A DNA stretch of 64,000 nucleotides, taken from Nitrosopumilus sp. (GTDB taxonomy: Archaea; Thermoproteota; Nitrososphaeria; Nitrososphaerales; Nitrosopumilaceae). The notes under the pieces are model-generated. The model made no database searches. It was not told the DNA's origin and worked only from the letters and a program-made list of their open reading frames with translations. Of this stretch, positions 1-64,000 are shown in pieces. The position numbers and the translations under genes are program-made. Location of the stretch: the NCBI GenBank assembly GCA_965197525.1, contig OZ240211.1, positions 416,001 through 480,000 on the forward strand, written 5' to 3'. Numbering within the stretch: the stretch's first letter is position 1; each line of letters opens with the position of its first letter.

Positions 1-1416
1 GAATGCGACATGGATATTGGAAATTATGAGAGATTTCTAAACCAGGATCTTACCAAACACCACAACATCACAACAGCGCAGGTATACTCTACAGTCATAA
101 ATGCAGAGAGAAGAGGTGAATATCTAGGGGCATGTGTTCAGATAATTCCTCATGTGACTGACGAGATTAAAAACAGGATAACAGGTATTGCCAAAGACGA
201 AGAGTTGGATTTTTTAATTGTAGAATGTGGCGGTACTGTAGGCGATATTGAGTCACTGCCATTCTTAGAAGCACTCAGGGAACTACGAATGGAGAAAGGA
301 GCACAAGGAGTCATCTTTGTCCATGTAACATTAGCGCCATCATTAGATGTTGTAGGAGAACAGAAAACAAAACCTACACAGCACAGTGTTCAGGAATTAA
401 GAAGAATAGGAATTCAACCCGACTTTCTAGCAGTAAGATGCAGTACCCCGCTAGAGGAGAAGACCAAGAAAAAGATTGCAATGTTTACAAACGTTACAAT
501 AAAAGACGTACTATCATGTCACGATTCAGAGTCAATATTCAAGGTGCCTCAAATACTATACAAGCAAGACGTCATGAAATCGATATGCGCAAAATTAGGG
601 AATGAAGAGACAACACTAAACCCAATAATTAATTTTGATGAATGGAACAAGATAACAGACGAGGCTGTAACAACAGATAGTATAAGTGACAAAATCAGGA
701 TTGCGATAGTTGGAAAGTATGTGACACTAGCTGATAGTTATGTCAGTGTAAATCATGCACTAAAACATGCGGCAGCAAAGATAAAACGAGCAATAGACAT
801 TGACTGGATAGACTCAGAGTTAATCACAGATTATGATGGCATATTATCAAAGTATGACGGAATTCTAGTTCCAGGCGGATTTGGTATTAGGGGTTCTGAG
901 GGGATTATTAAAACTGCAAAATATGCGCGTGAAAATAATGTACCATACCTTGGAATATGTTTCGGATTCCAACTAGCTGCAGTAGAGTTTGGAAGAAGCG
1001 TATTGAATTTAGAGGATGCAAACTCAACTGAGATAAAAAAGGATGCAAAAAACCCAGTTGTGGATTTACTACCAGAGCAAAAAGATGTTGAGGATATGGG
1101 AGGATCGCTCAGATTGGGTGCAAATGAGATTAGAATCAAAAAAGGCACAACCGCAGAAAAAATTTACAAAAATACAGTAATCAGCAAGCGTCACAGGCAC
1201 AGATATGAGATTAACTCAGAGTACATTGCAGAGTTTGAGAGAAATGGAATGATATTTTCAGCAGATAGTGACAATAGTCGACGGATGGAGATACTAGAGA
1301 TCCCGTCACAGAAATTTCACATAGGAGTGCAATTCCATCCAGAGTTTAACAGTAGACCAGGATTCCCTGAAGAGTCTTTTCTAGCGTTTGTTATAGCGTC
1401 TACTGAAAAACCATAA
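1..1416 (+). CDS. pyrG: CTP synthase, 5' end lies upstream of the window
   Basis: Contains [29 protein letters not shown], the GATase motif GICFGFQ, RHRHRYE and QFHPEF. The frame is open from the window start (ECDMD...), so the listed ATG at 10 is internal. Confidence 0.97.
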
Positions 1417-1522
1417 ATTCGAATAAAAAAATTCCCAGATGTAATGCCTAGATGAATAAATATTGAGAGGGAGAGAAAAAAGAGGAAATGCAACGATGCA
1501 AATGAAAATCACAGCAGACACA

Positions 1523-2536
1523 TTATTCAATTTTGGAAATTTCATAAATCTTTTGTCTTGCATCTCGAATTGAGATTTTTTTCTTGACATAACCCTTCTT
1601 CAAAAGATTGCTTAATCCAAGTCTGACAGTTCGGTCAGGAAGGAGTGTTTTGTTTACTAGATCTTTTTGCGTTAACGCACCCTCATACTCTAAAGTTTTT
1701 AACAACAGTTTAGAACTCGGAGGCATACTAAGCAAATCTTCTGCTAGGTGTACCTTTTTGGCAAGAGCAGATATAGCGGTAGAATCTTTTTTAAGTCGGA
1801 TAATTTTAGCAGATGGAAAGAATTGAGTGCATTCTACAGTGTTGTTTACCTTGTACCGGTCCAATCCGTCAAGAATGGCCTCGCAATGCACTCTAGCAAA
1901 TATATCATCAATCTCAATAGAGCTGTTATTTGAGACGATGATTGGTCTACGAGTAACATCAAGAGAGTTTACTGAAATTATTTCAAATACTGCTGAATCC
2001 TGGAATAAGACAGGTCCGCCTGCAGACATTGAATATGCAGAAGAACCTATAGGGGTAGACACTATAATACCGTCACTGTTATCATGCCATACTTCATCGC
2101 CGTTAACTCGCAGCGAATGTTCCATGAGTATTGCACTCTTCGATGAGAATATAGCAACATCATTGAGTACAGGATAAACACCCTTTCCGTCAATTTTAAC
2201 GCCCAGTCTTGGGACATGTTCAATGGAATAGTTCTGTTTTTTTAAGATGTTAACATAGGTAGAGAATTCACGTAACTCAATCTGTGCTAGAAATCCTCTT
2301 GATTCACCATCACCTATTCCCAATACTGGGGATGCAGAGTCAAATGTCCTATGAAAATAGTTTCTGACTCCCTTATCACCGCCTAGAACAATGATACAGT
2401 CTACTTGTTTGTTCTTTGATTTTGTAATTGAGAATGACTTGATCTTGTTCTCATCAAGTATTTTTTTAATCGATTTGGCAGCGGCATCAGTTGCCTCAGA
2501 ACTATAGATGCCCACTCTCATTTTATAGTCAGCCAT
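1523..2536 (-). CDS. NAD kinase-family protein with C-terminal winged-helix (MarR-like) domain
   Basis: GGDKG (variant of GGDG), LND, and DGIIVSTPIGSSAYSMSAGGP NADK motifs. C-terminal LTQKDL...LPDRTVRLGLSNLLKKGYV fits a wHTH. Confidence 0.85.
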   Translation of the reverse strand: MADYKMRVGIYSSEATDAAAKSIKKILDENKIKSFSITKSKNKQVDCIIVLGGDKGVRNYFHRTFDSASPVLGIGDGESRGFLAQIELREFSTYVNILKKQNYSIEHVPRLGVKIDGKGVYPVLNDVAIFSSKSAILMEHSLRVNGDEVWHDNSDGIIVSTPIGSSAYSMSAGGPVLFQDSAVFEIISVNSLDVTRRPIIVSNNSSIEIDDIFARVHCEAILDGLDRYKVNNTVECTQFFPSAKIIRLKKDSTAISALAKKVHLAEDLLSMPPSSKLLLKTLEYEGALTQKDLVNKTLLPDRTVRLGLSNLLKKGYVKKKISIRDARQKIYEISKIE

Positions 2537-2568
2537 TACTACTCTTATACAAAACAGTTGTTATATCT

Positions 2569-2805
2569 TGTTCTGTCAGGTTATCGAGAGCTAAAAAAAG
2601 GTGATACAATGAGCAGCGATTCTAAATGATAACAGATACAAGTATTATCTTTTTGTCTAATCATCGAGTAAAAATAAACTGGCAGACCGGCAATCCAAAT
2701 AGTAGATATAACAGTCAACAATACGAGATTTGACTCGTTAACTTGAGAGAAAAATGACATCAATTTTTGAGTTAATATATTAGATCTCTATAACCCGACA
2801 GAACC
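2569..2805. mobile_element. 237-bp non-autonomous mini-element with IS6-like TIRs, related to the tnpB elements
   Basis: TGTTCTGTCAGGTTATCGAGA (2569-2589) versus the reverse complement of 2785-2805, GGTTCTGTCGGGTTATAGAGA, match at 18/21. Segment 2763-2786 matches 37640-37663 at 23/24 on the opposite strand. No TSD. Confidence 0.65.
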
Positions 2806-2838
2806 TAGTTCTCAGATGAAAAACGTTCATTAATTCAT

Positions 2839-3735
2839 TTATCCCAAGGCGTCAAATATGGACTCGAAGGTAGAGTACGGTTGTGCTCCTGCCACACTCT
2901 CTTGTCCATTAGACGAGATGATTAGAAATGACGGAGTTGATGTTACATCGTTGGCATATGATGCAGCAGTGTTGGCATCCACTCGCTCTAGATATTTGTT
3001 AGAATCCAGGCATTCATTGAAGAGATTCGTATCAAGTCCGAGATCGGAGGCAAATGCCTTGAGATTCTCTATTGAAGCCCAACCGCTGTTAGGGCGGCCT
3101 GACTGGGATGTATAAAGTGTGTCGTGGTACTGCCAATACATGCCTTGATCCTCTGCACAGTATGATGCCTGAGCTGCATTCTCCGAATCAGTTCCAATAA
3201 ATGCAATATCTACAAATATCAAGTTAGCTTTTCCGGTTTGAATATAATTTTCAGATATTAATGGTTTGGTGTCAGTAAACCACGCCTTACATTTTGGGCA
3301 CTGATAGTCACCAAACTCTACTATTGTAATTCCAGCATCAGGGCTCCCTTGGACAGGGGATTCAGTATCGATGATTGTGTAACTTTGTGTGCCCTCTGTC
3401 ATCGTATCACTGTCTTGCATTGTGCCTTCTTTTAGCGCGGCATTCTCTTCTTTTAGCGCTGTATTCTCCTGTTGTAGACCATCTACTGTCTGCTCTAGAT
3501 CAGTGATTCTGCTTGACTGATTGGTTTGTATGATTCCTGCCTCGATCAGAAATTCGATGGCAGATAGTAGGTTTGCGTCACTTACCTGATCATCTGTCCA
3601 TAATGTAAACAAGTTCTTTATCCATGAAGGTATAGCATCACTTTGAGAATACGCCACTCCTGCGATGCTGCCAAACACCAAGAGTCCTGCAAGTCCAAAG
3701 AACAACAGATTCTTGGAGGCATTAGGCACGTGCAT
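2839..3735 (-). CDS. Secreted DsbA/thioredoxin-like protein with thaumarchaeal IPxWIK N-terminal domain
   Basis: Signal peptide, IPSWIKN motif, coiled coil, then EFGDYQCPKC (CxxC) and TPSF...GAQPY DsbA features. Confidence 0.88.
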   Translation of the reverse strand: MHVPNASKNLLFFGLAGLLVFGSIAGVAYSQSDAIPSWIKNLFTLWTDDQVSDANLLSAIEFLIEAGIIQTNQSSRITDLEQTVDGLQQENTALKEENAALKEGTMQDSDTMTEGTQSYTIIDTESPVQGSPDAGITIVEFGDYQCPKCKAWFTDTKPLISENYIQTGKANLIFVDIAFIGTDSENAAQASYCAEDQGMYWQYHDTLYTSQSGRPNSGWASIENLKAFASDLGLDTNLFNECLDSNKYLERVDANTAASYANDVTSTPSFLIISSNGQESVAGAQPYSTFESIFDALG

Positions 3736-3987
3736 GACAAAATTACAACAATCTTGTTATTATGTTTAGCTAACCGTCTGCTACAATAGATTCTGAGCTA
3801 ATTTAAGAGATATTTGCCAGTCTTCTAATAAGACATGTATGACTATGACGTGTTACAGACATAGAGTTTTGATATCATTGATAGATGGTCGGCATTCCTC
3901 ACATGTGCAACAAACATATCAAGGAACTACATATACACAACGAAGAATCATTCAACCAAATCCTGCTTTCATAACCAAATATTGGAA

Positions 3988-4860
3988 TTATAAATCGCGG
4001 AATTTTACGAGATTATAAAAATAAGAGGCATTGGTTTGTACTGTTCCCTTTTTAGGAATTTTTTGTAATCCTACGTTTTGGGATTCAAGTGCGGCCTGGG
4101 CTGCACCTCCTGCAAAACAGAGTGCCCACAAAAAATCACGCTCCTTGAGCATGGTACAACAAAATGTAGAAGAGAATATATCACCTATTCCAGTAGTATC
4201 ATAAATTTTTTTATTTGGAAGAGTGATAGAATACACTTTGTCTTTTACCAACAGGGAGACATCTGATTTATCGGTTAGTAGTACATATTTGGCACCCTTT
4301 TTTTGTAACGATAGCATGATTTCATCGTTATTTGTTCCAGATACAAGTTGTCGTGCCTCATCAGGATTTATTTTGATGGCATCAACTCCGGATAGATCCA
4401 GATCTGTATTTTGCAAAAAAATATTATTTTGTGCATCTTTCTGTCTTAGAAAACCTTGAGGATCAACGAACAAAAAATTTGAATCGTTTTTTATTCTTTG
4501 AAATACAGCCCAGGAGATCTCATGATATATGGGACTCACAAGATGACAATCCGAGTCACTGCCAGGATAAGATATGGGAGTGCATTGGTTTTCAAGCTTG
4601 AGTGTTCTATCAGGACCATTAACTGAGATTGCGAATCGGGTAGTCTTTTTGTCTGATTCAGAGTCAGGAAAATTGATCTTGTGTTCAGTCAGATATTGTT
4701 TTGGAAAATCAGGACCGAATTTTGTAAACAGGTCTACATCAAATTTGAACTCTCGCGCAGTAATCCCACAATAACATGCCGCACCACCTATCTGTTCATA
4801 TCTATTCCCAGCAACAGTTATCGTATCAATTGCACAGTGCGATAAAACGGCTATTCTCAT
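3988..4860 (-). CDS. PfkB/ribokinase-family carbohydrate kinase
   Basis: GGAACY near the N-terminus, DPQG, and the DTTGIGDIF PfkB signature. Confidence 0.88.
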   Translation of the reverse strand: MRIAVLSHCAIDTITVAGNRYEQIGGAACYCGITAREFKFDVDLFTKFGPDFPKQYLTEHKINFPDSESDKKTTRFAISVNGPDRTLKLENQCTPISYPGSDSDCHLVSPIYHEISWAVFQRIKNDSNFLFVDPQGFLRQKDAQNNIFLQNTDLDLSGVDAIKINPDEARQLVSGTNNDEIMLSLQKKGAKYVLLTDKSDVSLLVKDKVYSITLPNKKIYDTTGIGDIFSSTFCCTMLKERDFLWALCFAGGAAQAALESQNVGLQKIPKKGTVQTNASYFYNLVKFRDL

Positions 4861-5235
4861 TACTGACTTAATTTTGTATTTAGATTTTAGTTTTATGCAT
4901 GATGATAATTATGATCAGAGTTATCGCCAGAGAATAAGGCCACTGTCATGTATCATAATCAGGATTTGTCATTTATATCATTTAGATAGATGATCAGTAG
5001 TGTTACTAGAAGTACCACGACGTTTTCTAAAACAGGTATGACAGAGAATTTCCCCCTTGAGGAATTCAAGTTCAACACCAGATCTAAAACAGTGGTGACA
5101 GAGACCACGCATCATATATCACTACTTATAGCCATAACTAGAATTAAAAGATAGAGGTCAACGAGTTGTACGGGCTCAGATACGTGTTTTTACATCATCA
5201 TACAAGATTATAAGGAGGAAAAACTGTTTATGTTC

Positions 5236-5523
5236 ATGCCACTAAAACGTGCAAGCAGAGGCCGTACAAAAGGAGGAAAAGGCTCTTCAGGAGTTGTACA
5301 GTGTACAAACTGTGGACAGACGGTCCCAAAAGACAAGGCAAAAAAAGTGACATCCAAATTGAATTTAGTAGAGCATACACTAGCAAAAGAACTGCGAGCA
5401 CAGGGCGCATATATTGCATCACCCACAGTCTTGAAGCATTACTGTATCTCATGCGCAATTCATTTTAAAATTCTAAAGATCAGATCAGCTGATAGTAGAC
5501 GAAAACGCGGAAAACTGCGCTAA
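5236..5523 (+). CDS. rps26e: 30S ribosomal protein S26e
   Basis: MPLKRASRGR...VQCTNCGQTVPKDKAKK...YCISCAIHFKI. Second ATG (5236) chosen as start. Confidence 0.96.
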   Translation: MPLKRASRGRTKGGKGSSGVVQCTNCGQTVPKDKAKKVTSKLNLVEHTLAKELRAQGAYIASPTVLKHYCISCAIHFKILKIRSADSRRKRGKLR

Positions 5524-5527
5524 TCCT

Positions 5528-6115
5528 TTAATCTTTTATGTGTCTTGTAGTAAATATCATCCTTTGAATTAATGTAATTCCAGCAATTGTTATTACAATC
5601 ATAACAGCATAATCCATAAAGCCTATAATTCCAACTATGGCAATAACCAAGAGCCTCTCTGCTCTCTCACCAATTCCGATACCTTGTAATTTTATGTGTA
5701 TGATATCTGATTTTGCTCTAGCATAACTCACTAACAACGACAAAGTAATGGCAAGCAGTACAAGATAAGGTTCGGCATATCCGCCAATTAGAATTCCTAA
5801 AAATATTGCCACTTCTGCAATTTTATCAAACATAGAGTCAAGGTACGAGCCCTTGAGTGATGTCTTACCTGTAACCCTTGCAACTTGACCATCAACCATA
5901 TCAAAGAATCCAGATATTAATAACAGAACGCCTCCCAAGATTAATCCAAACTCTACTGCATCTATTACGGCATATATCACAGCAGAAGCCAAAGCAAATA
6001 TCAATCCTATACCAGTCCAGAAATTTGGAGACAGTCCAGTAGATGCAAACCCTTTGCCAATCTTTTCAAGTGCGGGTTTGAGAGTATTCCGTAGATTATT
6101 TAACACAGGATACAC
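5528..6115 (-). CDS. CDP-alcohol phosphatidyltransferase (archaetidylinositol phosphate synthase-like)
   Basis: DMVDGQVAR...GSYLDSMFDK signature and ERAERL. The true start may be the GTG at 6106. Confidence 0.92.
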   Translation of the reverse strand: MYPVLNNLRNTLKPALEKIGKGFASTGLSPNFWTGIGLIFALASAVIYAVIDAVEFGLILGGVLLLISGFFDMVDGQVARVTGKTSLKGSYLDSMFDKIAEVAIFLGILIGGYAEPYLVLLAITLSLLVSYARAKSDIIHIKLQGIGIGERAERLLVIAIVGIIGFMDYAVMIVITIAGITLIQRMIFTTRHIKD

Positions 6116-6125
6116 ACAACATCAC

Positions 6126-6222
6126 TTACTAATAAACGAAATTAGTAACTGGTCACATCCCACTTGATTCGTGCCTATGAACGGGTTGATGCGGACCGCA
6201 GTTAGGCTCAGATTAAGGGATG
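6126..6222. other. Two adjacent stem-loops upstream of the phosphatidyltransferase gene, candidate structured RNA or leader
   Basis: CATCC/GGATG, CTTGAT/ATTAAG and GCCTA/TAGGC stems across 6156-6222. TTACTAAT-N7-ATTAGTAA at 6126-6148. Confidence 0.4.
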
Positions 6223-6360
6223 GCGTACAGTTATCGAAATTATATAGATACAACAGGCATGCAAAAAAAATGCAGGTTAAAGGAATGATGATAGGATAAG
6301 TGTCCAAGTTGAGTACAAGATCAATATTCGGTGATCAAATGAAAGATCCTTGTCTATCTC

Positions 6361-6408
6361 TTCTTATTCTTATTCTTATTCTTATTCTTATTCTTATTCT
6401 TCTTATTC
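6361..6408. repeat. (TTCTTA)n microsatellite
   Basis: Six perfect TTCTTA units at 6361-6396 plus partial units. Confidence 0.9.
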
Positions 6409-6699
6409 AAGAAATTTGGATCATTGCTCTTTGGATTGTTTTTATCGTTGGATTTCTTTAGATAAATCATCATCTCGACTTTATTCAGATGTGTGTTTTT
6501 TTAGGATGTATAATCAATATGGGAGACATCATGGAACATTGCACATATATGCAACAGCTTCCAGTTTGGTATTTTTTATTCTTCTAAATATTTGCGCAAG
6601 CTTGACTAGAAGAATTTTTCAGTTACAAGTGTATTATGGTAATAGACACACAACAAGTTTTAGAATGTTTTATGAAACTAGTGTTATTAGAAAAAATGT

Positions 6700-7266
6700 T
6701 TATAATATATTTGGGTTAGAATGTCTTTTGGAATCAGTGTCGTTACTGCGATTGCTGCTTTTGTCTTTGCCCAGTATGATATTCCGTACCTTGACCATCT
6801 TTCGTGCAAGTATGAATCCACCACCTGACATACAGCTGCCAATTATGACGTGTAATATGTTGGAATCCTGTTGCGGTGCAAACAGTATGACGTATGTGAA
6901 CCCGCCTATCATGAGTAGTACACCAAAGGCTGCAAAGATTGCCATCATGATTGGAACACGTGGTGGAGCAGGTGGAAGTACGGGTTCGCCGTCAGGAGTA
7001 ATTGGTTTTTGGGCAAAATCAAGATCTTTGCATACATGACAGCAACGGTGTCGTTTTTTGTTACTCCATGTTGTAGTTAGAAAGTAGAATGATTGTTTGC
7101 AGGAATCACAGGTGCGTTTTGGTAGTGTGATCTTGCCATGATCATCAAAGTCTTGACCTATCTTGGTCATACAACTCTTGCAGTAGTAGCCTTGAACACG
7201 CCATTGTTTTTGAAAGTTGTATTTTTTCCACCCCAGTGTGATGTTGCAACCGGCACATGACGTCAT
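6700..7266 (-). CDS. Hypothetical membrane protein with Cys-rich (Zn-binding) N-terminus
   Basis: Four CxxC pairs then two hydrophobic helices. Start overlaps the urea transporter stop (ATGA). Confidence 0.7.
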   Translation of the reverse strand: MTSCAGCNITLGWKKYNFQKQWRVQGYYCKSCMTKIGQDFDDHGKITLPKRTCDSCKQSFYFLTTTWSNKKRHRCCHVCKDLDFAQKPITPDGEPVLPPAPPRVPIMMAIFAAFGVLLMIGGFTYVILFAPQQDSNILHVIIGSCMSGGGFILARKMVKVRNIILGKDKSSNRSNDTDSKRHSNPNIL

Positions 7267-9293
7267 TTCTTCTCTGTTCCCGTAGTTTCTGCCGTAGTGG
7301 ATGCCGAGTCGCTGCTATTTCCTCCATTCCCTCGAATTACTTGCGCAATGCCGTGTCGTGCCTCTATAACTGGCAGGAATATGATAAACCCTGCTGCCAC
7401 GCTAACCCAGACTACAGATATTGCGACCCAGGCACCGTAACTGAATTGATCAAATACGTAACTTGATGCAATCAAAGGCATTGGCCATGCTATGATTAGT
7501 ACAAGTGTCATAAGACCGCCGCCTTTGAGACTGAACTTGAATGCGCGTTTGAGAGTCTCTTCGTTCTCTGTTACCTGAGCTGATGCTGCAGCGCTGAGCT
7601 CTACTAGTGTGATCTTCTCTCTGAGATCCTTCCAGTCAAACGTGGTCTTGGATGCAAGGCTGCCAAATATTGCAACTGCTCCGCCAGTCAGAATGCCTGC
7701 AACGTTGCCAAACAGCATGGAAAAGTTGTGGCCAAGACTTGCCAGGGTTACCTCCCCTCCGTACTCTGGCAGTGATGCTGCAACTGATACCCAAGTGGTC
7801 ACAGCTACTACCAGGCCGATTATTGCACCTGCAGTTGCTGCAACGCGGTTTGTTCTCTTCCATAGTATGGTCAAGGCAATTGGGATGACAGCTGAGCCAA
7901 TTAAGATACCCATAGCAAGATAGACGAATCCCAGGCTTAGACCCAGACCGAGTAGCAGTACTGCAAGACCTCCCATGCCTATGCCGAATCCCACGATAGT
8001 TGCACGCGAGACTTTTACTAGCTGTTTGCCTGATGCGTCGGGGTTTTTGTACGTCCGGTAGATATCATACGTAATTAACGAGGATACTGCGATTAGTTCA
8101 GCAGAGCCTGCTGATGTTACTGCCATGAATAGCATGGTCAGAACCATGATGGCGCCTACCTCTCCCATAAGGGCAGTAGCTGCTGCAGGGACTACTAGAC
8201 CAAGCTGAACCTGTTCTGGGGTAAGGTCCACATCAAGCGCTATCGCAGTCAGTCCCATGGTAGTTGCAAGAGTGAACGGAATTGCAAACCAGCATGCCCC
8301 TCCTAGCAGAAATCCCTTTACTGTGGAGGAGGGTTTTGCAGCTATGGCCCGCTGCCAGTACGCCTGATCTACAAATACTGTACCAAAGTTACCTACAATG
8401 TTGATTATACCAAACATCAGACCTCCGATGGATGCCATGGTGAGGAACGCACCTGCGGCATTGCCCTCAACCGGTCTCAGGTCTGCTGCAGCTACGAGCT
8501 TTTCATACATTCCCTCTATGCCGCCTGTAATGTCGGTACTGAGGTATACTGCAGCTACAAACGTTAGAATTACTACAAATATGACTATGGTATGCATGTA
8601 ATCGGCTACAAACGTTGCTTTTAGACCGCCTACCAACGTGTATATCATGACGCCTATGGGTATCAGGAATGCTGCCATGGAGATGTCCATGCCGGTCAGA
8701 CCGTTTACTACAGCTGAGCCTCCTAGCAGTAACATGGCAGTCACTATCATGTTAGTCATCAGTGCAAATACCAAGAATACCTTGTGCGAGCCGTTACCGA
8801 ACCTTGCACGAATAATCTCAAGAAAAGTGTGCGCGTTTGGCGCCTTTCGTTTTAATTCTATAGCTAAAATACCAAATAACAAGACCTGAATTGATGCGCC
8901 TGCGGCATACCAGAATGGACCACTGATACCGTACTGGTATGCTACTGTCGAGGATTGTAACAGAGTAGCAGCCCAAGTCCATGCAGACACTATGGCTGCA
9001 GCAGTCAGACCGGTCTTGATGGTTCTACCTGCTGTGTTGAACATCTCAGATGTTTGATGGACTCCAAGATATCGTTCCTCAATCTTTACTTCTACTGAGA
9101 TGATTACTGCAAATACCGCACCTAGTCCGACAACTATTGCCCAACCAATCCATTCTGGAAGTGCCTCTCCTATTGCAAAACCTTCAGAGATTTCACCTGC
9201 AGCATATGCAGACTGTGGAAGAACTCCAGCTGTAGCGATTGATGTAACAAAGATAACAAACAGTGCAACAGGAACGGTTTTTCTTATCGCCAC
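7263..9293 (-). CDS. dur3: Urea active transporter (DUR3, sodium:solute symporter family)
   Basis: SEMFNTAGR, SAWTWAATLLQSS, GISGPFWYAAGA and NFGTVFVDQAYWQRAIAA. Adjacent to urease. Confidence 0.95.
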   Translation of the reverse strand: MAIRKTVPVALFVIFVTSIATAGVLPQSAYAAGEISEGFAIGEALPEWIGWAIVVGLGAVFAVIISVEVKIEERYLGVHQTSEMFNTAGRTIKTGLTAAAIVSAWTWAATLLQSSTVAYQYGISGPFWYAAGASIQVLLFGILAIELKRKAPNAHTFLEIIRARFGNGSHKVFLVFALMTNMIVTAMLLLGGSAVVNGLTGMDISMAAFLIPIGVMIYTLVGGLKATFVADYMHTIVIFVVILTFVAAVYLSTDITGGIEGMYEKLVAAADLRPVEGNAAGAFLTMASIGGLMFGIINIVGNFGTVFVDQAYWQRAIAAKPSSTVKGFLLGGACWFAIPFTLATTMGLTAIALDVDLTPEQVQLGLVVPAAATALMGEVGAIMVLTMLFMAVTSAGSAELIAVSSLITYDIYRTYKNPDASGKQLVKVSRATIVGFGIGMGGLAVLLLGLGLSLGFVYLAMGILIGSAVIPIALTILWKRTNRVAATAGAIIGLVVAVTTWVSVAASLPEYGGEVTLASLGHNFSMLFGNVAGILTGGAVAIFGSLASKTTFDWKDLREKITLVELSAAASAQVTENEETLKRAFKFSLKGGGLMTLVLIIAWPMPLIASSYVFDQFSYGAWVAISVVWVSVAAGFIIFLPVIEARHGIAQVIRGNGGNSSDSASTTAETTGTEKK

Positions 9294-9464
9294 AATGATT
9301 AACTGTCAGAAAATTACTTAGCATTTGACGAGTTATGTCTAGTTATATGTGATGTGTCAGACTCTTGATGTTTGATGAACAAGCATAATGTAAGATTTCA
9401 AGTACAATGAATAAAACAGATCAGAGAACATACAGAATGTAAGATTAACCAAATATAGGCATTT

Positions 9465-9480
9465 TAGCCGATGTCGGCTA
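9465..9480. promoter_or_regulatory. Perfect palindrome between ureC and dur3 (operator or RNA hairpin)
   Basis: TAGCCGA-TG-TCGGCTA. Confidence 0.35.
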
Positions 9481-9492
9481 GAAGACTAGCTA

Positions 9493-11208
9493 TTAAAACA
9501 GATTGTACAGTCTAGCCAAAGATACAGTCTTTGCCGGTTCTACTGTTGCAATTGTACCATCAACTTTGACCTCGTATGTCTCAGGATTGACGTCAATGGT
9601 CGGTGTAGAGTCATTGTACAACATGTCCTTTTTGCCAATATTCCTGCAGTTTCTTACAGGAACCAGTTTTTTGCGAGACGATAGTTTTGATGGCAGGCTG
9701 TTATCCAATGCCAATTGAGATGTAAAAGTGACGGATGTGTTTTGTACTGTCTTTCCCAATGCCCCAAACATGGGACGATACACTACTGGTTCAGTGGTAG
9801 GAATAGAGGCATTGGGATCGCCCATCAGTGAATAGGCAATAAATCCGCCTTTGATTATCATCTTGGGCTTTACACCAAAAAATTGAGGGGTCCAGATAAC
9901 GATATCAGCTAGTAGTCCAGGTTTGATTGCGCCAACATAATCTGCAATGCCGTGAGTTATTGCATTGTTTATTGTAATCTTGGAGAGATATCTTTTTACT
10001 CTGAAATTATCGTTTTGTGTATTTCTATCTTCGGGCAGCGATCCGACCATCTTTTTCATCTTATCTGCTGTCTGCCAATTTCTGGTTGTAACCTCACCTA
10101 CTCTACCCATAGCTTGACTGTCAGACGACATCATGCTGAGTACACCCATATCATGCAGAACGTCCTCAGCTGCGATAGTCTCCCCACGAATACGAGATTC
10201 TGCAAAGGATATGTCTTCAGGCACCAGAGGATTAAGATGATGGCATACCATCATCATGTCCAGATGCTCTGCAAGTGTATTTACAGTAAAAGGTCTTGTA
10301 GGATTAGTAGATGATGGCAATATGTTTTGCTCTGATGCTATCTTGATAATATCTGGGGCATGACCTCCGCCTGCGCCCTCAGTATGATATGTATGTATAG
10401 CTCTACCATTAATTGCTTGTATTGTATCGTCAACGAATCCACATTCATTTAATGTATCCGTGTGTATAGCAACTTGAGTGTCAGTTTTTTCGGCAACAGA
10501 CAAGGCAGTATCAATTGTCGCAGGTGTAGTACCCCAGTCTTCGTGTAATTTTAATCCACATGCGCCTTCTAGAATTTGATCCATTAAAGACGATTCAAGG
10601 GAGTCATTGCCCTTACAAAGAAATCCAAAATTTAAAGGCAAATCGTCTATAGCTTCTATCATCTTGTGAATATTCCATTTTCCAGGAGTACAGGTAGTAG
10701 CATTAGTGCCATCAGCAGGCCCTGTTCCACCACCTATCATTGTTGTAGTGCCATTACATATGGCATGAATTGCCTGTTGAGGTGAGATAAAGTGAATATG
10801 AGAGTCTATTGTACCAGGAGTGCATATGGTGTGTTCACCTGCAATTATCTCGGTATTTGATGATATCACCATATCTACATCATCTGAAATATTTGGATTG
10901 CCTGCGTTTCCTATACCGTATATCTTGCCATCTTTAATTCCGATATCTGCTTTGATAATACCCAAATAAGGATCCATAACAATTGCGTTGGTAATTACAA
11001 GGTCAAGCGAATCATTACGCAAGACACCACTTGCTTGACCTAACCCGTCTCGTATACTCTTACCTCCCCCAAATACCGATTCATCTCCGGGTTTTATCAG
11101 ATCGTCTTCTATCTGAATAATTAGATCAGTATCTCCCAGTCTAACTCTATCTCCAGTTGTAGGACCAAACAAATCCACATATGTTTTTCTAGGAATAGTT
11201 AACGTCAT
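9493..11208 (-). CDS. ureC: Urease subunit alpha
   Basis: [27 protein letters not shown] and [12 protein letters not shown]. Confidence 0.99.
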
Positions 11209-11585
11209 GGTAGATTCATACCTCTGAAACCACGTTCACTTGCCTTTTGAAATGCATCATTTGTCCTTTCTGCAAGCAGACCGTTTACAAGACCGTTAAA
11301 ACCATATACAGTTTTTTTGCCAGTAAACTCTACAAGTTGAATATTGTTGCGTGTCTCCCCCGGTTCAAAGCGTATTGATGTTCCTGCAGGGATATTAAGA
11401 TGATAGCCATACGATAATTTTCGTGGAAATTCTAGTGCTTTGTTTGCCTCAAAAAAGTGTGTATGCGATCCTACCTGTATCGGTCGATCACCTGTATTAG
11501 TAACGTTTACAGATACGACTTGTCTGTTGAGATTGGCATGTATTGGTTCATCATGCAGATAGTATTGGCCAGGAATTACAGTCAT
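11205..11585 (-). CDS. ureB: Urease subunit beta
   Basis: [19 protein letters not shown]...[14 protein letters not shown]. Confidence 0.98.
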
Positions 11586-11695
11586 GGTATAATCCTTGAC
11601 ACTCTAGGTGACATAACTTGAATTGGCGTCATAATTGAAGACTCTGTCACAGTCATTATTAAAATCATCATAATATAGTCATCCTTGGTATAGCA

Positions 11696-11998
11696 TTACG
11701 TAATAGGATCATGAATAGTCACCAGTTTTGTGCCGTCATCAAAAGTTGCTTCTACTTGAATAGAATGAATAATCTCTGCAACACCAGGTAACACGTCATC
11801 TTTTGACAAGACATGTTTGCCTTTGCTTATCAACTCTGCAACGGTCTTGCCATCCCGCGCACCCTCCAAGATAAAATCAGCAAGAATAGATACAGTTTCA
11901 GGATGGTTAAGTTTGAGTCCCCGATTCTTTCTGCGATGAGCCAATTGCGATGCAACAAATATGTCAAGCTTCTCAGATTCTCTAGGAGTTAACATCAT
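11696..11998 (-). CDS. ureA: Urease subunit gamma
   Basis: [11 protein letters not shown]...RGLKLNHPE...[19 protein letters not shown]. Start trimmed to 11998. Confidence 0.97.
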
Positions 11999-12041
11999 AG
12001 TTACAGTAATGTACTTCATGTATTTATCAATTAATTATATC

Positions 12042-13347
12042 GGTTCTGTGAAGTTATAGAGACCTTATTTATGAGGATAGGCGTACATAAATGCCCCAAA
12101 ATCATAGAATATTGGTTGAAGGCAATAAAGTCAATAGCACAAAAATATACGCCAAACTCTGACCTAATGGATATGATGGCCACATTCACAGAAATGGTTA
12201 ACCGTTGCATCAAGATAGGGTTAAAAGAAGACACACACAATATGAAAAGGCTATCATGTCTATGCTATCACGAATTGAGAGACTATGACATTTTATCGTC
12301 ATACAAACTAAATGCAATATCAAGGGCTACTGGCATATTGGCAAACAGAAGACAGTCAATAAAACGTGGTGTCAAGGTTAGATACCCAAAGGTAACAAAG
12401 CCGTTTATCACTAATTGTTACGGTATAAAACACAATGGTGCGCTACTCACAATCCCATACAAGAGTAGAAATTCAATCAACATCTTGTTAAACCCGCATA
12501 CCCAAAAAATCCTGTCGAATCCTGACTTGACAGTACGCTCGTTTTCATTGACTGCCTTTAGCATCAATCTTTGCGTTTCCAAGGAGACTGAACAGATAGA
12601 ATGTACCAAGACGGTAGGAATCGATAGAAATTTGAGGAATGTTACATGTGGCAATGAGGAGCAAGTAACATTTTACAAGACAAACAAACTGCTATCCATA
12701 AAAGAGAACACCATGCACGCCAGAGCCGGATTCCACAGAAATGATCGCAGAAAGAAAGGTCAATTCTGGAAGATAAAACAGCGAAGAATGGCCAATAGAA
12801 CAAAACAATACATACACAGAATATCAAAAGATATTGTGGATAATGCCGTCAAAGAAAAGGCTGTAATCGTTCTAGAAAACCTAAAAGGAATTAGAAAACT
12901 CTACAAAAAAGGAAATGGCCAAGGCAACAAATACAGGCGCAGATTAAACGGATGGCAATTCTACGAGTTACAACGCCAAATAGAATACAAAGCCCAATGG
13001 GTCGGGCTCCCGCCAGTCGAATATGTAGACCCAAAAAACACGAGCACGCAGTGTCCAAGATGCGGAAAGAAACTCCAAGAGGACATGCAACACAGACGTA
13101 AAATGTCGTGTAATAATTGTGGATTGTACACGGACAGAGACATTGTAGCTGCCATGAACATATCACGCAAACCGTCCCCTAGGTTTAGGGATAGCAGAGA
13201 TGACATAGGTGAAGCGCAGTCCGGTGTTTTTGAACCGGCGATGATGGAACCCTGCATACCGGTAATCCAGATAGTCGATATGTCAAAGTCGAGTGATAGG
13301 AGGATATAACTTGTTAAATCAACAGGTACCTATAACTTTACAGAACC
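12042..13347 (+). mobile_element. TIR-bounded tnpB element, copy 1 (1306 bp)
   Basis: Left GGTTCTGTGAAGTTATAG versus right end reverse-complemented GGTTCTGTAAAGTTATAG (17/18). Flanks ATTATATC and AAAATAAA are not duplicated. Confidence 0.85.
12116..13309 (+). CDS. tnpB: TnpB RNA-guided endonuclease (copy 1)
   Basis: RuvC-I VGIDRNL, RuvC-II VLENL, Zn ribbon CPRC...CNNC, RuvC-III DRDIVAAMNI. TTG start at 12116 aligns with the MKAIKSI start of copy 2. Confidence 0.93.
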   Translation: MKAIKSIAQKYTPNSDLMDMMATFTEMVNRCIKIGLKEDTHNMKRLSCLCYHELRDYDILSSYKLNAISRATGILANRRQSIKRGVKVRYPKVTKPFITNCYGIKHNGALLTIPYKSRNSINILLNPHTQKILSNPDLTVRSFSLTAFSINLCVSKETEQIECTKTVGIDRNLRNVTCGNEEQVTFYKTNKLLSIKENTMHARAGFHRNDRRKKGQFWKIKQRRMANRTKQYIHRISKDIVDNAVKEKAVIVLENLKGIRKLYKKGNGQGNKYRRRLNGWQFYELQRQIEYKAQWVGLPPVEYVDPKNTSTQCPRCGKKLQEDMQHRRKMSCNNCGLYTDRDIVAAMNISRKPSPRFRDSRDDIGEAQSGVFEPAMMEPCIPVIQIVDMSKSSDRRI

Positions 13348-13419
13348 AAAATAAATAAATGGCTATAATTTGTAAATTATTGATAATCATTAAAAAATAT
13401 TGTAACTAATTCAAGAAAT

Positions 13420-14316
13420 TTGGCAATTAACAATAATTCTATATATACTATGATATCATTAGATATATGGCGTATGGAAATAATTGACAACTCTATTGTG
13501 GAACCTATAGAGATCAGAATGATAAGACCATCAAAATTTCCAGTCAGATACAATAAATCGCCAACTTCGCCCGAACTTGCAAGCCTCAAAGCAAGCATAA
13601 AAGAACACGGATTGCTTCAGCCAATCATTATTAGACCATTAGAGCACGGATTTGAGCTAGTTGCAGGACATCGAAGATTTACAGCATGCAAATCGTTGCG
13701 TTGGAGATTCATTCCTAGCAAAATTAGAGACCTGTCAGACAAGCAAGCGTACGAGATTCAGCTCACAGAAAATATTCAAAGAAAATCCATGGACCCTATA
13801 GAAGAGGCAGAGGCATATCAAAAATATGTAAACGACTACGGCTGGGGCGGTGTGAGTGATCTAGGCAGAAAGATAGGAAAGAGTCAAGAATACGTATCTC
13901 ATAGAATGCAGTTACTGAGACTGACAGACAATGTAAAGGAGAAATTATTACACAGTAATTTGAGTGTAAGTCAGGCAATAGAACTTACCAATGTGGATGC
14001 AGCAATAAACGACGAACTTGTAAGTGAGATAGTAAATAACAAACTAACAGTAAAACAGATTCGAATCAGGAAAAAGGAAAAGATGTCCGATTTGGAGAAG
14101 CCGGTACCTGATAAAAAATCAAAGTCATTGAACTTGGTAAAAAAAAGTAATCTGACACTCAAAGTAACGTTATCAAGAATTGATGATATCATAGATGATG
14201 CACATAGTATCGACCCAAAGCACAGAGTGGAGATGATTAAATTTTTAATGAGTTTAAGACTAAATACTCATGCGATGATAGATGAGACAATAAAGTTTGG
14301 AAAGAGTATAAAATAA
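13420..14316 (+). CDS. ParB/RepB/Spo0J-family protein
   Basis: SIKEHGLLQPIIIRP...LVAGHRRFTA, LTENIQRKSMDPIEEA and an HTH. The start may be M at 13474. Confidence 0.88.
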   Translation: MAINNNSIYTMISLDIWRMEIIDNSIVEPIEIRMIRPSKFPVRYNKSPTSPELASLKASIKEHGLLQPIIIRPLEHGFELVAGHRRFTACKSLRWRFIPSKIRDLSDKQAYEIQLTENIQRKSMDPIEEAEAYQKYVNDYGWGGVSDLGRKIGKSQEYVSHRMQLLRLTDNVKEKLLHSNLSVSQAIELTNVDAAINDELVSEIVNNKLTVKQIRIRKKEKMSDLEKPVPDKKSKSLNLVKKSNLTLKVTLSRIDDIIDDAHSIDPKHRVEMIKFLMSLRLNTHAMIDETIKFGKSIK

Positions 14317-14394
14317 TTAAAAAATATTATTTTATTTTTTTAAGAACCGATAAATGGAGGTGCCCATTCTCTAATGAATGCTTGGTATTCTTTC

Positions 14395-14892
14395 TCAGCT
14401 TGTATATGCAAGAGCAGAAAATGATGCATTTGTTTGTGGAACAAAATCATACACCTCGTAGATCTGAATAATATCTCCAAACAAATTGCGATAAATATCA
14501 CTCTCCTCATCTGCCATCGCATCAGATAAGAATGACTTTATTGTAATCCAATCATATCCGCCACGTGTCCTTCCCGAGAATAATACAAATGGTGCATCAT
14601 CAAGATATTTTTTTAATCCATCTAATCGCTTAGGTAATGCTTGAGAGGTTCTAAATCTAACTAGGTCAACACGAATAACACGTCGAGGCATCTTTTTAAT
14701 ATCAACAGTTATGGTGTATCCTTTGATCACCTGTTTTTCTTCTAGCTTTGATATTCTAGATTCAATCTCTTCTTCTGTGAGATTATAGTTAAATCCCTTT
14801 AGAAAATCCCAAATTTCAAAGACTTTTTGCCGAGAATTCTCAGATAGGGCTGAGAGTATCAACTCGTCAATCTTATCAATCATGATAGTCAT
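14395..14892 (-). CDS. Lrp/AsnC-family transcriptional regulator
   Basis: IDKIDELILSALSENSR...RISKLEEKQVIKGYT. Confidence 0.75.
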   Translation of the reverse strand: MTIMIDKIDELILSALSENSRQKVFEIWDFLKGFNYNLTEEEIESRISKLEEKQVIKGYTITVDIKKMPRRVIRVDLVRFRTSQALPKRLDGLKKYLDDAPFVLFSGRTRGGYDWITIKSFLSDAMADEESDIYRNLFGDIIQIYEVYDFVPQTNASFSALAYTS

Positions 14893-15110
14893 ACCATAAT
14901 CAAGTATTTAACAATTAATTAATTGAATACAAATCTATGTGTAGTACGTTATAGACATAGATTGATACTAGAATAATATTTTATTTGAAAAGCCAATTAA
15001 TGCGACTGAAATGAATAATGCGTGTATTGAATCCGGTAGTTAGTCTCAAAGATATAAAAAATGAAATAGGTTAGCAGGTATGAAAAGTGATAATCTTGGA
15101 GTTTTAGTCC

Positions 15111-15302
15111 TTGCAAATACGGTGGGATAACCCAAACGTGCAGGATGCCAAATATCATTACAATACACTAGTTCACGTTATAGTACAGATGCAAGAATTC
15201 AGAACCAGCACAAGCATTAAAGAGAATAATCTGTTACAAAGTTATTGGGCACGACTAGCGGCAAGAATAGACAAATTTGTGCAAAAAAATGATTCATGTT
15301 AA
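15111..15302 (+). CDS. Small hypothetical protein
   Basis: 63-aa ORF with plausible composition. No family recognised. Confidence 0.4.
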   Translation: MQIRWDNPNVQDAKYHYNTLVHVIVQMQEFRTSTSIKENNLLQSYWARLAARIDKFVQKNDSC

Positions 15303-15322
15303 CTGCAAAAAACAATATAAAT

Positions 15323-15910
15323 CTAGGAGATAATCTTCAGCGGATCAGCGTTGGCGATCTCATTAATTGTCACACACATATGAAATTCATTACCTTGAAT
15401 TTTGACTGAGACGTTATCAATTGCAGAATAATATTTTTTGTTGTGCTCTGAATCCTCCAACTCGCATGTTACAAGCAGTCCGTGTGAGATCAAATACGAG
15501 ACATTCTCAGATATGATGCCAGGTTCTATGTTACTGATTCGTGATGCTATCTCCCAAATTGTAATGGGATAGTCAAATGCAATATCCAAGATTTGTTTTT
15601 TGACGTGATCTTCAAAGGATATTAGAATAGCATCCTTTAAGGATTCGTCTTTTATCTCTACAATATGATCAGATTTTGATTCCAATGAACAAAGCATCCC
15701 AAGGGTTTTTTTGATTAATGGCGTTCCACTAGAACCGAGAACTTGTTCGGTAATCAGTTCGAATTTTTTAAAATCTTTGATAGAAGAGAGCAGAGTCATA
15801 TTATACTTTTCAAAAACAGAACTCTTGATTTTGGTGATTTCATCATACCCAACAAAATCAGAGAATGTTTTCTCAAAAGGAGTGGCAAGCAAAGTCTCCA
15901 TGGCAGTCAT
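15323..15910 (-). CDS. Hypothetical protein, probable C-terminal wHTH regulator (thaumarchaeal family)
   Basis: SFEDHVKKQIL...PITIWEIASR...LISHGLL pattern. Confidence 0.6.
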   Translation of the reverse strand: MTAMETLLATPFEKTFSDFVGYDEITKIKSSVFEKYNMTLLSSIKDFKKFELITEQVLGSSGTPLIKKTLGMLCSLESKSDHIVEIKDESLKDAILISFEDHVKKQILDIAFDYPITIWEIASRISNIEPGIISENVSYLISHGLLVTCELEDSEHNKKYYSAIDNVSVKIQGNEFHMCVTINEIANADPLKIIS

Positions 15911-15941
15911 TTACAAGCATCCACTCCTTTTTTCACCACAA

Positions 15942-16460
15942 TCATCGAAAAGCACTCTCACCTATTGGAAGTTTTGGTAAACGGAACAAGTTTACCTGCA
16001 ATCTGATTTGACATATCTTCGTTGATACACTAAACTCCGCCTTGGAGATGACCTTGTCATATAGACGCACACGTTTTTCAGATTTAGTATAGCCCACAGG
16101 CAGGATAAAACTATCTTGTAACAGTTCGTTGAACTTGCGATATACTGAGGATTGAGATGCCTTACACAAACTCAGCAATACATCTTTTGAGACAGGCTTG
16201 TCTATCAGCAAAAGAATACGGCGTTTTATTGAATCAGAGTATATGTCAATTATCTTTTCGGCAAGATTGTGCTCGTAGAGTTCAATCCACAATGCATCGT
16301 CATGGTCTTTTAGAATTGCCAATGCGGCTTTTACAGAAGATTCTCGAATCTTGTTCTCGCAGGCAAGCATGGTTCTTTGGCCCGGTTCAAGATGATTATT
16401 GGCATCTCGCAGGGTCTCCAAACATAACAACTGAGAAAGACGATTTGGCATCATATCCAA
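15942..16460 (-). CDS. Hypothetical protein, probable ArsR-like wHTH regulator
   Basis: DSIKRRILL...SQSSVYRKFNELLQDSFI...RLYD pattern. Appears to be a distant paralog of the downstream gene. Confidence 0.6.
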   Translation of the reverse strand: MDMMPNRLSQLLCLETLRDANNHLEPGQRTMLACENKIRESSVKAALAILKDHDDALWIELYEHNLAEKIIDIYSDSIKRRILLLIDKPVSKDVLLSLCKASQSSVYRKFNELLQDSFILPVGYTKSEKRVRLYDKVISKAEFSVSTKICQIRLQVNLFRLPKLPIGESAFR

Positions 16461-16604
16461 TACGTCAAAATATTACTTAAAATGCACTATTTTTTCTTGG
16501 TTGTGAGAAAAAATATTTCATTTAAATACAAGTAAGAAACAGTTTAAATTAAAAAAATGTGACTATTTAAAAAAAATAGATGCGTGGTTATGCTCGTGTA
16601 CGAG

Positions 16605-16913
16605 TTAACCGCGCCCCATTGCGGCATATCGTCCTTTCTTTCCTCGAACAAACAGCATGGTAGCTACGCCTCCGAATATACCGCCTGCAAGTAGAGAAGC
16701 ACCAATAACTCCATCTGCTGCAAAGTAGGGAGTGCCAGAACCGAATGCGTCGGGGGCTGTTGCAAGAATCTGTTTGTTGGCAGGATCTTCTAACAGGTCA
16801 TACAATGTCCCCTTGTCAAGAATGTCGTATTGTGCTGCTGATGCAGGCTGTGTAAAACTTACCAGCATTGCAACTAGAAAGATTCCAGAAAAAAGGAAAT
16901 ATCTTTTCTGCAT
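16605..16913 (-). CDS. Small secreted/membrane protein
   Basis: Signal peptide and C-terminal TM helix followed by a basic tail. Confidence 0.6.
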   Translation of the reverse strand: MQKRYFLFSGIFLVAMLVSFTQPASAAQYDILDKGTLYDLLEDPANKQILATAPDAFGSGTPYFAADGVIGASLLAGGIFGGVATMLFVRGKKGRYAAMGRG

Positions 16914-17090
16914 GTATAGAGATGGTCAACATGGTATAAAAGAACAGAAATGTTTTCTCACAAAAAAAAATAAATAAACTTTGGGCAGATTTGTTGTTCT
17001 TTATTGTCTGGGCTATACATACATCAGCTGACAATATCATAGCATTTAGAAAATATATGGTTTTGAGGTGTGAATCTATTCTCCAGTCTT

Positions 17091-17576
17091 TTAATGCATA
17101 TAGCTGCTGTTTATATCTTGAGAAAATGACACGCTTTTAATCCTGATTGCATTTTGTAAGAGAATTACATGTACTAGGTTTTTAAATCGAGCTTTTTTAC
17201 GTACGTGTTTGACACGGTGTCCCACAAGCTGTCGTTCTCCTGTGATTTCAGCATTGGGTACGTAGCATATAGTTATGTATCCTCCACGTAGCATATAGTT
17301 ATGTATCCTCCACGTAGCATATAGTTATGTATCCTCCACGTAGCATATAGTTATGTATCCTCCACGTAGCATATAGTTATGTATCCTCCACGTAACATAT
17401 ATGCAAATATTTTTGCATCTGCCTTGTCGGTCTTCTTTTTTGACTCTGCAATTAGTCGTGTCTGGTATGGGTTTGAGAGAACCACATCCAGGTTTAGGGA
17501 ATCTATCAGAAATCTGTATACTCCATACCGGACTGAAGATGGTAGGACTGCAAATGAACGCCAAGCCATAAAGTAA
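17091..17576 (-). pseudogene. IS110-family transposase remnant
   Basis: VVLSNPYQTRLIAESKKKTDKADA (IS110 N-terminal domain), continuing after the tandem repeat as CYVPNA...RQLVGHRVKHVRKKARFKNLVH. Truncated at both ends. Confidence 0.8.
17261..17400. repeat. 26-bp tandem repeat, 5 full copies plus a partial one, inside the IS110 remnant
   Basis: Unit CGTAGCATATAGTTATGTATCCTCCA starts at 17261, 17287, 17313, 17339 and 17365. No spacers. Confidence 0.97.
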
Positions 17577-17603
17577 GATTCTTTGAGAAAGAAATTTGCA
17601 GCA

Positions 17604-17684
17604 TCACACCGTTTTTGTTACTTTTGAAAGTACTGTAAACAGATTATTTTTTGAGATTTTGGTTTCATAATTTTCGTAAAGCAT
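17604..17684 (-). pseudogene. Possible 5' stub of a cognate toxin (AbiEii-like nucleotidyltransferase) gene
   Basis: ATG overlaps the antitoxin 3' end and reads MLYENYETKISKNNLFTVLSKVTKTV-stop. The IS110 relic follows immediately. Confidence 0.3.
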
Positions 17685-18270
17685 TTTTCTCCATCTTTTC
17701 TAGTAACATATCTCCTGCTTCAATGCATACGCCACCCTCACTGTACAAATCCAATATTATTTGAGGTATGGATACCAATGTTAAATCATCTACTGTAAAT
17801 GATTTGTAAAATATATGGTCATCACCAATTAAAATTCTTACATTTCCTTTACCGACCAACCCGTTTTGTACTAACAACTCATGCCAACGTAGCTTGTCTG
17901 ATGGATGTATATAGATATCAGTTCGTGATGGAAATAGATAATTCTGTACTTTGTTATCTGCCTGATATGTTGTCAAGGCATATTCTAGATTGCTTTCTTT
18001 CAATAGTTCCAACGGTCTTTGTATCATGTATTCTCTATACTTTGGAACTATCTGCCATCGCTTCCACCACATCATCAACAATTTGAAATTCTTTACTCTG
18101 GTTTTTTGGACTATTCCTTGTTCTTCTAGTTTTTTTAATAAATTATGAATCCATGGATAGCCACTGTCTGCCAGCTTTGCTATTCGATATTTTGTCAATG
18201 TACCGCCAGGTTCGTTAAATAGTACTCTGGCCACTCTTCCTTTGATATTAGTTCGGATCTCCTTTTTCAT
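17665..18270 (-). CDS. wHTH plus AbiEi-like (type IV toxin-antitoxin antitoxin-like) protein
   Basis: N-terminal HTH (LTKYRIAKLADSGYPWIHNLLKKLEEQG). C-terminal TDIYI...VSIPQIILDLYSEGG...EAG resembles AbiEi-type C domains. Confidence 0.55.
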   Translation of the reverse strand: MKKEIRTNIKGRVARVLFNEPGGTLTKYRIAKLADSGYPWIHNLLKKLEEQGIVQKTRVKNFKLLMMWWKRWQIVPKYREYMIQRPLELLKESNLEYALTTYQADNKVQNYLFPSRTDIYIHPSDKLRWHELLVQNGLVGKGNVRILIGDDHIFYKSFTVDDLTLVSIPQIILDLYSEGGVCIEAGDMLLEKMEKNALRKL

Positions 18271-18304
18271 TCTATTGCTTTATTTTGATTAGCAGTTTTA
18301 ATAA

Positions 18305-18383
18305 ATATATATCGTTTTATTTTAAATAGTAGTTCTAATAGATATATATCGTTTTATTTTAAATGTGCATCATAAAAACGATA
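18305..18383. promoter_or_regulatory. Repeated operator-like motif upstream of the AbiEi-like gene
   Basis: 23-bp direct repeat ATATATATCGTTTTATTTTAAAT at 18305-18327 and 18342-18364. Inverted partial copy ATAAAAACGATA at 18372-18383. Confidence 0.5.
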
Positions 18384-18831
18384 ATACGTGCCTAAATTAA
18401 ATTGATTAAATCAAAAAATACACGATTTTTTCTTTAAATATAGTACTAGTCGACCAGCAGATGGAATTGTACTTTTTCTAAACCCTCACAGTAAAAACAG
18501 ATCAAAAAAGTATTTTGTTATTGTAAATCTAGATAAAATTTTACCTCCTCTAAATAGACATAAAAAATTCTTCTAAAAATGATAGAAAAAGTGTCGAATG
18601 TCGCTACGTGTAGGCTTTAAATACAAATTTTGTAACATAGTATAGAAGAAAAATGCCATATGAAGAAGTGTACTTTCAGCGACTAGAAGAAGAGAATCCT
18701 GAGGATTACAAAAAAATAACAAAACAAAAGGCTGACTAGTTTAAGACACTAAAGAACAGTCTAAAAAACAGATGATTGTCAGAGATACAAAAAGAGAGAG
18801 ATAAAACTCAAATTGTTATCAAATACAAGAG

Positions 18832-19206
18832 TTAGGCTTTGTTTGAACCATCGTTGTCATCGTCGGTATTGTTGCTGTTATTATTAGAATTGTTATTACT
18901 ACTACTAGGACCCACCATATCTTCAGGTCTTACCTTGCTATCCCAATTACCTCGTACACCTTGAATCAAAGCAATAACGCCTGCTCCAATAAACCCTATA
19001 ACTGCTCCAAAGAACAACGTTTGATTAAATGTTTTAGAATCACAACCAATCTCTACTGGCGGCATATCATCAAAATACTCGTAACATACCCCAAATTCAT
19101 CAGATTCGATTGATGCTGCCTGATAATCATGGCCAAAGCTACTCATAACAATAACCCCAACAAAGATCAGTACAATTCCAATAATGATAAATCGGGTATC
19201 ACTCAT
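18832..19206 (-). CDS. Hypothetical membrane protein
   Basis: Two TM helices, a Cys pair and an Asn/Asp-rich tail. Confidence 0.7.
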   Translation of the reverse strand: MSDTRFIIIGIVLIFVGVIVMSSFGHDYQAASIESDEFGVCYEYFDDMPPVEIGCDSKTFNQTLFFGAVIGFIGAGVIALIQGVRGNWDSKVRPEDMVGPSSSNNNSNNNSNNTDDDNDGSNKA

Positions 19207-19254
19207 CTATATCATATTTACAAGTTTGTTGTATTTACACTTTGACTTTTCATC

Positions 19255-19719
19255 TCACGTATCCTCAATCAGCACCTTGAGATTCTCAAGTGAGTGTTTG
19301 TAAAAGGATTTCAAAGACGCGTAAAAATCACAGAATTCAACGGAAGTCATGGAGTGGCTATTAAAATAGGACTGCCATTGTAGTCTCACCGTATTACCAG
19401 ACAAGGGTCTAATGGATAATGTTGCAACATATGCTCGTAATGGCAGTCCATGCGTTGCAACATATGTAAAAGATTCATCGCTATTCCATGCAACAACATG
19501 CTCTTCAACAATATTACCATCTGCAAATGATATCAGCCGTACTGCCCCAATACCGCGTGTCTTCTTTGAGATACATGTAACCTTAGTTACACCATCTGCC
19601 CAAGCTGCCAATCCCATAACATTGCTAATATGTTGCCAAACCTGCTCTTGTGATGCATTGATTTTGATAGTTTGTTTAAGCATGTCGGTATGAAATGATT
19701 TTTTTGGTTTACGAGTCAC
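19255..19719 (-). CDS. SRPBCC/polyketide cyclase-family protein
   Basis: INASQEQVWQHISN...W...GIGAVR...EEHVVAWN...FTY fits the START-like fold. Confidence 0.85.
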   Translation of the reverse strand: MTRKPKKSFHTDMLKQTIKINASQEQVWQHISNVMGLAAWADGVTKVTCISKKTRGIGAVRLISFADGNIVEEHVVAWNSDESFTYVATHGLPLRAYVATLSIRPLSGNTVRLQWQSYFNSHSMTSVEFCDFYASLKSFYKHSLENLKVLIEDT

Positions 19720-19726
19720 AATATTA

Positions 19727-21014
19727 GGTTCTGTGAAGTTATCGGGAGTTAACCCCTATAACTCGACTTTGACATATCGACTATTCGGATTACCAATGGT
19801 GTGCTGGGTTCCGTCATCGCCTGCTCAAAAGTGCCGGACTGTGCTTCACATATGTCATCTCTACTGCCCCTAAACCTAGGGGGCAGTTTGCGTGATATGT
19901 TCATGGCAGCGATGATGTCCCTGTCCATAAACAAACCGCAATTATTACACGACAATTTACGATGTTGTTGCATGTCCTCTTGGAGTCTCTTTCCGCATTG
20001 CGGACACTGCGTGCTCGTGTTTCTTGGGTCTACTGTCTCGACTGGAGGTAGTCCGACCCATTGGGCTTTGTATTCTACTTGGCGTTGTAACTCGTAGAAT
20101 TGCCACCCGTTCAATCTACGTCTGTACTTGTTACCTTGAGTGTTTCCTTTTCGGTACAATTTTCTTATTCCTTTCAGGTTTTCCATGACGATTGCAGTCT
20201 TGTTTTTGACTGCGTTGTCTACTATATCCTTTGAGATTCTGTGGATGTACTGCTTTGCTCTGTTAGTCAGTCTTCTCTGTTTTTCCTTGTAGAACTGATT
20301 TTTCTTCCTGCGGTCATTTCTGTGGAAGCCTGCCCTGGCGTGTATTGTGTTCTCCTTTATGGATAACAGTTTGTTTGTCTTGTAGACTGTCACCTCTTCC
20401 TCGTTCCCGCACGTCACATTTCTTAGGTTTCTGTCTATTCCCACTTGATTGGTGCACTCTATCTCTTGTACTTTTTTTGAAACACAAAGACTGATGTTGA
20501 GAGCAGTCAATGAAAACGAGTGCACCGTCAAGGCGGGATCAGATAGGATTTTTTGGGTGTGATCGTTGAGCAAAATGCTGATTGGGTTATGTTTCTTGTA
20601 TGGGATTGTTAGTAGTGCACCGTTGTGTTTTATGCCGTAACAGTTTGTCATAAAGGGATTTTTGAGTATTGGGTCTCTTATTCTGACACCTCGTTTGATT
20701 GATTGTTTTCTGTTTGATAATATGCCTGCAGCTCTTGATATTGCACATATCTTGTATGTTGATAAAATGCCATAGTTACGTAATTCATGATAACATAACA
20801 TGGACAACCTCTTCATATTGTGAGTGTCTTCTTTCAACCCTATCTTGATGCAATGATTGACCATCTTTGTGAATATAGCCATCATATCCATTAGATCAGA
20901 GTTTTGCGCATATTTCTGTGATATTGACTTTATCGCTTTCAACGAATATCTTACGGTTTAGAGGTTTATACATTTTAGGAATTGACATATAACTCCCGAT
21001 AACTTCACAGAACC
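19727..21014 (-). mobile_element. TIR-bounded tnpB element, copy 2 (1288 bp), with 8-bp TSD
   Basis: Perfect 25-bp TIR GGTTCTGTGAAGTTATCGGGAGTTA at 19727-19751 and, reverse-complemented, at 20990-21014. CAATATTA at 19719-19726 and 21015-21022. Confidence 0.95.
19749..20942 (-). CDS. tnpB: TnpB RNA-guided endonuclease (copy 2, intact)
   Basis: VGIDRNL, VMENL, CPQC...CNNC and DRDIIAAMNI. 397 aa. Confidence 0.94.
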   Translation of the reverse strand: MKAIKSISQKYAQNSDLMDMMAIFTKMVNHCIKIGLKEDTHNMKRLSMLCYHELRNYGILSTYKICAISRAAGILSNRKQSIKRGVRIRDPILKNPFMTNCYGIKHNGALLTIPYKKHNPISILLNDHTQKILSDPALTVHSFSLTALNISLCVSKKVQEIECTNQVGIDRNLRNVTCGNEEEVTVYKTNKLLSIKENTIHARAGFHRNDRRKKNQFYKEKQRRLTNRAKQYIHRISKDIVDNAVKNKTAIVMENLKGIRKLYRKGNTQGNKYRRRLNGWQFYELQRQVEYKAQWVGLPPVETVDPRNTSTQCPQCGKRLQEDMQQHRKLSCNNCGLFMDRDIIAAMNISRKLPPRFRGSRDDICEAQSGTFEQAMTEPSTPLVIRIVDMSKSSYRG

Positions 21015-21365
21015 CAATATTACAAAAAATGAGAGGAATTTTAAATTTTATTCTAGTAAAAACAAGGATATTTTACGTTTATTCGTTTACCGTTGTGCTT
21101 GGTTCTTGAATCACAATACATCAAAAACAGAATCACAGTTTAACATAAAAAAAAGTGCCATAGCAGTCAGAATTCATACATGTGCTACTTGTCTTCCATC
21201 GTGCGTTGCCTGAGAGCGAAGATCAACAAAAGAGACAAAACTGAAATTTGTAATTTATGATTTATCAAACTGCTGTACCTAGTATCAACCTGTGTTCTCA
21301 GAGTCAGGCATAACATCGCACTAGACAAAAACAACTATTTTTAATCCCTAATAACAAATAGCAGT

Positions 21366-22652
21366 ATGGTATTTGGGTGGGGTAAAAAAAAGCAAGAAAA
21401 CCCAATGTTTGTAGAAGAAGAGCTGCCAAAAGTCAAAGAGATCACACTAGACAACATACCAGATATCGTATCAGAGGTAGAAGAACTGCGTAAGACACAG
21501 ACGCTATCTGATGTCAACACTCTAAGAAACAACACCAACCCACTAATTGATGACCTAATAAAGATAGGCAACCTCTTAGAAAAAGATGACTTGGACGTCG
21601 ATGATATTGACAGACATCTTGCAATAATCGTAGTTAGAGGAAAAAAACAGGTAATTGACATCATCAAAAAAGGCGTGGTGCCACTGCCAAAAATATCAAC
21701 ACTTGATGATGCCAAAAAACTAGATCATCTGTTAAATCAGATTCTTAAAAAAGTAGGCGACATACTAGGAAGACAGACAAGAGTGATACACATATTTGCA
21801 AAAAAATATGCAAACCAACTAAAAGATAATCTAGAGGTTATGCAGACAAATCATAAAGAGATTAACAAATTATTAAAGAATTTTGAAGCTACAAAACTAT
21901 TGGCAAAAGACATACGTGATACGATAACTCAAATAAACGATCTGACCAATACACATAAAGAAAAATCTCAAAAAATTATAAATGCAGGCACGAATATAAA
22001 ATCAATAAAAGAAGATTTAGCAAACGTACAGAGTTCTATCGAGAAAATATATTCATCAGACCAGTACAAGAAATATCAGGATTTAAAGGATACAATAGAT
22101 GCATATAGTAAACAAAAAAGAATTCTGCGAGAGATGATCAACTCTCAATTTACAAAGATATCACGCCCATTGAGCAGGTATCAGTATGGATCAGCATTGG
22201 AAAAGGAACAAAAACAGTTGTTAACAGAACTAACAGTAGATCCATTTGATGTAATGACAGTGCAAGACAAAGACATGATAGTTACAATACTAGAAAATAT
22301 TCAAAAAGGGGTAAAGTCGGGTTCCATATCTGTAAAAGATGCAGACAAGACGCAGCTCCAAATAACAGAGACAAAAGAGAGCATAGACGGATTCGTACAG
22401 CAGGTATCAGGATACCACAAGAGATACTCAGAGCTGCAAGAACAACTCGATGCGCTACAACCTAAAAACTTGGATTCTCTAAAAAAAGAGATTGCAAGAA
22501 TCACCTCGTTGCAAGAACAGACAATACTCAAATCCAAGGTATTACAAGAGGAGATATCAGAGATTGACTCTAACATTCCAAAACTCGTAGCACGGATAGA
22601 AAAGAAGACAAGAGAGTTGTCAAATGTCAGATATAAAATAACAATAAATTAA
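21366..22652 (+). CDS. Coiled-coil hypothetical protein
   Basis: 428-aa Lys/Glu-rich helical ORF with no Walker motifs. Confidence 0.75.
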   Translation: MVFGWGKKKQENPMFVEEELPKVKEITLDNIPDIVSEVEELRKTQTLSDVNTLRNNTNPLIDDLIKIGNLLEKDDLDVDDIDRHLAIIVVRGKKQVIDIIKKGVVPLPKISTLDDAKKLDHLLNQILKKVGDILGRQTRVIHIFAKKYANQLKDNLEVMQTNHKEINKLLKNFEATKLLAKDIRDTITQINDLTNTHKEKSQKIINAGTNIKSIKEDLANVQSSIEKIYSSDQYKKYQDLKDTIDAYSKQKRILREMINSQFTKISRPLSRYQYGSALEKEQKQLLTELTVDPFDVMTVQDKDMIVTILENIQKGVKSGSISVKDADKTQLQITETKESIDGFVQQVSGYHKRYSELQEQLDALQPKNLDSLKKEIARITSLQEQTILKSKVLQEEISEIDSNIPKLVARIEKKTRELSNVRYKITIN

Positions 22653-22659
22653 ATTACTT

Positions 22660-23082
22660 TTGAGGGTACATTCAGATATGTTATTTAAAAAGAGAGAGTT
22701 CAAGCGCGAGGTACATCTAGAGAAGGACGTAGCAGATAGCATATTATCGTTTTGTAAGATAAAGCATCCAAATGAAGGAGTTTTGATACTAAAGGGCAAG
22801 TCAAAATATGGCAAGATACTAGTGAATGGACTAGTGATACCCCCATTTAGCGAGACAGGCCCCACATTTGCAGGATTCCCCCACTCGTTTCTTCCGTTTG
22901 ATATGAGCTATGTGGGGATGGTCCACTCTCATCCTAGCGGTTCAGCAGAACCGTCTGTAACTGACTTGCATAACTTTTTTGGACTAGTCTCAGTAATAGT
23001 AAGATCACCTTACAACGATGACTCAATATTTGCGTGGGATAGTGGTGGAAATTCCATACCACTATCAATCAAAGACAAATAA
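22660..23082 (+). CDS. JAMM/MPN (Mov34) metalloprotease
   Basis: HPNE...VGMVHSHPSGSAEPSVTD JAMM motif. Confidence 0.9.
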   Translation: MRVHSDMLFKKREFKREVHLEKDVADSILSFCKIKHPNEGVLILKGKSKYGKILVNGLVIPPFSETGPTFAGFPHSFLPFDMSYVGMVHSHPSGSAEPSVTDLHNFFGLVSVIVRSPYNDDSIFAWDSGGNSIPLSIKDK

Positions 23083-23126
23083 AACTGAATAAACTTTATA
23101 TTCTTTTTGAAGTTATATGAAACAAG

Positions 23127-23471
23127 TTGTTTAGCTATAAAACATATCTACTGTTCTTATTTGCATCTCTAGCTATAAGCATTGGTCTACAGATAATACT
23201 GCCATTCCCATGGGGTCTAGTAATAGCATTAGGGTTATTTATCGCATTTCCACTATTCCTAAGAAAACGATACATGAGCAGGATGCGAGGTTACGGAGGA
23301 AGTAGCTCTACTGGTAACAATGGCAGTGGCAGCGGCGGAGGAGGTTTCTTTGGCCTAGGTTCACAAGGCGGTGCAGGAAATGTAAAATATATCTGTCTTG
23401 TATGCAACAATAAACACAAAGGCGGTACATGTCCCCGCTGTGGTTCAAAGATGCAAAGAGCCGACTTTTAA
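23127..23471 (+). CDS. Small membrane protein with C-terminal Zn ribbon
   Basis: Two TM helices, Gly-rich linker, CLVC...CPRC. Confidence 0.7.
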   Translation: MFSYKTYLLFLFASLAISIGLQIILPFPWGLVIALGLFIAFPLFLRKRYMSRMRGYGGSSSTGNNGSGSGGGGFFGLGSQGGAGNVKYICLVCNNKHKGGTCPRCGSKMQRADF

Positions 23472-23486
23472 TAAATGTGAATAACA

Positions 23487-23801
23487 ATGTCCTTGGATGA
23501 AATTCGTAAAAAGGTGATATTTCACAATTCGATAGATGTATGGATTTCAACATGTTTTGAGAGAGGCACAGATTGGAGAGATCCTCAAGATTATAAGAGA
23601 TTCATTGCGTATCTCTTGGAGAACAATCTAAATCTAAAGGCATTTAATCTATGTGCGCATGAGGCAGGAGCAACTGAGGATGAGAAGACACGGTTCGTAG
23701 ATCAGTTGGCTCTAACAAAACAAGAGGACCCAAACTCTTTAACATATACAATAAAGCTAAACGATGCTGCTTTGAGTATTATTCGCAGTTATAAGACATA
23801 G
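23487..23801 (+). CDS. Hypothetical protein
   Basis: 104-aa ORF co-oriented with its neighbours. Confidence 0.65.
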   Translation: MSLDEIRKKVIFHNSIDVWISTCFERGTDWRDPQDYKRFIAYLLENNLNLKAFNLCAHEAGATEDEKTRFVDQLALTKQEDPNSLTYTIKLNDAALSIIRSYKT

Positions 23802-25214
23802 TCATCGTTTTAGTTTTGGATTAACTATTGAATCAAGTGCGTTTCCTATAAAGACAAAAGCCAGTCCGGTTATCGCAATCATCACTCCGGGAGGTACAAT
23901 CCACCACCACAATCCACGTGCCGCTGCACCAAAAGTGTTGGCATCATGCAGTATTTGGCCCCAAGTTGGAAACGAAGGATCACCCAAGCCTAAAAAGCTA
24001 AGACCAGCTTCGGTGGTAATGGCTGCAGGCACAGAGATTGCAATGCTTGCAAAAGCATATGGCAATAGTTGTGGTACAATGTGTCGCAGTATAATCTTGG
24101 AATCTTTTTGACCCATCATGGTTGCAGCATCCACATAACCATGAGTCTTGATTTGAAGAGATATGCTTCTTGCCACCTTTGCTATTCCTACCCATCCAAA
24201 GATCATCAAAAATCCCACCATCAAGAAGATACTATTACTTATTGTAACTGAGAGTATTATCAAGAATGGTAATGCAGGTAACGCATAAATGACGTCATTG
24301 AACCGCATCATCATCTCGTCAACGGTTTTACCCTTGTATCCAGCATACACACCGTAAAGTAACCCCATGATTACTGATGCTATTGATACCACAAGTCCGA
24401 TAAATAATGCCAGTGGTGTTCCCCAAAGTAATCCTATGGCCAAGTCTCGACGTAGTTCATCTGTACCCATAACACCAAATGCCTTACCACCTATGATTAG
24501 TTCAGATTCAGTTATGGCGTCATCAGGATTTATACTAAACAGATTTACATAAAATGTATAGTCGCCTTTAAGGGATGTATTGTGCACAGTATCAGAGAAT
24601 ATGATATCCTCAACTGACAATTGATCAAGTGAAAACCCAAAGTTTTGTGATTGTAGTGACAGATTTTTCTTTATTGCAGCATCAGTTGAAAACACTCTCT
24701 CATCATGGATAGTTTCCGTATCAGAATACGGAAGAGATGTAGATATTAAGTCAAGGGTTATGCCGTCTGGTCGCATAACTGACATTTGCAGAAGAGGAGA
24801 ACCAGAATACATAGATGAGAATTCATAGATAAAGTCATTTGGAAAGTCGTCATAGTCAAAATTCACCCCAAACCGGTGAGACGTGAGTGTAATCTCTTGC
24901 TGCGATACGACCTCAATGTTAGGTTGAGTTAAAATCGTGTGCTCAGGTATCTTGTCTGTCAAAAATATGTTGACCCACACAGGAATTGCAGTCTTGGGAT
25001 TGGCAATCCAGCTCTCAGGATTATTCCACTCTTGGAGTGTATGAATCGGAATCGTAACAAGAGCAATTACAGATACCGCAATCAAAATCATAAGAATTGT
25101 AATTCCCGCAATCCCCATCTTGCTTTTGAGAAACTCTTGCTTGATCTCGTTTGTAGTTATATTGCCACCACTGTTACTACTGCTGATACTGCCACCGGTA
25201 CTACTAGCACTCAT
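23802..25214 (-). CDS. Peptide/nickel ABC transporter permease (DppC/OppC-like)
   Basis: GTDELRRDL, EAA-like loop YVDAATMMG...IILRHIVP, and EAGLSFLGLG. Confidence 0.92.
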   Translation of the reverse strand: MSASSTGGSISSSNSGGNITTNEIKQEFLKSKMGIAGITILMILIAVSVIALVTIPIHTLQEWNNPESWIANPKTAIPVWVNIFLTDKIPEHTILTQPNIEVVSQQEITLTSHRFGVNFDYDDFPNDFIYEFSSMYSGSPLLQMSVMRPDGITLDLISTSLPYSDTETIHDERVFSTDAAIKKNLSLQSQNFGFSLDQLSVEDIIFSDTVHNTSLKGDYTFYVNLFSINPDDAITESELIIGGKAFGVMGTDELRRDLAIGLLWGTPLALFIGLVVSIASVIMGLLYGVYAGYKGKTVDEMMMRFNDVIYALPALPFLIILSVTISNSIFLMVGFLMIFGWVGIAKVARSISLQIKTHGYVDAATMMGQKDSKIILRHIVPQLLPYAFASIAISVPAAITTEAGLSFLGLGDPSFPTWGQILHDANTFGAAARGLWWWIVPPGVMIAITGLAFVFIGNALDSIVNPKLKR

Positions 25215-26266
25215 TGTCCTCGCCTAACTCTTGGATCAAAATAACCATAAAGTAGATCTGCGATAAATATACTGATCAAAAAGAACACAGTAAGTATGTA
25301 TGTAGCACCAATAATTACAGGAAGATCCATGACAGTTATTGCTTCAAAGTATAATCTGCCCATCCCAGGCCAGTCAAATACTGCCTCTGTGATTATGGCA
25401 CCGCCCAGAGAACCTGACAAACTGAGTGCCAGAATTGTAACGATTGGAGGAGCTGCATTTCTTAAAGCATGTCTGTAAATTATATTCTTGGGTTTAATTC
25501 CAATTGTTTTTTTTGCCATAATGAAATCTTCTTGCATAACGCCTACCATGAAATTGCGTACAAGATATGCCCATGCACCAAAACCGATCATTACAATTGT
25601 AATCAACGGTAAGGCCATGTGATATAGCAAAGAGCCAATGTATCCAGGATCAGATATTGGAATGTCAGGTGTTGCCCGTGCCGGAAATATTTGATATGTA
25701 AATGCAAACAAGAATATCATCAGCATGCCAATCCACCATACAGGAAAACTGGAACTGATAACTGCAAAACTTGATGTGATCCTATCAATCAATGAGCCGA
25801 CCTTGCTACTTGATAATGCTCCTAGAAATATCCCAATTACAGATATTATAATGGTTGCAGTGGTAAATAGCAATATGGTTCGTGGAAGTTTCTCAAAGAG
25901 TATGTCTTGTACGTTAGAGGATCCCTCATCACTTGTAAGGAACGTCGCATGTCCGAAATCTAATAACATGATCTTGTACATGGTGACACCTATTCTTTGA
26001 GGAGAGTACCACGGTTCATCCAATCCCAGAATTTGAATTCTAGTATCTATCTGAGCCTGAATATATTCCTCAAACTCTTCAACTGAAGAAAAACTCTCAG
26101 CTATAGCAGGATTATCAGTTACTTCTGTCCTCACTTGAAATGCAACACCCTGCTTTAAGATAGTATCCATATTAGAGCCTACAAGGGATATAGTTAGCAA
26201 TAATGTTATAATTAGAACACCGAACATAGTGGCAGCGCGTGTGGCAATGTATTTTTTGATACCCAA
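25211..26266 (-). CDS. Peptide/nickel ABC transporter permease (DppB/OppB-like)
   Basis: EDFIMAKKTIG...HALRNA...GAIITEAVFDWPGMGRL. Confidence 0.93.
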   Translation of the reverse strand: MGIKKYIATRAATMFGVLIITLLLTISLVGSNMDTILKQGVAFQVRTEVTDNPAIAESFSSVEEFEEYIQAQIDTRIQILGLDEPWYSPQRIGVTMYKIMLLDFGHATFLTSDEGSSNVQDILFEKLPRTILLFTTATIIISVIGIFLGALSSSKVGSLIDRITSSFAVISSSFPVWWIGMLMIFLFAFTYQIFPARATPDIPISDPGYIGSLLYHMALPLITIVMIGFGAWAYLVRNFMVGVMQEDFIMAKKTIGIKPKNIIYRHALRNAAPPIVTILALSLSGSLGGAIITEAVFDWPGMGRLYFEAITVMDLPVIIGATYILTVFFLISIFIADLLYGYFDPRVRRGQ

Positions 26267-26372
26267 TAACCTATGACGATGTAATCGGGTTTATAATAAT
26301 AGCCATAGCCAATGATTAGCGTTATTTCCCATAGTTTAATTACTGTAAAAAAACACCATGTGTTAGAAAGAC

Positions 26373-26714
26373 ATGTCATTTGATAGGGAAAGAGAAATGT
26401 TTGATGCGAAATGTGGAGATTGTGGAAACGATTGTCAGATACCATTCCAGCCCAAAGAGGACAGACCTGTTTATTGCAGGGAGTGCTTCCAAAATCATAG
26501 GCCTGCACCAAGATCAGGAGGCGGTAGATTTGGGAGACAGGGAGGCTATGGTGGCGACAGAGGTTCGAGATTTGGGAGACGAGATCGCAGACCGCGTGAA
26601 ATGTTTGATGCGAAATGTGGAGATTGTGGAAACGATTGTCAGATACCATTCCAGCCCAAAGAGGACAGACCTGTTTATTGCAGGGAGTGCTTCCAAAACC
26701 ACAAACAGTATTGA
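26373..26714 (+). CDS. CxxC-x17-CxxC domain protein, two identical domains around an RG-rich linker
   Basis: REMFDAKCGDCGNDCQIPFQPKEDRPVYCRECFQNH occurs twice. Confidence 0.88.
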   Translation: MSFDREREMFDAKCGDCGNDCQIPFQPKEDRPVYCRECFQNHRPAPRSGGGRFGRQGGYGGDRGSRFGRRDRRPREMFDAKCGDCGNDCQIPFQPKEDRPVYCRECFQNHKQY

Positions 26715-26917
26715 TGAATAGTTTTCAGGAATTATTAAAATTCTCCAATATTATATTTTAAACCAGATTTACAAAAAATCATCTACATATCATGTATATT
26801 TGAATAGGAAATACAGCTCGTTTAGGATCAGGTACTTGACATATTATTATATGGCATTTGCAGGAATAGCGTACATCATCTCCTAGTGTAATAAAACATT
26901 ACATCATCTATGTATTG

Positions 26918-29900
26918 CTATGTGTTGTCAGTATTGACAGTATACGTATGGTCTACTCCAGTGGTGGCAGTATCAGTTAGAGGATTATCTGCAGAATCCT
27001 CGATGCCGTGGTTTTGTACAAGATCAAGGTTGTATGTCCCGTCACTTGATGCAGAGACTGTCACAAAGTACTGGCTGCCAGAACCGGATATGGAGGTTAC
27101 AGGACTGGGAACATCGGTGGTATCACCATAATTAATTGTGAGTGTCCAGCTGTTCAGAACGCCATAATCTTCATAGAGATAGTTATCGTTGATCTTCAGC
27201 GTCCATGTTCCCGATATTGAGGTGCCGTTAAAATTTGGTGTGTATGTAGCTACTATGTCGTCTGAACTACCACCTGAACGGTTGTGTAACGTTTTGGTTG
27301 TACCGTCGGGGGCAACCAAATCTACCTTTAGATCACCAATGTATGTATGAGTAATGTTTAGGTTAACTGAAACTGATGTAACATTTCCAGAATTAGACAC
27401 TGCTATAGTATCAATAATGTCTTGATTACCTGCTATGATAGTTGATGGTGATTCGGTCTGAGTGAACTGGCCAGTACCAGTACCCGGGTCAGAGCCACCC
27501 GTGCTATCAGAAGACAGGACAAAGTCAGACTGGGTTACACCGGTCACTGCCTCACTAAAGGTTACCTCGTAGACTAGTGTCTGGCTGTCAGTAGTTGCAG
27601 CAACAGGATTGTATCTCTCAATTGATGTGAGTGTTGGTGCTGTGGTATCAGCAGGTACCGTGTTGACAGTATATGTCTGGTCTACTCCAGTGGTGGCAGT
27701 ATCAGTTAGAGGATTATCTGCAGAATCCTCGATGCCGTGGTTTTGTACAAGATCAAGGTTGTATGTCCCGTCACTTGATGCAGAGACCGTCACAAAGTAC
27801 TGGCTGCCAGAACCGGATATGGAGGTTACAGGATTAGCAGCACCCGTGCTATCAGAAGACAGGACAAATTCAGACTGGGTTACACCGGTCACTGCCTCAC
27901 TAAAGGTTACCTCGTAGACTAGTGTCTGGCTGTCAGTAGTTGCAGCAACAGGATTGTATCTCTCAATTGATGTGAGTGTTGGTGCTGTGGTATCAGCAGG
28001 TACCGTGTTGACCGTGTAGGTGTGGTCTACTCCAGTGGTGGCAGTATCAGTTAGAGGATTATCTGCAGAATCCTCGATGCCGTGGTTTTGTACAAGATCA
28101 AGGTTGTATGTCCCGTCACTTGATGCAGAGACCGTCACAAAGTACTGGCTGCCAGAACCGGATATGGAGGTTACAGGATTAGCAGCACCCGTGCTATCAG
28201 AAGACAGGACAAAGTCAGACTGGGTTACACCGGTCACTGCCTCACTAAAGGTTACCTCGTAGACTAGTGTCTGGCTGTCAGTAGTTGCAGCAACAGGATT
28301 GTATCTCTCAATTGATGTGAGTGTTGGTGCTGTGGTATCAGCAGGTACCGTGTTGACAGTATATGTCTGGTCTACTCCAGTGGTGGCAGTATCAGTTAGA
28401 GGATTATCTGCAGAATCCTCGATGCCGTGGTTTTGTACAAGATCAAGGTTGTATGTCCCGTCACTTGATGCAGAGACTGTCACAAAGTACTGGCTGCCAG
28501 AACCGGATATGGAGGTTACAGGACTGGGAACATCGGTGGTATCACCATAATTAATTGTGAGTGTCCAGCTGTTCAGAACGCCGTCATCTGCAGATGGAAA
28601 ATTGTCGTTGATCTTCAGCGTCCATGTTCCCGATATTGAGGTGCCGTTAAAATTTGGTGTGTATGTAGCAACTATGTCGTCTGAACTACCACCTGAACTG
28701 TTGTGTAACGTTTTGGTTGTACCGTCGGGGGCAACCAAATCTACCTTTAGATCACCAATGTATGTATGAGTAATGTTTAGGTTAACTGAAACTGATGTAA
28801 CATTTCCAGAATTAGACACTGCTATAGTATCAATAATGTCTTGATTACCTGCTATGATAGTTGATGGTGATTCGGTCTGAGTGAACTGGCCAGTACCAGT
28901 ACCCGGGTCAGAGCCACCCGTGCTATCAGAAGACAGGACAAAGTCAGACTGGGTTACACCGGTCACTGCCTCACTAAAGGTTACCTCGTAGACTAGTGTC
29001 TGGCTGTCAGTAGTTGCAGCAACAGGATTGTATCTCTCAATTGATGTGAGTGTTGGTGCTGTGGTATCAGCAGGTACCGTGTTGACAGTATATGTCTGGT
29101 CTACTCCAGTGGTGGCAGTATCAGTTAGAGGATTATCTGCAGAATCCTCGATGCCGTGGTTTTGTACAAGATCAAGGTTGTATGTCCCGTCACTTGATGC
29201 AGAGACCGTCACAAAGTACTGGCTGCCAGAACCGGATATGGAGGTTACAGGACTGGGAACATCGGTGGTATCACCATAATTAATTGTGAGTGTCCAGCTG
29301 TTCAGAACGCCGTCATCTGCAGATGGAAAATTGTCGTTGATCTTCAGCGTCCATGTTCCCGATATTGAGGTGCCGTTAAAATTTGGTGTGTATGTAGCAA
29401 CTATGTCGTCTGAACTACCACCTGAACTGTTGTGTAACGTTTTGGTTGTACCGTCGGGGGCAACCAAATCTACCTTTAGATCACCAATGTATGTATGAGT
29501 AATGTTTAGGTTAACTGAAACTGATGTAACATTTCCAGAATTAGACACTGCTATAGTATCAATAATGTCTTGATTACCTGCTATGATAGTTGATGGTGAT
29601 TCGGTCTGAGTGAACTGGCCAGTACCAGTACCCGGGTCAGAGCCACCCGTGCTATCAGAAGACAGGACAAAGTCAGACTGGGTTACACCGGTCACTGCCT
29701 CACTAAAGGTTACCTCGTAGACTAGTGTCTGGCTGTCAGTAGTTGCAGCAGCAGCAGGATTGTATCTCTCAATTGATGTGAGTGTTGGTGCTGTGGTATC
29801 AGCAGGTACCGTGTTGACAGTATATGTCTGGTCTACTCCAGTGGTGGCAGTATCAGTTAGAGGATTATCTGCAGAATCCTCGATGCCGTGGTTTTGTACA

Positions 29901-32900
29901 AGATCAAGGTTGTATGTCCCGTCACTTGATGCAGAGACCGTCACAAAGTACTGGCTGCCAGAACCGGATATGGAGGTTACAGGATTAGCAGCACCCGTGC
30001 TATCAGAAGACAGGACAAAGTCAGACTGGGTTACACCGGTCACTGCCTCACTAAAGGTTACCTCGTAGACTAGTGTCTGGCTGTCAGTAGTTGCAGCAAC
30101 AGGATTGTATCTCTCAATTGATGTGAGTGTTGGTGCTGTGGTATCAGCAGGTACCGTGTTGACCGTGTAGGTGTGGTCTACTCCAGTGGTGGCAGTATCA
30201 GTTAGAGGATTATCTGCAGAATCCTCGATGCCGTGGTTTTGTACAAGATCAAGGTTGTATGTCCCGTCACTTGATGCAGAGACTGTCACAAAGTACTGGC
30301 TGCCAGAACCGGATATGGAGGTTATAGGATTGTGGATGTCAGTGGGATCACCATGATTAATTGTGAGTGTCCAGCTGTTCAGAACGCCGTCATCTGCAGA
30401 CGGATAGTCGTCGTTGATCTTCAGCGTCCATGTTCCCGATATTGAGGTGCCATTAAAGCTTGGTGTGTATGTAGCTACTATGTCGTCTGAACTACCACCT
30501 GAACGGTTGTGTAACGTTTTGGTTGTACCGTCGGGGGCAACCAAATCTACCTTTAGATCACCAATGTATGTATGAGTAATGTTTAGGTTAACTGAAACTG
30601 ATGTAACATTTCCAGAATTAGACACTGCTATAGTATCAGTAACATCTTGAGCACCTGTTATGGCAGTTGATGGTGAGTTGGTCTGAGTGAACTGGCCAGT
30701 ATCTGTGTCAGGACCGCCCGTGCTATCAGAAGACAGGACAAAGTCAGACTGGGTTACACCGGTCACTGCCTCACTAAAGGTTACCTCGTAGACTAGTGTC
30801 TGGCTGTCAGTAGTTGCAGCAGCAGCAGGATTGTATCTCTCAATTGATGTGAGTGTTGGTGCTGTGGTATCAGCAGGTACCGTGTTGACAGTATATGTCT
30901 GGTCTACTCCAGTGGTGGCAGTATCAGTTAGAGGATTATCTGCAGAATCCTCGATGCCGTGGTTTTGTACAAGATCAAGGTTGTATGTCCCGTCACTTGA
31001 TGCAGAGACCGTCACAAAGTACTGGCTGCCAGAACCGGATATGGAGGTTACAGGATTAGCAGCACCCGTGCTATCAGAAGACAGGACAAAGTCAGACTGG
31101 GTTACACCGGTCACTGCCTCACTAAAGGTTACCTCGTAGACTAGTGTCTGGCTGTCAGTAGTTGCAGCAACAGGATTGTATCTCTCAATTGATGTGAGTG
31201 TTGGTGCTGTGGTATCAGCAGGTACCGTGTTGACAGTATATGTCTGGTCTACTCCAGTGGTGGCAGTATCAGTTAGAGGATTATCTGCAGAATCCTCGAT
31301 GCCGTGGTTTTGTACAAGATCAAGGTTGTATGTCCCGTCACTTGATGCAGAGACCGTCACAAAGTACTGGCTGCCAGAACCGGATATGGAGGTTACAGGA
31401 CTGGGAACATCGGTGGTATCACCATAATTAATTGTGAGTGTCCAGCTGTTCAGAACGCCGTCATCTGCAGATGGAAAATTGTCGTTGATCTTCAGCGTCC
31501 ATGTTCCCGATATTGAGGTGCCGTTAAAATTTGGTGTGTATGTAGCAACTATGTCGTCTGAACTACCACCTGAACTGTTGTGTAACGTTTTGGTTGTACC
31601 GTCGGGGGCAACCAAATCTACCTTTAGATCACCAATGTATGTATGAGTAATGTTTAGGTTAACTGAAACTGATGTAACATTTCCAGAATTAGACACTGCT
31701 ATAGTATCAATAATGTCTTGATTACCTGCTATGATAGTTGATGGTGATTCGGTCTGAGTGAACTGGCCAGTACCAGTACCCGGGTCAGAGCCACCCGTGC
31801 TATCAGAAGACAGGACAAAGTCAGACTGGGTTACACCGGTCACTGCCTCACTAAAGGTTACCTCGTAGACTAGTGTCTGGCTGTCAGTAGTTGCAGCAGC
31901 AGCAGGATTGTATCTCTCAATTGATGTGAGTGTTGGTGCTGTGGTATCAGCAGGTACCGTGTTGACCGTGTAGGTGTGGTCTACTCCAGTGGTGGCAGTA
32001 TCAGTTAGAGGATTATCTGCAGAATCCTCGATGCCGTGGTTTTGTACAAGATCAAGGTTGTATGTCCCGTCACTTGATGCAGAGACCGTCACAAAGTACT
32101 GGCTGCCAGAACCGGATATGGAGGTTACAGGACTGGGAACATCGGTGGTATCACCATAATTAATTGTGAGTGTCCAGCTGTTCAGAACGCCGTCATCTGC
32201 AGATGGAAAATTGTCGTTGATCTTCAGCGTCCATGTTCCCGATATTGAGGTGCCGTTAAAATTTGGTGTGTATGTAGCAACTATGTCGTCTGAACTACCA
32301 CCTGAACTGTTGTGTAACGTTTTGGTTGTACCGTCGGGGGCAACCAAATCTACCTTTAGATCACCAATGTATGTATGAGTAATGTTTAGGTTAACTGAAA
32401 CTGATGTAACATTTCCAGAATTAGACACTGCTATAGTATCAATAATGTCTTGATTACCTGCTATGATAGTTGATGGTGATTCGGTCTGAGTGAACTGGCC
32501 AGTACCAGTACCCGGGTCAGAGCCACCCGTGCTATCAGAAGACAGGACAAAGTCAGACTGGGTTACACCGGTCACTGCCTCACTAAAGGTTACCTCGTAG
32601 ACTAGTGTCTGGCTGTCAGTAGTTGCAGCAGCAGCAGGATTGTATCTCTCAATTGATGTGAGTGTTGGTGCTGTGGTATCAGCAGGTACCGTGTTGACCG
32701 TGTAGGTGTGGTCTACTCCAGTGGTGGCAGTATCAGTTAGAGGATTATCTGCAGAATCCTCGATGCCGTGGTTTTGTACAAGATCAAGGTTGTATGTCCC
32801 GTCACTTGATGCAGAGACCGTCACAAAGTACTGGCTGCCAGAACCGGATATGGAGGTTACAGGATTAGCAGCACCCGTGCTATCAGAAGACAGGACAAAG

Positions 32901-35900
32901 TCAGACTGGGTTACACCGGTCACTGCCTCACTAAAGGTTACCTCGTAGACTAGTGTCTGGCTGTCAGTAGTTGCAGCAACAGGATTGTATCTCTCAATTG
33001 ATGTGAGTGTTGGTGCTGTGGTATCAGCAGGTACCGTGTTGACCGTGTAGGTGTGGTCTACTCCAGTGGTGGCAGTATCAGTTAGAGGATTATCTGCAGA
33101 ATCCTCGATGCCGTGGTTTTGTACAAGATCAAGGTTGTATGTCCCGTCACTTGATGCAGAGACTGTCACAAAGTACTGGCTGCCAGAACCGGATATGGAG
33201 GTTATAGGATTGTGGATGTCAGTGGGATCACCATGATTAATTGTGAGTGTCCAGCTGTTCAGAACGCCGTCATCTGCAGACGGATAGTCGTCGTTGATCT
33301 TCAGCGTCCATGTTCCCGATATTGAGGTGCCATTAAAGCTTGGTGTGTATGTAGCTACTATGTCGTCTGAACTACCACCTGAACGGTTGTGTAACGTTTT
33401 GGTTGTACCGTCGGGGGCAACCAAATCTACCTTTAGATCACTAATGTATGTATGAGTAATGTTTAGGTTAACTGAAACTGATGTAACATTTCCAGAATTA
33501 GACACTGCTATAGTATCAGTAACATCTTGAGCACCTGTTATGGCAGTTGATGGTGAGTTGGTCTGAGTGAACTGGCCAGTATCTGTGTCAGGACCGCCCG
33601 TGCTATCAGAAGACAGGACAAAGTCAGACTGGGTTACACCGGTCACTGCCTCACTAAAGGTTACCTCGTAGACTAGTGTCTGGCTGTCAGTAGTTGCAGC
33701 AGCAGCAGGATTGTATCTCTCAATTGATGTGAGTGTTGGTGCTGTGGTATCAGCAGGTACCGTGTTGACAGTATATGTCTGGTCTACTCCAGTGGTGGCA
33801 GTATCAGTTAGAGGATTATCTGCAGAATCCTCGATGCCGTGGTTTTGTACAAGATCAAGGTTGTATGTCCCGTCACTTGATGCAGAGACCGTCACAAAGT
33901 ACTGGCTGCCAGAACCGGATATGGAGGTTACAGGACTGGGAACATCGGTGGTATCACCATAATTAATTGTGAGTGTCCAGCTGTTCAGAACGCCGTCATC
34001 TGCAGATGGAAAATTGTCGTTGATCTTCAGCGTCCATGTTCCCGATATTGAGGTGCCGTTAAAATTTGGTGTGTATGTAGCAACTATGTCGTCTGAACTA
34101 CCACCTGAACTGTTGTGTAACGTTTTGGTTGTACCGTCGGGGGCAACCAAATCTACCTTTAGATCACCAATGTATGTATGAGTAATGTTTAGGTTAACTG
34201 AAACTGATGTAACATTTCCAGAATTAGACACTGCTATAGTATCAATAATGTCTTGATTACCTGCTATGATAGTTGATGGTGATTCGGTCTGAGTGAACTG
34301 GCCAGTACCAGTACCCGGGTCAGAGCCACCCGTGCTATCAGAAGACAGGACAAAGTCAGACTGGGTTACACCGGTCACTGCCTCACTAAAGGTTACCTCG
34401 TAGACTAGTGTCTGGCTGTCAGTAGTTGCAGCAGCAGCAGGATTGTATCTCTCAATTGATGTGAGTGTTGGTGCTGTGGTATCAGCAGGTACCGTGTTGA
34501 CCGTGTAGGTGTGGTCTACTCCAGTGGTGGCAGTATCAGTTAGAGGATTATCTGCAGAATCCTCGATGCCGTGGTTTTGTACAAGATCAAGGTTGTATGT
34601 CCCGTCACTTGATGCAGAGACCGTCACAAAGTACTGGCTGCCAGAACCGGATATGGAGGTTACAGGATTAGCAGCACCCGTGCTATCAGAAGACAGGACA
34701 AAGTCAGACTGGGTTACACCGGTCACTGCCTCACTAAAGGTTACCTCGTAGACTAGTGTCTGGCTGTCAGTAGTTGCAGCAACAGGATTGTATCTCTCAA
34801 TTGATGTGAGTGTTGGTGCTGTGGTATCAGCAGGTACCGTGTTGACAGTATATGTCTGGTCTACTCCAGTGGTGGCAGTATCAGTTAGAGGATTATCTGC
34901 AGAATCCTCGATGCCGTGGTTTTGTACAAGATCAAGGTTGTATGTCCCGTCACTTGATGCAGAGACTGTCACAAAGTACTGGCTGCCAGAACCGGATATG
35001 GAGGTTACAGGATTAGCAGCACCCGTGCTATCAGAAGACAGGACAAAGTCAGACTGGGTTACACCGGTCACTGCCTCACTAAAGGTTACCTCGTAGACTA
35101 GTGTCTGGCTGTCAGTAGTTGCAGCAGCAGCAGGATTGTATCTCTCAATTGATGTGAGTGTTGGTGCTGTGTTGTCTAACGCGGTATTTACAATGTATGT
35201 TTGATCTGTCCCTGTTGGGATGATGTTGGTTAACAGATGGTTTCCGGTATCTTTGATGCCACTGTTAGACACTAGATCCAAATTATATGTGCCATCACCT
35301 GATGCAGAGACCGTCACAAAGTACTGGCTGCCAGAACCGGATATGGATGTAATAGAGTTGTTGTCGCTGTTAGCATTATTAGAATATATTGTAAGCGTCC
35401 AGTTATGTAGAACGCCGCCGTTGTATGAATTTCCATCGTGGTCACGGATATTTAGTGTCCAATTTCCTGAAATGTCGGTGCCTCTAAAGTTTGGGGTGTA
35501 TGTTTGATAGATCTCTCCTGCAGAGTTGCCTGAACGGCTATGTAATGTTCTGGTCGTGCCGTCAGGAGCAATCAGATCTACAGCTAGTTGACCAACATAC
35601 GGATGGGTAATATCCACTGCAACTGAAACTGACGAGACAGTTTTAGGGCTAAACATTGAGATCGTGTCCGTGATTGGAAGATACGATGGTATCTCAATCA
35701 GGTCTGAATTGGTCTGTGTAAATGGCCCAACACCACCAGTACTGCTAGAAGACAGAGTAAAATCAGACAGGTTCACATTTGTCACTGCCTTATTGAATTT
35801 CACCTTGTAGACTAGTGTTTGGCTATCGGTAATTTCTGTTGTGGGATTGTGTCTTGTAATAGAGGTAATAGTAGGTGCTTCGGCAGTTGATTTGACACTA

Positions 35901-37351
35901 ACGTAAATGGAACGAGAGGGATCTACATTAAGAGAAAGAGAACCCACACTTGTGGTGTTGGCAGTTATTGTTATGGAATATCCTGATTTGGAGGAATAAT
36001 TAGAGGTGGATGTGAGGAAGAGTTGTCCATGTCTTATTGTAAAAGCGTCAGCGTCTGTACCTGTAATAGAGTAGTTGTCAATATCAGCATCAAATCCAAC
36101 TGATGTGTATATGTCGGTGACAAGTGTTTCGCCATTACCAATGGATGTATCATTCAAGTTAATAAACCAAGATCTCTGATTATGGTTAAAGGAAGAAGCG
36201 TTACCAAACATGTCATTCATGTAAGTTACAGAGGAGACATTCCAAGTGGATAGATTGCTGTTAAAAGAGGTTGCATAACTAAACATTCTACTCATGTCAG
36301 TCACAGAGGAGACATTCCAGGTGGATAGATTGCTGTTAAAAGAGGTTGCATCAATGAACATTCCATACATGTTAGTCACATTGGAGACGTCCCATCTAGA
36401 GATGTCACTGTTAAAGACCTGAGCCGACTGAAACATCTGGGTCATACGTTTCACATTGGAGACATCCCATCTAGAGATGTCACTGTTAAAGTTGTCTGCA
36501 CTAGAAAACATATACGTCATGTCAGTTACAGAGGAGACATTCCAGTTGGATAGATTGCCGGTAAATGATGGTGTCTTGTAGAACATGTAACGTAGATTAG
36601 TCATCAAGGAGACATCCCAATTGGATAGATCTCCATTAAAGGCGTTGGCTTCATAGAACATACTGTGTACAGATTTTGGTGGGTAGGTGAGATCAGGTAC
36701 ATCGGTTGCCCGGTACTGCATATTGACTGCGCCTTTGAACATATCTCGCATGTTAGTCCATTTAGTATCTCCCCATTGATCTATCGATAAGAGTAATTGC
36801 GGAGAACCATCGACAGTAAAAACACCAACATAATCAAAATAGAAGCGCTCTAAATCGCCAGAGATGATAATAGTGGCACTTTTATCTGTAGTAGGATCGG
36901 AGTTTCGGTAAAAGTGAGATACTCGTCCAGATTCGTCATAGATGCTTGTAGAACCACGATCATCACCCCAATCTATTGTTACCTGACCACCGGCTGCCAC
37001 GTCAATATTAAATGCAACATTAGCGTAATTGTTATTATTACTGACAGGTTCTCCAGTAACATCCCATGTGGTAACAAAGACAGTAGAGTTGTATGTTTGC
37101 GCATACACATGCGGTAACAATATTGAATATGGTACTTGATCTACCAGATCAGCCCAAACATGATCAGTTAGAATGTAGGTCAAAGGATACAAGTTGTTTG
37201 CACCTACCTCCCAGACTTCATCATAAAATGCCACACATAGTCCAAACACCAGCATCGCGTTCAGCAGGATGATGATGCTTATAGTAATCGGACTACGTGA
37301 TTTGAATTTGCCACCAACATCACAATGTGCGTAGCAAGAAAAAACAGGCAA
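26918..37351 (-). CDS. Giant surface protein (3477 aa): N-terminal TM/signal, BspA/DUF285 repeats, cadherin-like domain, then Ig-like and proprotein-convertase P-domain repeats
   Basis: WDVSNVTNMxxMF repeats, DADAFTI cadherin-like segment, and ITHTYIGDLKVDLVAPDGT...GTWTL P-domain motif, all in one uninterrupted ORF. Confidence 0.9.
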   Translation of the reverse strand: MPVFSCYAHCDVGGKFKSRSPITISIIILLNAMLVFGLCVAFYDEVWEVGANNLYPLTYILTDHVWADLVDQVPYSILLPHVYAQTYNSTVFVTTWDVTGEPVSNNNNYANVAFNIDVAAGGQVTIDWGDDRGSTSIYDESGRVSHFYRNSDPTTDKSATIIISGDLERFYFDYVGVFTVDGSPQLLLSIDQWGDTKWTNMRDMFKGAVNMQYRATDVPDLTYPPKSVHSMFYEANAFNGDLSNWDVSLMTNLRYMFYKTPSFTGNLSNWNVSSVTDMTYMFSSADNFNSDISRWDVSNVKRMTQMFQSAQVFNSDISRWDVSNVTNMYGMFIDATSFNSNLSTWNVSSVTDMSRMFSYATSFNSNLSTWNVSSVTYMNDMFGNASSFNHNQRSWFINLNDTSIGNGETLVTDIYTSVGFDADIDNYSITGTDADAFTIRHGQLFLTSTSNYSSKSGYSITITANTTSVGSLSLNVDPSRSIYVSVKSTAEAPTITSITRHNPTTEITDSQTLVYKVKFNKAVTNVNLSDFTLSSSSTGGVGPFTQTNSDLIEIPSYLPITDTISMFSPKTVSSVSVAVDITHPYVGQLAVDLIAPDGTTRTLHSRSGNSAGEIYQTYTPNFRGTDISGNWTLNIRDHDGNSYNGGVLHNWTLTIYSNNANSDNNSITSISGSGSQYFVTVSASGDGTYNLDLVSNSGIKDTGNHLLTNIIPTGTDQTYIVNTALDNTAPTLTSIERYNPAAAATTDSQTLVYEVTFSEAVTGVTQSDFVLSSDSTGAANPVTSISGSGSQYFVTVSASSDGTYNLDLVQNHGIEDSADNPLTDTATTGVDQTYTVNTVPADTTAPTLTSIERYNPVAATTDSQTLVYEVTFSEAVTGVTQSDFVLSSDSTGAANPVTSISGSGSQYFVTVSASSDGTYNLDLVQNHGIEDSADNPLTDTATTGVDHTYTVNTVPADTTAPTLTSIERYNPAAAATTDSQTLVYEVTFSEAVTGVTQSDFVLSSDSTGGSDPGTGTGQFTQTESPSTIIAGNQDIIDTIAVSNSGNVTSVSVNLNITHTYIGDLKVDLVAPDGTTKTLHNSSGGSSDDIVATYTPNFNGTSISGTWTLKINDNFPSADDGVLNSWTLTINYGDTTDVPSPVTSISGSGSQYFVTVSASSDGTYNLDLVQNHGIEDSADNPLTDTATTGVDQTYTVNTVPADTTAPTLTSIERYNPAAAATTDSQTLVYEVTFSEAVTGVTQSDFVLSSDSTGGPDTDTGQFTQTNSPSTAITGAQDVTDTIAVSNSGNVTSVSVNLNITHTYISDLKVDLVAPDGTTKTLHNRSGGSSDDIVATYTPSFNGTSISGTWTLKINDDYPSADDGVLNSWTLTINHGDPTDIHNPITSISGSGSQYFVTVSASSDGTYNLDLVQNHGIEDSADNPLTDTATTGVDHTYTVNTVPADTTAPTLTSIERYNPVAATTDSQTLVYEVTFSEAVTGVTQSDFVLSSDSTGAANPVTSISGSGSQYFVTVSASSDGTYNLDLVQNHGIEDSADNPLTDTATTGVDHTYTVNTVPADTTAPTLTSIERYNPAAAATTDSQTLVYEVTFSEAVTGVTQSDFVLSSDSTGGSDPGTGTGQFTQTESPSTIIAGNQDIIDTIAVSNSGNVTSVSVNLNITHTYIGDLKVDLVAPDGTTKTLHNSSGGSSDDIVATYTPNFNGTSISGTWTLKINDNFPSADDGVLNSWTLTINYGDTTDVPSPVTSISGSGSQYFVTVSASSDGTYNLDLVQNHGIEDSADNPLTDTATTGVDHTYTVNTVPADTTAPTLTSIERYNPAAAATTDSQTLVYEVTFSEAVTGVTQSDFVLSSDSTGGSDPGTGTGQFTQTESPSTIIAGNQDIIDTIAVSNSGNVTSVSVNLNITHTYIGDLKVDLVAPDGTTKTLHNSSGGSSDDIVATYTPNFNGTSISGTWTLKINDNFPSADDGVLNSWTLTINYGDTTDVPSPVTSISGSGSQYFVTVSASSDGTYNLDLVQNHGIEDSADNPLTDTATTGVDQTYTVNTVPADTTAPTLTSIERYNPVAATTDSQTLVYEVTFSEAVTGVTQSDFVLSSDSTGAANPVTSISGSGSQYFVTVSASSDGTYNLDLVQNHGIEDSADNPLTDTATTGVDQTYTVNTVPADTTAPTLTSIERYNPAAAATTDSQTLVYEVTFSEAVTGVTQSDFVLSSDSTGGPDTDTGQFTQTNSPSTAITGAQDVTDTIAVSNSGNVTSVSVNLNITHTYIGDLKVDLVAPDGTTKTLHNRSGGSSDDIVATYTPSFNGTSISGTWTLKINDDYPSADDGVLNSWTLTINHGDPTDIHNPITSISGSGSQYFVTVSASSDGTYNLDLVQNHGIEDSADNPLTDTATTGVDHTYTVNTVPADTTAPTLTSIERYNPVAATTDSQTLVYEVTFSEAVTGVTQSDFVLSSDSTGAANPVTSISGSGSQYFVTVSASSDGTYNLDLVQNHGIEDSADNPLTDTATTGVDQTYTVNTVPADTTAPTLTSIERYNPAAAATTDSQTLVYEVTFSEAVTGVTQSDFVLSSDSTGGSDPGTGTGQFTQTESPSTIIAGNQDIIDTIAVSNSGNVTSVSVNLNITHTYIGDLKVDLVAPDGTTKTLHNSSGGSSDDIVATYTPNFNGTSISGTWTLKINDNFPSADDGVLNSWTLTINYGDTTDVPSPVTSISGSGSQYFVTVSASSDGTYNLDLVQNHGIEDSADNPLTDTATTGVDQTYTVNTVPADTTAPTLTSIERYNPVAATTDSQTLVYEVTFSEAVTGVTQSDFVLSSDSTGGSDPGTGTGQFTQTESPSTIIAGNQDIIDTIAVSNSGNVTSVSVNLNITHTYIGDLKVDLVAPDGTTKTLHNSSGGSSDDIVATYTPNFNGTSISGTWTLKINDNFPSADDGVLNSWTLTINYGDTTDVPSPVTSISGSGSQYFVTVSASSDGTYNLDLVQNHGIEDSADNPLTDTATTGVDQTYTVNTVPADTTAPTLTSIERYNPVAATTDSQTLVYEVTFSEAVTGVTQSDFVLSSDSTGAANPVTSISGSGSQYFVTVSASSDGTYNLDLVQNHGIEDSADNPLTDTATTGVDHTYTVNTVPADTTAPTLTSIERYNPVAATTDSQTLVYEVTFSEAVTGVTQSEFVLSSDSTGAANPVTSISGSGSQYFVTVSASSDGTYNLDLVQNHGIEDSADNPLTDTATTGVDQTYTVNTVPADTTAPTLTSIERYNPVAATTDSQTLVYEVTFSEAVTGVTQSDFVLSSDSTGGSDPGTGTGQFTQTESPSTIIAGNQDIIDTIAVSNSGNVTSVSVNLNITHTYIGDLKVDLVAPDGTTKTLHNRSGGSSDDIVATYTPNFNGTSISGTWTLKINDNYLYEDYGVLNSWTLTINYGDTTDVPSPVTSISGSGSQYFVTVSASSDGTYNLDLVQNHGIEDSADNPLTDTATTGVDHTYTVNTDNT
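26927..35183 (-). repeat. Intragenic array of 15 near-identical modules: 7 short (345-348 bp) and 8 long (726-732 bp)
   Basis: The boundary GGTACCGTGTTGAC recurs at these spacings. Order from the N-terminus is S,S,L,L,S,L,L,S,L,S,L,L,S,S,L. Confidence 0.9.
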
Positions 37352-37618
37352 TAATTAACCGTTTATTGATGACTATATAGTCAATGTAATGAATAATATC
37401 GATCTACTTTATTAAAATTAGTCTACTAGAGATAGATCTAGACTAAAATAAATAGTACTATAAAAAGATACTAGGCTACAACTGCATGATTATTCAATCA
37501 TTAAAGACATCCAGTGATAGATACAAAAGATATGTGCCAAGTGTGTACTAAACGAATCTCTGATCTAAGTTAGGTAGACCCTAGAACAATCAAAGGCCAT
37601 ATGATAAATATATTCCAG

Positions 37619-38402
37619 AATTCTGTGAAGTTATCGAAGGATCTAACATATTAACTCAAAAATCAATTTCTTTTTTTATATAAAGTTAACAAGTCAAGCC
37701 TCGACTAGTTAACATTGACATATCAACTATCCAGATTACCGGTCTGTAGGGTTCCGACATTGCTAACTCAAAAGTGTTAGTCTGCGCTTCACTTATGCCA
37801 CCTCTGCTATTCCTAAACCTAGGGGACAGCTTGCATGATATATTTATGGGAGCTACAACATCTCTATCCATCATAAATAATCCGCAATTATTGCACGACA
37901 TTTTACGTCTGTGTTGCATGTCCTCTTGGAGTTTCTTTCCGCATTGCAGACATTGTGTGCTCGTGTTTTTTGGGTCTACATATCTTACCGGCGGGAACCC
38001 GGCCCATTGGGCTTTGTATTCTATTTGGCGTTGTAACTCAAAGAATTGCCATCCGTTCATTCTACGTCTGTATTTGTTGCCTTGACCATTTTCTTTTTTG
38101 TAGAGTTTTCTTATTCCTTTTAGGTTTTCTAAAACGATGACAGTTTTTTCTTCGACGGTAGTATCCACAATATCATCTGTTATTTTGTGCAGATATTGTT
38201 TTGTTCTATTATTCATTCTTCTCTGTTTTTCTTTATAGAACTCACCTTTCTTTCTACGGTTATTTCTAGGGAATCCAGCTCTAGCATGTATTGTGTTCTC
38301 TGATAGATAACATCTTGTTTGTCTTGTAAAATGTCATTTTTATTTCATTTCCACAAGTTACATTTCTAAGGTTTCTGTCTATCCCTACTACATTGGTACA
38401 CT
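37619..38402 (-). pseudogene. tnpB: tnpB element copy 3: 5'-truncated, frameshifted tnpB with an eroded TIR
   Basis: AATTCTGTGAAGTTATCG at 37619. ORF 37686-38216 keeps RuvC-II and RuvC-III. CTNVVGIDRNL near 38370-38400 lies in another frame (shift near 38305). The 5' portion (about 160 codons) is absent. Confidence 0.88.
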
Positions 38403-38409
38403 ACCGTAT

Positions 38410-38700
38410 ACAAAATATCAGATGGAAACAGATTGACGTTACAACAACCAAATAGTAGGAAACGTCGTAAATGGATCTACTACAAACATATTTTATTGAA
38501 TTCGAGGTTACATACTACTGTAAACACCGATGATGACAACTAATTGCTGGTTATATGGATGATGATTTTGAAGATAAGACATTCGTGTAAGTGTAAATAA
38601 TCTACAAACAAATGATAAGCTAGAAAGACTCCATGAAACAGTTCGAAGAAAGACGAAACTTTGAGGATGCAAATGAATTTGGTTTATTAACGGAACCGTA
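38410..38700 (+). pseudogene. Highly degraded IS6-family-like DDE transposase fragment
   Basis: Across frameshifts it reads W-K-Q-I-D, KWIY, VNTD and IRVSVNNLQTNDKLERLHETVRRKTKL*GCK (38581-38673), resembling the IS6 N-N-x-x-E-R-L-x-x-T-x-R...RG segment. Confidence 0.5.
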
Positions 38701-38826
38701 TCAAATCTCATATATTACTTGAATAATTTAGAGAATTTGTCAATACACTAATAAAAAATATCCCTAAATCAAGAACGGTAGTTATTGACAATCAAACAAG
38801 AGAATAATATCATGTATAGTGAAAGG

Positions 38827-38907
38827 GTACGTGCTCAGGTCCAATACAAATCTAAGCACGAACTTGCAAGAATTATGTCTTTGTTTATAAGGAACCTGAG
38901 CACATAC
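38827..38907. mobile_element. 81-bp MITE-like element with 8-bp TSD
   Basis: GTACGTGCTCAGGT versus right end reverse-complemented GTATGTGCTCAGGT (13/14). GTGAAAGG at 38819-38826 and 38908-38915. Confidence 0.7.
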
Positions 38908-38977
38908 GTGAAAGGTAAATGAATATTAAAATACCATGCACGGGCAGATTGTACACGAGATCGACAAGTGATAAGAT

Positions 38978-40543
38978 TTGACACACAATTCCTCACACCC
39001 TACAAATCCAAAATTATTCTTTGACAAAGGTACAATTTGTATTAGAGATGCAAAATTAGTAAGAATTCCAAACACAAAATATGATGATAAAAACCATGTA
39101 CTTCGATCATATGCTTTGAACTATCAGGATATTGTAGATTATTTAGAAAAAAGTGATCTTGATTTTATCGACAAGGTACAGGATTTGATTCCATCACATA
39201 CGCTACAAATAAGAGATTTAAAACTACGAGACTATCAAAGACAAGCAGTAAAAAACTGGGAAGAAGCATCAATGAGGGGTTGTGTTGTACTGCCCACAGG
39301 CGCAGGAAAGACTGCCATAGGAATAAAAGCAATTCAAGTAGTGAATTCTTCAACACTAGTTATAGTACCAACCATTGATTTGATGGAGCAGTGGATTGAA
39401 AACATCTCCAAGTACTTGTTTGTGGATAATATTGACAATGGTAATGGTAATGGCGGTAATAACAAAAACGACAACGGCATGGACGGCAATACGGTACAAA
39501 AACTAACCATCGGCAGATTAGGCGGAGGAGAGGAAGACATCCAAGCAATCACAGTAACAACTTATGATTCTGCATATCTAAAAGCATCAAATATTGGAAA
39601 TAAATTTAAATTTATAATATTTGATGAGGTCCATCATCTTCCAGCACAAGGATATCGCACTATTGCAGAACAGTTTACATCACCGTACAGATTGGGATTG
39701 ACTGCAACGATACAAAGAGAAGATCAGCTACACGAGTTGATACCCCAGCTTGTTGGAGGTGTTGTGTTTGAGACAGATTCAAAACAGCTGTCATCACAAA
39801 GTTATCTAGCAGAACATACCATCAATAGAATACAAATAAATCTAACACCAGACGAACAAAAAGAGTACGATACCAATTATACAAAATTTCTAACAAATCT
39901 AAAACAGCTTGGATTCAAAGGCGGGCCGTCATTTTATAATCTCAAACAGCTAATCATGATCTCAAACAAAAACAAGATGGCAAGACAAGCAATACTTGCT
40001 AAAAATAAAGCAAACGAGATAGCATTAAATAGTCAGGCAAAGATAGAGAGGCTCAAATCCATATTAGAAGAGAATGCACATACAAAGACAATAATTTTTA
40101 CACAGAATAACAAAATGGTTTACAAGATATCTGACAGATTTTTAATTCCATTTATCACATACAAGACAGTAAAAGATGAGAGAAGGGATGTGCTAAAAGG
40201 ATTCAAATCCAACAGGTATAACGCAATTGTAACATCCAAGGTTTTAGATGAAGGAGTGGACGTTCCAGACGTAGAATTAGGAATAATAATTAGTGGAACA
40301 GGCAGTAAGAGAGAGATAATACAGAGGCTAGGAAGACTGCTAAGACCAAAACGAGATGGCAGAAAAGCAAAACTTGTTGAACTAGTCTCAAGCCACACGC
40401 ATGAAACAAGAACTAGTGCAAAGAGAATGTCAGCACTAAAAGAAAAGAACAGGAGTGCCCCCTCCTCTGTTACGACTGTCGTTACTACGACAGATATAAG
40501 AGATAAAACGAGCACAAAAACGTCAAATAAGGAGGAGGGGTAA
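38978..40543 (+). CDS. xpb: XPB/Rad25-like SF2 helicase
   Basis: LRDYQ, LPTGAGKT, DEVH, TAT, LDEGVDVP and QRLGRLLRP. Confidence 0.9.
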   Translation: MTHNSSHPTNPKLFFDKGTICIRDAKLVRIPNTKYDDKNHVLRSYALNYQDIVDYLEKSDLDFIDKVQDLIPSHTLQIRDLKLRDYQRQAVKNWEEASMRGCVVLPTGAGKTAIGIKAIQVVNSSTLVIVPTIDLMEQWIENISKYLFVDNIDNGNGNGGNNKNDNGMDGNTVQKLTIGRLGGGEEDIQAITVTTYDSAYLKASNIGNKFKFIIFDEVHHLPAQGYRTIAEQFTSPYRLGLTATIQREDQLHELIPQLVGGVVFETDSKQLSSQSYLAEHTINRIQINLTPDEQKEYDTNYTKFLTNLKQLGFKGGPSFYNLKQLIMISNKNKMARQAILAKNKANEIALNSQAKIERLKSILEENAHTKTIIFTQNNKMVYKISDRFLIPFITYKTVKDERRDVLKGFKSNRYNAIVTSKVLDEGVDVPDVELGIIISGTGSKREIIQRLGRLLRPKRDGRKAKLVELVSSHTHETRTSAKRMSALKEKNRSAPSSVTTVVTTTDIRDKTSTKTSNKEEG

Positions 40544-40551
40544 TAGTAGTA

Positions 40552-42246
40552 GTGCTCTCATCAGATCTGCTGCGAACGAGGATTAGTCGTGGACGTATTG
40601 CCCCAATATTCTGCAGTACAAATTTTGGCAAGGGGACAGACTATGAACTTGCCAACAAAATTATCACATCTTTTGTAGATGCCAAAAAAAATAATCAGAC
40701 AAAGGGTCAGATGATAGAGAACATGACCGCAATCGAATTACAATATGATCATAAACTAGTTAGAGGACTATTTGCATTACTTGAGAGGCGTTCTACATTT
40801 CAGAGAGTTCAACTCTCTGGCAGTACGTCAACTCCTCAAACTATTAGACAGATATTGTTTGAAGAGTCATCAAAACGAGGTTTAGCATTATCGGTATCAC
40901 AGAGACAAGACATAATAAAACAGGTTGCGCAACAGATGCATCTGCATCCAGAAGAGATAGAGACTGCAATGTGGAGTGATAAAGAAGAGAACCTAGTACT
41001 AGTACAATTTGATACCATTAGCCCAAAAGATTTAATTTTGTGGTACAATCTGTCACTAGCCCAAACACTCCTATTCAAGTGTACAGGACTAGAATTTTAT
41101 GTAAAGGGAGGAATGCATTGGAAACGCGTACTAAGAGATGTAAAGAAATACGGATTGATGTACAGTTTAGAGCATGAAAAGTATAACGACGGAAAAGGCA
41201 ACAAAGACTCTTCTATAAAATGCGTTTTGGATGGACCTCTTAGTCTGTTTAAAATGACTGATAAATACGGAACATCCATGGCAAAATTGTTACCATCAAT
41301 AGTAGGCACACCAACATGGAGAATAAACGGTTCAATAGTCAGAAAAAACGAGAATGGGCAAAAGATCTACGAGTTTGAGCTATCAGATGAGAACACAAAA
41401 GATGTAATCCGAGAGGTAGCCGATGCAGCATACCAAGATAATGATTATGATGACCGAATATACGATAGCTCAGGTGAGGCAGCATTTGCAAAAAAATTCT
41501 CTCAATACTTTGATCAGCAAGACAAACTCGGATGGAGAATTTCACGTGAACCGGATCCATTGATTGCCAACGGAAAAGCCATGATACCTGATTTTCTCTT
41601 TGAGAGATTCGGACGAAGAGTATATCTAGAGATTGTAGGATTTTGGACAAGAGAATACCTTGACAGAAAGGCAGCCAAGCTCAAGGCATTGTTTGATAAT
41701 AACGACAATACAGACCAGAAAAGCAATGACAAAGTTGATCTCTTGGTGGCAGTAAACTCAGAATTGGCATGCTCACAGATAAAGAGCATCTCATATGATA
41801 GAATTTTCACCTTTCAAAAAGATGTCCCAATAAAACCTATTTTAGAACATTTAAAAAAAATTGACGCTCAAATTCTCAAAGAGAAGATTAGTAACACCGT
41901 AATCAATCTTGAAGAAAGCAATTCAGATATAATTTCTATAAAAGACGTTGCAGACAGATACCATATCCCAAAACAGGCAGCAGTGCAGATTATCTCTAAA
42001 AGATATCCTAATAGTTATGTCGTACTAGAGTCGCATCTAATATCAAAAGACAAGGCAGACATCATAAACAATATGATATCAGAAATTTCAGAGTTTGTCC
42101 AAGCATGCAAGATATTGACATTGCAGAAAATTCCCGATTCATGTCATGCCGAACTGATATCAAAGTTAGGTTATGATGTAATTTGGAGTGATCTAAACCC
42201 AAATAACGCAAAGATTGTAAAGATAGCAACAAGTAATTCTATATAA
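40552..42246 (+). CDS. bax1: Bax1 (DUF790-family) endonuclease, partner of XPB
   Basis: DGPLSLF...KYG..MAKLLP and IPDFLFER...YLEIVGFWT.EYL.RK. Lies directly downstream of xpb. Confidence 0.88.
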   Translation: MLSSDLLRTRISRGRIAPIFCSTNFGKGTDYELANKIITSFVDAKKNNQTKGQMIENMTAIELQYDHKLVRGLFALLERRSTFQRVQLSGSTSTPQTIRQILFEESSKRGLALSVSQRQDIIKQVAQQMHLHPEEIETAMWSDKEENLVLVQFDTISPKDLILWYNLSLAQTLLFKCTGLEFYVKGGMHWKRVLRDVKKYGLMYSLEHEKYNDGKGNKDSSIKCVLDGPLSLFKMTDKYGTSMAKLLPSIVGTPTWRINGSIVRKNENGQKIYEFELSDENTKDVIREVADAAYQDNDYDDRIYDSSGEAAFAKKFSQYFDQQDKLGWRISREPDPLIANGKAMIPDFLFERFGRRVYLEIVGFWTREYLDRKAAKLKALFDNNDNTDQKSNDKVDLLVAVNSELACSQIKSISYDRIFTFQKDVPIKPILEHLKKIDAQILKEKISNTVINLEESNSDIISIKDVADRYHIPKQAAVQIISKRYPNSYVVLESHLISKDKADIINNMISEISEFVQACKILTLQKIPDSCHAELISKLGYDVIWSDLNPNNAKIVKIATSNSI

Positions 42247-42317
42247 TTGGTATGACATTGTTGAGGGTATTTACTGCCATTCGATGAACAATACGATCAT
42301 CATCAAAATACTTTGAT

Positions 42318-42656
42318 CTAGTTTAGATCAGATGCGTCAACTTTTCCGACAAATACCTTGTTATCCATTATTACTATAGGACGCAGAATCAACCCAGGGT
42401 ATTGTACCATTAGCTTGATTATCTGGGTATCTGATTTGACAGATTCATCCAAACCAAGTTCTTTGTACATTTTATCTCGTTTTCTTAAAAGTTCTGAGGG
42501 GGTTTTGCCTGTCATCTGAATTATCTTTCCAAGCTCTTGCTCTGAGAACGGATCCTTGAAGAAATCTCTTGTTTGGATGTCCAGATTCATTCGTTGAATT
42601 TCTGTTATCGCTTTTTTACATGTGATACATTGAGTCTTGTGGAATATTTTTTTCAA
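42318..42656 (-). CDS. ArsC/Spx-family protein
   Basis: CITCKKA, RDFFKDP and PGLILRPIV. Confidence 0.85.
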   Translation of the reverse strand: MKKIFHKTQCITCKKAITEIQRMNLDIQTRDFFKDPFSEQELGKIIQMTGKTPSELLRKRDKMYKELGLDESVKSDTQIIKLMVQYPGLILRPIVIMDNKVFVGKVDASDLN

Positions 42657-42891
42657 TGCGATTCATTGATACAATCTGAATAGACACTAAAAATTGTTTA
42701 TATGGCAGACATGTAAACGCAGGTTCTGCTGAAATTCTCCTTAGTGCTCCAAGACAGACAGGTAGCTGAACTGCCAGACAGAAGACGTGCTTGCCAGAAC
42801 GCAATCCGTTAAGAAAACCCAGACTACAAGGCACAAACATCATATAAATATAGAAAAAATTCAAATTCTACTTTGGTATACTAGTAACAGG

Positions 42892-43026
42892 ATGATTTGT
42901 GCTGCATGTGAGACAAGAAAGCATTTTGAATGTATAGATTGTATGAATAATCACAGTACTCATTTATGCAGCTGTGATTGTCATGATGAGAACACCAAAC
43001 CCCATACAGTAAAAAGAGAGCATTAG
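42892..43026 (+). CDS. Small Cys/His-rich protein (44 aa)
   Basis: MICAACETRKHFECIDCMNNHSTHLCSCDCH. Internal ATG of the listed ORF, 7 Cys. Confidence 0.5.
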   Translation: MICAACETRKHFECIDCMNNHSTHLCSCDCHDENTKPHTVKREH

Positions 43027-43030
43027 ACAG

Positions 43031-43705
43031 TCAGTTCTTGAACTTTCTTTCAATCTCAGAGGCCATTAGTTCTAGACGGCTAGTATCACCCAATTTTCGA
43101 TAGGTTAATTTTTCAAGAGTCTTGATAATGCTAATAGCCGATCGGTATTGCGGGATTCCGGGATCATTTAACTCGCCATACATGCCAATTCCTTGAATAT
43201 CATTCTTTTTGGCAAAGCCTAGAATCAATCCATTAAATCCTGTAATTACTGATTTAGGAGTCATCTCTACATCCAAATTTTTTATTTGATCAGTTAACTG
43301 CATGGATGTTGTAGTAATGAATGTCTTGGGTTTATTGCCAAATATTCGATTCGTGTGAAGCCCTCCCAACGTATAGATAAATTTTACAGAGTGTTTTTTT
43401 GCAACATCAATGACATCTTGGCACAAGTCATACAAATCTGTTATTTGTGGCTGACCTTTACCGCCTCCAAATACTATCAAATCATCTGTGTATTTGTATT
43501 CCCAACACTCATCAGGGAGATCAATGTATCCGCCCCTATCCAAAACATATGTAGGAGATAATGTTCGTGCAGTTCTAAATGTATGGGTTCCAAGAGAGCT
43601 ATTGATAAAATTAATTACAATGTTTCCAACATTGCCCATATCCTGCATAGCAGCAATTAGTATGGGTTTCTGTACGTCAGGCTCTACATTTTGGGCAAAC
43701 TCCAT
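43031..43705 (-). CDS. PAC2-family (proteasome assembly chaperone-like) protein
   Basis: DMGNVG, IYTLGG and GFNGLILGFAK...GIGMYGE. Confidence 0.82.
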   Translation of the reverse strand: MEFAQNVEPDVQKPILIAAMQDMGNVGNIVINFINSSLGTHTFRTARTLSPTYVLDRGGYIDLPDECWEYKYTDDLIVFGGGKGQPQITDLYDLCQDVIDVAKKHSVKFIYTLGGLHTNRIFGNKPKTFITTTSMQLTDQIKNLDVEMTPKSVITGFNGLILGFAKKNDIQGIGMYGELNDPGIPQYRSAISIIKTLEKLTYRKLGDTSRLELMASEIERKFKN

Positions 43706-44122
43706 ATGACATAATAGAATTTAACAAAGTTTAAACTTACTGCAAGATATAGTAGTGTTTTTTATTATGTGATACTTGTTGTGTTAACGTTATTCAGTTG
43801 GCATAGATGACTGCTGTTATTTATCACTATTTTATGAAATTTGATAATCAAATAATTTCTTATAGAAGAAGAAAAGGATGCACTATTTGAGAGTTTTTTT
43901 AGTTGATTTGTCTAATAGTGTTGATAATAGCTACAGTACCGGCACTAGCCGCTACCGAATATGCACCTCACATACAGTGATATAATATAACTATCAAAAA
44001 ATTATTCCTTAAAACTTGACAACTACTCTTATTTTAACTCTTGTGGCAACCCGATTTGCGTTTTAATGTAAATCTGCAAATATCAAGATTCATAAGGCAA
44101 AAAAAATTTCTAATGACAAATT

Positions 44123-45846
44123 ATGGAGATCAACGCAGAAAATATTGGCACACTGGAGTATGTGCTGGACAAATACTCAAAGATCTGGTGCTGGAAGATT
44201 ACAGGTGAGCGTGCAGTGAGCATGATATCAAGACTTGTTCCCGAAGCTTGGTATGGTGAGAGTATCAACGAAGTGATAATTCCAGATACGGTTGAGAGTG
44301 TCAAGCAGTTAAAACTCATAATGGAGCGATATCCGCTAACGATTTTGTCAAAGTCAGCATGGCAACGAAAGATTGTAAAGACATATGACCCAAAGCCTGC
44401 AATGCCGCTTGTCAAGTTAAGCTGAAACGTGCAAAAGCAGGTGAACAGTTCAGAGGAAAGTTATTGAACTTTCAAAAAGAGGGACTAGACTTTCTAATAA
44501 AATCATCAGGTAATGCACTGTTAGCAGATGAGATGGGACTTGGAAAGACCGTACAGACATTGGCTTATGCTGCAACAGAAAAGCAGACGTTTCCCATACT
44601 AGTCGTAGCTCCGCTAGTCACATTAAACAATTGGGAGCGAGAGATTGAAAAATTTCTAAAGAAAAAGAGCAGGAATGGAAGAATCGTAGATGCGGAATCC
44701 CCTAGTGTGACAATTATACGAACAGGAAAGTCGCAAGAACTGCCAAAGACTGACATCTACATTATCAACTATGAATTGCTCTTCAAGAGGAAAGATGACC
44801 TGTCAAAACTTGGAATAAAAACAATAGTATGTGACGAGGTACACAATCTACGATCAAAGACTACACAGAAATACAAGGCAGTAAAGAAACTAGCGGCGTT
44901 GCCTGCAATTAGGTACAGAATCGGTCTTTCAGGTACCCCAATTTACAATCGTGGTTCAGAGATATGGCCAATAATTGACATAATAAAACCAGGTCTGTTA
45001 GGAAATTTTAAAGAATTTTGTGAGTACTTTTGTTATGTCAATGATAAGGGCAAGGCAATAGTACTAGAGAATAAACGAGCATCACTTAGAAACGAGCTAC
45101 AAAAGCATGTAATGCTGCGAAGAAAAAAGTCAGATGTTCTAAAAGAGCTTAAAGACAAAGTCAGATACAAAGAGATCATAGCAGCTGACACGGACTACTA
45201 TCTAGAAGAGTTAGATAAGATATGGAAAAAGGTAGAGACGGAACAAAAAGATGCGGATAGCGAGTTCTCAAAATCGGCATCATACTATAGAGCAATACAA
45301 AGTGAGAGACAGATTGCAGGTATTGCAAAACTACCGCATGTAATCAATTTCGTTAAAAACATCATGGAGATTGAAGAGAGTGTAGTGGTGTTCTGCCACC
45401 ACAAAGTGATTCACAAGTTACTCCATGAAAGTCTGCAAGAATTCTCACCTGTATCAATTATTGGAGGGCAGTCAGATCCACAAAGACAGGAGAACATTGA
45501 CAAATTCCAAAAAGGCGAATCAAAACTAATGATCGCAGGAATTCGTGCAGGTAATGTTGGAATCAATCTCACAAAGGCCAAATACGTCATATTTTCAGAA
45601 CTTGATTGGAGTCCGGCCATTCACAGACAGGCAGAAGACAGGCTGCATAGAATAGGTCAAAAGAATACAGTATTTGCATATTATTTGATCGGAAGCGGTA
45701 CGCTAGATGACCATGTGGCAGACATACTAGTGGACAAGAGTTATGAGATTGATGAGATTATGGATGAAACAGTAGACAGTTATGAGAACAAAGACAAGGC
45801 AGAACTTATCTTGGCACAAATACAAGACAAGGTTCGTTCAAAATAG
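44123..45846 (+). pseudogene. SNF2-family helicase split by a single frameshift near 44417
   Basis: The N-terminal ORF ends ...VKLS* at 44425. A shifted frame continues KLKRAKAGEQFRGKLLNFQKEG into ADEMGLGKT, DEVH and QAEDRLHRIGQ. Confidence 0.8.
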
Positions 45847-45896
45847 TACTATGGACAACAACGAATATCTACACAAGCGTTCATAATTCAAAACAA

Positions 45897-46514
45897 TTAG
45901 ATTTTCAACTGGTCCTTTAGTTGGTACAACTTTGCAAGGATTGAATCTTTCTCTAGTTGATTAAACTCCATATCCCGAATCTCCTGTACTATCTCGTCTA
46001 TCTTAGATAGGATCTCTACTTGGGGTTTTATCGCATCAGTTGCAATATTGGCAAAACCGTCTACATCCGTTTTGTCTATACGTTGCACGCCTTTGGGTAA
46101 GATTTCAAAAACTTTTACCAGTCTTTCCTCTTGTCTTTGCGGCGACATTAACACAAACTGGTTCTTTCGCAACTCTTCGATATGTAGTACAATGTCATCG
46201 TGAGGAATCTTTAGAATATTAACAATTTGTTGTATAGTACATGACTTTATCTGTAATAGCCTCAGTATCTTTGCCCAAACAGGAATGTTCTTACTCCATA
46301 GAATCTCGCGAGCAGTATCAGTAATGGAAAATGAGCCGTCAGAGCTGTTTAATGTTAACATCTGTCTATCTTTGAGTGTAGCAAGACAGTCCAAAAGTTT
46401 GCCAACACCTAGTCTTTTCAACTCAGAGTGTTCTAAATGATTTTCATTGAATGCGCCATTTTGATTAATTGCCAGATGCAAGATCTCAAGATCTATTGTG
46501 CCCAATCTCCGCAT
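45897..46514 (-). CDS. Hypothetical protein with winged-helix domains
   Basis: 205-aa ORF containing TIQQIVNILKI...HIEELRKNQFV. Confidence 0.7.
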   Translation of the reverse strand: MRRLGTIDLEILHLAINQNGAFNENHLEHSELKRLGVGKLLDCLATLKDRQMLTLNSSDGSFSITDTAREILWSKNIPVWAKILRLLQIKSCTIQQIVNILKIPHDDIVLHIEELRKNQFVLMSPQRQEERLVKVFEILPKGVQRIDKTDVDGFANIATDAIKPQVEILSKIDEIVQEIRDMEFNQLEKDSILAKLYQLKDQLKI

Positions 46515-46813
46515 ACCGTTATGGCAGTATCAATATTTATCACTCTTTCTACCAGGCAATCTTTGCAAATAAAGATAAACGCGGTACCCGAATATGTCAT
46601 TGGAATTCATAAAAAAGAACGCCTCTTACATCCTAACAGATTTACAAAAAGATGATACTATTATGATGATGATAATTATGATGCATCTCTCCTCTGATTA
46701 TTATATCAAACATAAACATCACTGTAGCCGTCATAAATGCATCTAAAGACCGTACTATCATAGTAACAACACAAGTCCTTGAAGAATATATGAGGACCGG
46801 AATAATCTTGCTT

Positions 46814-47437
46814 GTGGTACAATATGAACTCCCAAGACTGCATTTTGGATATGAAGAGTTAGAGCCATTCATAGATAAAGAGACGATGCGGATTCATCAT
46901 CAAAAGCACCATCAGGAGTATGTTGACGGATTAAACAACACGCTTGAGGATATAAAAGGCACAGCGCACCCTCAATACATCTCATCAATTCTGAGTAATT
47001 TAGATACAATACCTGAATCAGGACGGGGGGCGATTAACTTTTTTGGAGGAGGGTTTGAGAATCACAGACTATTCTGGGAAACTATTACGCCTGATGGCAA
47101 AAAGCGGCCAAAAGGAGTGTTAGAGGATGCAATGGACATTTATTATAATTCTTTTGAGAATTTTAAAGAGATTTTTTCTAAAAAAGCGTTAGATATTCAA
47201 GGAAGTGGATGGTGCTGGCTGGTCTTCAATGAGACATATCATAAGATTGAGATCGTCACAACAAGAGACCATGACAGCCCATGGACCATCCAAAAATATC
47301 CTTTACTAGGATTGGATGTTTGGGAGCATGCATACTATTTACAATACCAGAACAGAAGATATGACTATATCAAAGCATGGTGGAATGTCATCAACTGGGA
47401 TTATGTGGAGAATAGATTTTCAGAATTTGCAAAATAA
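46814..47437 (+). CDS. sod: Fe/Mn superoxide dismutase
   Basis: ELEPFID.ETM.IHHQKHHQ, NH..FW, QGSGW and DVWEHAYY. GTG start at 46814 inferred. Confidence 0.96.
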   Translation: MVQYELPRLHFGYEELEPFIDKETMRIHHQKHHQEYVDGLNNTLEDIKGTAHPQYISSILSNLDTIPESGRGAINFFGGGFENHRLFWETITPDGKKRPKGVLEDAMDIYYNSFENFKEIFSKKALDIQGSGWCWLVFNETYHKIEIVTTRDHDSPWTIQKYPLLGLDVWEHAYYLQYQNRRYDYIKAWWNVINWDYVENRFSEFAK

Positions 47438-47679
47438 TAAAACAAAATATAGCACGATTTTGAAAGCCAACATAAATCTTCATAAATGATGATAAGTGAC
47501 GTCCAAATTATATCAGAATAATCAACAATCGTATCAGAATGCCATAGGTAGTATAGATGTCAGATGGCTGTTGTATGAATAATTCTAATTGATCTATAGT
47601 TTGTGTATTAACTAATAGCGCAATTATTAAAATGACGTATTGAAATCGTTTATAAAAATAGATATACGCTTAATGGTAA

Positions 47680-47994
47680 ATGAATAGGAAAATTGTATTG
47701 GGTATATTACTAGTGATAGCAGTACTATTCATTGCATCGAATTTACTTGATAGTATAACTGAGAATAATGATGATAATGACGGATCCAACATGTTTGTTA
47801 ATCGCATCGATTCAGAACAACCAGGAGATGATTGCCGTGAGTTAATATTTAGCGAAGATGAAAACAGTTGGATAGAATCAACAAATTCATTTGATGTTAC
47901 TATTAACGAGTGTGATGAAAAATTCCAAGAGTGTTATGCAAAGACAGGTAATGTTTACGTAGAACTTGTACAATGCTATAACGACATTCCATGA
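47680..47994 (+). CDS. Small secreted hypothetical protein
   Basis: N-terminal hydrophobic helix and four Cys. Confidence 0.55.
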   Translation: MNRKIVLGILLVIAVLFIASNLLDSITENNDDNDGSNMFVNRIDSEQPGDDCRELIFSEDENSWIESTNSFDVTINECDEKFQECYAKTGNVYVELVQCYNDIP

Positions 47995-48374
47995 TGATAG
48001 CATGTGAATTATGTATCAGAGGGTATCCATTGCGTAGAAGTATTGTAAAATTATAAACAAAAGGTCATGGTACATAGCATCAAGAGATCTTAAACAGCAA
48101 AGATGTCAGATATATGATTATCATAAGCGATTAATGATTTGAGAGCATGCAAAGAATGGAGAAGAGAGAAGGAAAGAGGAAACTATCGAACCAACGCATC
48201 TGCAAGACAAAGAAGTGTTATTGTAATTGCCCATTTGTTGATCTATTCAGGTAAAATCAAATTTTTTGTTGTCATTGTGAACACTTTACATTTGTTAAAT
48301 TATAAGACAAAATTATTATAAATATTAAGAGAATGAGCTGTATGATTTATCTTTGATCACGAATATGTTATAAC

Positions 48375-48749
48375 ATGAGCGTTACAGGTATGTATATTCT
48401 AAACTCAAAAGAGTACGATACAGAAAAAATTCACCAAGCCATTGAGATGTTATTTGTTGATAGAAAAAACGAGTTTCATGAACTAGCTGGTGTACTGTTG
48501 AATGAAAGAGTATATCAAAGCATACCAAATTGGAGAGAGTTTGTATTAAACTTTAGTCTAGATGTAGAGGAATCCTTCAAGACATGGTCAGGGCAAACTC
48601 CACTAGAAATAAAATCTCCACAAAAGGCACTAACACTGTTAAGACAGTTAGGACACGATATGACATCTATGAATCAACTTGCACATCTATTAAATTTATC
48701 ATACAACATTTCACTTGAATTCAAAGAGATCTATAGACGTCTAAAATAA
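48375..48749 (+). CDS. Hypothetical protein
   Basis: 124-aa ORF with typical coding composition. Confidence 0.7.
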   Translation: MSVTGMYILNSKEYDTEKIHQAIEMLFVDRKNEFHELAGVLLNERVYQSIPNWREFVLNFSLDVEESFKTWSGQTPLEIKSPQKALTLLRQLGHDMTSMNQLAHLLNLSYNISLEFKEIYRRLK

Positions 48750-49375
48750 TAGAAAAAATATTTTTCTTTCGTGTGTTATCAACTGCATTATAAAAAGCTG
48801 AATATGTCTGTTTGAAATACTCGCATACTGATGATGGAAGAATTAGATCTGAGCGCAAAAACAGATATTTGATTGATTGATGATGAATATACAACCTCGA
48901 AATCAAAAACATGTACAAACGCATTATTCATTTCATTATTACAGCGAGTTATCAAAAGATTTTTTCAAGCTAATGGTCGTTCCAAATTAAAACAAACAGA
49001 TTTAGTTACAATACATTTAAAACAGTTAAAAGATTTCACAGATCTACATCTTGATTATTATACTATTATACACATTTATCGATATTGATGCTTTAGTTTC
49101 ATTTGACAATACCACTATCTGTTTTTTATTTAAATAGATTTATTACAAATTGAATGTGTGATGATTTGGAATTTGTAATAATAACACATACTAGTGATTT
49201 GCTTTGATATGATATGACAGATTAGAGAGATTACAATAGATGTAAATCCATGCTATCGTGCAATAACAGAGAGCAATCAATATAAGAGCAAAGCCAATAC
49301 AAAGTTCAACGGAGGCATAAATAAACGTAGAACAGATGCTTTCAGGCAATACAGCATACGAAATCTAACAAAATA

Positions 49376-49660
49376 ATGGTTTTTATTTACAACATAATTA
49401 TCTCTTACATGGACTTTATGCTTGAAGAAGAATTGTTGGATTTGATGACATTTTGTCTTCAGAATCCGGATTCTACAGAGATGCAAACTAAATACAAAAG
49501 AATTACAGAGATAGGTCACGAGCTATACAACGACGGCGGCATTGATGCGTTAGAGAACTTTTTTTTCGTAGTTAAAAATCGAATTACAGAAGAAATAAAA
49601 AAAGATCCGTCCCCAATGCGTTACCTGTGGAACGGCATCACTGAAGAATGGAAGTACTAG
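49376..49660 (+). CDS. Hypothetical protein
   Basis: 94-aa ORF. The start may be M at 49409. Confidence 0.65.
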   Translation: MVFIYNIIISYMDFMLEEELLDLMTFCLQNPDSTEMQTKYKRITEIGHELYNDGGIDALENFFFVVKNRITEEIKKDPSPMRYLWNGITEEWKY

Positions 49661-49821
49661 GCGTTTACTGTAACGTCTATTCCTTTACCAATTCTAAAAA
49701 TAGCAGTATTGCATGTAGGGCATGTGCCTTTGATTGCAGGTTTGCCATTTTTCATGGTGTATGGTGAAGTGCCACTCATCTCTCGCTTATCTCGACACTT
49801 TACACAATATCCTATGGTCAT
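49657..49821 (-). CDS. Small Zn-ribbon protein (DUF5679-like, 54 aa), absent from the ORF track
   Basis: Manual translation: MTIGYCVKCRDKREMSGTSPYTMKNGKPAIKGTCPTCNTAIFRIGKGIDVTVNA. Confidence 0.8.
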   Translation of the reverse strand: MTIGYCVKCRDKREMSGTSPYTMKNGKPAIKGTCPTCNTAIFRIGKGIDVTVNA

Positions 49822-50034
49822 ACCTATTATAGGTTAAAGCCATATTAGCGAGAATAAGTTGAATTTTGTTCACTATTAGATAAATATCTGAAACGATTTA
49901 TCATGATATAATATAGTGTTTATGTTGTTATTGACATAAATAATGAATGATAAATAGACAAAGACGACAAAATATAAAAGATTTTCAGAAAAAAGACAAA
50001 TTTTTGGTATTTGTAAGGAAAACAAAACGCAGTA

Positions 50035-50583
50035 TTAACTGACATTGATTTGAAGAGTGACCTTTTCAGATAATGCATTATGATTTGCCAAATCTTCCCA
50101 GACAAATATGTCAATAGTATATTGGCCTAGCTTGTCAGGTGTCCATGACAGTGACGAAGTAAATGTTTTGGCAGGTGCAGATTCACCACCTATCCAAGAT
50201 AGCGATACAACCACTCCCTGTTCATCTTTTATTTGAACAATATATACAAATCCTTGAGTTATGTCTTGATTGTTTGTCATAGTTGAGGATATATTCACTT
50301 GTTGATTCACATTTACATTATCAACAACAGATGCTCCCAACGCATTGACCAAATTTGTGTCGTCTATGGTTACTCGCTGTAGATCAGTTAATGCAAATGC
50401 AAGAGGAGCTACATCAATGACGCCGGTAACAGATGACATCAGCGATGGTAAAGAGAGAGATAAAGACAAGGGAGAGGTAGAGGTAGAAGATATAGAAGAG
50501 GTAGAAGGCGATAGTAATAACAATGAGGATAGAAGTACTAGTCCTGCAATTGATGCCAGTAATGGCACATTTCGAATTGGCAT
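50035..50583 (-). CDS. Secreted protein with thaumarchaeal Ig-like C-terminal domain
   Basis: Signal peptide, Ser/Leu-rich linker, then YIVQIKDEQGVVVSLSW...SWTP...YTIDIFVWE. Confidence 0.75.
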   Translation of the reverse strand: MPIRNVPLLASIAGLVLLSSLLLLSPSTSSISSTSTSPLSLSLSLPSLMSSVTGVIDVAPLAFALTDLQRVTIDDTNLVNALGASVVDNVNVNQQVNISSTMTNNQDITQGFVYIVQIKDEQGVVVSLSWIGGESAPAKTFTSSLSWTPDKLGQYTIDIFVWEDLANHNALSEKVTLQINVS

Positions 50584-50824
50584 ATTTTTTAAGATATTTT
50601 TTAGTTACTAAAGCGTTTCTGCGATAACAGAATAATTGATGGCACGTAGACGATGATTCAAAATTATACATAAATATTTCAGATAAAACAGAAACAGAGG
50701 CATTGTGTTTGGGAACAAGTACAACAGTACTTGGATTTTAGTGATCGAATCAAAATAAAAACAAGATGACAGAATTAACAACTTGGAAATTGGAGAGTAG
50801 AGTTAAATTGCAAGCATAGAAAAT

Positions 50825-52141
50825 TCAGAGTTTGACTCGATAATAATCCCATCGTTCAGGATCAAACAATGTAACAAATTCGGCCTCTTCTTTATCGACT
50901 CGTGCCCGTATAACATCACGTAATGCAAAACTTGTCAGATACTTGTACTTTAAAGAATGCGATTGGAGAACGAACATATGGCGCATCTCACTGCCGCCTT
51001 TTAATCCCCAATATCCCATCTTTAGGGCCAAGGGTTCTAAAAAGATTGTATTCTTTAGACCATGATTTTCATCATGTATCTCATCGCGTAGATTATAATT
51101 TTCTAGTGGCCCGCCTTTAGCAAATCCTACAATCTCACCATCCTTATCATTCAATCTTAATGTATTAAGAACAACACATGGATCTTTGACAGATTTGGCA
51201 AAATTTTCTCTCTCAAACTGCAGTGGTGTTGGTAGTTCCAAAAATATATCATATAGAGTCTTGATGAAATCTGGATCGTTTCGCGTAGAGGCAGATTCGA
51301 TTGTGGGGATCAGTTTAAGATCATTATACAGATAATTAGATTGAATTGTAATCTCTTGTTGTCGAATTTTCATAAACGATAACACAGTATCAAAAAAAAT
51401 TTTTTTCATATTACTTGGGAAGGAATTAAGAATTTTGAGGGTCATACTCGATTCTTTGCTTAACAACTCTTCAAAATACGCAACTGCACTTCTAACAATT
51501 AAAGAAGGTTTCCAAGCAAGTGCATGGGCGTTCATCTTTGCCATCTCCATAGATTTAGAAAAATCACCGAGAGCATAACCGCCAATTCTGTCAACTACAG
51601 ACAGATACCAACCTATATCCATAATATGCTGTTGGTATTGGAGATCATTCCGTGTCAGATCGGAATGGTTAAAAGATTTTTGAATGTGTGTCTCTGCCTC
51701 ATCTCTTACAGTACCACTCCAAGGATACGTTGTTCTTAAAATCAATACAGACAGAATATCAAGATCTATATCTGCCATATCAAGCAGACAGGATAGTTTT
51801 TTATCCATGTAGATAAATTTTAAAACACTTTCTTCGTGAGGTTTGTCCACATGTTTTTGGGGATCAAAGTCGTGAAACAACGCTGCAGCATACAAATGCT
51901 TGATGTCATTATCAGTGAATTGCATTGTGTCTGGAGTAGCAGCTAAAAGTGATACATATGTTACCTCAAGTTCATGGTTAATATTGTGATATCCATAATA
52001 CTCTGTACCAAGACCATTAGTCTCAAACAAGTCAATAGTATAGTCTAACATCTGAACATAACAGTCATTGTTTAGCTTTCTTTGTACCATTAAATTGAGA
52101 ATTTTATCTCGCATCAAATGAGTATTTACAAGTCTTTGCAC
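50825..52141 (-). CDS. HD-domain protein
   Basis: YHNINH...AALFHDFD HD motif. Confidence 0.8.
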   Translation of the reverse strand: MQRLVNTHLMRDKILNLMVQRKLNNDCYVQMLDYTIDLFETNGLGTEYYGYHNINHELEVTYVSLLAATPDTMQFTDNDIKHLYAAALFHDFDPQKHVDKPHEESVLKFIYMDKKLSCLLDMADIDLDILSVLILRTTYPWSGTVRDEAETHIQKSFNHSDLTRNDLQYQQHIMDIGWYLSVVDRIGGYALGDFSKSMEMAKMNAHALAWKPSLIVRSAVAYFEELLSKESSMTLKILNSFPSNMKKIFFDTVLSFMKIRQQEITIQSNYLYNDLKLIPTIESASTRNDPDFIKTLYDIFLELPTPLQFERENFAKSVKDPCVVLNTLRLNDKDGEIVGFAKGGPLENYNLRDEIHDENHGLKNTIFLEPLALKMGYWGLKGGSEMRHMFVLQSHSLKYKYLTSFALRDVIRARVDKEEAEFVTLFDPERWDYYRVKL

Positions 52142-52246
52142 TACAATTTAGTTAAAATTAATGTTTTTAAATATGATCACTGCAAATTTCATAAAAATCC
52201 ATACCTGCTGGAAAGATTCAAAAGAATTGTAATGAAGTGATTTTTA

Positions 52247-52666
52247 ATGTCCTTTGACGCGGATTTGTTAGAACGACTAATAGAGCATAACAGAGAAGAT
52301 TCTTCTAATTATCAGATATACATCAACGACAGCAGATATATGATAAATGATGTTAATATTGTAAATTCTCAGATACCAGTGAACAAACCCACCACTCGTG
52401 GAGGCGTATATTTTTCAGATAAATTTGCGTACAAGATGAATGGTAAGATAAGTGATCTATCAGTGGTGCCATTGTTAACAGAGCATATGTTAGGTCCCAA
52501 TACAGAGTTTGGTAAACTAAAGATTACAGTACAGATACCATTGTCGCCGTCATCGTCGCAAAAATCCACAACACTTGAGATATCAACTAATCTTATAAAC
52601 AGTGTTCAGACTAGTGATTTTATTGAACTATACATGATTATTGTAAACATAGAGTCAATTAGTTGA
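52247..52666 (+). CDS. Hypothetical protein
   Basis: 139-aa ORF. Confidence 0.65.
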   Translation: MSFDADLLERLIEHNREDSSNYQIYINDSRYMINDVNIVNSQIPVNKPTTRGGVYFSDKFAYKMNGKISDLSVVPLLTEHMLGPNTEFGKLKITVQIPLSPSSSQKSTTLEISTNLINSVQTSDFIELYMIIVNIESIS

Positions 52667-53215
52667 TTTGTAGTATTTATCATATCTTGCTCTACGCTCT
52701 TTATCTGAGAGTACCTCGTATGCCTTGTTTAATTCTGCCATATCATCCTCAGAATCTTCTTTTGTTTTATCTGGATGTGTCTTCATTGCACGTTCTCGGA
52801 ATTTTTTCTTTATCTCATCATGTGTAGCGTCAAAAGATACGCCAATTATACCATAATAGTCAGGTAGTTCTTGATTAGTTGCAGCATTACGAAATTCTTT
52901 ATCCTCTACTGTATTCTTTCTTTGACCTAATTCTTCATAGTCATCACCCCAATCTGAATGGTATTTTTCAAAGGTTCTATCTTTCTTTGATTCTAGATTA
53001 TCACCTTTATCATACGAGGTCTTTCGTCTAAATATTATGTCTCGTGCCAAAAACAGAAAGATGATTACAACTGACACTGCAAAACTTGTAAAGATGATTA
53101 CATGCTGCTCATCAGTGACTGCAAGTTCTCTATCTGGAATGTCATTTTGTGCATGAACCACAGGCAATCCCACAAACACCATTGCATAGAGCAGAAAAAT
53201 ACAGAATCGTTTCAT
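52655..53215 (-). CDS. Membrane-anchored DnaJ-domain protein
   Basis: C-terminal J domain DYYGIIG...HPDK...LNKAYEVLSD..RRARYD. Confidence 0.9.
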   Translation of the reverse strand: MKRFCIFLLYAMVFVGLPVVHAQNDIPDRELAVTDEQHVIIFTSFAVSVVIIFLFLARDIIFRRKTSYDKGDNLESKKDRTFEKYHSDWGDDYEELGQRKNTVEDKEFRNAATNQELPDYYGIIGVSFDATHDEIKKKFRERAMKTHPDKTKEDSEDDMAELNKAYEVLSDKERRARYDKYYKSTN

Positions 53216-53225
53216 CTCTTTGTAC

Positions 53226-53669
53226 CTATGATAACCTAAAGTCTTCCTTTGTGGTATTTAAAACCACATGTGTTATTGTCTTCTCCACGTTGGAGATAGA
53301 TGCCAACCCCTTTACAAATGTGCTTAGTTCATTACGACCTTTGAATTTGGCTATAATGATTGTGTCAGTGGAACCAGTAACATCGTATACGCCACAGACA
53401 TTTTCGAATTTTGATATCTCATCTTCCATCTCTATAATTGTATCATTTTTAGCTACAATCTCAATAATTGCAGTAAGAAAGTAGCCGAGTTTTTCATGAT
53501 CAACTATAGCAGCGTATCTGTGAATTATTCCCTCTTTTTCTAATTTTTTAATTCTAGACAGTATCGTAACAGTTGAGAGGCCTAGTTTTAATGCAAGTTG
53601 TCTTGCAGACTGTCTGGCATCAACTAACAGATGTTTAAGGATCTTTTGATCGATTTTATCAAGATTCAT
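53226..53669 (-). CDS. Lrp/AsnC-family transcriptional regulator
   Basis: LDKIDQKIL...DARQSARQLA...RIKKLEKEGII...YDVTGSTD. Confidence 0.92.
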   Translation of the reverse strand: MNLDKIDQKILKHLLVDARQSARQLALKLGLSTVTILSRIKKLEKEGIIHRYAAIVDHEKLGYFLTAIIEIVAKNDTIIEMEDEISKFENVCGVYDVTGSTDTIIIAKFKGRNELSTFVKGLASISNVEKTITHVVLNTTKEDFRLS

Positions 53670-53774
53670 ATCATATAATGGTAAAAAATTTATTTAAATT
53701 TTCAGGGAATTGTTGTAAAAATGTCCAAGTTTACAGGATAGCAGATTTAAAAGGTATATCATAGTAGCGATATT

Positions 53775-54002
53775 GTGACCCAAGCAGGCAAACTAGTTAA
53801 AAAAGGACATGTGCTGATGAAAGAGAACAAGTACAAAGATGCACTTGCCTGTTTTGAACAAGCGCTTCTTTTGGATCAGAGTTCAGCTGACATCTGGAAC
53901 TACAAAGGAGTTGCATTACGCAGTTTAGGCAGATACGAAGAGTCAGTAGAATGCTTTAACAGATCACTTGAAATCGACCCAAGAGACAGAGATTCATCAT
54001 GA
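53775..54002 (+). CDS. Small TPR-repeat protein
   Basis: YKDALACFEQALLLD...WNYKGVALRSLGRYEESVECFNRSLEIDP. Confidence 0.88.
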   Translation: MTQAGKLVKKGHVLMKENKYKDALACFEQALLLDQSSADIWNYKGVALRSLGRYEESVECFNRSLEIDPRDRDSS

Positions 54003-54044
54003 GGATCAATGGCGTATTAGCAGTAATTCTAAAAGAGACTGTAG

Positions 54045-54218
54045 CTAAAATAGCGTAACATCGCCTGGGGCAGGTCCCTGATTGGATTGCTTTTTACTCT
54101 CCTGTGTAAAATCAGCATGCATTAAACGCTGATGTTCTCGTAGCTTTTCAATATTGTCAAATCCTTTGTGGCACAGATAGCATTTTGGCTTGTGCTCATC
54201 AACTAGAGGCAACACCAT
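54045..54218 (-). CDS. Small C2H2 zinc-finger protein (57 aa), absent from the ORF track
   Basis: Manual translation: MVLPLVDEHKPKCYLCHKGFDNIEKLREHQRLMHADFTQESKKQSNQGPAPGDVTLF, with Cx2C-x3-F-x5-L-x2-H-x4-H. Confidence 0.75.
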   Translation of the reverse strand: MVLPLVDEHKPKCYLCHKGFDNIEKLREHQRLMHADFTQESKKQSNQGPAPGDVTLF

Positions 54219-54292
54219 ACAAATATGAACATATACTGGCTACTTAACTCTTGAGACTAAGAAATATATCATAGCGCAAAAAAAAATTACAT

Positions 54293-55390
54293 ATGTTAAA
54301 AGATCTAATAATAGACTCCCAGTCTTTAGATCGCGCAATTTCGGGAGAAGAACTATCATACAAAGACGGTTTAGAATTAATGAATTATGATAATACACAT
54401 CTATTAGGAGCGGTGGCAGATAACGCAAGAAAAAAGCTAGTAGGTGATACCGTTACGTTTGCTGCATCATACTATATGAATTACACTAACGTGTGTGCTG
54501 CGAGCTGTCAAATGTGTGCATTTTATAGAAAAGAGGGGGCCCAAGACGCTTATACATTGACACCTCAAGAGATTGTGACCAGAGTAGAGATTGCAAAACA
54601 GATGGGTGCAACAGAGGTTCATATCGTAGGAGGATTTCATCCAAAACTGCCATTAGAATATTATGAGGAGATGATGAAAGCGATTAAAAAGAGCAATTCA
54701 CAACTCAACATAAAAGCATTAACTGCAGCTGAGATATACTATTTATCAAAATTAACAAAAAATTCTACAAAAGAAATTTTATCACGCCTTAAAGATGCAG
54801 GATTAGATTCAATGCCTGGAGGAGGAGCAGAGCTGTTCCATCCAGAGATCAGAGGAAAAATAGTAAGAGGAAAATGCACAGGACAGCAATGGCTTGATGT
54901 GATTGAAGAAGCTCATAGCATGAACATAAAGAGTAATGTTACAATGCTTTATGGGCATATAGAAGAACCAAAACACATAGTCGATCACCTCATAAAAATA
55001 CGTGAACTGCAAAAAAAGACAAATGGTTTTTTAACTTTAATTCCATTGAAGTTTAGTTTAGATAATACAGAATTGGAACAAAAGGATTTGGTTAATAATG
55101 AATGTTCATCAGTATATGATTTGAAGATTATAGCGTTATCAAGATTAATGCTTGCAAATACACTAAACAATATCTCAGTATACTGGGTAGCATATGGAAA
55201 AAAGCTTGCACAGATTGCATTATCAAATGGCGGTAGCGATCTAGTTGGAACCGCATTCTCTGAGGAAATTTACCGTGCAGCAGGCAAAGCAACGTCATCG
55301 TCAATAGAGGAGCTGACAACATTAGCAAAAGAGATCAGAAGAACACCTGCTCAGCGAAGTACGCACTTTAAAATACTAAAAAAATTTTAG
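54293..55390 (+). CDS. mqnE: Radical SAM protein of the CofH/MqnC/MqnE family, probably aminofutalosine synthase
   Basis: NYTNVCAASCQMC, HIVGGFHPKLPLEYY, KALTAAEI and MPGGGAE. Confidence 0.7.
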   Translation: MLKDLIIDSQSLDRAISGEELSYKDGLELMNYDNTHLLGAVADNARKKLVGDTVTFAASYYMNYTNVCAASCQMCAFYRKEGAQDAYTLTPQEIVTRVEIAKQMGATEVHIVGGFHPKLPLEYYEEMMKAIKKSNSQLNIKALTAAEIYYLSKLTKNSTKEILSRLKDAGLDSMPGGGAELFHPEIRGKIVRGKCTGQQWLDVIEEAHSMNIKSNVTMLYGHIEEPKHIVDHLIKIRELQKKTNGFLTLIPLKFSLDNTELEQKDLVNNECSSVYDLKIIALSRLMLANTLNNISVYWVAYGKKLAQIALSNGGSDLVGTAFSEEIYRAAGKATSSSIEELTTLAKEIRRTPAQRSTHFKILKKF

Positions 55391-55721
55391 TGCGTGTAAG
55401 AGTTGTCCAAGTCATAATTTTTGAGGTCTATTTGATGTCATTTTACTTACAGCTCATGACTTTATTTGATTGGCATAATAAAATTTTGTTGCAACAAGGT
55501 AGACTGAATACGTTATCACCAAAATTATGCATAGATGATAACAGGAAGCATATAGCGCACATATTTTGCACCATTCCACTATGATAACAAAGTACAACAT
55601 GCATGTGAGAAGATATGATACTTGGGCAATTAGCTGGATACGTATAACAGCAGTAAACTTGAATGATTAGTACTGACTATACCAAAGAAATCATGCTTTG
55701 CGTCTCTCATCATCTAGATAA

Positions 55722-58634
55722 CTATAAAGCATCAAGCACGAATACTAGTGCAGTTTTAAACTCATCTACTGTGAGATCACCACTGACTACAAGAACAGCT
55801 AGTTCAACCATCATCCAATTTGGAATATCAGCATCCGGATAGTCAAGGTTTAGAGACTCTAACAGTTCAGAGTCAGATATAGATTGTGAGTCAAATCCAG
55901 CCCACATTTTGATACTATGAAGGATATCATCATCATCAGGTACAGATTCTGCATTTGACACAGATGTTGTCAGAGCTGTCGCAGTTGTTGTTGTTGTTGT
56001 TGTTGTTGCTACTGTTTCTTCTACCAACTCTGACTGCTCTGTTATCGATACTACGTTAAGCGCATCTATGATCTGTATAACAGTAGCCCTAGAATTATCA
56101 TTCCATATTCGTGCAACCAGATTGGTCAATCCCATCTCCCCATCAAACTCTATTACTGTAAGTATAGTATATTGGAAAGATTGTTCATCGTCTTGTTCTA
56201 TAGTGACTGTGGCATCAGCAATGTAGTTATGTGGATCAGTTACAGTAACACGACCATTCAAATATGTAACATACGTATCACTCAAAGTATAAGAAGTGTT
56301 GTCACCGTCTAAATTCAAAAACATTACAAAATGATCAACGCCACTAGATGAGTATGCTGTAAATGTAAGGTTAGTCTGCTGATTCAATCCAACTTGATGT
56401 GGTTGAATGGTATTTACTTTTCCGCCTAGTGCATAGCATGCACCATCTGTTACAAATGAAAAACTGAATATGATTTTACATTCCATAACTGGTTCAATTG
56501 GAGAAGATTGATCATATGATTCAAGAATATCTAGAACACTTTCTGGTATGTCGACATCAAATGAGGAAGCCTTTAATGCAGTTAGATCTACTATGGGGGG
56601 TGGTACAGAGCTACCAGATTTCTTTTTGACTGCTATAATAATACGCTTATCAGTAATTTCATCAGTAACTGCGTTAGGGGAATTTGCAGTATCAGATATG
56701 GTATTGGCTGCAATGAAGAGATGAGGACTAGAGATTGTCTGGAATGTCTCTTTTTGCTCGTCAGTTAGTGTGACGGTTATAGCACGATTTTGTGTAGTTG
56801 GCGTGGCATCAGTAAGAGTTAGACCGCCAGACGTTTCACCTTGTGATCGGATGGTAAAAGCAGAAGAACTTGTAGTAGAGGCAAGATCCTCATTGAATGT
56901 AATGATTAGTATGCCAGTCTTTGGTGTGTATTTAGCTGATAAAAATTCTGGAGGCTGGGTATCAGTAACAGAAACGCTCACTTCAACAGGCTCTGCAGAT
57001 AGTCTAGTAGTAGGACTGGTACAAGTAAAGGTTACAAGATAAGTACCTTCAACCTGAGTGTTGAGGCCTCGGTGTGTAACTTGAATGTCACGGTTAAAAT
57101 CATCACTACACGCTACAACATCTGATGGAGTAAAACTAGTGGTTCGTTCTACAACAGGATTAGAATCTATTGGGGTTATGGTAGGTGGTCTGTTACCTAC
57201 TATGACTGTCAGGGTTTTAGCACCTGGCCCATTAATGTCAGTACAAGTATAGGTTATTGCATAGGATCCTGGTTCAGATGTATCAACTGCACCATCAGAG
57301 GTAATGCTGCTGGGGTCAATGGCAACATCTTGATGATCAACACATGTAACATCAGGTTCTGTATAATCACCACTATATGGCACATGTAGAGGGTTGTTAC
57401 CTGCTATAGTGACAGTGGGTGCATTTTCAGGTTGGTTGACACGGACTATCAGAACGGCAGTACCGGCTTGACCTTTACTATCAGTACAGGTAAAAGTGAC
57501 ATGAGTATCGCCAGGGGTGCTAGTGACAATAGAACTAGTACTAGGGACTGGATCAATAGAGTCAGCATCATTATCAGTACATGTGACAGCAGGTGCAGCA
57601 TAAACACCACTGTAGGCTATTGTAAGAGGGTTAGGACCAGGGATGTTGACAATGGGTGCAGGATCATCGAGTACTGTAATGCTGACAGTGGTACTATTAC
57701 GATATGTACTGTCATTAGCTTCAAGTGTTATAGTATAGGATGTACGACTATCAACTGCAGGGGCAGTAAACACAGAGTTTTGAGTACTAGTACTAGAAAG
57801 TACACCCGTGGTATCAGGGTTAGAAGACCAGCTGTACGTCAATGAAGTTCCATCACCACCTGTATGAGAGCTAGTTAGCGTTATTGTACCGCCTTCAAAT
57901 ACAGACATGCTAGAGAGTGTTATGGAGAGAGATAATGGAGCAGGAGGAAGAGGGTTTCCAACGTTAACTAGTAGTGTTTTAGTAACAGCAGGCCAGTTGG
58001 TATACGTATGACAAGTATATGTTATTATATGGCTTGATACAGTTGAGGTATCAATTGTAGTAGGTCTAGGAGTTGTACGTAGGTCTGTAGGAGCTGAAGA
58101 ACTTGGAGAATATATACAAGCAATTTCAGGGGCTATAAAAGAATCGCCAACAGATATGTTGTGAGGATTATTAGCACTAGTGATATTAATTATAGGTTTA
58201 GAATCCACCGAAAACCTAAAGGATTGTATAGAAGAACTCTCATCATCAAATGCATATAAATCATAATGTATATCATAATAATCATCAGATACACTTGTTA
58301 AGTGCAAAGTGCTAGTAGAATTTACACCAAGCGCATCTATATCCCCAGTATAAGTAGTAGATACCCAAGTATAATTGAGATTACTGCCAGTAATATTAGA
58401 TGTAACAACAGGGGTGATTATAATTTCTCCGATATCATGGTATATGTAAAAGCGAAAATCACCACCAGAAGGGCCATGTAAGGAATGAAAATCAGGATCA
58501 GTGGCAATTGTTGGAACTGCAAATGCATGATAGAGAACCAGTCCGTTTTCATCCTCCTCGCCTACTCCGTCTAATCCTCCTAAAGCTAGCGTTACTATCA
58601 ATAATAAACTAAGAACTAGATATCTTGAGAACAT
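55722..58634 (-). CDS. Surface protein with PKD-like and DUF5011/HYR-like Ig repeats and thaumarchaeal C-terminal domain (paralog A)
   Basis: Signal peptide MFSRYLVLSLLLIVTLALGG (start trimmed to 58634), G.NPL...Y..P.VTC.D repeats, C-terminal MWAGF...IPNWM. Confidence 0.85.
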   Translation of the reverse strand: MFSRYLVLSLLLIVTLALGGLDGVGEEDENGLVLYHAFAVPTIATDPDFHSLHGPSGGDFRFYIYHDIGEIIITPVVTSNITGSNLNYTWVSTTYTGDIDALGVNSTSTLHLTSVSDDYYDIHYDLYAFDDESSSIQSFRFSVDSKPIINITSANNPHNISVGDSFIAPEIACIYSPSSSAPTDLRTTPRPTTIDTSTVSSHIITYTCHTYTNWPAVTKTLLVNVGNPLPPAPLSLSITLSSMSVFEGGTITLTSSHTGGDGTSLTYSWSSNPDTTGVLSSTSTQNSVFTAPAVDSRTSYTITLEANDSTYRNSTTVSITVLDDPAPIVNIPGPNPLTIAYSGVYAAPAVTCTDNDADSIDPVPSTSSIVTSTPGDTHVTFTCTDSKGQAGTAVLIVRVNQPENAPTVTIAGNNPLHVPYSGDYTEPDVTCVDHQDVAIDPSSITSDGAVDTSEPGSYAITYTCTDINGPGAKTLTVIVGNRPPTITPIDSNPVVERTTSFTPSDVVACSDDFNRDIQVTHRGLNTQVEGTYLVTFTCTSPTTRLSAEPVEVSVSVTDTQPPEFLSAKYTPKTGILIITFNEDLASTTSSSAFTIRSQGETSGGLTLTDATPTTQNRAITVTLTDEQKETFQTISSPHLFIAANTISDTANSPNAVTDEITDKRIIIAVKKKSGSSVPPPIVDLTALKASSFDVDIPESVLDILESYDQSSPIEPVMECKIIFSFSFVTDGACYALGGKVNTIQPHQVGLNQQTNLTFTAYSSSGVDHFVMFLNLDGDNTSYTLSDTYVTYLNGRVTVTDPHNYIADATVTIEQDDEQSFQYTILTVIEFDGEMGLTNLVARIWNDNSRATVIQIIDALNVVSITEQSELVEETVATTTTTTTTATALTTSVSNAESVPDDDDILHSIKMWAGFDSQSISDSELLESLNLDYPDADIPNWMMVELAVLVVSGDLTVDEFKTALVFVLDAL

Positions 58635-58991
58635 CTTATAAACATAGAACTTACTTGTATTAAAATCATCCGAAGTGAATAAAATTAACAAACGCGTTAA
58701 AAACTCTGCATGCATGTAAAAACATCCTCGTCGTAGTCTAGATGATGGATCGAGTCTTTTTTGCGGACAAGGGCAAGCAACAAGGCGTGCCTGAGGCGCA
58801 GCCTGCATCTGTTTCCGGGATCTGATGCCCTGGGTGTATCGTCGTGGAATAGAGGCATCTCGCCTGAGGCAGTCACATACGCCTGTTCGGAATGCAGGAG
58901 ACGATGATTTACACAAGGATGGGATGGTAAAGGGACGACGATGACCAGAAATTGGCTGTACAGAAACTTATGCGCATTGCTATATGTTCGT

Positions 58992-61900
58992 CTAACCAAC
59001 TATAGTATCAAGCACGAATACTAGTGCAATTTTAAATGTATCTATTGTAAGATCACCGCCGATTACAAGGACAGCCAAGTCAGTCATCACCCAATCCGGA
59101 ATATCAGCGCCTGGGTAGTCAAGGCCTATGGACTCTAGCAGTTCAGAGTCAGATATAGATTGCGGGTCAAATCCAGCCCACATTTTGATACTAAGGAGAA
59201 CGTCAGCATTATTATTATTATTATTATTAATATCAGATGTAGATTCCACATCTGGCGTTGCTGTTGTGATAAGTTCTGTCGTTGTTGTTGTTGTTGTTTC
59301 TTCTGCCAACTCTGACTGTTCTGGTGTCGATACTATGTTAAGAGCATCTAGTATCCGTATGTTAGTAGACCTAGAATTATCATTCCATATTCGTGCAACC
59401 AGATTGGTCAATCCCATCTCCCCATCAAACTCTATTACTGTAAGTATAGTATATTGGAAAGATTGTTCATCGTCTTGTTCTATAGTGACTGTGGCATCAG
59501 CAATGTAGTTATGTGGATCAACTACAGTAACACGACCATTCAAGTATGTAATGTACGTATCGCTTGAAGTATAAGAGGTATCATCACCATCCAAATTCAA
59601 AAACATGACAAAGTGGTCAATACCACTAGATGAATATGCTGTAAACGCAATGTTTGTAGACTGGTTCAAACCAATTTGGTATGGATGAATGGTGTTTATC
59701 TTTCCACCTAGTGCATAACAGGCGCCATCAGTCACAAATGGGAAACTAAATATAATTTCACCTTCCATAACTGATTCAATTGGTGTGGATGAATCATAGG
59801 ATTCAAGAATATCAAGAACGCTTTCTGGTATGTCGACATTAAACTGTGAATCCTGCAATGCATTTAGATCTACTATGGGGGGTGGTGTAGAACTACTAGA
59901 TTTCTTTTTGGCCACCGTGATGAATTTATCAGTAATTTCAGTGGTAATTCGGTTAGGTGTATCTGCAGTATCAGATATGGTGTTGGCTGCAATGAAGAGG
60001 CGAGGGTTGGATAATGTCTTGAATGTCTCTTTTTGCTCGTCAGTCAATGTGAGGGTTATAACTTGATTTTGTATGGTTAGTGTCGCATCGGTAAGAGTTA
60101 GACCGCCTGATGTTTCACCGTTTGATCTGATGGTAAAATCAAGTGGGTTTGCAATAGCATCATCAAGATCTTCATTAAATGTAATGACTAACGCACCGGT
60201 TTTAGGTGTGTATTTAGCTGATAGGAACTCTGGAAGCTGGGTATCAGTAACAGTGACATTCACGTCAAGTTCGGCATATAATCCAGTAGTAGGGCCAGTA
60301 CAAATAAAGGTTACCAGATAAGTACCTTCAGCTTGAATGTTGAAACCTTTGTGCGTAACTCGAATGTCAGTATCAAAGTCGTCACTGCATTCTACAACAT
60401 CTGATGGGGTAAAAATACCAGTTCGTTCCACAACAGGACTAGTGTCTATTACGGTTATGGCGGGTGGTTTTTCACCGACTATGACTGTCAGGGTTTGAGC
60501 GCCTGGGCCGTTATCGTCACGACAAGTAAAGGTTATTGTTTGTTGTGGTGTTTGAGATGCTGGAATGTTAACATCAATCATACCAACAGTACCGATGGGG
60601 GAGGTTAGAGTAGCACCACTATAGTCAACACATGTAACATCAGGCGGTGTAAAACGACCGGTGGAATCATATGGTACATGCAAAGGGTTGTCACCTGTTA
60701 TAATGACAGTGGGTGCATTTTCAGGCTGGTTGACACGTACTAGCAGAGTGTCAGTACCTGCTTGGCGTTTACTATCAGTACAGGTAAAAGTGACGTAAGT
60801 GTCACCAGGAGTACTAGTGTCAATAGAAATAGTGTCAGAGGTTGGAGTAATAGTGTCAGCATCATTATCACGACATGTAACAGCAGGTGCTGTATAACTA
60901 CCATTATAATCTACGAAAAGTGGGTTAGGACCAGGGATGTGTACATCAGGTGCAGGATCATCGAGTACTGTAATTACAGCAGTGCTGCTACCACTATGTG
61001 TACTGTTACTAACTTGAAGTGTTAACGTATAGCGGGTATTCTTATCAACTGCAGGGGCAATAAATGTAGGATTTTGAATACGGGCATCAGAGAAGACGTT
61101 TGCAGTATCAGGGTTAGAAGACCAGCTGTATGTCAAGGAACTATTATCACCGCCGCCGCTACTAGAACCAGTTAGTTCTATACTATCAAGTTCATACACA
61201 GAGTCATCAGAGGATATAGTGACAGTTAATGGAGGAGGGGGCAGAACACTGACTGTCAGAGTAGATGTACCTGTTTGGGGTTTACTATCAGTACAGGTAA
61301 AAGTGATACGAGTGTCACCAGGAGTACGAGTGTTAATAGAATCAGTGCTAGGGATTGGAATAATAGAGGCATTATCATTATCACTACAGGTAACAACAGG
61401 TGGTGTATAAACATCGCCATATTCTATGACAAGTGGATTAGGACCAGGGATATGTACAACAGGTGCAGGATCATCGAGTACTTGAATTCTGACAGTGGCA
61501 CTACCATGATGCGTATCGTCACCAATTTCAACTGTTAGCGTATAGTAGGTATCCCTATCAACTTCAGGAGCAGTAAATGTAGGATTTGGAATAGAGTTAT
61601 CAATGAAGGCACTTGTGGTATCAGGGCTAGAAGACCATCTGTATGTCAGAGAACTGCCATCACCGCCAGTATGAGAACTAGTTAGTGGTATAGTATCACC
61701 TTCAGTCACAGAGCTCTGAGAGGATGATGCAGTGACGGATAATGGAGCAGGAGCTAGAACACGGACTATCAGAGTAGCAGCACCTGCTTGGTTTTTACTA
61801 TCAGTACAGGTAAAAGTGACGCGAGTGTCACCAGGAGTACGAGTGTTAATAGAATCAATGTCAGGGATTGGACGAATAGGGCCATCATCATTATCACGAC

Positions 61901-62903
61901 ATGTAACAGCAGGTACTGTATAAACACCACCATATTCTATTTCAAGTGGATTAGGACTAGGGATAGTTACAACAGGTATAGGATCGCTGTGTACGGTAAT
62001 TGGGACAGTGACGCTATCCCTAAACGTCCCGTCATTGACTACAAGTGTTATGCTATAGGTGGTATCCCTATCAACTGGAGGAGCGGTAAACACGGTATGT
62101 TTAGTATTGTTAAAAGAAAAGACATCTGCAGTATCAGGGCGAGAAGACCAGCTGTATGTCAGAGAACTGCCATCACCGCCAGTATAAGAACTAGTTAGTG
62201 TTATAGTATCACCTTCAATCACAGTTCTGTTAGAGGGGGTTACAGAAATATCTAATGGAGAAGGAGGCGGAGGATTTCCAACGTTAACTGTTAGTGTTTT
62301 AGTGACATCAGGCCAAGGAGAATTCAAGCAAGTGTATGTGATTGTCTGTCTTGATACAGTTGTGGTATCAATTGTTGAAGTAGGTGCAATAAGAATAGGA
62401 TCAATAAAACCTACAGGTTTACATTCAGCAGAAGGTGCTTCAAACGTATCACCAGCAGATATGTTGCGAGGACTGTCACCTCCATCAATAGTAATGATAG
62501 GAGCAGGGGTCATATAAAAATAAAAGAAAGCATCATCATAGCCTGCATCATCAAATGCATACAAGGTATAAATTATATCATCAACAGAACCGGGAGGAAC
62601 TGTAAATCGCAAAGTACTCGTATCACTTGTGCCACTATCAGGGAGACTATGCACACCGCGAACCCAGGTGTAAGTAATATCACTACCAGTAATATTAGAT
62701 GTAACTACAGGAGAAATTACAACTTCTCCAACATCAGGATAGAAGAAAAAGGCATTAGATATATCATTAATCGATGGAATTGCAAATGCATGATTGATTA
62801 ACAATCCATCTCCATCTTCTCCCTCGGATCCTACATCCCATCCTCCTAAAGCTAGCGTTACTATCAATAACAAACTTAGAACTAGATATTTTGAGGAAGT
62901 CAT
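58992..62903 (-). CDS. Surface protein paralog B, with two extra 171-aa PKD+Ig units
   Basis: MTSSKYLVLSLLLIVTLALGG start at 62903. Same architecture as paralog A, with internal units spaced 513 bp apart. Confidence 0.87.
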   Translation of the reverse strand: MTSSKYLVLSLLLIVTLALGGWDVGSEGEDGDGLLINHAFAIPSINDISNAFFFYPDVGEVVISPVVTSNITGSDITYTWVRGVHSLPDSGTSDTSTLRFTVPPGSVDDIIYTLYAFDDAGYDDAFFYFYMTPAPIITIDGGDSPRNISAGDTFEAPSAECKPVGFIDPILIAPTSTIDTTTVSRQTITYTCLNSPWPDVTKTLTVNVGNPPPPSPLDISVTPSNRTVIEGDTITLTSSYTGGDGSSLTYSWSSRPDTADVFSFNNTKHTVFTAPPVDRDTTYSITLVVNDGTFRDSVTVPITVHSDPIPVVTIPSPNPLEIEYGGVYTVPAVTCRDNDDGPIRPIPDIDSINTRTPGDTRVTFTCTDSKNQAGAATLIVRVLAPAPLSVTASSSQSSVTEGDTIPLTSSHTGGDGSSLTYRWSSSPDTTSAFIDNSIPNPTFTAPEVDRDTYYTLTVEIGDDTHHGSATVRIQVLDDPAPVVHIPGPNPLVIEYGDVYTPPVVTCSDNDNASIIPIPSTDSINTRTPGDTRITFTCTDSKPQTGTSTLTVSVLPPPPLTVTISSDDSVYELDSIELTGSSSGGGDNSSLTYSWSSNPDTANVFSDARIQNPTFIAPAVDKNTRYTLTLQVSNSTHSGSSTAVITVLDDPAPDVHIPGPNPLFVDYNGSYTAPAVTCRDNDADTITPTSDTISIDTSTPGDTYVTFTCTDSKRQAGTDTLLVRVNQPENAPTVIITGDNPLHVPYDSTGRFTPPDVTCVDYSGATLTSPIGTVGMIDVNIPASQTPQQTITFTCRDDNGPGAQTLTVIVGEKPPAITVIDTSPVVERTGIFTPSDVVECSDDFDTDIRVTHKGFNIQAEGTYLVTFICTGPTTGLYAELDVNVTVTDTQLPEFLSAKYTPKTGALVITFNEDLDDAIANPLDFTIRSNGETSGGLTLTDATLTIQNQVITLTLTDEQKETFKTLSNPRLFIAANTISDTADTPNRITTEITDKFITVAKKKSSSSTPPPIVDLNALQDSQFNVDIPESVLDILESYDSSTPIESVMEGEIIFSFPFVTDGACYALGGKINTIHPYQIGLNQSTNIAFTAYSSSGIDHFVMFLNLDGDDTSYTSSDTYITYLNGRVTVVDPHNYIADATVTIEQDDEQSFQYTILTVIEFDGEMGLTNLVARIWNDNSRSTNIRILDALNIVSTPEQSELAEETTTTTTTELITTATPDVESTSDINNNNNNNADVLLSIKMWAGFDPQSISDSELLESIGLDYPGADIPDWVMTDLAVLVIGGDLTIDTFKIALVFVLDTIVG

Positions 62904-63386
62904 ATTGATTATATGATATCCAATAGATATTGTGTAATAACGATCGGAATTGAATAAGATTGACAAATGTATCAAAAATAAAATAGGTTTACACACATAC
63001 ATATAAAATAAAAGGACAGTGATACCAGTATTACACACTTATTCTTGGTCTAAGATTTATCTAGTAAGCTTTTATAATTTATACGTTAGATCATATCAGC
63101 CCAACAGTATCTCCAAAGACTGATCTTACATACATCCTCCACATAAATACAAACATAGTATATGGCGAAACATCTGAACCATGTTCTCTGATCACATTTG
63201 ATCTGTGCACTTGTCGTATAGAACACCAAGACGTATAGAAGCGTTTATTCTGGTACATCATTAATCGGATCACACTAGTATATTCTAAGAATGTAAACAA
63301 GTTGAAAATATACTATTCCAAACATAGCAAAAGCTTATGCAAGCATCATCTAGTATGTACCCGTATCGTTCAAACGTTGTTGATAG

Positions 63387-64000
63387 GGTTCTGTGAAGTT
63401 ATCGAGGGTTAACCCCTATAACTCGACTTTGACATATCGACTATTCGGATTACCAATGGTGTGCCGGGTTCCGTCATCGCCTGCTCAAGAGTGCCGGACT
63501 GCGCTTCATATATGTCATCTCTACTACCCCTAAACCTAGGGGGCAGCTTGCGTGATATGTTCATGGCAGCGATAATATCCCTGTCCATAAACAAACCGCA
63601 ATTATTACACGACATTTTACGATGTTGTTGCATGTCCTCTTGGAGTCTCTTTCCGCATTGCAGACACTGCGTGCTCGTGTTTCTTGGGTCTACTGTCTCG
63701 ACTGGAGGCAGCCCTACCCATTGGGCTTTGTATTCTATTTGGCGTTGTAACTCGTAGAATTGCCACCCGTTCAATCTACGCCTGTACTTGTTACCTTGAC
63801 TGTTTCCTTTTCGGTACAATTTTCTTATTCCTTTCAGGTTTTCCATGACGATTGCAGTCTTGTTTTTGACTGCGTTGTCTACTATATCCTTTGAGATTCT
63901 GTGGATGTACTGCTTTGTTCTATTGCTCATTCGTCTCTGTCTTTGTTTCCAGAATTGACCTTTCTTTCTGCGATCATTTCTGTGGAATCCTGCCCTAGCG
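63387..64000 (-). mobile_element. tnpB: TIR-bounded tnpB element copy 4 (3' part; continues beyond the window)
   Basis: GGTTCTGTGAAGTTATCGAGGGTTAA at 63387. The tnpB frame is open from the window end to the stop at 63409 and is closely similar to copy 2. Confidence 0.9.

Follow-up and report, generated by a model that had tools for sequence, protein, structure and literature searches.

Where does the guide of an omegaRNA come from when tnpB lies in a transposon that ends in inverted repeats? We know of no account of how a TnpB gains a useful guide inside an inverted-repeat transposon with a variable target duplication; surveys assume "related mechanisms". The question is raised by a 64,000-nucleotide stretch of a Nitrosopumilus sp. 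genome (contig OZ240211.1, positions 416,001 to 480,000 of the forward strand; hereafter the window), which carries several copies of such an element. An earlier note on this DNA had placed the guide either in a fixed sequence encoded by the element or, if the RNA reads through the repeat, in the flank that begins with the target duplication.

Four copies of one tnpB element in the window

The four copies have 22-25-bp terminal inverted repeats starting GGTTCTGT (GGTTCTGTGAAGTTAT... at 12042/13347, 19727/21014, 37619 and 63387), hold tnpB as their sole gene and lack a transposase.

12042-13347 (+): copy 1, a whole non-autonomous element of 1306 bp (repeat, tnpB, omegaRNA, repeat)
12116-13309 (+): tnpB of copy 1, 397 aa, with a TTG start that is conserved across subfamilies
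13325-13347 (+): right terminal inverted repeat of copy 1, from repeat comparison and folding
19727-21014 (-): copy 2, a 1288-bp element with an intact tnpB at 19749-20942
about 37619-38400 (-): copy 3, decayed and 5'-truncated, retaining aa 195-397 only
63387-64000 (-): copy 4, a 1288-bp element of which the window includes only the 3' part

The earlier note had described a conserved 3' region with the hairpin CCCCTA-GGTT-TAGGG in all four copies, and this hairpin does occur four times in the window (13176, 19868, 37811 and 63528) against 0.02 expected. The rest of its description is also accurate: the conserved region runs to GATATGTCAA and then AGTCGAG in every copy, the stretch that follows is variable (copy 1 has TGATAGGAGG, copies 2 and 4 have TTATAGGGGTTAAC, and copy 3 has an additional TGTTAACT), and the TnpB C-termini part ways where this stretch begins. 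In copy 3, TGTTAACT is inserted behind TCAA and the right repeat is degenerate (AATTCTGT).

The ends of copy 1 agree at 21/24 positions, and no intact target duplication was found when one was looked for there. On a 13.4-kb contig from a run of a related organism (X5), position 12036 is joined to 13348, with 83 other nucleotides replacing copy 1. Copy 1 is therefore a polymorphic insertion, and one more complex than a simple integration, in line with its missing duplication. Two further features of the window were recorded. A 237-bp mini-element at 2569-2805, with GGTTCTGT-type ends and no intact duplication, is a decayed omegaRNA-only derivative (AATCCAAATAGTAGATATAACAGTCAAC...), and an open reading frame of 3477 aa at 26918-37351 (-) adjoins the decayed copy 3.

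The whole genome, a single contig of 2.21 Mb that is 99% complete, holds 51 occurrences of ATAGTCGATATGTCAA in a dozen subfamilies; AGTC always comes next, and all copies end ...ACAGAACC. Among them are 37 long copies and about 11 mini-elements of 208-655 bp that retain the 3' block, a 3' bias that is partly circular because the mini-elements were collected through the motif itself. The 3' tnpB block ending ...UAUGUCAAAGU is found in all four window copies, in about 50 copies across the genome and in relatives from five further genomes. Of the 51 copies of this genome, 50 have the 20 nt ATAGTCGATATGTCAAAGTC unchanged, though dS between subfamilies is about 0.9. A perfect 8-bp duplication flanks 26 of the 42 copies of this genome that have matching ends.

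TnpB looks active

The protein matches NF040570 (NCBIfam guided_TnpB) with scores of 122.5 and 133.9 bits, the latter for copy 1, passing the cut-off of 100, and PF07282 with 74 bits. tnpB is open in 32/37 long copies, and GIDRN, ENL, DRD and two CxxC motifs are kept in 31 of these 32; the E and the third D align with catalytic positions in solved Cas12f/TnpB structures. Between subfamilies, dN/dS is about 0.1 at a dS of about 0.9. From the intact motifs, the dN/dS and the profile score, TnpB looks active. The defining marks of TldR proteins are lost RuvC catalytic residues and a fixed guide directed at a promoter; here the catalytic motifs are intact, and we found no conserved internal guide or target.

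The elements are non-autonomous and IS6-like

Searches for Y1 TnpA (PF01797) across the 99%-complete genome returned zero matches, with positive controls. Elements of the IS200/IS605 type have neither inverted repeats nor a duplication, and both are present here; short inverted repeats with 8-bp target duplications are those of the IS6 family as defined (PMC7986276). The genome encodes DDE transposases with a SWIM zinc finger that match PF13610. One of them is carried by an autonomous 1970-bp element (genome 746475-748444, L078) which has an 8-bp duplication and shares the first 18 nt of its repeat with one tnpB subfamily. This transposase scores 42.1 against PF13610 (cut-off 27) and 102.8 against NF033587 (NCBIfam IS6), below the cut-off of 125. 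A partner carrying the repeat of the main subfamily was not found in this genome and exists in two others (G117 and G161). The partner transposase of about 378 aa has an N-terminal SWIM-like CxC...CxH motif and a zinc ribbon.

With no transposase of their own, no Y1 TnpA in the genome, and DDE transposases with related ends present, the tnpB elements are non-autonomous IS6-like elements that carry a TnpB module as cargo. The SWIM-zinc-finger DDE transposases (IS240/IS6 type, GGTTCTGT ends) would mobilize them in trans. The autonomous partners (L078, L085, L087, L088 and L107) measure 1970-2700 bp and contain extra non-coding DNA; typical IS6 members, at 700-890 bp, are much shorter.

The 3' block folds as an omegaRNA scaffold

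To examine the 3' block, we aligned 27 diverse copies from this genome, G004 and G021 (TnpB 61-65% identical), counted the pairs of one structure that we had specified, and compared them with shuffles and slid registers. The structure pairs in 95% of cells against 84.9% in shuffles and 29-39% in slid registers, 14 pairs change on both sides, and none of 500 shuffles reached the observed values.

13172-13194 (+): hairpin 1 (CCGUCCCCUA / UAGGGAUAG), 7/9 pairs changing on both sides, 95% of cells paired
13202-13207 with 13279-13284 (+): long-range helix GACAUA/UAUGUC, GAUACA/UGUAUC in relatives
13221-13238 (+): hairpin 2, enclosed by the long-range helix, 5/5 pairs changing on both sides
13285-13289 (+): AAAGU, the invariant scaffold end, in a possible pseudoknot with the hairpin-2 loop ACUUU

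In relatives, CCCC/GGG of hairpin 1 is replaced by GG/CC. The AAAGU-ACUUU pseudoknot is 92% paired and changes on one side only; it may form, being compatible with the covariation data. Because two hairpins and a long-range helix covary, we take the 3' block to be a real omegaRNA scaffold, in support of the omegaRNA reading in the earlier note. That note had also inferred that ...TCAA is the ancestral IS605 end. This does not agree with the conservation of AAAGU, which extends to a TnpB lineage of 33% identity, where AAGU is retained at the scaffold end. A search of the element against Rfam gave no family match and a single chance snoRNA hit.

The variable stretch is predicted to form a hairpin with the right repeat

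The distance from TCAA to the element end is 29 nt in G021 (AGTCGAG followed by a 22-nt repeat), 35 nt in a variant from G154, 42 nt in the main subfamily here and up to 106 nt in others. Folding of 25 tail variants, each with its first 8 nt blocked, predicted a single architecture for 19 of them, with a common closing position and AGAACC free: the bases from the G-U just behind ...CAAA onward pair with the inner repeat, starting at its seventh base from the element end and moving inward.

13288-13341 (+): tail hairpin of copy 1, the repeat-like strand (GUCGAGUGAUAGG...) with the inner right repeat (...CCUAUAACUUUAC), from folding and permutation
13342-13347 (+): AGAACC, the last 6 nt of the right repeat of copy 1, predicted to be unpaired

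The 5' strand matches the repeat of its own family: GUCAAGU/ACUUGAC, GUCGGGU/ACCCGAC, GUUAAC/GUUAAC and GUCAGGUCUUC/GAAGACUGGAC. Across 29 families, 148/232 cells of the tail are paired; the expectation from permuted repeat types is 129.5 +/- 4.9, and 0/5000 permutations reach 148, a test that relatedness inflates. Within the close lineage alone the covariation of the hairpin is weak, 63/2000 shuffles reaching the observed value. AGTC is conserved far beyond this genome. The pseudoknot AAAGU and the closing G-U pairs of the hairpin compete for shared bases. Runs of T in the tails were considered as terminators and dropped as uninformative, since the scaffold loop has T5 in some intact subfamilies.

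A one-sided W-T-R motif precedes the insertions

The elements were oriented by tnpB, and the motif was taken as the three nucleotides before the left 8-bp duplication. At the 26 perfect-duplication insertions in this genome, T stands at -10, R at -9 and W at -11, each in 26/26; among all 42 copies with matching ends, T is at -10 in 38. The right side of the insertions has no mirror motif. Independent insertions in five other genomes (G154, G146, G097, G021 and G004) have T and R in 12/12 and W in 11/12. In total, W-T-R precedes 37 of the 38 clean insertions in six genomes at a genome WTR frequency of 0.088 (P = 3e-38), and P is 9e-33 even against DNA of at least 70% AT.

12031-12033 (+): TAM-like W-T-R motif TTA of copy 1, in the flank ATTA attatatc, 8 nt upstream of the left repeat
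13348-13367 (+): right flank of copy 1, the likeliest guide template given read-through, as judged from the motif data
21015-21022 and 19719-19726 (-): 8-bp duplication TAATATTG on both flanks of copy 2, as the earlier note had read it
21023-21025 (-): TAM-like TTG of copy 2
19707-19726 (-): candidate guide template of copy 2
63379-63386 (-): right duplication CTATCAAC of copy 4 (E479429m), whose left side reads ATTG ctatcaac

As a control, the autonomous IS6-like elements with ends of this type and perfect duplications, only five in number, have W-T-R in 1/5 on one side and 0/5 on the other (Fisher 2e-4 and 6e-6). These elements are at chance for W-T-R, indicating that the transposase does not demand the motif. 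In other families of the order, a second TnpB lineage of 33% identity (L108, L111, L113, L133 and L136) occurs in elements that share this layout, with GGTTCTGT ends and 8-bp duplications; there, C-S-T-T-Y precedes 5/5 clean insertions in five genomes. L114 and L126, which belong to a third sublineage and have AAGG as the scaffold end, show ..GG. If the guide opens with the duplication, a TAM would be expected to look like this motif, which is one-sided, T-rich, specific to the TnpB lineage and placed immediately 5' of the sequence continuing beyond the right end. Orthologous empty sites were searched for in related genomes and none was found, the flanks being only 77-80% alike over about 70 nt.

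A guide drawn from the flank is the probable layout

In the layout that we consider probable, the 3' part of the omegaRNA gene, 13172-13347 in the window, has been rebuilt to lie within an IS6-like transposon end, and the guide comes from the flank. The core scaffold (hairpin 1, the long-range helix, hairpin 2 and perhaps the pseudoknot) would overlap the tnpB end and be followed by a hairpin that ranges from 23 to about 100 nt, made of the repeat-like 5' strand and the inner right repeat, leaving the last six bases, AGAACC, single-stranded. Transcription most likely passes through the repeat, and the guide would consist of the 8-bp target duplication followed by 8-12 nt of right flank. TnpB would then recognize the empty allele, 5'-W-T-R-[duplication + flank], and spare the occupied site, where the left end has only 8 nt of match and the right end is preceded by ACC. 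This reading fits best because W-T-R lies where the empty allele would need it, is not found beside the autonomous partners and is specific to the TnpB lineage.

The second placement in the earlier note thus gains a one-sided motif at the expected position, while the read-through and the guide are what we infer from sequence. The pairing of the variable stretch with the inner repeat, the conservation of AGTC and the W-T-R beside the left duplication had escaped that note. The range of the tail between TCAA and the end, 29-106 nt, speaks against read-through, and we know of no solved TnpB with such an insert between scaffold and guide. In contigs from four public runs, one of them a sponge metatranscriptome and the others without a recorded type, the 3' block is deeper than mid-tnpB; these contigs break at the repeat borders and may include DNA carry-over, which makes them uninformative on the RNA ends.

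How the motif came to lie beside the insertions bears on the function of such a guide. On the accepted view of the IS6 family (PMC7986276), its members move by copy-in and do not excise, so restorative homing has no obvious substrate. If the transposase does not choose W-T-R, 37/38 calls for very strong selection or for a role of TnpB in target choice. Possible routes are defence against replacement by the empty allele, drive in a recombining population, and TnpB-assisted target choice. A more general formulation, which we regard as rather doubtful, is that the tnpB and omegaRNA module makes a DDE transposon, whose transposase has no such preference, subject to the one-sided TAM of the nuclease, either by steering insertion to TAM sites or as a drive under which only TAM-flanked insertions persist; the inverted repeat would then have been co-opted as a stem of the guide RNA.

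It is unlikely that TnpB simply reads W-T-R and thereby biases insertion by the DDE transposase, with cleavage of the empty site secondary or absent. The motif sits at the left end whereas the RNA gene is at the right end, and we know of no contact between TnpB and a DDE transposase. What such steering would account for is that the 37/38 include about 18 near-identical recent copies, a figure hard to reach by later selection alone, and that the autonomous partners lack the motif; IS6-type elements are also not known to excise (PMC7986276).

Quite improbable is a reading in which the RNA guides nothing, the motif results from the transposase or from selection on expression, and the 3' block is a cis signal or terminator. 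The mini-elements of 208-497 bp do hold the 3' block without tnpB, and the tail hairpin includes the binding site of the transposase itself. However, tnpB is under strong purifying selection with its catalytic motifs intact, the covariation acts at the RNA level, a symmetric pair of repeats offers no basis for a one-sided motif, and the motif shifts with the TnpB lineage.

The first placement in the earlier note, a fixed element-encoded guide (AGTCRAG and the next bases, or the bases after AAAGU) against one conserved target, has become very improbable. It has in its favour that the transposable unit stops at the repeat, which makes the sequence right behind the scaffold internal, and that AGTC is conserved across genomes. 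But the candidate is not constant even in one young subfamily, where substitutions and 1-nt indels occur (TTATAGG, TT-TAGG, TTTATAGG), is wholly unlike between subfamilies, is predicted to be buried in the hairpin, base-paired with the repeat, and in relatives with the 29-nt tail consists mostly of repeat sequence (AGTCGAG plus repeat). The earlier note had seen no convincing target for it in the window, and this holds more widely: apart from a few partial hits of a size expected by chance, BLAST of the genome gave no match of at least 14 nt outside the elements, and scans of viral and metagenome contigs for exact patterns found neither the internal candidate nor the scaffold end. A fixed guide also leaves the one-sided W-T-R unexplained. 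Two variants were rejected as well: an IS605-type unit inserted in a mini-element, with a fixed guide hitting "empty" mini-elements, because the left side holds only the repeat, a promoter-like AT stretch and the start codon with no conserved left-end boundary, and an internal guide against the element's own repeat, because own-versus-other alignment scores were mixed and the repeat is preceded by TCT, not W-T-R.

Relation to known systems

The canonical IS200/IS605 TnpB-omegaRNA systems of the ISDra2 type resemble the present family in having an RNA-guided TnpB, a scaffold that overlaps the 3' end of the gene, and a T-rich 5' motif on the tnpB-upstream side. Here, by contrast, there is no Y1 TnpA in the genome, inverted repeats and 8-bp duplications replace the subterminal hairpins, a repeat-containing hairpin of 29-106 nt separates scaffold and flank, and the partner transposase does not choose the motif.

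A 2023 survey (Altae-Tran et al., PMC10691335) catalogued TnpBs that are associated with DDE transposases and have inverted repeats, as well as solo TnpBs that are mobilized in trans. By the main description in that survey, they are alike in that tnpB lies between inverted repeats, its 3' end is less than 250 bp from the transposon end, and a DDE transposase mobilizes the element in trans. The same description mentions no RNA structure across the repeat and no insertion-site motif, and it is on this description only that we set the present family apart from DDE-1 to DDE-6, with which overlap is possible. The DDE partners in the survey are given as ISL2, IS630 and IS1031, not IS6, by a 2026 review (PMC13565253).

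Guide RNAs of Fanzors overlap the inverted repeat, and the Fanzor TAM agrees with the insertion site in some cases (PMC10530073). The overlap with the repeat, a flank-derived guide, which for the present family is our inference, and a TAM tied to the insertion site are thus common to both (PMC10530073; PMC13565253). In Fanzors, a fixed 5' duplication (TA, TTAA) belongs to the TAM (PMC13565253), whereas here the 8-bp duplication is variable and would form the first 8 nt of the guide, with the motif outside it. The present family also differs in its prokaryotic host and the TnpB-like catalytic layout.

With the IS6/IS26 family, the elements share 8-bp target duplications, GGTTCTGT ends and a partner transposase matching PF13610. 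The GGTTCTGT string occurs in papers on staphylococcal insertion sequences, and the ends presumably resemble those of IS257-type elements. They differ in that the element contains no transposase and that the partner, of about 378 aa with the SWIM-like motif and zinc ribbon, falls below the NCBIfam IS6 cut-off. The 2021 review of the IS6 family (PMC7986276) lists just one member that carries a passenger gene, and none with TnpB as cargo.

The DDE/TnpB and Fanzor layouts are of an already known kind; new are the IS6-like partner, the repeat as a predicted RNA stem, a guide that would start in the variable duplication, and a putative TAM that is absent from the insertions of the partner. The family offers a testable layout of scaffold, repeat-containing hairpin, AGAACC and a guide that would open with the duplication, and its putative TAM can be read straight from about 40 natural insertions. 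The lack of this TAM beside the autonomous partner suggests an influence of the nuclease on which DDE-element insertions exist, and this bears on the first coupling of RNA-guided nucleases with transposases, as in CRISPR-associated transposons and Fanzor. A nuclease of about 397 aa with a 3-nt motif is also a candidate for a compact editing tool.

Signs of transfer and rearrangement

Elements in this genome and in G154 are 96-99% identical (L042, L048 and L052 against window 13140-13300; L139). Around copy 2, the chromosomal DNA of the two genomes agrees at only about 77% over 70 nt, which suggests recent transfer of the element between species. Two further elements of this genome, of 851 bp (883991-884841) and 835 bp (572469-573303), have GGTTCTGT-type ends and contain no transposase, tnpB or omegaRNA block; the 851-bp element has a perfect 8-bp duplication. 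In G154, two inverted copies (L064 and L065; G154:C1:1325084-1326699 and 1451298-1452913) have their flanks exchanged (tagaaact / ttatgtta), as is characteristic of an inversion, here of about 125 kb, that arose either by recombination between the copies or by intramolecular replicative transposition of the IS6 type.

Follow-up and report, generated by a model that had tools for sequence, protein, structure and literature searches.

The window, which is the whole 64 000-nucleotide stretch of DNA that was analysed, comes from a sponge-associated Nitrosopumilus archaeon and contains a 1288-bp (~1.3-kb) mobile element at 19727 to 21014. The single long ORF of this element (19749 to 20942, minus strand, 397 aa) is tnpB, and tnpB together with its putative guide-RNA scaffold is all that the element holds; it encodes no transposase. 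The element belongs to subfamily A of a larger set. Its features, and those of its relatives within the window, are as follows (window positions; TIR, terminal inverted repeat).

19727..21014, minus strand: the complete non-autonomous element (1288 bp; subfamily A), in which two TIRs enclose tnpB and the omega-RNA scaffold
19727..19751, plus strand: TIR at the tnpB 3' (guide) end, containing the tnpB stop codon; 0 mismatches
20990..21014, minus strand: TIR at the tnpB 5' end; 0 mismatches
19719..19726, no strand: 8-bp target-site duplication CAATATTA, copy at the tnpB 3' end; predicted guide nt 1-8 on the minus strand
21015..21022, no strand: 8-bp target-site duplication CAATATTA, copy at the tnpB 5' end
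21023..21025, minus strand: TTG, a TAM-like motif of the W-T-R type that adjoins the duplication on its 5' side in tnpB orientation
19707..19726, minus strand: flank predicted to encode the guide (the duplication and a further 12 nt) by read-through beyond the tnpB 3' end, as the TAM-N8 geometry would place it
19749..20942, minus strand: tnpB, 397 aa, RuvC D-E-D and zinc ribbon intact
19770..19887, minus strand: conserved structured RNA (putative omega-RNA scaffold core)
2569..2805, plus strand: derived miniature of 237 bp; its ends are related and it retains part of the scaffold
12042..13347, plus strand: full 1306-bp copy of subfamily B with tnpB intact; duplication no longer present
37619..38402, minus strand: truncated copy keeping the tnpB 3' end side; its end begins AATTCTGT
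63387..64000, minus strand: full subfamily A copy running past the window end to genome position 480674; 94% identity; duplication GTTGATAG

The two 25-bp repeats (GGTTCTGTGAAGTTATCGGGAGTTA; 19727 to 19751 on the plus strand against 20990 to 21014 on the minus strand) match without a mismatch, whereas none was expected from 100 shuffles. The outer tips of multi-copy contigs start exactly at 19727 and 21014, the element borders, and the tnpB stop codon lies within the 3' repeat, 22 nt from the element end. An earlier note on this DNA had described an intact tnpB as the only gene between perfect 25-bp repeats flanked by an 8-bp duplication, and had expected the empty site to be a single CAATATTA. 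Both descriptions hold. Two contigs of run X4, from a different study, connect 19718 to 21015, omitting 1296 bp (1288 + 8), and the eight letters common to both sides of this junction are one CAATATTA. In relatives within the genus the flanking genes are syntenic and 65-70% identical; the intergenic region there is about 50 bp, in comparison with about 330 bp here, and the exact empty site is unreadable in it. A blastn search of the plasmid collection with the element gave no match.

The host genome (a single contig, 99% complete) contains 33 TIR-paired full copies in ten subfamilies, plus miniatures, and 16 of the 33 fall into one subfamily at 90% identity or more. The family has inserted independently many times: perfect 8-bp duplications, all different, flank 21 of these copies, and an unbiased genome-wide search found 29 elements with inverted repeats and a duplication. 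The other 12 full copies have no reciprocal flank matches at 7/8 or better. With regard to the cointegrate (copy-in) transposition of the IS6 family, the flank patterns (L010 and L013) show only later recombination between copies. Copies with inverted ends and 8-bp duplications are also present in other Nitrosopumilaceae, and in further families of the phylum homologues of TnpB with as little as 30% identity are likewise bounded by GGTTCTGT-type ends and 8-bp duplications. The pattern is therefore common to other full copies, as anticipated, but the three further copies first listed for the window are not all alike: the one at 63387 is a full relative with its own duplication, the one at 12042 belongs to another subfamily (81% identical to the 19727-21014 element, ends alike at 21/25 positions) and the one at 37619 is truncated. 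The host's second TnpB family, carried in 1637-bp elements, is a separate case, in which three insertions (a small sample) have no common upstream motif.

The 397-aa ORF is identified as TnpB by its RuvC D-E-D residues and CxxC...CxxC ribbon. It matches Pfam Cas12f1-like_TNB (PF07282; 1e-20) and scores 122.5 bits against NCBIfam guided_TnpB, for which the cut-off is 100. The motifs GIDRN, MENL and DRDIIAAMN and the zinc ribbon CPQCG...CNNCG are visible in the translation. RuvC-II, RuvC-III and the ribbon align to solved Cas12f and TnpB chains; this alignment begins at residue 194, so GIDRN is assigned by eye only. The ORF is intact in 32 of the 33 full copies. Values of dN/dS of 0.28 (within subfamily A) and 0.13 (between subfamilies) show that tnpB is under purifying selection.

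An ordinary tnpB element of the IS200/IS605 (IS1341-type) or IS607 kind would be moved by an HUH or serine TnpA, and its inverted ends and repeats would be incidental. The protein does score against the TnpB models of those families, though below their cut-offs, and its RuvC-III motif is of the DRDxN form, which PMC10691335 gives as that of typical TnpBs. The perfect 25-bp repeats, the 21 different duplications and the single-copy empty site speak against this reading. Neither Y1 HUH TnpA (PF01797) nor serine recombinase TnpA (PF00239) has a match in the 99%-complete single-contig host genome, and the ends, which are not hairpins of the IS1341 type, are held in common with DDE elements. This reading is already contradicted by the data and we regard it as having practically no chance of being correct.

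The same genome has eight DDE_Tnp_IS240 matches. One of the transposase elements is an intact 1970-bp IS (genome 746475-748444; SWIM-DDE transposase at 746963-748099) that is flanked by an 8-bp duplication of its own and whose ends agree with those of tnpB subfamily D in the first 18 nt. Subfamily E and the transposase element at 699962-703151 have ACGAGTGGTA in common. In other genomes, the ends of L071 (tnpB) and L048 (transposase) agree at 22/25 positions by hand count, and those of L091 and L037 at 21/25. No transposase-carrying element with ends identical to those of subfamily A was found; the best agreements are 17/19 (L037) and 14/16 (L026), and in L026, which lies in the closest MAG, the right end is similar to that of subfamily A and the left end is missing. 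No two-gene element with both a DDE gene and tnpB was seen, and the cargo ORFs of ten transposase-carrying elements are not TnpB-like.

The putative partner transposases are about 375 aa long, with an N-terminal SWIM-like zinc-finger motif (assigned by eye) and a zinc ribbon. They match Pfam DDE_Tnp_IS240 above its cut-off, and a putative partner scores 102.8 bits against NCBIfam transpos_IS6 (cut-off 125), with IS1 as second-best. The ends have the GG tips and cTGTt motif of IS6 and GGTTCTGTG/T in all subfamilies, and the 'caaa' motif is absent. By these features the partner is IS6-like but no clean member of IS6. Because the ends of several tnpB subfamilies match those of IS6-like DDE transposase elements, mobilization in trans by such enzymes, encoded elsewhere in the genome, is the probable and well-supported mode of movement. 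The earlier idea of an IS6-derived element moved in trans by a DDE transposase is supported: none of the three findings that the note had named as refuting it was made, as other full copies do have inverted ends and duplications, the empty site is one CAATATTA and IS6-like DDE elements with matching ends are present.

The RuvC domain of TnpB and the DDE enzymes have related, RNase H-like folds, and the old idea of an 'IS1341-type transposase' would make TnpB itself the transposase of these elements. It is the sole gene and is under purifying selection, and three of 11 other TnpB-positive genomes of the family, one of them with >12 tnpB matches, have no transposase match at E <= 1e-30. Additionally, tnpB-only elements are mobile without an intact tnpA in Haloquadratum (PMC3119063). 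However, like ends and 8-bp duplications also occur on miniatures without a gene and on elements whose cargo is unrelated (small ORFs, a methyltransferase-HNH gene), the ends match those of DDE-encoding elements, and transposase activity of TnpB is unreported in the cited literature. We consider a transposase role for TnpB highly improbable.

The sequence next to the insertions follows a strict rule. On the side upstream of tnpB, W-T-R abuts the 5' border of the duplication (positions -11 to -9) in 35 of 35 insertions, mostly as TTG or TTA; its background frequency is 8.8% (binomial p about 1e-37). On the opposite side it occurs in only 2/35. The elements from the unbiased search give 26/26. 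The side that carries the motif tracks the orientation of the RNA scaffold, gene-less miniatures included. From this rule we infer that W-T-R is probably the TAM and that the guide would consist of the duplication and the 3' flank. TAM-dependent, RNA-guided DNA cleavage by TnpB is predicted, and the W-T-R + N8 rule bears on it only indirectly. The TAM-N8 rule is the new part of the finding, and it bears out the earlier suggestion that the change of transposon type alters how guide and target are set.

W-T-R could instead be a target preference of the mobilizing DDE transposase; mobilization in trans would be the same, and TnpB would be cargo whose targeting is unrelated to the geometry of insertion. 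DDE target consensus sequences are usually palindromic, so a motif found on one side in 35/35 insertions and on the other in 2/35 counts against such a preference. Like-ended transposase-carrying elements with duplications are at chance level (W-T-R on 4/30 sides), as are the host genome's own two, one of which has the 18-nt ends of subfamily D (0/4 sides). These controls comprise only 15 elements, a small and phylogenetically diverse set to which a search of five IS-rich relatives added few usable elements, and none has ends identical to those of subfamily A; both points leave room for a preference. The motif, however, follows scaffold orientation even in miniatures without a gene, and the geometry is exactly that which a TAM and a flank-derived guide require. 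A transposase preference is in our judgement improbable.

The putative scaffold overlaps the 3' end of tnpB and is kept in gene-less miniatures. All ten miniatures with homology retain part of the 3'-terminal region of tnpB (about 40 to 395 nt; 250 nt or more in eight of them) and no more than 25 nt from the 5' end of the parent. The core has three helices: 19863-19887 folds into a hairpin, 19851-19857 pairs at long range with 19770-19776, and 19820-19837 forms the inner hairpin. In this core 97.8% of cells are paired, compared with 82.7% in shuffles and 29-39% when the structure is slid, and 16 of 19 pairs show compensatory change. Rfam gave no family match, its sole hit being a chance one (E = 0.17). 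A variable spacer of 0-90 nt and the 25-nt repeat separate the flank from the last conserved block of the scaffold, which is unusual where a guide must abut its scaffold. One hairpin loop is invariant (GGTTT or GGTTC) and complements the terminal GAACC, and we speculate that the two may form a loop-tip pseudoknot; L091, the sole element with an altered tip, has no clean compensation in the loop. Assembled contigs of the sponge metatranscriptome X5 cover the element, most deeply over the 3' part of tnpB, and one extends from the 3' repeat into another flank. Because contig depth cannot rank the parts of a gene and such libraries can contain DNA, we draw nothing from this coverage.

Taken together, the data lead us to favour, with reasonable confidence, a non-autonomous OMEGA module within IS6-like inverted repeats that is mobilized in trans by a DDE transposase, takes its guide from the flank and has W-T-R as its TAM. 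IS6-like DDE transposases would recognize GGTTCTGT-type ends and make the 8-bp duplications. Because tnpB ends within the 3' repeat, a read-out transcript would carry scaffold, repeat and then duplication plus flank as guide. In the empty allele, W-T-R followed by the duplication and 3' flank would provide a TAM and a full guide match, and the TnpB-RNA complex of each copy would thus be directed against the empty site of that copy. The match at the occupied site would be limited to 8 nt, and the repeat end (ACC) would be no TAM.

On the accepted view, cleavage of the empty donor site by TnpB causes the transposon to be copied back, a role that is based on HUH or serine transposases, which insert beside the TAM and leave no duplication. 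The same homing logic would here be kept in a DDE element that duplicates eight variable bases, with the TAM one duplication upstream and the duplication as the start of the guide, and the purpose of TnpB would presumably be homing or retention. Should IS6-like transposition be replicative, the element would not be excised, and the published rationale of restorative homing would then not apply as such.

The rule raises the question of whether TAM recognition biases DDE insertion or homing alone filters the insertions. It is possible, although we think it rather doubtful, that TnpB, through TAM recognition, steers the DDE transposase or filters the insertions that persist and spread by homing into empty alleles; in both cases all surviving insertions would have the TAM + N8 placement in one orientation. 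By our own derivation from standard DDE strand-transfer geometry, the 3' repeat, beside the guide RNA, would be the end that attacks the strand next to the motif, which would agree with steering. Were steering or filtering true, a protein of the RNA-guided nuclease type would act as target selector or gene drive for an archaeal IS6-like DDE element, a guide-independent counterpart of CRISPR-associated transposons. The favoured reading predicts a W-T-R TAM, a guide that begins at the first base after the 3' repeat and places the scaffold between window 19727 and about 19950. The element also supplies a compact (397 aa) archaeal TnpB with many natural guide/target pairs.

Several known systems resemble this element in part. 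Like IS1341-type members of IS200/IS605, it is non-autonomous, has a single tnpB with the scaffold over its 3' end and gives rise to gene-less derivatives that keep the RNA part. Unlike them, it has inverted ends and duplications in place of subterminal hairpins and an HUH TnpA that inserts beside the TAM; IS607 elements, with a serine recombinase TnpA, likewise have neither inverted repeats nor duplications. A typical IS6 transposase has roughly 230-250 aa, whereas the putative partners, with their SWIM-like and zinc-ribbon N-termini, are of about 375 aa, fall below the NCBIfam IS6 cut-off and are routinely accompanied by cargo. With the IS6 family (IS26, IS257, IS240; Varani et al., 2021, PMC7986276) the elements have in common GG tips, cTGTt, 8-bp duplications and, in the putative partner, a DDE_Tnp_IS240-type catalytic domain; typical IS6 members are 700-890 bp long and only one ISfinder member has a passenger gene (PMC7986276). 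The PATEs of Haloquadratum, gene-less derivatives of IS200/IS605 (PMC3119063), have also lost tnpB and kept the element ends. The Nitrosopumilus miniatures, which also keep part of the guide RNA, differ in being bounded by inverted repeats and duplications, and they are therefore MITEs of a DDE element.

The novelty of the pairing had been overrated in the earlier note. Published work already describes TnpBs that are associated with DDE transposases and lie between inverted ends, as well as solo TnpBs that have these ends in common with them (Altae-Tran, 2023, PMC10691335). In that paper, the prokaryotic TnpB branches DDE-1 to DDE-6 lie within symmetrical inverted terminal repeats with the tnpB 3' end within 250 bp of the transposon end, and solo copies are thought to be moved in trans. 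The present elements likewise have symmetrical ends, a tnpB 3' end within 250 bp and ends in common with transposase elements. The DDE partners named in the main text are IS630 (PMC10691335) and, in a review, ISL2, IS630 and IS1031 (PMC13565253); IS6-like partners are not named in the main text of either paper, and neither text mentions a TAM one duplication length upstream of the end. PMC10691335 also describes TnpB as lacking clusters of >30 copies, whereas the Nitrosopumilus genome holds 33 full copies, 16 in one subfamily at 90% or more. The eukaryotic Fanzor1 proteins are also TnpB-family nucleases in DDE transposons with inverted repeats and target-site duplications (Bao and Jurka, 2013, PMC3627910; PMC13565253). 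The duplication of the Fanzor1 transposons is short and fixed (TA, for example) and is taken to belong to the TAM; in the Nitrosopumilus element, in contrast, the duplication is variable and 8 bp long and would belong to guide and target, the TAM lying immediately upstream of it.

The window element is bounded by terminal inverted repeats (TIRs) that form a perfect 25-bp inverted repeat, GGTTCTGTGAAGTTATCGGGAGTTA (none expected from 100 shuffles), and CAATATTA lies on both flanks as an 8-bp duplication. Each of these features, together with tnpB as the only gene, had been described in the earlier note and was found again. That note also listed three more copies with the same ends; copies are present at all three positions, but they are not all alike, one belonging to another subfamily, one being truncated and one being full. 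The features of the window are:

19727-21014, whole element, 1288 bp
19749-20942, minus strand, tnpB ORF, 397 aa, the sole long ORF in the element
12042-13347, full copy of another subfamily, 81% identical to the window copy, duplication lost
37619-38402, truncated copy
from 63387, extending past the window end, full copy, 94% identical to the window copy
2569-2805, miniature (gene-less derivative), 237 bp

The window TnpB matches Cas12f1-like_TNB in Pfam (1e-20) and scores 122.5 bits against NCBIfam guided_TnpB, exceeding the cut-off of 100. The motifs GIDRN, MENL and DRDIIAAMN and a CPQCG...CNNCG ribbon are readable in its translation, and RuvC-II, RuvC-III and the zinc ribbon can be aligned with solved chains of Cas12f and TnpB. 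Its close relatives are in Nitrosopumilus and Thaumarchaeota MAGs. The element lies directly upstream of a 154-aa ORF (19255-19719, minus strand, GTG start) in the same direction, and a transcript reading through from tnpB would enter this ORF.

The site of the window element could not be read in the genus relatives searched, which are too divergent. Contigs from public sequencing runs were aligned to the locus. Two contigs of X4, a run from a different study with a ~94% identical flank, join 19718 to 21015, skipping 1296 bp (1288 + 8), with 8 letters that could belong to either side. Without the insertion, the allele therefore holds a single CAATATTA, which is the empty site that had been predicted. 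In runs holding the organism, contigs of other copies stop exactly at 19727 and 21014. One of the runs containing some of the flank is a sponge metatranscriptome, with a small share of it only. The ~300 bp that separate the element from the next conserved gene (21023-21330) have no counterpart in genus relatives, where the spacer is ~50 bp; this sequence is present in the X4 strain too.

The host genome is a single contig of 2.21 Mb (39.6% G+C, 99% complete), in which the TnpB TNB domain has 52 matches. End pairs were sought around TnpB matches with frames of roughly 400 aa, giving 33 full elements whose inverted ends are of the GGTTCTGT type; in 32 of these elements the tnpB ORF is intact. 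At the 90% level the elements form ten subfamilies, and subfamily A, that of the window copy, has 16 members. Tallying the duplications over all copies, as the earlier note had proposed, gave perfect 8-bp duplications in 21 of the 33, all different, and duplications with one mismatch in two more. The dN/dS of tnpB is 0.28 among members of subfamily A and 0.13 when subfamilies are compared, and tnpB is therefore maintained by selection. Neither a Y1 HUH transposase nor a serine recombinase was found in this 99% complete genome.

Several other repeats were seen outside the window. Another tnpB-only family, unrelated to the first, has ends GGGAATTAYATAC... and open frames of ~546-582 aa, with no upstream motif common to its three insertions:

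genome 879513-881149, 1029182-1030818 and 545581-547217, 1637-bp tnpB-only units, 8-bp duplications AATTCAAT, CTAAATCA and TAAAAAAA

An 851-bp element (genome 883991-884841) is flanked by the duplication TATTACTG, has perfect 25-bp ends of the GGTTCTGT type, is without tnpB or scaffold homology, and holds only small ORFs rich in lysine and glutamate. BLAST of one transposase locus returned long arrays with a ~204-bp period and 74-93% identity (genome ~924577-930259, 983682-986812, 1460900-1467798 and 39244-48005), which may be giant repetitive genes. In another genome, the inverted copies L010 and L013 (OZ245003.1, ~1.325 and 1.45 Mb) have reciprocally swapped flanks (TAGAAACT/TTATGTTA versus TTATGTTA/TAGAAACT), the signature of a ~125-kb inversion via recombination between copies.

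DDE_Tnp_IS240 has eight matches in the genome. The intact proteins (~375-385 aa) have an N-terminal CxCPDH...CKH (SWIM-like, by eye), a zinc ribbon and a DDE domain; a helix-turn-helix is probably also present, judging from the family layout (PMC7986276), and had no Pfam match. In NCBIfam, IS6 comes first at 102.8 bits, below its cut-off of 125, and IS1 second; the transposases are therefore termed IS6-like. An intact insertion sequence (IS) lies in the genome:

genome 746475-748444, IS6-like IS, 1970 bp, inverted ends 29/30, own 8-bp duplication

The ends of this IS recur in two sister copies, and their first 18 nt, GGTTCTGTGTAATCTTCG, are identical to the ends of tnpB subfamily D. Likewise, ACGAGTGGTA is common to the ends of subfamily E and the transposase element 699962-703151. 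In other genomes, the ends of tnpB locus L071 and transposase locus L048 agree at 22/25 positions (hand count of printed ends), and those of L091 and L037 at 21/25. Transposase elements with matching ends, which the earlier note had asked for, are present in the genome for subfamilies D and E; no transposase element with exact subfamily A ends was found. The idea that an IS6-derived non-autonomous element is moved in trans by a DDE transposase is supported, the movement in trans being putative.

Of 151 genomes sampled from the family, 57 have the IS6-like transposase and 12 have the TnpB clade of the window copy; among the other 11 TnpB-positive genomes, three gave no match to the transposase (E <= 1e-30). 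Among TnpB homologues from further families within the phylum, GGTTCTGT-type ends and 8-bp duplications persist at identities as low as 30%, so the association of TnpB with these ends is old. Transposase-carrying elements routinely hold cargo such as a methyltransferase-HNH gene or small ORFs; tnpB was cargo in none of those inspected. Two IS6-like transposase elements outside the window (genome 699962-703151 and 917093-923763) have a DNA methyltransferase-HNH nuclease fusion as passenger. The second of them, 6.7 kb long, is bounded by ends of ~42 bp that begin GGGGCTGTTAAG; its duplication is CATTATTT, and it has another, nested end as well.

Alignment of the 3' ends of subfamilies, distant homologues and miniatures revealed three helices and nearly invariant blocks, a putative guide RNA scaffold overlapping the tnpB 3' end:

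19863-19887; 19851-19857 with 19770-19776; 19820-19837, scaffold helices

With the structure fixed ahead of counting, 97.8% of cells pair, compared with 82.7% in shuffles (0/500 as high) and 29-39% with partners slid, and 16 of 19 pairs have changes on both sides. No Rfam family matches. Homology was detectable in ten miniatures, all of which retain part of the tnpB 3' region (~40 to 395 nt; at least 250 nt in eight), with at most 25 nt left of the parent 5' end. A chimeric non-autonomous element outside the window (genome 1394563-1396016, 1454 bp, E-type ends) has, from the tnpB 3' region, just the final 169 nt, covering much of the scaffold, and a piece related to the upstream region of the group-b transposase; its duplication is TATTTTTC, with W-T-R, the motif considered next, on the expected side.

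Insertions with perfect duplications were oriented by tnpB, or by the retained scaffold in miniatures, and 35 were drawn from the host genome, a further two Nitrosopumilus MAGs and three genomes that are more distant. W-T-R lies directly 5' of the upstream-side duplication (N8) in all 35; the middle T is present in 35/35 and the motif is TTG or TTA in 26. Its genome-wide frequency is 8.8% (binomial p ~1e-37), and it is at the mirror position of the other end in 2/35. When the whole genome was scanned in an unbiased way for GGTTCTGT-type pairs of any kind that have a perfect duplication, 29 elements emerged: W-T-R is on the scaffold-upstream side in 26/26 with a scaffold core and on 0/4 sides of two transposase elements. 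In genomes of the family, it is on 4/30 sides of 15 transposase-carrying elements with perfect duplications. The motif therefore tracks the TnpB and RNA module rather than the ends themselves. A target preference intrinsic to the transposase is an improbable rival source of the rule.

W-T-R is a putative TnpB recognition motif (TAM). The empty allele reads W-T-R, then 8 bp, then the 3' flank, the layout a TAM needs, and a transcript exiting the 3' repeat would carry the 8 bp and 3' flank as guide. For the window copy the order is TTG then TAATATTGTGACTCGTAAAC, the predicted guide. Once the element is inserted, ACC stands at the TAM position of the 3' junction, and the guide match at the 5' junction is just 8 nt. 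The rule could arise by a filter, the transposase inserting anywhere and only TAM-adjacent insertions persisting or spreading; TnpB would cut empty alleles, thereby driving copying of the element. Or integration itself could be biased by TnpB binding to the TAM. By our own derivation from standard DDE geometry, the 3'-OH of the RNA-side repeat would attack the phosphodiester right after the R of W-T-R, and attack at this point would suit a tethered complex.

Inverted ends and duplications are both lacking from elements of the IS200/IS605 and IS607 types (PMC13565253, PMC6188088). Altae-Tran et al. 2023 (PMC10691335) describe six DDE-associated TnpB branches, each with inverted terminal repeats, in which the tnpB 3' end is mostly <250 bp from the transposon end; they also describe solo TnpBs with ends resembling those of transposase-carrying relatives, and name IS630 as a partner. 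A 2026 review (PMC13565253) names ISL2, IS630 and IS1031. The IS6 family is marked by GG tips, a cTGTt motif and 8-bp repeats, and its review records one member with a passenger gene, TnpB being absent from the text (PMC7986276). Full-text literature searches returned no paper pairing TnpB with IS6-type ends, and none describing a TAM one duplication length upstream. As to whether the pairing was already catalogued, TnpB in a DDE element with inverted ends is a class already published; new here are the putative partnership with an IS6-like transposase, the extent to which the family has expanded and the rule of TAM + N8.
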